This document shows, one piece after another, positions 1-25,351 of a stretch of 25,351 nucleotides of DNA. The first letter of the stretch is position 1. Each line of letters starts with the position of its first letter. The notes under the pieces were generated by a model. It had not been told where the DNA came from. It ran no database searches and worked only from the letters and a program-made list of their open reading frames with translations. Made by a program: the position numbers and the translations under genes. This DNA is from Candidatus Hodarchaeota archaeon (GTDB lineage Archaea > Asgardarchaeota > Heimdallarchaeia > Hodarchaeales > Hodarchaeaceae): the NCBI GenBank assembly GCA_029856365.1, contig JAHQWW010000049.1, positions 1 to 25,351 of the forward strand, given 5' to 3'.

Positions 1-368
1 ATTAAAAAGTAACAATTAGGCAATAATATAATTAAAAGGGTTTGATCACAATTACTTCTTGACTAAGTGCTCCTACATCGTTATAGTATCAAATGAATAA
101 TCCTGTCAATTATATATGGTTGACAACCCCAATATCAACCATAATTAATTGACTAATTTTTAAGTGAGAATACCTCCATCCCATTGATCAGTTTCATCGA
201 ACTCCTATTACTTAAAACTATTACCTACAATAATCAGCAATATGTCTTGAAAAAATGCGTGATTGAGAAAAACAATTAGAACATAAGATTTATTAAGAAG
301 AATAAGGTGGTAATTATTAGTAGTGACAACATCAATGTCATTTAACTTCGGAGAAGAGGTGAATTTGA

Positions 369-464
369 ATGGAAGAATACAGTGAAACTATTCCTGAATC
401 ACGTGTAGCACGAAGAAAAGCAGCTCGAAGAAAATTACGCTTCAAAAGTAGATTAACAAAATAA
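369..464 (+). CDS. Small basic protein, 31 aa (MEEYSETIPESRVARRKAARRKLRFKSRLTK), not in the ORF track
   Basis: GAGGTGA SD ending 6 nt before the ATG, TAA-TAG double stop, then a T-rich tract. Confidence 0.6.
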   Translation: MEEYSETIPESRVARRKAARRKLRFKSRLTK

Positions 465-467
465 TAG

Positions 468-492
468 TTTTTCTACCTTTTTTTGTTTTCTC
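468..492 (+). terminator. Putative archaeal oligo-T terminator
   Basis: T-rich run immediately after the small ORF stops. Confidence 0.4.
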
Positions 493-566
493 TAGAGAAG
501 GAGCTCAAGGTGATTGAAAAACAAATCACTATAGAATTCCAGTATGATCCCAAATTACATACTGCG

Positions 567-1085
567 TCACGTAACTAGTTCCTGACCTTTTGTGATCTTG
601 ATCCGACAGGGGGGAGGAAATTTGGATTTACCACGACGTAATGCCTCCTTAGCTACTGTAACATTCTCTGGATAAGTTCGAACGAAGAGAATTCGATCAC
701 CTTCAAACACACGCGCGGCAACACTAATTACTTTACCAAAAGCTTTTCGCATACCATCCTGTAAACGATCTGCTCCAGCACCAGTCATCATTTTATTCTC
801 ACGGATCCGATGATGAGGATAGATACAAACACGGTAATGGTAGTTGTCACGACCTAGATTTCGCGTTAAAAATCGATTTACATGGATTCGAGCAGCTTCT
901 AGAGCATTATGGGAAATTTGACATCTTTCATCAGAGATCAATGATACTTCTAAGGGGAACTCTTTATCTGGTGATCCGAAATCGAAAGCACGAATTTTTG
1001 GTTCAGGACCGCCTTTAATGTATTTCTTCCGCGTGTATGGAGGTCTATCAACTCGAGTATAGCAGTAAGCAGGTCTTTTTCCCAT
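567..1085 (-). CDS. rpl10e: 50S ribosomal protein uL16 (L10e)
   Basis: MGKRPAYCY N-terminus, ALEAARI, YPHHRIRENKM..GAGADRLQDGMR..FGK; start placed at the second ATG (1085). Confidence 0.97.
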   Translation of the reverse strand: MGKRPAYCYTRVDRPPYTRKKYIKGGPEPKIRAFDFGSPDKEFPLEVSLISDERCQISHNALEAARIHVNRFLTRNLGRDNYHYRVCIYPHHRIRENKMMTGAGADRLQDGMRKAFGKVISVAARVFEGDRILFVRTYPENVTVAKEALRRGKSKFPPPCRIKITKGQELVT

Positions 1086-1570
1086 TTTTTTCCGCTCCAT
1101 TTCTATTTACAATATTAGTAACAAAATTAACTATAAGAAATAAGTCATTTGTGATTATACTATCCCTCATGACACAAGAAAATAGATTAATATCAAAATT
1201 ACGCTATTTTCATATATGAAATACACATATTTTATAGTAATTTGATACCAAAATAGTTGTATTATTTATATATTTTAGGTCTAATATATCCAAAAAGTTA
1301 ATAAAATATTTCTGCATAATTTATTATTTAGATAAATACCTATGCTTTTCCTATATCTATTCGTGTGAATAAAGTTAGTAAAAAAGAGACAACAGTTCCG
1401 ATTTTCTAAGAAACTAACTTTTTGATTAGGATTTCGTTTGTTGATTGGATAATCAGCAAATAAACAATAAATTACTCTTTAAATTAATAATTAATAAACA
1501 AGAATTATTTAAAATACGAATAAACAGTATAAAAGGATTATTGCTGTACTTTTTGATTGGAGGATTTTAT

Positions 1571-2719
1571 ATGAAAAATAAAAAGATTCAAGACAACTCC
1601 ATATCTATTCTCGGGCTAGGAAATGGAGGACATGCGTTTGCAGCATATGCGAAATCAAAAGGGTATAAAGTTAAGATTTGGAATCGGTCTAGATCAGTTC
1701 TTAAAGCTATAAAAAAGAATAAAGGGGTTACATCCTCAGGCTTATTGGAGGGACATTTTGACATTGATTTTGTTTCGCCCTCAATTCATAAGGTTATTGA
1801 AGAAAGTAAGTTAATAATGGTGGTAACAACCGCTAATGCACATAAAGAAATAGCAGCACGAATTGCTCCTTATTTGGATGACAATCAAATCGTTGTTTTA
1901 AATCCAGGGAGAACTGGAGGCGCAATTGAAGTCAGTAATTCCATCCGAGAAAACAATGGCCCTTTTAAACCACAAGTGGTAGAAGCTCAATCTCTCTTAT
2001 TTGTATCACGATGTTCAAAACCAGGCCAAGTAACAATTTCTGGGATAAAAAGAAGAGTACCAGTTTCAGCATTTCCATCCTGTGATAATAATGAAATTAT
2101 ACCATTCTTGAGTGATCTTAATAGCGCTTTTGGGGAAACTGAATCTGTGTTGAACACGTCTTTCGATAATATTGGTGCAATTTTTCATCCTACTCCTTTA
2201 TTATTGAATGTTGCTAGGTGTGAGGATCCAAACGTTCATTACCGACATTATATTGATGGAGTATCTCCATCAGTTGCTTCTTTTCTAGAAAAAATGGACA
2301 ATGAACGAGTTACTGTAGCAGCTGCTTACGGAGTACGGGCAATTACTTTACAAAAATGGTTACATTCAGTCTATGGAAGCAATGGAAGCAATCTATGTGA
2401 AACTATTCATAACACAAAGGAATATCAAAACGTTATGGCACCATCAACCTTAAATGTCCGTTATATCTTTGAAGATATTCCAACTGGTTTAATTCCACTA
2501 GCCAGCTTTGGAGAGGCAGCCGAAGTTCAGACCCCCTTCATTAATGCCATCATCAATTTAGCCAACTGTATGTTCAATAAGGACTATAGATCTCTTGGTA
2601 GAACTATAGAGTCATTGGAACTCCATAAAATTCCATTTTACTTACTAAAGGAGTATGTGACTCTTGCTGATGAATTCTATATTGAAATAATGAAACAGGA
2701 GAGTGTATTAGAGAAATGA
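1571..2719 (+). CDS. NAD(P)-dependent opine (octopine/nopaline) dehydrogenase family protein
   Basis: Rossmann motif ILGLGNGG, LNPGRTGGA, NIGAIFHP, RYIFEDIPTGL; GGAGG SD before ATG 1571 (the track's 1445 start is over-extended). Confidence 0.88.
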   Translation: MKNKKIQDNSISILGLGNGGHAFAAYAKSKGYKVKIWNRSRSVLKAIKKNKGVTSSGLLEGHFDIDFVSPSIHKVIEESKLIMVVTTANAHKEIAARIAPYLDDNQIVVLNPGRTGGAIEVSNSIRENNGPFKPQVVEAQSLLFVSRCSKPGQVTISGIKRRVPVSAFPSCDNNEIIPFLSDLNSAFGETESVLNTSFDNIGAIFHPTPLLLNVARCEDPNVHYRHYIDGVSPSVASFLEKMDNERVTVAAAYGVRAITLQKWLHSVYGSNGSNLCETIHNTKEYQNVMAPSTLNVRYIFEDIPTGLIPLASFGEAAEVQTPFINAIINLANCMFNKDYRSLGRTIESLELHKIPFYLLKEYVTLADEFYIEIMKQESVLEK

Positions 2720-4440
2720 CCAATAAAAATCTCATATTATGTGCCACATTAGGTTCATGTGTTCATGTTGCTGGAGTATTTCATTTTATGCAAATTGCAC
2801 GACAACAAGGTTATGAAACATCGTTCTTGCGCCCTCCAAACACAATTGAAGATATTATTAAAGAAATAAAAAAAGTGGATCCAAAAATAATTGCTTTAAG
2901 TTATCGTTTAACGCCAGAAGCATGTGTTGAGATTGTAAAGGAACTTGATAACAAAATCACTCCTAAAATGAGTGAGAAAAAGTGGATATTTGGGGGTACT
3001 AGTCCTGTGTGCAATGCTGTTGGGCGATTGGGAATATTTAATCGGCTTTTTGGTGGAAACGCAACAGAAAAAGATGTTATTGAATATTTGAGGAATTCAT
3101 TATCTCCTTTAAAGGAAAGAAAATCCTTTCCCAACAATTTAATTGATCGAATAGAATTATATTATCCTTATCCTTTATTACGTGCCCATTTTGGTGTCCC
3201 TTCTGTTGAAGAAACCCAAAAGGGTATCGAAACAATAGCATCAGCTAAAATCATTGATATTGTCTCGATTGGCCCAGATCAAAATTTTCAAGAACACTTT
3301 TTTAGCCCTAAAGAAATGAAAAAGTCAGAACAGGGAGCAGGCGGGGTTCCAATCCGTTCAAAAGAAGATTTAATTAAGTTTTATAAGGCTTCGAGATGTG
3401 GGAATTATCCTCTATTACGCTGTTATTCAGGCACAAGAAATTTAATAAAAATGGCAAGACTGCTTAAAAAAACAATTAACAATGCCTGGGGGGCCACTCC
3501 CCTATTTTGGTATTCTGAATTGGACAGTCGAAGTAGTAGGGCATTACAGGATGCGATTAAAGAGAATAAAGCTAATATGGCATGGCATGGTGCACATAAC
3601 ATCCCTTTTGAAGCAAATGAATCTCATCATTGGAGTCTTCGTTCAGCTCCAGATGCAATTGCTGTTGCAGCTGCCTACCTTGGTGCTTACAATGCAAAAA
3701 AGGCTGGAGTACAAAATTATATTTCTCAAATGATGTTCAATACTCCTATTGGTGTATCACCCAGATATGATTTAGCGAAAATGTTAGCTAAGACAGAATT
3801 GATCGAAAGTTTACATACTGAAACTTTTACTACGTATCGTCAGGTTCGTACTGGACTCTTGAGTTTTCCCGAGGATCCTCATCTTGCGAAAGGGCAACTG
3901 GCTTCTTCTATTCAAATGGCGATGTTTGTCAAACCACATATTGTCCATGTAGTTAGCTATTGCGAAGCTGATCATGCTGCTACGTCTCAAGATGTGATAG
4001 AAAGTGCTAAAATAGCTCACAAAGTGATTTCAAATTCTATAAAGGGTTTACCTTCAATCAACTTAGATCCAAAGCTTGAGGCATATAAATTAAAGCTTAT
4101 ATCTGATAGTTATTTAATTCTTCAAGCAATTCGAAATATATCAGAAGGATCAGTAAAAGACCCTTTTATCCATCCATTAACGTTAACAACAGCAGTTAAC
4201 CTAGGGATTTTAGATGCACCACATTTGAAGGGATCTGATTTGGCACGTGGAGAGATTAACACTGCTATTATTGATGGGAAATGTTTAGCTGTTGATCCAA
4301 ATTCATTTACTGTTTTATCCGAATTAGATCGCTTAAATATAATTTTAGAAGAGAATGGTTACCCACTCTTAGAGAAAGAATTGGAAGATTATGGAGCTAA
4401 GCAATTCTCGAAAAGATCAGCTATATCACCTCTGATATAA
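2716..4440 (+). CDS. Cobalamin-binding protein: N-terminal B12 Rossmann domain fused to a glutamate mutase E-like TIM barrel
   Basis: CVHVAG (DxHxxG variant), SYRL and FGG motifs; GlmE-like blocks SFPEDPHLAKG, VVSYCEA and GILDAPH; no CxxxCxxC; ATGA overlap with the upstream gene. Confidence 0.8.
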   Translation: MTNKNLILCATLGSCVHVAGVFHFMQIARQQGYETSFLRPPNTIEDIIKEIKKVDPKIIALSYRLTPEACVEIVKELDNKITPKMSEKKWIFGGTSPVCNAVGRLGIFNRLFGGNATEKDVIEYLRNSLSPLKERKSFPNNLIDRIELYYPYPLLRAHFGVPSVEETQKGIETIASAKIIDIVSIGPDQNFQEHFFSPKEMKKSEQGAGGVPIRSKEDLIKFYKASRCGNYPLLRCYSGTRNLIKMARLLKKTINNAWGATPLFWYSELDSRSSRALQDAIKENKANMAWHGAHNIPFEANESHHWSLRSAPDAIAVAAAYLGAYNAKKAGVQNYISQMMFNTPIGVSPRYDLAKMLAKTELIESLHTETFTTYRQVRTGLLSFPEDPHLAKGQLASSIQMAMFVKPHIVHVVSYCEADHAATSQDVIESAKIAHKVISNSIKGLPSINLDPKLEAYKLKLISDSYLILQAIRNISEGSVKDPFIHPLTLTTAVNLGILDAPHLKGSDLARGEINTAIIDGKCLAVDPNSFTVLSELDRLNIILEENGYPLLEKELEDYGAKQFSKRSAISPLI

Positions 4441-4571
4441 CTTTCAACTATTTCTTAGATTTTTTCAAATACTAAATTGATGATTTTTAGATTAGTATCG
4501 TATTATTCGCGTTCTTCTGCTAAGCTTCTAATAATGAGATTTGTTTATAGAAAATCTATGTTGTTCTGCTT

Positions 4572-4953
4572 ATGAAAAGACAAAAAATTGATCCCATAAC
4601 CGTTGAAATAATTGCACCAAATAATTGCAATAATTGCCTACCTTGGTGGATTGATGGGAGGATCAGCTGGAGAATGTGAACAATTCCTGTTAAATCCGGA
4701 AACACGAGAACAAAAAGTGTTACACTCTAAATTATCAAATTTTATAATGAAAAAGGGGGAAATTCTCAGAGTGGTGACTGCAGGTGGCGGAGGTTTTGGC
4801 CCAGCGATTGAACGTGATCTTGTAATAAAAGACTATTTATCAGGAAAAATAAGTAACAAACAATTACGAGATGATTATGGTGTTGTTTTAACGAATGCTG
4901 GAACTGTTGACTATCTTTTAACCTCAAACCTCCGTAAAATCCAAGGAGGTTAA
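4572..4953 (+). pseudogene. Hydantoinase B/oxoprolinase subunit with a large internal deletion and frameshift
   Basis: N-terminal MKRQKIDPITVEII joined out of frame to C-terminal GLMGG..G and TAGGGGFG..IS....RDDYGVV. Confidence 0.88.
4607..4637. repeat. Three copies of AATAATTGC at the hydantoinase B deletion junction
   Basis: Copies at 4607-4615, 4620-4628 and 4629-4637. Confidence 0.9.
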
Positions 4954-4956
4954 TTT

Positions 4957-7035
4957 ATGAGAGCAGCTATAGATATAGGGGGTACATTTACAGATGTAGT
5001 TCTATTTGATGAAAAGAGAGGAAAAATTTTTTCAACAAAAGTTCATTCAAATCCAAAATATCCCAATAAAGCCTTTATTGAAGGATTATTTCACATTAGG
5101 AAATACCTTGATTCTAATCATGAAGACATTCAAGAATTAGTCCATGGAACAACAATTGTCACAAACACTATCTTGGAAGGGAATAAAGCATGTGTTGGTA
5201 TGCTAGTTACAGAGGGATTTAGAGATATCTTGGAAATTGGACGACAGCAGAGACATAATCTGTATGATCTTATGATAGATCCTCCCAAGCCCTTAGTCCC
5301 TCGTCATTTAATTAAAGAAATAAAAGAAAGAATAAATGCTGATGGGAAAATATTGAGTCCTTTAAATATTGAAGACACCACAAGAATAATAGAAAACTTG
5401 ATTGAAAATGGTGTTGAATCATTGGCAGTTACTCTGTTATTTTCGTTTGAAAACCCGGTACATGAAAAGCAAATAAAGAGTATTGGCCTTAAATATATGC
5501 CGAAGGATTACATATTTGTCTCTAGCGAAATTTCACCAGAATTTAGGGAATATGAGCGGGCTAGTACGACAGTAGTTGCCGCAGCTGTTGCTCCACAAGT
5601 AATCAAATATTTGAATGAACTTGAAAAAGAATTAACAAAATTAAATGGGTCTAAAATTAAATTTACAATTATGCATTCAGGAGGAGGCACCATTCTGCCA
5701 GGGAATGTAAAAAAACAGCCTCATAAACTTGTAGAATCAGGGCCTGCTGCAGGTCTTATGGCTGCAACCCAGCTTACAAAAGTATTAGGCATAAAACGTG
5801 CAATATCTTTTGATATGGGAGGAACAGGTGCAAAAGCTGGAATTATATTAGATGGCACATACCAGTATACAACAGAATACGAAATAGGCGGAGGAATACA
5901 TCATAGTCAAAGATTAAAAGGAAGTGGATATCCTGTTCGATTTCCTATGCTTGATATTGCCGAAGTTGGCGCTGGAGCTGGAAGTATTGCGTGGATAAAT
6001 CCTGGTGGACTTTTAAAAGTAGGGCCTAAAAGTGCGGGGGTTATTCCTGGACCAGCATGTTATGGAAAAGGTGGAATAAATCCCACGGTTACTGATGCTC
6101 ATCTTGTAATAGGCCATTTAGCACCTGATTATTTTCTGGGTGGAAAACAAACGTTTTTCCCAAAATTGGCCATAAAAACCTTAATAAATCTCTCTAAAAC
6201 TGTGAATCTACCTTTAGAGGAGACAGCTCAAGGCATAATCAATATTGTTAATGTAAATATGTTACGAGTACTCGAACTTGTATCTATAGATCGAGGCTAC
6301 GATCCAAGAGCATTTACCTTAATAGCATTTGGTGGAGCTGGACCACTTCATGCATGTGACTTAGCAGAAAAGATGGCCATAAAAAATGTTATTATACCCC
6401 TCTTGCCTGGAGTTTTCTCTGCTTGGGGTCTTCTTTTTGCTGATATGTCTACTTATTTTGTTGAAACTGTAATGCTTAACTTGAATTTAAAAAACATAAA
6501 GAAAATCAATCAAATTTTCAATCGCTTATCACTTAAAGCTAATCAATTTTTTGAGAAAAATAAAGTCCCTTCAAAAAATCGCTCAATGGATATTTCTTTA
6601 GATTTACGCTATTTACGACAAAATTATGAACTAAATGTGAAATACGACAAATTAACAATGTTACAGAGAGATTTAGTGAAAATTAAAAATCAATTTCATA
6701 AAATTCATGAAGCAAATTATGGGCATTATTTTTCAAATGCTATTATTCAGATTGTTAATATACGGATAATGGCATCCGAAAAATTATCAAAACCCGGATT
6801 TAGTAAAATTAAATTAGCATCTAATACGTCTAAAGCCGCAAAATATGGAACACAAAACATTCAGATATCTAATTATATTAAAAAATATAAAATCTATCAT
6901 CGAAGTATACTACGTGCTGATCACGTTATCCATGGCCCAGCTATCATACAAGAAGAGTAAACGACCACTATAGTTAATTATGGATGGCAATTAAAAGTTG
7001 ACACCTATGGAAATCTTATAATCACTAGGGATTGA
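4957..7035 (+). pseudogene. Hydantoinase A/oxoprolinase ATPase subunit with a premature in-frame TAA at 6958-6960
   Basis: IDIGGTFTD, HGTT, ESGPAAG, DMGGT, GPKSAG..PGPACYG, FGGAGPLHA; the conserved tail TTTIVNYGWQLKVDTYGNLII continues in frame after the stop. Confidence 0.88.
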
Positions 7036-7090
7036 ACTTACTAGACAAATCTAATTGATACTCAAATAATTTCAGGTCATATGATGAAGA

Positions 7091-7597
7091 ATGCAACCTA
7101 GCTATACTATTTCAGGTAAGTTGGAAACTTCCAAAGAAGATTCTTCCAAGTTAAAAAATACTATAAGAATCTATAGAGAGGTCTGCAACTATATCAGCAA
7201 TATTGCATACAATGAAGGTTGTTTTAATTCAGTTGCACTTCATCATCTGACCTATAAAGATGTTAGATTGAAATATAACATTCCAGCGAATCTTGCAGTA
7301 AGAGCTAGAGATAAGGTTGTTTCAACATACAAGAAAAATAGGAAAAAATTACATTTCTTTAAAAGTTTGAGTATTGATTTAGATAATAGATTGTTAAGTA
7401 TATTATTAAATGAGGAGGAAGTAGTTGTATCAATTGCAACAATTAATAAACGGATTAAATCTAAATTATTGATTGATCCATCACAGAAAGAATTCTTAAA
7501 ACATCCTATAGTTAAAGCTAGATTAACACTAGAAGCAAATGAGTTTTTCATGAAAATTGTCGTCCGTCCTAGGAATGTCAATAATATCATAGAATAA
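7091..7597 (+). CDS. N-terminal half of an IS200/IS605 TnpB-like protein, no RuvC domain
   Basis: YREVCNYIS..LHHLTYKDVR.KYNIPANLAVRARDKV resembles TnpB/Cas12f N-termini; the ORF ends before any GxDxG motif. Confidence 0.7.
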   Translation: MQPSYTISGKLETSKEDSSKLKNTIRIYREVCNYISNIAYNEGCFNSVALHHLTYKDVRLKYNIPANLAVRARDKVVSTYKKNRKKLHFFKSLSIDLDNRLLSILLNEEEVVVSIATINKRIKSKLLIDPSQKEFLKHPIVKARLTLEANEFFMKIVVRPRNVNNIIE

Positions 7598-8070
7598 GCA
7601 GTTAGTAATTATTTTCAGTATCTAAATCTCGATAAATATTTAGATATACCTTTTTCGAGAGAACATCAAGAAAATTATTGTCTTTAAACACGCTATAGTG
7701 TTATAAAGTTAATATTCCCTAAACTCTTTAAATAAAATTAAATTTATGATTATAGAAAACTAAGGTAGAATTTGTTTTTAAATTGTTAAAACTAAGAGCT
7801 TGAAGTTAGTAAATCTCATAATACAACTTTGCCAAGAGTTTTTTAAGGGGAAACCATTTTAAATTAGCAAAAGTTTTAAAAAATCCTTTTTTCATAAATG
7901 AAATTGAATGGAACTCATTCATACGAATCATCTTGGTCTTCATTCACTTATGTTAAGTAATTGAAATTATCTTCAACTGTCAAATAAAAATTGTGGTCAT
8001 TTATTACACAATAGAATGTACTAGTCTTTAAATTTCAAATAAAATGAGAATTTTAATTACGGTGAAAAAT

Positions 8071-8289
8071 ATGAAAATATTTGCGGCAGCAAGAATTGAA
8101 AAGATTATCAGAGAGTCAGGAGCTATTAGAGTATCTTCTGATGCTATTGATACATTAAATGAGATAGTGACAGATCATGGTACAAACATAGCTAAGAAAG
8201 CAATTGAAATAGCTCATCAGTTAAAGCGTGGAACTATAAAAGAAGTCGATATAAAACTCGCAAATGTTAGTATCAATCAAAATCTTTAG
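8071..8289 (+). CDS. Archaeal histone, divergent variant
   Basis: Histone fold ARIEKIIRESGAIRVSSDA..TIKEVDIKLA; GGTGA SD before ATG 8071. Confidence 0.9.
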   Translation: MKIFAAARIEKIIRESGAIRVSSDAIDTLNEIVTDHGTNIAKKAIEIAHQLKRGTIKEVDIKLANVSINQNL

Positions 8290-8468
8290 CTTATGCTCTA
8301 TTTTTGTAGAATACTAATAGTTCTAATCTTTTTCAAAATGATTTTCTGGAAATCAAGAGAGAGGTAAAAATACCAATGATGGTACAATAAACCATCGCTT
8401 ACATATTAAGAACACAAATGAACGAATATCATAAATAATATTCAGTGATTTTAAGAGGAAAAGGAGTT

Positions 8469-8897
8469 ATGACGGTAATTAAAAATGGAAACATTGTGAA
8501 AATAAAATTCGAAGCCAAATCATTTAATGGAACTTTTTTTGATAGTTCAGAAATGCATGGTAAACTATTAAAAGCTAGAATTGGCTCTGGTGATCTTATC
8601 ACTGGTTTAGAGAATGCTCTTATTGGTATGGAAGAAGGTGAGGAAAAAGAAATTACCTTAAAGCCAGCCGAAGCATATGGAATTCCTATTCCAGAGTTAA
8701 TTCACATAATTGAAAAACCTCAAAAAAAAGGAAAAATTGATCCAGATACAGAAATCATTTTAAAATTTGAAAACAATGAAGAATTAAAAGCAAAAGTATT
8801 AAAGGAAACTAAAGATAGACTAATTCTTGATTTCAATCATCCTCTTGCGGGTAAAACATTAAAAGTGAAATTAAAAGTAATAGAAGTTGGTAATTGA
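8469..8897 (+). CDS. Short FKBP-type peptidyl-prolyl isomerase (SlyD-like)
   Basis: FDSS, GLENALIGM, PAEAYG, DFNHPLAGKTL; GGAG SD before ATG 8469. Confidence 0.92.
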   Translation: MTVIKNGNIVKIKFEAKSFNGTFFDSSEMHGKLLKARIGSGDLITGLENALIGMEEGEEKEITLKPAEAYGIPIPELIHIIEKPQKKGKIDPDTEIILKFENNEELKAKVLKETKDRLILDFNHPLAGKTLKVKLKVIEVGN

Positions 8898-9005
8898 TTA
8901 AAAAAGGGAAGTGGGGTTGAACGAAAAAAACCTGACTATAATCTGTTACTTTCTTAAATAGACTATTTTCATTTTGTAGGATAAATAAAACATTTTATTT
9001 TTTGA

Positions 9006-9290
9006 TTAATAGTGGTACGCACTTCTTCTGCGTTCTTCAGAACGGATTTGAACAACTCCTCGATGTATAGCACAAGAAACACAGTAATATCGAATCATTG
9101 GAATGCGAGGAACACGAGTTCCTTGTTGTCTTAATTCCTTTCTTATCATTGGATCAACTAATGACTTAAATACCGTCTTTCGTTTTGCTTTATCTCTTGG
9201 TACAAGTTGTCCGCAAGCAGAGCATTGGACTCTTTGAGTGGCACCTTTTTTCCCTTTTGATCTTCCTCTACTTTTTCTTTTCCTTCCCAT
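9006..9290 (-). CDS. rps26e: 30S ribosomal protein eS26
   Basis: RKSRGRSK, CSACG..VPRDKAK, YCVSCAIH..VVQIRS; GGAGGT SD. Confidence 0.96.
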   Translation of the reverse strand: MGRKRKSRGRSKGKKGATQRVQCSACGQLVPRDKAKRKTVFKSLVDPMIRKELRQQGTRVPRIPMIRYYCVSCAIHRGVVQIRSEERRRSAYHY

Positions 9291-9986
9291 GATTATATTA
9301 CCTCCTTTTTCTAAATGTTATTAAACATGAACAGGTATAATAAGGGAATAACAGGGAATTATTGTTTTCTAATGATCTTAAACCCTGATCTATCAGCATT
9401 TAAGGTTTTTCTTGGTCTCACATCCTCAGGTGACAAAGAAGAGAATAGATGAACGATAGGATTTTAATATTGAAAAACAAATGCTTTATTCCCAAACAAT
9501 TATCAGATGTCTTTATTGGTTATTATGGAGTACTAAAAAACTATATTATATAGATTTCGTAATCCACTAGAAATTTTAGTAGAAAGTGAAAAATTGATAT
9601 ATCATTCTTTTATTCTATTGAAATATCATATATGATAAATTTATTACTCTTCTAATTTTTACTTATAGTTAAGTGTTTTCTTAATTAACACGATTTTTAG
9701 TCATAAAAAACATTATTAACTTCATAATAGAGTTAATTTTTTAAATAAAATCTAATTAATCCTTAAATTGAAACATAAGATAGATTATTCGAAAATCACA
9801 TTTACAAAGAAAATAAGGTAAACAAAAGCTGAAGAATTCACATCCATCGAAAGAGTCGTGTATAACACAAAATTGAGGTCACAACACATATCGAGATAAA
9901 CAAGTTAGACCAGATGATTTCTCAATGTGTATTTACGCCGGATGTACTGAAATCTTTGACCTACTTAGAAACGAGGATACTTATAA

Positions 9987-11333
9987 ATGGCTGGAATATG
10001 TGGCATAACGAAGGAAGGGAAAAAAGAAGAAATAAACCAAATGCTGGATGACCTTGAACACCGAGGAGGCTTAGGACGAAAGGTTATAGAAACTAATGGT
10101 GTAACCCTTGGAATTGTATACCCTGAAGCTCAAAAAAATCTAGTTGGTTGTCAAAATTTTCATTGCATTGAAGATGCAATTGGTGATCTTCAATATGCAC
10201 GGGTGTGCTTTACCAAAGATTCAATCACTCTAGAGCGTGACCCACTAGGTATTACACCTATATATTTTGGACATGACACTGAAGGAACTCTATATTTTGC
10301 ATCAGAGGTAAAAGCCTTGATTGACTTTACTTCATATGTTAATCAGGTTCCTCCAGGTCATAAATATAATGGAGTACGCACTAGTCGATATTATGAATTG
10401 AAGAAGCAACCTCCAACTCAAGAGTCAGCCAAATATATAGCAAAAAAGTTATTTAGGTATTTGGACAAAGCAGTGGTAAAATTTATCAAGCTAGATCACG
10501 AACCAACAGGTTGTTGGCTATCAGGAGGTCTAGATTCAAGCATGGTCGCAGCACTTGCTAATTCTCACCTTAAAAAATTATATACGTTCTCTGTAGGATT
10601 AAAAGAATCTCCTGATATTCTTGCTGCTAGAGAGGTCGCAAATTATCTTCAAACTGAACACATTGAACATATAGTGACCTTTAATGAGCTTCTAGAAATG
10701 CTTCCTCAAGTAATCTACCATCTTGAATCTTTTGATGCATTACTAGTCCGCTCAAGTATTATGAATTTTATTGTGGCAGAAAAAGCGGCAAAATACGTAA
10801 ACTCTGTTTTTTCTGGCGAAGGAGCCGATGAACTGTTTGCGGGATATGCTTATCTTAAATCAGATGAATTTCCAAACCTCACAGACGAACTAATAGATAT
10901 TACAAACCGTTTACATGACACTGCTTTACAGAGAGTAGATCGAAGTGCCACTGCCCACGGAATTGTCGCATATGTGCCTTTTCTTGATTCAGATGTAGTA
11001 AATTTTGCTTTTTGTATTCCAGAACAGTATAAAATCCGTAATAATATTGAAAAATGGATTTTACGGAAAGCGATGGAAGAATATCTCCCAAAAAGCATTG
11101 TACACCGCACTAAAGCCAAATTTTGGAAAGGAGCAGGAGTTGAAGAAAAGATATCTCATTATATCGAAAAGCAGATAAGTGACCAAGAATTTGTAAAAGA
11201 ACGTGAATTAATGAATGGTTGGCTTTTAAATACGAAGGAAGAGCTATTCTACTATAGACTTTTCCAAGATAAGTTCGGGGAACTCAAAGAATTAGATTGG
11301 ATAGGCCGTACAAAAGGTGCGCCGAGATTGTAG
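9987..11333 (+). CDS. Asparagine synthetase B-like ATP-dependent amide ligase with a reduced glutaminase domain lacking Cys1
   Basis: MAGICG (canonical MCGI), HRG, RDPLGITPIY, FASEVKAL, LSGGLDSS, SGEGADELFAGY, PFLD, KWILR. Confidence 0.9.
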   Translation: MAGICGITKEGKKEEINQMLDDLEHRGGLGRKVIETNGVTLGIVYPEAQKNLVGCQNFHCIEDAIGDLQYARVCFTKDSITLERDPLGITPIYFGHDTEGTLYFASEVKALIDFTSYVNQVPPGHKYNGVRTSRYYELKKQPPTQESAKYIAKKLFRYLDKAVVKFIKLDHEPTGCWLSGGLDSSMVAALANSHLKKLYTFSVGLKESPDILAAREVANYLQTEHIEHIVTFNELLEMLPQVIYHLESFDALLVRSSIMNFIVAEKAAKYVNSVFSGEGADELFAGYAYLKSDEFPNLTDELIDITNRLHDTALQRVDRSATAHGIVAYVPFLDSDVVNFAFCIPEQYKIRNNIEKWILRKAMEEYLPKSIVHRTKAKFWKGAGVEEKISHYIEKQISDQEFVKERELMNGWLLNTKEELFYYRLFQDKFGELKELDWIGRTKGAPRL

Positions 11334-11353
11334 ATAGTAGATGGGAAACAAAG

Positions 11354-11806
11354 ATGGAAGTATCAAAAGAAAAAAAAGCAAAAAATAAAATTGTTGAAAT
11401 TGGGGATATAGTGGAAATTAAATATAATGGAAGATTACGTGATAAAACCATTTTTGATCAATCCGAGGAAAATCAGCCATTAAGATTTGAAGTAGGGGCT
11501 GAGGAGGTGATAAAAGGACTTGATAATGCTGTTATTGGAATGGAAATTGGACAAGAGAAGGAAGTTGAAATACCACCTCAAGAAGCATATGGAGGATATA
11601 ATCCAAAAAAGGTAAAAAAGATCCCTAAAGGACCTAAAGAAAGAAATCTAAAAAATAACACAATAATTGATGTTAAACTAAAAGACGGAAGATCAATTCT
11701 CGCAACAGTTCTAGAAGTAACTAGTAGTCATGTGTTACTTGATTTTAATCATCCTCTGGCTGGGAAAAATTTAATTTTCACAATAAAACTTCTGGAAATA
11801 AAATAA
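11354..11806 (+). CDS. Short FKBP-type peptidyl-prolyl isomerase (SlyD-like)
   Basis: YNGRL..FDQS, IKGLDNAVIGM, PPQEAYG, DFNHPLAGKNL; start placed at ATG 11354. Confidence 0.92.
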   Translation: MEVSKEKKAKNKIVEIGDIVEIKYNGRLRDKTIFDQSEENQPLRFEVGAEEVIKGLDNAVIGMEIGQEKEVEIPPQEAYGGYNPKKVKKIPKGPKERNLKNNTIIDVKLKDGRSILATVLEVTSSHVLLDFNHPLAGKNLIFTIKLLEIK

Positions 11807-11892
11807 TGAATAACCTACACTTCTCTCTAGAGCTATTAAATTCAGTTAAAAATCAGGAATTGCATTAAAAAAAAGAGAATATAAGAAATTAT

Positions 11893-13413
11893 GAGTTATT
11901 TTAATAACCTTTGCTAACTAACTCCGGAAAAGCATTTACATTGGGAGGAAAAGGTCGTGTTTGAACTACAATGACCCAATCCTACCATGCAAGGTTCAGA
12001 CTGGAAGCGTCTGTATCTGAGAACCCAATAATAGAACCGTTTCTTAAAGGTTCCGCAGAAGTCGAAATTCTCTGTCCAAAATGTGGGCCAAACCGCAGAA
12101 AGATCAAGAAGAATGGCCCTGATAGGAATCATAGGGAGAAACCGGAATTGTTTTACTGTAACCGTCATCATTGTTCGTTTTATGTGCACACCTCATGGAT
12201 ATTCCTTCAATTATCAAGTGTATTACTGGAGAGAATTGTATACGACCTGTTTGAAGAGCGATTGACACCAAAAGCAGTAGTGACCGTTCATAAGGTCAGT
12301 CCCAGCCTGATATCGATGATTAGACACCATTTTCGGGAAGCGTTGGAACAGAAACTGGCCATTCTCGCCAAAAGAAGAAAACGACTGCAACAAGAGACCC
12401 AGCTTCCTGTTCCACTGGAATGGGCTGTTTGGTGGGATGAGACCTTTTTTACCCTTGGGAACACCTCTTGGTGCTTAATTCTATTGGTTAATGCGAGAGG
12501 AGAGCCTTTAGGTTGGAAGTTCAGTCGCACCCGAAAGACTGAAGACTATCTCGCATTAATTTACGCTGTAAGAGACAAGCTTCCCTCACTGATCATCTTT
12601 GTTGGAAACGCTTGGACTGCCTATCAAAAGACTTGTGAAAAGCTGAAAGAGGAGTGTTTCTTAATTGAACACGTCCATAGTCACCCCTGGGATAAAGTTC
12701 GGCTTCATCATTTCTGCCCAACGGAAAACAAGGACACAATACATCAGACTAGCTTGGAAATGCCTTATAAAAGCTTTGTTACTAATCAGCCAGTTGAAGG
12801 AAGAGCGTATACGCGAACACATAAATCATACGATCTTAATGTTCCCAAACGAAGGTGTGGCAGACCGAAAGGCTCAAAAGATCACCAAAAACGTCGGCCA
12901 CGTCATGCACTAAAACCCAAAGCTCGTAAGAGCCTGAAACAACGACGAGGACGAAAAAGTCTTATGAAACACGGTCGACGGTTCTGTTTTCATCCTCACC
13001 CAGTCTCCGTGGGTTGGAATATTCAATGGCTCTCTCCTCCTCTCAAGGAGTCATCTCTCCAGAATTCTTCCGTCGAGGAGTTAGAGTTGTTGCTAGACAT
13101 CACTTATAAATTGATGGGAGGAGGAGTCATCCAATCGAATCGTATTGAAGGTGTCAATCGTGAAATCAAGGCAATCATCTCTGATCGCGGGTTAAAAAGT
13201 CCTGCACAAGTCAACGGGATCATTGATGACCATCTTCGCTATTGGGGGAATCATTTTCCTTCAACTAATCTTAAAAAGACAGTTAATTCTCCAGTTACCC
13301 CTTCCACTGCTTTTACTCGTCTTTTTGAGTTTTTTTGTCCTGTTCGAGAGTCTTTTACGATCTTGTCAGGTGTTTTTTAGTGAGGTTTTAAGCCAAGATT
13401 TAAAAAATAACTT
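11893..13413 (+). mobile_element. Insertion sequence (IS1/IS6/IS1595-like DDE type), 1521 bp
   Basis: 8-bp direct repeat GAAATTAT at 11885-11892 and 13414-13421; imperfect terminal inverted repeats (22/32 match); more GC-rich than the flanks. Confidence 0.88.
11971..13380 (+). CDS. DDE transposase with N-terminal Zn ribbon and HTH; second catalytic Asp apparently replaced by Asn
   Basis: CPKCG..YC, WWDETFF, FVGNAWTAY, SNRIEGVN. Confidence 0.8.
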   Translation: MTQSYHARFRLEASVSENPIIEPFLKGSAEVEILCPKCGPNRRKIKKNGPDRNHREKPELFYCNRHHCSFYVHTSWIFLQLSSVLLERIVYDLFEERLTPKAVVTVHKVSPSLISMIRHHFREALEQKLAILAKRRKRLQQETQLPVPLEWAVWWDETFFTLGNTSWCLILLVNARGEPLGWKFSRTRKTEDYLALIYAVRDKLPSLIIFVGNAWTAYQKTCEKLKEECFLIEHVHSHPWDKVRLHHFCPTENKDTIHQTSLEMPYKSFVTNQPVEGRAYTRTHKSYDLNVPKRRCGRPKGSKDHQKRRPRHALKPKARKSLKQRRGRKSLMKHGRRFCFHPHPVSVGWNIQWLSPPLKESSLQNSSVEELELLLDITYKLMGGGVIQSNRIEGVNREIKAIISDRGLKSPAQVNGIIDDHLRYWGNHFPSTNLKKTVNSPVTPSTAFTRLFEFFCPVRESFTILSGVF

Positions 13414-13431
13414 GAAATTATAAATAATGAA

Positions 13432-13926
13432 TTAATATCGCCATCTATCTTTTCTCTGGACACGTGGATTGCGGTGAGAGGGGTCAAAATAGTCGCTGCG
13501 ATTACTAGTACGTCTTCTTCGTCGACGGGGATCTTCGTGGTATTCATCTGAACGGTTGTTATCTAGATTGAGTTCCTCGAACTCTTCATCATCTACATTA
13601 CTAAGTTCTCCTGATCTACCCTTTGTTATACGAAGTCGGTTGTTAAATAGATTTACAAATCCATTCTCTAATTTATATGTCTGGCCAACTTCAGTTGCAT
13701 CAATGTCGTCTTGCCAAAGAGTTAAAATGATTTGAGCTGTATCATCAGCTACTTTAAAATCGCAAACTTGATGAGTTTCGCCAGAATATCGTTTGTAAAC
13801 ATCTTTTATTTCACCTTTTTCAACCACTTCAAACGTAACAGCGATATTTTCTTCAAGTGGTTGTAAGTCTTCAATTTTTTTGTTTTCTTCTTCAGATTTC
13901 ATTTCGGAGTCGGCATATATATTCAT
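13432..13926 (-). CDS. Single OB-fold ssDNA-binding protein (SSB/RPA-like) with Arg-rich tail
   Basis: KIEDLQP, VADDTAQIILTLW, ENGFVNLFNNRL; alternative start at 13902. Confidence 0.87.
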   Translation of the reverse strand: MNIYADSEMKSEEENKKIEDLQPLEENIAVTFEVVEKGEIKDVYKRYSGETHQVCDFKVADDTAQIILTLWQDDIDATEVGQTYKLENGFVNLFNNRLRITKGRSGELSNVDDEEFEELNLDNNRSDEYHEDPRRRRRRTSNRSDYFDPSHRNPRVQRKDRWRY

Positions 13927-14399
13927 ATTTTCTCACATTTTTCGCTAAATTAGCTCAAAAAATTAGACAAAATTCTAAGTCATTTTATGGAGGCTAATTT
14001 TTAATATCCTTGTTAGAAGACAGTATTATCGATCCAAAAAATAATTTTTTTCTCATTTATAATCTGGTCTTCTATTCATAAAGACCTAACTTTTAATCTT
14101 TTTTATAAATCTTATGGATAATTCAGTTTTCACTATAAAGTTCGGTTTTTTAAAGGAGTTTTTTACCCATTTCTATAGTCTAGCACCAAAATCAAAAAAA
14201 AGATAACATAATCATATATGATATCCAGACAATATTATCAAACACCTTATATAATTCTAAAAATAAGCGATCTCTACCACGATTTCCAACAAATGATGAA
14301 ACTTTCATTTTAGACGTGAATATAGGATTAAAAGATTTAATTATCATTGATGTGAAGCAAATCATCGCTACAATATCCTTGAGAAACTCTCCAATAATC

Positions 14400-14453
14400 A
14401 AGATCACGCAATATTCAAGTAGGAAAATTATCAAAGGATCTGATATCGACCTT
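14400..14453 (+). pseudogene. Possible degraded histone remnant
   Basis: KITQYSSRKIIKGSDIDL aligns without gaps to EIARHSGRKTVKESDIAL of the adjacent histone. Confidence 0.35.
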
Positions 14454-14536
14454 TTTAAACAACGATTGCCACGTAAAATGCTTAGATTTAAGCAAATAAT
14501 CATATATTCTGTCTAAAGATATTAAAAGGAGAAAAG

Positions 14537-14749
14537 GTGAAAAAATTGCCAGAATTTGCATCCGCAAGAATAGAACGAGTAATTCGTGCAGCTGGAGCTA
14601 AACGAGTCTCTACTGGTGCGATTGATTTACTTAATGAGCTTATTACTGATAAAGGCCTCGATATTGCCAAATACGCAGTAGAGATCGCCCGACACTCTGG
14701 ACGAAAGACTGTTAAGGAATCTGATATAGCATTAGCCGCTTCTAAGTAG
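14537..14749 (+). CDS. Archaeal histone, canonical type
   Basis: RIERVIRAAGAKRVS..ARHSGRKTVKESDIALA; AGGAGA SD, GTG start, T-tract after the stop. Confidence 0.95.
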   Translation: MKKLPEFASARIERVIRAAGAKRVSTGAIDLLNELITDKGLDIAKYAVEIARHSGRKTVKESDIALAASK

Positions 14750-14851
14750 GAATCGGTTTTTTTAGTTATATCAGTTTTCATCTCCCCTACTTTTTTTAAA
14801 AAATAGACTAATTAATCATTGGAAATTTGAGCTGAGAGAGGTTTCTTCGTT

Positions 14852-16036
14852 TTATATTCTACATTCACGCCATAGATATTCAATAAATGTGTCTATATAA
14901 AAACTCAATAAAACGACATATTTATCTCCAGCACCACAATACAAAAGTATTTTATTATTAGTTGCAATTAGACCCATTGGGAAGACAACAGCAGGAATAT
15001 CTATTGGATATATTTCATTACCATATAATTCCCACGGTTTTGAAGGAATATAAATTGGATTTCTTGTATGGCAAAGCACTTTGGTAGGGTTATCTAAATC
15101 AAGAAGAGCAGCACAGATTGAATAGCTTCTATTTATCTTTGGATACAGACCATAAACACGACCAATGGAGGGATCAATTTCTCCTACGGCATGGTAAATC
15201 AACAACCATCCTTTTTCCGTCCGAATAGGAGATGGTCCTGGACCAATCTTCTCTTTCTCATGGGGATAATGTCCTACTTCAAGTAAAGTAGTCTGTTTCC
15301 GACGTTGATACATCTTATCCCATAATTGTTTATATTTGAACGGTTGAAGCAATTGGTCCATTCCTGCTTCCATGATATCAATATGAATGTTTTTTCCGAA
15401 ACGTAATAGGATATAATTTTCACCAGAAATGATTTCAGGAAATATTACAGCATTTCGCATGTCAATATCTTCAATTATACCGTGATAATTAATCTCAGCA
15501 AAGTCCTGTGTTGAGTATATAGCAATTCGATCACCCTTACTCCCAAAATAACCTTGAAAGGGGGGAGAAACTTTCCCACATCCGATTAGAAAGTAGCGTC
15601 CATTGGTTTTAATGATCCTCGTATCTTCAATTCCATGAAAAAAATCATTGTGAAAGGTACCATCACCTTTGATTAATGTATTATGATGTCTTTCAAAGTT
15701 AATCCCATCTTCACTAATAAGGATCCAAATCTTAGAAATATAATTCTTAAATCCAATTCTTTCTATTTGAAGCGTTTCATCGAAAAATTGCCCTCTTTGA
15801 TATTCTGCATGAACTCTCGGACTTAGTATGACTTTTTCATTGAACATAGCTGCTCCTGAATTGAAAATTGATCCAATAAGGTACTGCCCATCTTCATACC
15901 AAGTTAACCCCAGATCTGCTGGGCTAATAATTGGATTTTTTTCATATGAATGTACTTGGAATATTCTAGTGTTATCTTTGAGTTCTACAATGGATCCATC
16001 AGACAAATAACTGAGGGTCTTTTTTAAAGCTGACAC
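14852..16036 (-). CDS. GH130-like glycosidase/mannoside phosphorylase (DUF377, beta-propeller)
   Basis: FNSGA, GIEDTRI, KIGPGPSPIRTEKGWLLIYHAV, ALLDLDNP, VVFPMG, YCGAGD; GGAGGA SD. Confidence 0.87.
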   Translation of the reverse strand: MSALKKTLSYLSDGSIVELKDNTRIFQVHSYEKNPIISPADLGLTWYEDGQYLIGSIFNSGAAMFNEKVILSPRVHAEYQRGQFFDETLQIERIGFKNYISKIWILISEDGINFERHHNTLIKGDGTFHNDFFHGIEDTRIIKTNGRYFLIGCGKVSPPFQGYFGSKGDRIAIYSTQDFAEINYHGIIEDIDMRNAVIFPEIISGENYILLRFGKNIHIDIMEAGMDQLLQPFKYKQLWDKMYQRRKQTTLLEVGHYPHEKEKIGPGPSPIRTEKGWLLIYHAVGEIDPSIGRVYGLYPKINRSYSICAALLDLDNPTKVLCHTRNPIYIPSKPWELYGNEIYPIDIPAVVFPMGLIATNNKILLYCGAGDKYVVLLSFYIDTFIEYLWRECRI

Positions 16037-16222
16037 ACAAGGGATCCTCCATATTCATCTATTTCATGGCCAGATTATTTTATTGGTATTTCACAGTTAG
16101 TTAGATATAAAAATAGAGAGAGATCCTACAAATATTCAAGAAAATAATAACATTTTTTGGATGGGAAGGATTCAAAAAAGTAGTATATATCTTTAACTTT
16201 CTTTTTAGTGAAATGAGGGCTA

Positions 16223-16465
16223 ATGCGAGTAAAAGAAGTTCTGTGGTTGTTGCTGATTTCGAGACCGACAGTCTACTGTTATAGGAAAGAGGGGATTATT
16301 ACAGCTCAAAAATTACCCTCAGGGTTCTATGACTATCACGAAGAGGATGTTTATAGACTTTTCAATAAAGATATCTTGAGAAAAACCTATCTTTATGCAA
16401 GAGTCTCAACACGGAAGTAAAAAAGAGCCTTATATAATCAAGTAGAACAATTAAAGCAATGGGTT
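16223..16465 (+). pseudogene. tnpA: IS607 serine-recombinase transposase fragment
   Basis: ISRPTVY..YARVSTRK*KRALYNQVEQL, with a stop at the position of the conserved Gln. Confidence 0.85.
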
Positions 16466-16596
16466 ATTTGTTACCCTTACAATACATTCGTATAAATCCT
16501 TTAACCACTAAATCTGTAAAATAAGGATCACAGCTTCGCTTTTTGAACTCATTAAAGAAGATGAAACTAAATTTATTAAGTCCTAATCAAACTAAT

Positions 16597-16885
16597 CAAT
16601 ATTAAGCTGCAGAGCAGGGAATAACGGTCATTAAACAAGATGAAAGTTATTCAAGTAAGTGTTCTTTTTTGGATAACGAGCCAATCGAACACCATAGCAA
16701 ATATCTAGGCCGAAGAATGACTAGAGGACTATTCAACTCCCAAAAAGGCACTATTATTAATTCCGATGCGAATGGGGAGTATAATATTCTGAAAAAAGCA
16801 TTCCTGAACGCTGTTGACGCTTGACAGGATAGAGGCTGTTGGGTTACATCCTACACGATGGAAATTAGCTTCGACAACGAGCTAG
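16597..16885 (+). pseudogene. tnpB: TnpB C-terminal fragment (not in the ORF track)
   Basis: [47 protein letters not shown], then frameshifted IEAVGLHP. Confidence 0.88.
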
Positions 16886-16940
16886 TTGATGACCTCTTGT
16901 GAATAAAATTGAACACATTTTTATCAATTTTAATAACCTA

Positions 16941-17374
16941 CTCGAGTTGCTCTTTAAATCACCTCCTTTAAAAAACTATCAACTCATCTCCTTTCAGGAT
17001 GTAGCTAGTGCTTCTTGATAGATTTGCTCTCGATGGAACTTGTCCGCCCAAGAAGGGCATTTCAAAGGTTCTACTTCAACATGGGGTTGCAGCCACCTGC
17101 CCGTTTTCCACACACAATATCCAAAATAGACTAACCCGATAAAACCTGAAACCACCCATGCCTGACGGGCTTGACAGTTGGGTAATCCAAATTGTTGTTT
17201 TAGGTCACGATGGGCTTCTTCGATCCGCCAGCGTGATTGATACTCACAATAAACCCGTAAAGGGGTAGCTGATTTTATACGAAAAGCTCGGGTGAGGATA
17301 AATTTGGGTTTGGTTAATGATTCACGGTGAAAAGCATAACAATTCACTAGATAAAATTTCAAAATCAAGTCGAG
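16941..17374 (-). mobile_element. 434-bp non-autonomous IS4/IS701-like deletion derivative
   Basis: Inverted ends CTCGAGTTGCTCTTTAAAT and CTCGACTTGATTTTGAAAT (15/19 match); TAACCTA direct repeat at 16934-16940 and 17375-17381; YQSRWRIEEAHRDLK (YREK motif). Confidence 0.88.
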
Positions 17375-17381
17375 TAACCTA

Positions 17382-18335
17382 CTAAAATTGAACTAAAAAC
17401 ACAATACGAGGCGCTGTTAGAAAAGGAAGTTTATAGAGTCCCAGATGGATCATTGATTTCGCAATTTTTGAATAAATTTTATCTCCAAGAGTTCCGTGTT
17501 GAAAAATATTGAAGTAGTTTATGATTTCTTTTTTTCTAGAGTTTATCGTTACCCCTATTGGATCATTATTTGGAAAGGGAGGAGTTGCATGATCATCTAA
17601 CTTCTCATCATACTCAAGAGTGTTAGTCAATAATAATGTTACTTTTTCCGCTTGTACTTCACGTAAAAAGCGTAAATATGTAAGAACACTGCAATGATGA
17701 TGGAGATTGAATTTTGGAAGCTTTTCAGATAAACCTTTTTTTATAAGAATCTTTTCAGCGATTCTATGTGGATACAACCAGAAAAACGCTAACGGTGGAA
17801 GATATGGGTGAGTATTTCGCCAATACAATGAATTTTCGATTGAAAATATGAACCTGCCACTAGGACGTACACATCTACTAACTTCTTTGAATAGTTTTAT
17901 CTTTTGGCTGTCTGATAAGTAATAAATTGAATTGATCATTATCGCTATATCAATTGAATTTGAAGCAAAAGGAAGGGGATCCTTTCCAAGATTTAATTGA
18001 GCTTCGTAAGTTTCTACATCAATTAATTCGGAATTTAATTTTCGAGCTAGATTTAATTGCCGAGGATTAATATCAATACAGCAAAATTTAGACGCGTCGA
18101 TTAGCTGCACGATATTTCGCCCAAAAAACGCTCCTCCACAAGCTAAATCTAAAACAGTATTTGATGGTTTGATTATAGATAGATAATTAGATAGTTCCCA
18201 TTTTATAAACCGTTCTGCGATTTTTTCTCTTGCATGCCAATATTCATTAGTGTAAATATGTAAAGGATGTTGTTGATCTCTTAGATCAATATCTAAAAGA
18301 TGTTCTAGATGTTGGAATTGTTTGTCGTAATTCAT
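17382..18335 (-). CDS. Class I SAM-dependent methyltransferase
   Basis: VLDLACGGA, IDIN, LPFASNSIDI, RCVRPSGRF; start at ATG 18335 or GTG 18362. Confidence 0.85.
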   Translation of the reverse strand: MNYDKQFQHLEHLLDIDLRDQQHPLHIYTNEYWHAREKIAERFIKWELSNYLSIIKPSNTVLDLACGGAFFGRNIVQLIDASKFCCIDINPRQLNLARKLNSELIDVETYEAQLNLGKDPLPFASNSIDIAIMINSIYYLSDSQKIKLFKEVSRCVRPSGRFIFSIENSLYWRNTHPYLPPLAFFWLYPHRIAEKILIKKGLSEKLPKFNLHHHCSVLTYLRFLREVQAEKVTLLLTNTLEYDEKLDDHATPPFPNNDPIGVTINSRKKEIINYFNIFQHGTLGDKIYSKIAKSMIHLGLYKLPFLTAPRIVFLVQF

Positions 18336-18724
18336 AACATGTACCAATTGCAATCCCACCACTTATTTTCAATTTATCCCTATTCTATAAACATATAACT
18401 GTCTTTCAAATGAAATGGTCAATACTTACTGGAATAGGGTGGTTCAAATTGCACTTTAATTAAAAAAGTATAATTAAAGATAAAATTGAAGGGTTACACC
18501 AGCATGTTCTTATTATATATATGTCAGTAAATATCATTACGTACGGCTTTTTTTAAAACTTTCGTATAGAAATTAGTTTAAAATTCTTTATCCTTATAAA
18601 TAAACAAAAAAGAAAAAAATAAGAGATCTTCATATATGAAATTTGTCAGATATTAGTATTATTTGGCAAATGCGATTAATTTAAACAAATAAGATAAAAT
18701 AATTGATTAGAGAGATAGATATAT

Positions 18725-19819
18725 TTGAAGGTTGTATTAATTACAGAAGCATTTGGAGGGATAGCAACATATTCTGAATTTCTTTTACGAGAACTCAATG
18801 CAATTGCAGGAATAGATTCTAGGGGAATCTGGGTTTTATACCCACAAAACTATGAAGAACAGAATATAACAAAATTCATTCCCTCAAAAAGAATAACTTT
18901 AAAGATACCTTGCTCAGACTGTTTTAAAGATCTATTAATAACAAGAATCAGGCGGGATCCAAGTGAGATTATTCATTTTCAGTATGATCTAAGTATATTT
19001 CCATCACAGAATCATTTTTTGGAACTATTAAAGGAGATACGAAGACAAGCGAGCAAAAAGGTCATTATTACTCTTCATTCAATATATACTGATCATTTAT
19101 TCATTAAAATGATTAATAATTGTCAAATGTTTACTGACATATTTATAGTCCATCAAGAAAACGCAAGAAATTTCCTTATATCAAAAGGAATGAATCCTAA
19201 TAAAATAGCTACTATACCCCATGGTTCTCCTATTATAAAACCAAATTCTTATAAAATTCGTTTTTTTAAAAAAAATCTGTTTAAAATCGTAATGGTGGGA
19301 TTTTTAAAAAAAACGAAAGCTTTTAAAGAAACGCTCTCATCATTAATCACCAAAGACGACCTCGAAATTATTGTAGCTGGAATGGTCAAAGAATCTGAAG
19401 TAGTAAGGCAAATTGAACAATTGAAACAGAAAGCTAAGGCGACACTGACCATTATCCCTCGCTTTTTAACAGATCAAGAATTCATGGCTTTGATGGAAGA
19501 AGCTAATTGTATAATCCTGCCTTATGAACAGAATTATTTCTCTTCTTCTGGGATCTTACATTTTGCTGCTGGTATGAAAAAAATTGTATTGGTATCTCCC
19601 TCTCCAAAATTCAGAGAATTAACTAAAAAAATACCATTTTGCAGTGTAAACAATGGTAACTACTTAAAACGTATTGAAGTATTGCAAAATTCACCAGAAA
19701 TAGTAAATCAAGTAAAAGAAAAGATGGCATCATTCGCTAGAGATACTTCTTGGCCGATCATTGCAAAAAAGACCTTTAAATTATATAAAAATGTTTTAAG
19801 AAATAATTACCCCCATTAA
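18725..19819 (+). CDS. GT-B (GT4-like) glycosyltransferase
   Basis: GGIATYS, IIHFQY, ITLH, IPHGSP, IILPY....SSGIL, SW..IA. Confidence 0.85.
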   Translation: MKVVLITEAFGGIATYSEFLLRELNAIAGIDSRGIWVLYPQNYEEQNITKFIPSKRITLKIPCSDCFKDLLITRIRRDPSEIIHFQYDLSIFPSQNHFLELLKEIRRQASKKVIITLHSIYTDHLFIKMINNCQMFTDIFIVHQENARNFLISKGMNPNKIATIPHGSPIIKPNSYKIRFFKKNLFKIVMVGFLKKTKAFKETLSSLITKDDLEIIVAGMVKESEVVRQIEQLKQKAKATLTIIPRFLTDQEFMALMEEANCIILPYEQNYFSSSGILHFAAGMKKIVLVSPSPKFRELTKKIPFCSVNNGNYLKRIEVLQNSPEIVNQVKEKMASFARDTSWPIIAKKTFKLYKNVLRNNYPH

Positions 19820-20057
19820 ATGAAATATGTAGATTACTCAATGGTTTAAAGGTGAGGTAGACAATTTTTTGAATATCCTATAAAAATCACCTAATAAGAT
19901 CTATATTTTTCAACAGTTAAGGTAAGAATTAGAAAAGGAATGTTATAATGAGTTCATCACTAATATTTTGCTGTAATAATTTGTTTGAGACCAACCCTTA
20001 TGTAAAACTAATTTACTAATATTATATTTTTAGAATGATTATATTTAGCACATCCTA

Positions 20058-20498
20058 TCATACAGAGGTTACTAGAAGTAAACCTAGTCCCATTATTGGT
20101 ATTGCAAACCCTTTTCCTTGCGTTTTTACTTCCTTTAATAATAATATTCCAAGTAATATTGAAAAAACAATACTAATTGATCGAAATGCCATCACATAAG
20201 ATACTAGCTGCAATATTAATGCAAGATTCCTAGCAATCACACTTAAAACAAGTAAAATACTTAGAAAAAAGATTTGTTGAAAGTTCTTATTGGAAATACT
20301 TTCTCTTGGGATTGGTTTTTCTTTATCAAATAAACTTCTCTCTCTTCGTAACGGCTTTCTTGTGCCAAAAGAATAAAAAAACAACCCTAAACCGAGATAA
20401 ACTAAAACAGTGCCAAAAAAGGCATCTGATTCTTGAACCAAAACCTTAGATTAAATTGTTATTATACTGGTTATCAATACGCTTGTAATCAAAGCTCC
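20058..20498 (-). pseudogene. EamA/DMT-family transporter, 3' fragment
   Basis: VSYVMAFRSISIVFSILLGILLLKE; the in-frame upstream extension GALITSVLIT.. contains a stop; the 5' half is absent. Confidence 0.7.
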
Positions 20499-20540
20499 TC
20501 AAGCTTGGTTTAATTATGTTGAAGAGGGGGTTCCACCCAA

Positions 20541-21410
20541 ATGAATTTGATCCTTCAAGGAAAAATCCTTACTCCAATAATAACTAAACGAACATCTTTT
20601 CGGTTTAAAGAATTCTATTTTAAGATTACTAAACCTCGTAGACGTTACTATAATAAAATAATCTCATTAAAACCCATGTACCCTTATAGTTTGATCTGTT
20701 ATTTGGGAGAAATCGAAGTGCAATGTTTTTGCAAGACAAAGACCTTATTAAGAAGAAAACTGAAGAAATTACTCTGTATTGAATTTATAGGCCGATTTTG
20801 GAGTGAAGGATTAGGCCAAATTCGCTGGATAGAGGGATATATTGACCACTCTGCAAAGAAGAAAATCAAGCCGATAAGAAAGGTCAAAATTCGTAAAGGA
20901 TTACCAGATCAAATATCAAAGAAAGTTCAAAAATTAGTTCAGTACGCTCTGCTTCACGATTTTTACACTACAAGTAGACATAAGTCAAAAATTTATGGAG
21001 AACCAGAAATAAATAATACAAAATTATTAGAACTATTAAGACAACACCATGAAAAAACAGATAATCCTTTAATTCAAACATTTCAACATTATGATAGATT
21101 GGGAGCTAGAATGACACGCAAGTTTCGCTCTCCTCGTACAAATAGATATAATTGGTACGCAATTGAGACAATTGACTTTGCAAACCTCGTAGATGAGATT
21201 GTAGAAGTAGCTGATCATCCATGGAAGCTTTATGAATACATTTATCAAAGTGAAGAATTGTCGCATCTAACTGAGTCATTACAGCATGGACATACATCTT
21301 TACGAAGACACCTGCTAATAGTGACGAATTTAATTGTGCATGACTACCTAAGTAATAGGTTATGTTTTTGCACCCCAAACGATTCAGAATACCGTTGCCA
21401 ACATGTATGA
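20541..21410 (+). CDS. RAMP (Cas5/Cas7-like) domain fused to a circularly permuted HD nuclease domain (Cas10-type HD order)
   Basis: N-terminal strand ILQGKILTPI, G-rich loop IGRFWSEGLGQI, ALLHD (139-140), HH (169-170), D185, TSLRRH (257). Confidence 0.7.
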   Translation: MNLILQGKILTPIITKRTSFRFKEFYFKITKPRRRYYNKIISLKPMYPYSLICYLGEIEVQCFCKTKTLLRRKLKKLLCIEFIGRFWSEGLGQIRWIEGYIDHSAKKKIKPIRKVKIRKGLPDQISKKVQKLVQYALLHDFYTTSRHKSKIYGEPEINNTKLLELLRQHHEKTDNPLIQTFQHYDRLGARMTRKFRSPRTNRYNWYAIETIDFANLVDEIVEVADHPWKLYEYIYQSEELSHLTESLQHGHTSLRRHLLIVTNLIVHDYLSNRLCFCTPNDSEYRCQHV

Positions 21411-21505
21411 AAGTAGAAGGACTGGATATGTTGGTGTTAAAGGGTTCTGGTTGTATATCCGATTGAATAAATCGGAGAAATCCTTAAGACACCCGACCTA
21501 GGATT

Positions 21506-21536
21506 GGGTATGACTATTCAAGTTGAAATAAGACCC
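21506..21536 (+). promoter_or_regulatory. Kink-turn in the rpl7ae leader
   Basis: GGG-UAU-GA-C-UAUU..AAUA-A-GA-CCC: C-stem, 3-nt bulge, tandem G.A pairs and NC-stem; SD GGAGGT at 21538-21543. Confidence 0.8.
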
Positions 21537-21552
21537 TGGAGGTCGTAAAAAA

Positions 21553-21930
21553 ATGAGTAAACCATTCTATGTGAATTATGAACAACCTGAAGGATTGGAC
21601 AGCGATGCTTTGGCATTACTCGAGAATGTCAGCACCGAACCAGCAAATATCCGCAAGGGAACGAATGAAACCACAAAAAGTATTGAACGTGGTGAAGCTA
21701 AATTAGTTTTTATTGCGTTAGATGTAGATCCACCAGAGATTGTCGCACATTTGCCCCTACTTTGTAAGGATAAGAAAATCCCTTATCTTTATATTAATAG
21801 CAAAGATGAACTTGGAAAAGCCTGTAATCTTGGCGTGAGGACAGCTAGCTGCTCAATTATTAACGAAGGTGAAGTCAAAGCCAAAGTCGACAATCTTGCT
21901 GTTCGAATAAAAGAATTAGCTGGGATATAA
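21553..21930 (+). CDS. rpl7ae: 50S ribosomal protein eL8 (L7Ae)
   Basis: IRKGTNETTKSIERG, ALDVDPPEIVAHLP. Confidence 0.98.
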   Translation: MSKPFYVNYEQPEGLDSDALALLENVSTEPANIRKGTNETTKSIERGEAKLVFIALDVDPPEIVAHLPLLCKDKKIPYLYINSKDELGKACNLGVRTASCSIINEGEVKAKVDNLAVRIKELAGI

Positions 21931-21942
21931 GGAGTTGTCTGA

Positions 21943-22158
21943 ATGAGTGAGGAAGAAATCTCTACTCCCGCTGAAGTCCTACAGATTATTGGACGTACTG
22001 GTGTAACAGGTGAGATTACACAAGTTCGTGTACGAATACTTGAAGGAAGAGATCGTGGACGGATTATTGTGCGTAACGTAAAAGGACCGATCAGAAAAGG
22101 TGACACCCTCTTATTGAGGGAAACGGAACGCGAAGCTCGGAATTTAAAACGGCCCTAG
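21943..22158 (+). CDS. rps28e: 30S ribosomal protein eS28
   Basis: [31 protein letters not shown]. Confidence 0.98.
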
Positions 22159-22170
22159 ACAAGTGAAAGG

Positions 22171-22377
22171 ATGTGTATAAACGTGGTTAGAATTTTTCCA
22201 TGTGCATTTTGTGGCCATGATGTAGAACCTGGAACTGGTATTTCCTTCGTCCGTAAAAGCGGGCAAGTCGTTCGATTTTGCAGTCGTAAATGTCGTCGGT
22301 CTTTGATTGACTTTAAACGCGATCCTCGAAAATTCAAATGGACCAAGAAATATACCCCGAAGATGAAAACAACGTAA
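22171..22377 (+). CDS. rpl24e: 50S ribosomal protein eL24
   Basis: CAFCG..EPGTG..FCSRKC..RDPRKFKWT; the start may be GTG 22183. Confidence 0.95.
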   Translation: MCINVVRIFPCAFCGHDVEPGTGISFVRKSGQVVRFCSRKCRRSLIDFKRDPRKFKWTKKYTPKMKTT

Positions 22378-22394
22378 GAAATGATTAAGAAGAG

Positions 22395-23174
22395 CTAGGA
22401 TTCTTCCTGTTCAGGAGTGCTATTTTCTTCTTTTTCTTTCCCTTCTTCTTGAATATCAGTTTCTTCATCTGTGAGGGTAGTTTTCTGGTAATCAAAAAGA
22501 TCAACGAATTTGACAACTTTGAAATTGAGAAAATCCCTGAGATCTGTTGCAAGAGTATATTTTGCAATCGCTAGGCCTTCCATAAAGATAAGATAATTTG
22601 GCAAAGAAACAGATATGGTGTCAGGATCTTCTGACACTTCGATAGTGATCTCATCCATATTGATTCCTGGAAAACGGCGAGAAATTATTTCTTTTCGTAT
22701 TTCTTCTTCCTCCTCTAGATGTTCTACCACAGTAATATCGAATATCAAATCCTTTCCTGCAAGAGGATGATTAAAATCAATGCGTGATCGGCCTCCGCCG
22801 ACTGAAACTATAGTTCCGCTTCGACCTGCCAGTTGTACTCGATTTCCAACCCTTGGGTCAAGATTAGCTTTTCGAAGTCGTTTTGTTGGAACCATTTCAA
22901 TTTTTTTGCTGTCTCTTTCACCGTACGCATCTATTGTTGCAATTTCAAAGGTTTGAGGAGAATTTAGCTCAAGTCCTATAAGACTTCGAGCTAGTCCTGG
23001 AATTAAAAATTTCTCATCCCCGACACGACACAACAGGGGTTTATATGTACGTTTTTCATCAAATATTCGCTCAGAGCGAGCAATATCTTCCAATGTTGTA
23101 TCAAAAACTTTAGAATTTTCTTTTAGGCGGCCAGTATAATCAATTTTCACCCAATCATCTTCAGCAATCGGCAT
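22395..23174 (-). CDS. Long-type archaeal FKBP peptidyl-prolyl isomerase
   Basis: DYTGRL..VFDTT, AYGERD, DFNHPLAGK, extra C-terminal domain and acidic tail. Confidence 0.93.
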   Translation of the reverse strand: MPIAEDDWVKIDYTGRLKENSKVFDTTLEDIARSERIFDEKRTYKPLLCRVGDEKFLIPGLARSLIGLELNSPQTFEIATIDAYGERDSKKIEMVPTKRLRKANLDPRVGNRVQLAGRSGTIVSVGGGRSRIDFNHPLAGKDLIFDITVVEHLEEEEEIRKEIISRRFPGINMDEITIEVSEDPDTISVSLPNYLIFMEGLAIAKYTLATDLRDFLNFKVVKFVDLFDYQKTTLTDEETDIQEEGKEKEENSTPEQEES

Positions 23175-23196
23175 TTTGTTTCCTCAAAATTTAAAA

Positions 23197-23664
23197 TTAT
23201 TTGTCGTGACTGTTATTTCGATCGACTACAATCAGTTTCAATTGATATCCCTGCTTACAGTCAACAGATTCATCTAAGATATCAACGATCCTAAATTTTT
23301 CACCTTCTTCAAGATAACTTGGTCGACAATGGTGATAGTAGTGGGGACATTCAATTAAATCGCAATCACGATGGTTAAAGGTAATAGTTGCTCCCTCTAC
23401 AGCAAGTTTTGCCCCTGTTGTAACTATATAGGACGGTTCGAATATTTCAACCGTCTGAACTCCTTGCGCAAAAACATCACAAGGATGAATTGTTTCTTTT
23501 ACGCTAGCAACCTCATAAATTCTGTTTTTTTCAAGTTTTAAACAAACACCACGAAGGCGGCATTCGGAGCATTCTTCGGTTTCACCAATAAAAATAAACT
23601 TATTTCCTGGTTTTGACTGCTTTACACCTAAAAGCGTGATTTTTAAGGGTTTGTCTGCAGTCAA
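23197..23664 (-). CDS. UPF0179 family archaeal protein
   Basis: ITLLG..G.KFIF.G..ECSECRLRGVC..L...R.YEV......HPC; Cys-rich second half. Confidence 0.85.
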   Translation of the reverse strand: MTADKPLKITLLGVKQSKPGNKFIFIGETEECSECRLRGVCLKLEKNRIYEVASVKETIHPCDVFAQGVQTVEIFEPSYIVTTGAKLAVEGATITFNHRDCDLIECPHYYHHCRPSYLEEGEKFRIVDILDESVDCKQGYQLKLIVVDRNNSHDK

Positions 23665-23786
23665 GAGGTTTTTTACTCCATATAAATCGATGTATTTTGG
23701 AATGTGAGGCTATTTGATAGATATTAATATTTGAACTTATTTTTTTCTTCTTTTCACCTAAAGACTAAATACTCTCATAAATGACA

Positions 23787-24350
23787 TTATTGCTTTTGGT
23801 CTCCAAGATACTCAAGTTCTTTCCTTCTTAATTCTTCCATGTTACTACATCTGGCATAATCTTTGAGTAGCTTTGAATTCAAACTTAGAAACTGATTTCC
23901 CCAATTAAATATAGACATTAATTCTTTTGCTGTTTTCTTATCTCTTAACACAAAAAATGCAGCTGCAAGAGCCTCAACACTGGTCAGTTTTATCGGTTTC
24001 CCATAATTAGTTGGATTTGCTGCAATTAGAAACGGAAGTCTCCTCAAATTTGGAAAATTTTTTGCAAAAATCTCTTCGGCGTGGTTCCAGGAGCAATCTA
24101 GAACAGTTAATCCAGATCGAACAAAAATCTTGTGATCCTTATATGAAAGAATATCCTCTGTGAGTGGATTTAGAATCAGTGAAAAGCGAGGAATATGGGG
24201 GATACGCTTAACAAACCTCATGACATTAATGGACGGTAGTCGATTTTGCCTAAATTTCTGCCAAGTTTTTATTCCCGTACATTTCTTTGGATCACATTGG
24301 TTTGCATGAAAAATCGTAATTACAGATCTAAACCCTGACTTATTTTTCAT
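23787..24350 (-). CDS. tsr3: SSU rRNA aminocarboxypropyltransferase Tsr3
   Basis: QCDPKKCTG, LDCSW, RRLPFLIAANPTNYGKP..LTSVEALAAA, FNWG; start placed at ATG 24350. Confidence 0.95.
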   Translation of the reverse strand: MKNKSGFRSVITIFHANQCDPKKCTGIKTWQKFRQNRLPSINVMRFVKRIPHIPRFSLILNPLTEDILSYKDHKIFVRSGLTVLDCSWNHAEEIFAKNFPNLRRLPFLIAANPTNYGKPIKLTSVEALAAAFFVLRDKKTAKELMSIFNWGNQFLSLNSKLLKDYARCSNMEELRRKELEYLGDQKQ

Positions 24351-25031
24351 AATAATATTCGCCTTGGTTTTTTTGGAGTCGGTCAAGCTTAGAATCGAGT
24401 TTATTTACTCGTGGACGTCCACTCCTAGGGTCTCGTCGAAAAGTAATTTTGAGATTACCAAGAAAACGGTTCATTCCTGTTCTAACGGAAGATGGTGAAT
24501 AGGCTTTTCCATAAATGCCTGACTGTCCAAGGAATACTATTATTCGATCACTTGCGTAATCTTGAAAAACAATATCATGCTCAACAACAAAACTTGCCGC
24601 CTTTCGACTTTTGATATGCCTACGGATGATCTTAGCTGCAGTAAGTCTGTCTTCAATGGATAAAAACGCTGATGGCTCGTCAAATAAGTATAAATCAGCA
24701 TCTTTAGCTAGAGTACTCACAATGGCAACTTTTTGCAGTTCTCCCCCGCTTAGATACTTGAGTGGTTGATCAAATAGCTCAGATAATTGAAAAGGATGGA
24801 TTATTTCACTTTTAAACTGAGAAGTAGCAATAATTGCTCCTCCTGTTTTTAAGAGGAAAGCTTCAACCGTTTGATCTCCATTCAGTGAGATATATTGAGG
24901 TTTATATGACACTTGGAGGGTCTCTGTTGTATCCTCCTCTGTGTCTGTTTTTTTGTCAAGAAGAGTTTTGTCAACTGTTCCTGAAGTAGGTGACTCTAGA
25001 CCCGCTAGCATTTTAATAAAAGTAGTTTTTC
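24340..25031 (-). pseudogene. rli: 3' portion (NBD2) of ribosome recycling ATPase ABCE1/Rli1, cut within Walker A
   Basis: KTTF..SYKPQY..LSGGELQ..DEPSA..VVEHD..TFRRDP.SGRPRVNK..GEYYY; codons upstream of 25031 are unrelated. Confidence 0.9.
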
Positions 25032-25107
25032 TGATGTGGGGAATGATCCTCAACTCGTTGAGTTTATAAAATCCAATATCATATTTGAAAAAATTCAGTT
25101 TTATAAA
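25032..25107. other. Candidate end of an inserted element next to the ABCE1 break
   Basis: TGATGTGGGG start, hairpin CTCAAC-TC-GTTGAG (25049-25062), AGTTTTATAAA at 25061-25071 and 25097-25107. Confidence 0.4.
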
Positions 25108-25351
25108 TGTATTTGCTTTTAAATCACACTCTTCAGTATCCGCTAAAAAAATGATAGATCTAACCATGAAAAAGTGCAATAGTATTTTATTACGGAATTA
25201 TCTCCTCTTAAATATATTAATATAATTTCATTTTATAAACCATTAAAAAGGACAATGCCTTCGATGCTTCAAGAATTATACTTGCCAATAAATACAATGT
25301 GCGTTATACTCGGATATCAAATCGGAATTTATCTTCTGTACGAGTATAACC

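Follow-up and report, generated by a model that had tools for sequence, protein, structure and literature searches.

A conserved opine dehydrogenase and mutase-like B12 protein gene pair in a Hodarchaeota archaeon, with an occasional AsnB-like ligase

Overview

We found that an opine dehydrogenase (ODH) and a B12-binding protein, encoded side by side in a 25,351-nucleotide stretch of DNA from a Candidatus Hodarchaeota archaeon (contig JAHQWW010000049.1, hereafter the window), form a conserved functional pair. This is supported by their adjacency across archaea and bacteria. We favour, at a probability of roughly 0.55, a reading in which the two translationally coupled enzymes, joined by an AsnB-like ligase in a minority of lineages, constitute a module of a salt-stress small-molecule pathway. 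Five kinds of observation underlie it: gene coupling, fold, the specificity residues of the ODH, co-occurrence and the riboswitches of bacterial loci. A sequence-only reading of this DNA had proposed an uncharacterised pathway of ODH, B12 mutase and Cys-less AsnB-like ligase, possibly with a lactam hydrolase; its observation was partly confirmed and its interpretation partly supported. The features concerned are listed in Table 1.

Table 1 Features of the window discussed in the text.
Feature	Position	Strand	Evidence
Opine dehydrogenase (ODH), ArODH/CENDH type, 382 aa	1571..2719	+	PF02317 145 bits; 1bg6
Single-chain protein with B12-binding domain and GlmE-like barrel, 574 aa	2716..4440	+	PF02310, weak PF06368, predicted structure
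hyuB relic: 5' stub (4572-4679) and 3' end (4612-4953) in other frame	4572..4953	+	PF02538, tblastn
hyuA, hydantoinase/oxoprolinase A, 667 aa, intact	4957..6960	+	PF05378, PF01968, PF19278
Short AsnB-like amide ligase with PP-loop and without Cys1, 448 aa	9987..11333	+	PF00733 217 bits

Distribution of the gene pair

The stop codon of the ODH gene (TGA, 2717-2719) overlaps the start codon of the B12 gene, which confirms the ATGA coupling seen earlier. In 74 of 80 related archaeal and bacterial loci, with representatives of Asgard, Theionarchaea, Thermococci, Bacillota, Aminicenantes, Gemmatimonadota and other groups, ODH lay immediately 5' of the B12 gene. The stop and start codons overlapped by 4 nt in 43 of 72 loci and were at most 10 nt apart in 71 of the 72.

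Zhang, Rodionov, Gelfand and Gladyshev (2009, BMC Genomics 10:78; PMC2667541) predicted a new family of B12-dependent proteins in 11 bacteria of four phyla, having a distant N-terminal B12-binding domain, always found beside a pfam02317 octopine/nopaline dehydrogenase and, in several organisms, close to D-Ala-D-Ala ligase and asparagine synthase. This description fits the module exactly, and the gene combination was already in print in 2009. As far as our literature searches reach, we found no characterised pathway with this combination, so the earlier statement to that effect holds. Beyond the 2009 prediction, the present analysis adds Asgard and other archaea, many more phyla, and evidence from fold, gene fusions, riboswitches and ODH specificity.

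Riboswitches and proposed pathway

In 20 of 34 bacterial loci the operon has a c-di-AMP riboswitch immediately in front, and an nhaA-I Li+/Na+ riboswitch preceded it in three (L038, L051 and L104). In L051 the ODH and B12 genes are separated and each has its own nhaA-I copy in front. These ligands fit "osmolyte", one of the roles suggested from sequence, but it should be noted that the riboswitch evidence comes from bacterial loci only.

We infer which substrates are used, in what order the steps occur and what physiological role they have in archaea, as follows. An adenosylcobalamin (AdoCbl)-dependent, glutamate-mutase-like enzyme would rearrange the skeleton of an amino-dicarboxylate, in the simplest form converting L-glutamate to 3-methylaspartate or shifting an N-substituted glutamate in the same way. 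The ODH would reductively condense an acidic L-amino acid with pyruvate, using NAD(P)H, to give an N-(1-carboxyethyl) polycarboxylate. In the minority of lineages which have it, this genome included, the Cys1-less AsnB-like ligase may use ammonia or an amine to amidate an aspartate-like carboxylate of the product. The product would most likely be a small solute synthesised under salt or osmotic stress, serving as a K+ counter-ion or, after amidation, as a compatible solute.

The pair could instead degrade an amino acid or opine-type compound for energy, with the mutase feeding a fermentation and the ODH oxidatively splitting a secondary amine, a role which we consider unlikely. Opine dehydrogenases are reversible, and most carriers of the pair are anaerobic peptide or amino-acid fermenters. 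The nearest folds of the B12 protein (GlmE, KamD and OraE) also serve fermentations, as glutamate, lysine and ornithine mutases, with a dehydrogenase acting after the mutase. However, there are no conserved downstream catabolic genes beside the pair. Canonical GlmE was not found in five carrier genomes, nor was there a convincing match to methylaspartase in five genomes, the sole match over the cut-off being a partial one of 27.2 bits; we count both searches in support of our reading that the module does not serve glutamate fermentation. ATP-consuming ligases (AsnB-like, Ddl-like and fused ATP-grasp) recur as partners, which argues for biosynthesis, and riboswitches for c-di-AMP and Li+/Na+ typically belong to genes for ion and osmolyte homeostasis, not to fermentation genes.

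The AsnB-like ligase

The membership of the AsnB-like ligase had been named the weakest link of the proposed pathway. As described previously, the AsnB-like gene begins 5.5 kb after the B12 gene and its product lacks Cys1, the N-terminus (MAGICGI) having Ala at the site of the nucleophile. The protein shares the PP-loop adenylating domain, with SGGLDSS and SGEGxDE motifs, with AsnB (E. coli, 1ct9), beta-lactam synthetase (beta-LS, 1jgt) and CarA (1q15), of which beta-LS and CarA are likewise without the N-terminal Cys nucleophile. Its N-terminal domain is shorter by around 100 residues, and AsnB profile models match it only from position 122 onwards, with scores under their equivalog cut-offs. 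It scored 172 bits against 1ct9, 85 against CarA and 66 against beta-LS; being much closer to AsnB, it is more likely to amidate an aspartate-like carboxylate than to form a lactam.

Membership gained support from other genomes, where a Cys-less AsnB homologue proved a recurrent, if occasional, partner: it directly adjoins the pair in at least 9 of the 80 loci, in varying gene orders. These include the short subfamily of approximately 447 aa in several phyla (L017, L040, L047, L055 and L056) and longer types in L038, L048, L065 and L080, where the operons are riboswitch-led. The B12 gene was present in all 9 Asgard genomes with a short AsnB (background 78/200), in 4 of them within approximately 2 kb of it, and in 5 of the 6 Aminicenantia genomes with a short AsnB (background 7/101). 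At metagenome loci the pair accompanied 6 of 10 informative short AsnB genes vs 1 of 65 canonical AsnB genes. Other ligases can stand in for it, namely a Ddl-like ATP-grasp in 6 loci and the GshB/RimK-type ATP-grasp that is fused to the mutase in P0255. A search of 10 same-genus genomes found no short AsnB, and in the closest relative (L001) the AsnB-like gene has a 960-bp deletion while the ODH-B12 pair is intact, indicating that this gene is dispensable. Together these data support the AsnB-like enzyme as an occasional, accessory third member of the module.

It is also conceivable, although in our view improbable, that these genes are chance neighbours, only ODH and B12 belonging together, with the AsnB-like protein an ammonia-dependent asparagine synthetase and hyuA an unrelated relic. 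The synthetase domain resembles that of a genuine asparagine synthetase and is nearest to that of E. coli AsnB, and its PP-loop and SGEG motif are conserved. The genome (83.6% completeness) encodes AsnRS, no GatB match passed the cut-off, and neither AsnA nor another full AsnB was found, so that the enzyme may simply make asparagine from ammonia; at the place of the canonical AsnB of L001 the window has a foreign 469-aa ORF. Unrelated genes and a mobile-element fragment separate the pair from the AsnB-like gene, with a TnpB-N-terminal-like fragment, a histone gene and an FKBP gene lying between hyuA and the ligase. Against this, the short AsnB tracks the B12 gene in two phyla and lies within the operon in several unrelated lineages with differing gene orders, and a housekeeping role is at odds with its presence in just ~5% of Asgard genomes.

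The hyuB relic and hyuA

HyuA and HyuB form ATP-dependent lactam hydrolases such as 5-oxoprolinase, N-methylhydantoinase and caprolactamase. Of the hydantoinase B and A genes read on the same strand after the B12 gene, hyuA stands, with all three Pfam domains of these enzymes, and hyuB is a relic. A stub of about 35 codons is followed, after an internal deletion of about 450 codons, by a 3' part matching only positions 466-518 of the 519 in PF02538 (around 50 final residues). With an intact paralogue from contig C14 as the tblastn query, only residues 471-520 of this paralogue matched. A contig from a second sample, covering 4216-5886, carries the same relic, which is thus not an assembly artefact. 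The B subunit is obligatory in the known enzymes, and with its gene destroyed hyuA is left without a working partner.

The best NCBIfam match of hyuA was caprolactamase alpha, at 469 bits vs an equivalog cut-off of 1000 bits. The hyuBA genes are deleted in the closest relatives, hyuA being missing from L001, L002 and L004 and reduced to a 140-bp relic in L003, and hyuBA adjoined the B12 gene in 0 of the 80 loci. The suggested place of a lactam hydrolase in the pathway is therefore not upheld, and this absence also fits the chance-neighbour explanation. Three lineages carry this HyuA subtype beside their short AsnB, so it may have a peripheral role in lactam salvage; genomes that lack the system have the subtype as well. 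We read hyuB and hyuA as a decaying neighbour, whose former role was at most to salvage a lactam side product of the amidated compound.

Fold and class of the B12 protein

The B12-binding domain is N-terminal (PF02310 over residues 7-97) and the match to PF06368 is under the cut-off (17.9 bits). In the structure model (pLDDT 84) residues 135-542 superposed on GlmE (1cb7_B; VIA-align) with Z 35.8 and an rmsd of 3.0 Å over 372 residues, in agreement with the mutase initially proposed. GlmE was also the top fold match (Foldseek E 1e-16), with KamD, OraE and methylmalonyl-CoA mutase (MCM) ranking behind. The closest structure is thus glutamate (methylaspartate) mutase of Clostridium cochlearium (GlmS/GlmE with GlmL/MutL; EC 5.4.99.1; 1cb7, 6h9e), with which the protein has in common a B12-binding domain of the Rossmann type that carries the cobalt-ligand His. 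Identity to GlmE is only ~14%. E417, a conserved Glu, aligns with E330 of GlmE, and Val replaces GlmE K326; for the N-terminal half of the barrel, including the region of the glutamate-binding arginines, alignment to GlmE by sequence fails. Unlike in GlmS/GlmE, the S and E parts are one chain, and the partner is an ODH rather than the methylaspartase of glutamate mutase. In distant family members, MutL/GlmL is fused to the B12 protein (P0265, P0269 and P0270) and a GshB/RimK-type ATP-grasp to the mutase (P0255). We found no reported substrate, product or activity for the enzyme in the literature. We regard it as a candidate orphan AdoCbl-mutase-like, glutamate-mutase-E-like single-chain enzyme.

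A role as corrinoid methyl carrier or methyltransferase, in place of a radical mutase, appears very unlikely. The protein is often labelled "methionine synthase" in databases, corrinoid proteins (4jgi, 7xcn and 1y80) are among the best sequence matches of its B12 domain, and its motif is CxHxxG, with Cys for the usual Asp of DxHxxG. However, its catalytic domain fits the barrels of GlmE, KamD, OraE and MCM far better than pterin-binding barrels, which reach a Z of only ~17. Members of the family are fused to MutL, which serves glutamate mutase as accessory protein, the gene for a CobA/BtuR adenosyltransferase adjoins the module on its upstream side in Thermococci (L015 and L017), and no conserved methyltransferase partner gene lies beside the B12 gene.

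Specificity of the opine dehydrogenase

The ODH matched PDB 1bg6, the N-(1-D-carboxyethyl)-L-norvaline dehydrogenase of Arthrobacter sp. 1C (ArODH), over residues 6-352 (E 2.8e-77, 263 bits), and shares its Rossmann motif, His/Asp dyad and Trp. R114 and G202 align with ArODH positions 111 and 198, where Arg and Gly switch specificity to L-Asp (Telek et al. 2024, PMC10787698). The hot-spring mODHs of that study, which have the same Arg/Gly pair and NPGRTGGA and NIGAIFHP motifs as our ODH, use L-Asp or L-Glu with pyruvate and NADPH; they were characterised without genomic context and their KM for L-Asp is high (0.5-25 mM; PMC10787698), so the native substrate may differ and could be, for example, the product of the mutase. 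The Arg and Gly were unchanged in 72 of 72 B12-linked ODHs, and from these residues we predict an ODH of the acidic-amino-acid type.

CntM-type opine dehydrogenases complete metallophores such as staphylopine and pseudopaline, but that this module makes such an opine chelator is highly improbable, as its ArODH-type ODH carries the residues for acidic substrates, no nicotianamine-synthase-like gene or conserved exporter or importer was found beside the pair, and the riboswitch ligands do not signal metal limitation. The 382-aa ODH starts at an ATG at 1571, and a longer ORF opens at a TTG at 1445.

Conservation of the opine dehydrogenase-B12 gene pair

The sequence-only reading had described a translational coupling (ATGA) between an opine dehydrogenase (ODH) gene and a gene for a B12 protein, and had made much depend on whether homologues of the two occur together in other genomes. 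The ATGA overlap of the ODH stop and the B12 gene start is present in the window sequence, and the two genes do travel together: a pattern scan over 185,579 species genomes gave 80 loci, and 74 of these have a same-strand ODH gene immediately before the B12 gene. In 4 of the 6 exceptions the match lies at a contig end. A 4-nt overlap of ODH stop and B12 start occurs in 43 of 72 loci, and the two are no more than 10 nt apart in 71 of 72. Carriers of the pair include Asgard lineages, Theionarchaea, Thermococci, Bacillota, Aminicenantes, Gemmatimonadota, Planctomycetia and Armatimonadota, among others, and the B12 gene was found in 78 of 200 sampled Asgard genomes. Cultured carriers are Caldanaerobacter subterraneus, Thermoanaerobacter, Tepidanaerobacter acetatoxydans and [Clostridium] ultunense. 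No conserved neighbour other than ODH was found among the B12 loci examined. The window itself comes from an Asgard archaeon, and the closest homologues of its B12 protein carry the names Promethearchaeota or Hodarchaeales. Two B12 genes from Aminicenantia (G355:C127:33204-34835 and G570:C1:489768-491396) each have a single stop codon in frame, TAA in the former and TGA in the latter, which may reflect sequencing error, pseudogenisation or recoding.

Features of the window discussed in the text (G+C content of the window approximately 34%)
Feature	Position	Strand	Remark
L10e gene	567-1100	-	
Opine dehydrogenase (ODH) gene	1571-2719	+	
B12 protein gene	2716-4440	+	574 aa
hyuB relic	4572-4953	+	
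hyuA	4957-6960	+	intact
TnpB-N-terminal-like fragment	7091-7597	+	168 aa; TnpB/IS605-OrfB match 33 bits, below cut-off
Histone gene	8044-8289	+	
FKBP gene	8445-8897	+	between histone gene and AsnB-like gene
AsnB-like gene	9987-11333	+	448 aa
FKBP-type prolyl isomerase gene	11297-11806		
ORF	11971-13380		469 aa; weak DDE-transposase match only
FKBP-type prolyl isomerase gene	22395-23174		

The B12 family is large, with at least 4,987 homologues in a search of 5.8 billion proteins and 253 representatives at E ≤ 1e−30 in a full-library profile search (library clustered at 50% identity). Its members occur in anaerobic archaea, Asgard lineages among them, and in many phyla of bacteria, and it is among the few large AdoCbl-enzyme families without a known reaction. 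Zhang et al. 2009 (PMC2667541) predicted this B12 family, with an obligatory ODH neighbour and occasional Ddl and AsnB neighbours; the features they gave, namely a distant N-terminal B12 domain, an adjacent pfam02317 gene and, in part of the genomes, a neighbouring AsnB or Ddl gene, are all found here. In the literature searched we found no characterisation of the B12-ODH module since 2009.

Fold and active site of the B12 protein

The B12-binding domain of the window protein was recognised by PF02310 at 33 bits (cut-off 32.1), and in sequence searches only this N-terminal domain matched solved structures. Of the base-off/His-on motif DxHxxG with its downstream Ser and Gly-Gly, H17, G20, S62 and G93 are invariant, and the Asp is replaced by Cys15 in most members. 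The protein was also modelled with AlphaFold (pLDDT 84). The best fold match of the model was the E chain of glutamate mutase (GlmE), with a Foldseek E value of 1e−16 to 6h9e_B and 1cb7_B and a VIA-align Z of 35.8 (rmsd 3.0 Å over 372 residues); lysine and ornithine aminomutases followed at Z of approximately 30–32 and methylmalonyl-CoA mutase at approximately 23. The catalytic TIM barrel of the model superposes on that of GlmE. A reading of the B12 protein as a methyltransferase is weaker than a reading as a mutase.

At 17.9 bits the window protein stays below the PF06368 (Met_asp_mut_E) cut-off of 26.6, which a few homologues just exceed, such as P0255 at 27.5 bits. When the family profile was compared to six GlmE sequences with hhalign in local mode, only the C-terminal half was aligned, with a probability of only 38% and an E value of 3e−4; in this weak alignment the invariant E417 pairs with GlmE E330, the conserved Glu contacting the adenosyl ribose, and GlmE K326 is aligned to V413. 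The residues which bind glutamate in GlmE, R66, R100 and R149 (the “arginine claw”) and E171, are invariant in the six GlmE sequences. Canonical GlmE was absent from the five carrier genomes examined.

Within the window there are no genes for adenosylation or reactivation factors. Two Thermococci-type loci (L015 and L017) have a gene for a CobA/BtuR adenosyltransferase upstream, and three library proteins are fusions of the B12 enzyme with the mutase accessory protein MutL/GlmL (P0265, P0269 and P0270; 826–1266 aa). In P0255 (863 aa) the B12 enzyme is fused to a GshB/RimK-type ATP-grasp ligase. We considered HyuA, which has its ASKHA fold class in common with MutL, as a possible reactivase of the mutase and rejected it, as it is of the typical three-domain type and adjoins a relic of hyuB, and as the 80 B12 loci contain no HyuA and no GlmL. 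Proteins of approximately 610–635 aa (P0285, P0309 and similar) form a sister group at a greater distance from the B12 family; they score 200–330 bits to the profile, have an N-terminal extension and match no Pfam family.

Substrate determinants of the opine dehydrogenase

The window ODH contains an Octopine_DH domain (PF02317, 145 bits; cut-off 30) and matches Arthrobacter CENDH (1bg6, here ArODH) at 263 bits (E = 2.8e−77) over residues 6–352. Its dinucleotide motif GxGxxG/A reads GLGNGGHA, and the catalytic His/Asp dyad and active-site Trp (H206, D302 and W263) are invariant in 16 B12-partner ODHs. R114 and G202 correspond to ArODH positions 111 (Arg) and 198 (Gly), and this Arg/Gly combination, the mark of the acidic-amino-acid subtype, is kept in 72 of 72 B12-linked ODHs. 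These two positions switch the specificity from hydrophobic amino acids to L-aspartate, and hot-spring ODHs which possess both determinants use L-Asp or L-Glu with pyruvate and NADPH (Telek et al. 2024, PMC10787698). The motifs NPGRTGGA and NIGAIFHP are common to these hot-spring enzymes and the B12-linked ODH.

Salt and osmotic riboswitches in bacterial loci

Of the 34 bacterial loci, 20 have a c-di-AMP riboswitch directly in front of the operon, and an nhaA-I Li+/Na+ riboswitch precedes two loci (L038 and L104). The bacterial B12-ODH module is connected to both of the salt and osmotic RNA sensors that are best understood. On a Planctomycetia contig (L051) the ODH and B12 genes lie 8 kb apart, and each is preceded by its own copy of nhaA-I, with identical scores (687-746 and 9796-9855).

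An optional AsnB-like ligase

As had been noted from the sequence, the AsnB homologue lacks Cys1: the protein starts MAGICGI, with Ala in place of the nucleophile, and none of its 120 closest homologues begins MC. It belongs to a short subfamily of approximately 447 aa with the N-terminus M-[S/A/G/T]-G-I-A-G. The glutaminase domain is shortened, and the PRK09431/TIGR01536 match starts only at model position 122. PF00733 scores 217 bits, and the PP-loop SGGLDSS and the SGEGADE motif align with E. coli AsnB (1ct9). This enzyme is also the closest to the synthetase domain (172 bits, versus 85 for CarA and 66 for beta-lactam synthetase), which disfavours a beta-lactam-synthetase-like reading. A Tyr-Glu catalytic dyad is the hallmark of beta-lactam synthetase and CarA; the protein retains the AsnB-type Glu of SGEG.

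The link between this ligase and the pair, put forward earlier from a single neighbourhood, found support in other genomes. A short or longer AsnB type directly adjoins the pair in at least 9 of the 80 loci, in four gene orders; it lies inside the c-di-AMP-led operon in L080, L048 and L065, and between the B12 and ODH genes, with an nhaA-I riboswitch in front, in L038. All nine Asgard genomes with short AsnB have the B12 gene, the two lying within approximately 2 kb in four of them, and among Aminicenantia the B12 gene is present in 5 of 6 genomes with short AsnB versus 7 of 101 overall. Sampling from the AsnB side gave an ODH or B12 gene in 6 of 10 informative short-type loci versus 1 of 65 canonical AsnB loci. 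The ligase is optional to the pair, since short AsnB was not found in any of the ten same-genus genomes searched and the orthologue in L001, the closest relative, has a 960-bp internal deletion.

The window genome (83.6% complete) has AsnRS, and neither AsnA nor a further full AsnB turned up in it, so the protein may be a plain asparagine synthetase. Its scores lie below the NCBIfam equivalog cut-offs (347 versus 499 for PRK09431; 229 versus 267 for TIGR01536), and a housekeeping role is the weaker reading beside the co-occurrence with the pair. In the Thermococci-type locus L017 (3301-9418) the gene order is CobA adenosyltransferase, small ORF, ODH, B12 enzyme, a D-glutamate-cyclase-like protein (PF14336) and short AsnB; apart from the PF14336 gene, nothing in the system hints at lactam formation by an enzyme.

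A proposed pathway to a salt-stress solute

The most economical reading is a mechanism of three steps, the order and substrates of which we infer. The B12 enzyme would carry out a radical 1,2-rearrangement of an amino-dicarboxylate, the ODH would reductively condense the rearranged acid with pyruvate and the AsnB-like ligase would, in some organisms, amidate the product, with a salt-stress solute as the outcome. The same two enzymes could work in a catabolic direction, a weaker reading when set beside the riboswitches of the bacterial loci. A metallophore as the product is weaker as well and was rejected, there being no supporting neighbour genes. Once identified, the product of the module would give B12 chemistry a further, new radical rearrangement, would explain the purpose of the prokaryotic “acidic” opine dehydrogenases and would probably reveal an undescribed osmoadaptation metabolite of anaerobes.

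Decay of hyuBA at the window

Hydantoinase B, which had been listed as a gene in the sequence-only reading, is a relic: only profile positions 466–518 of 519 are left, with a short N-terminal stub ahead in another frame. Approximately 10% of hyuB thus remains next to an intact HyuA, and the intact hyuB of the window genome is on another contig (C14). A contig from a second sample covers 4216-5886 with the same relic. In a contig from another sample there is an in-frame 6-nt insertion (TGATCT) at 4814, inside the relic, which is evolving without length constraint. A contig from a third sample, in which 4419 is joined to 6802 via 498 other letters, represents a related strain without most of the hyuB relic and hyuA. 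Of the closest relatives, L001, L002 and L004 lack the segment 4440-7005, and in L003 a hyuA relic of 140 bp is left. From the relic and these losses in relatives and strain it follows that hyuBA is an old neighbour in decay, and the proposed link of hyuBA to the B12 gene fails in the wider set (0 of 80 other loci). The corrected picture for the window is that of a core gene pair, to which an amide ligase is an optional addition, and of a lactamase gene that is dead.

A HyuA subtype 49–52% identical to that of the window does adjoin short AsnB in other lineages, namely in one Asgard genome (G133; gene order AsnB-hyuB-hyuA, then L10e), four Aminicenantia genomes and two metagenome contigs. This link is suggestive only, because 4 of the 7 Aminicenantia genomes with the subtype have neither short AsnB nor the B12 gene. 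A strict nesting of hyuBA genomes within AsnB genomes, and of these within B12 genomes, seemed to fit Asgard and broke on the same four genomes. We think it improbable, though worth stating, that all four families jointly produce and keep up stress solutes of a new class: the B12 enzyme would convert glutamate to 3-methylaspartate, the ODH would join this with pyruvate to an N-(1-carboxyethyl) tricarboxylate, the Cys-less AsnB would amidate it to a less charged solute and a dedicated HyuBA subtype would use ATP to reopen the lactam arising spontaneously from this amide. If true, this pathway to a compatible solute would be the first to depend on B12, and it would give prokaryotic opine dehydrogenases of the acidic type their first physiological role.

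Other features of the neighbourhood

The TnpB-like fragment keeps approximately 80% nucleotide identity in the closest relatives (L001–L004), where it lies directly 3′ of the B12 gene, and the 168-aa protein is possibly a fragment that has been domesticated, and not junk. The 469-aa ORF has a G+C content of approximately 44% versus a background of approximately 33%, and it stands exactly where L001 carries, on the other strand, a canonical AsnB of the MCGI type. Within 15 kb there are three genes for FKBP-type prolyl isomerases, and one of them shares part of its length with the 3′ end of the AsnB-like gene. In G133 (L180, contig C72, 8291-9832), which belongs to a distant Asgard family, the AsnB-hyuBA unit is flanked by L10e and TFIIB genes; L10e likewise flanks the ODH gene in the window, and the arrangement looks like an old synteny block which has been reshuffled.
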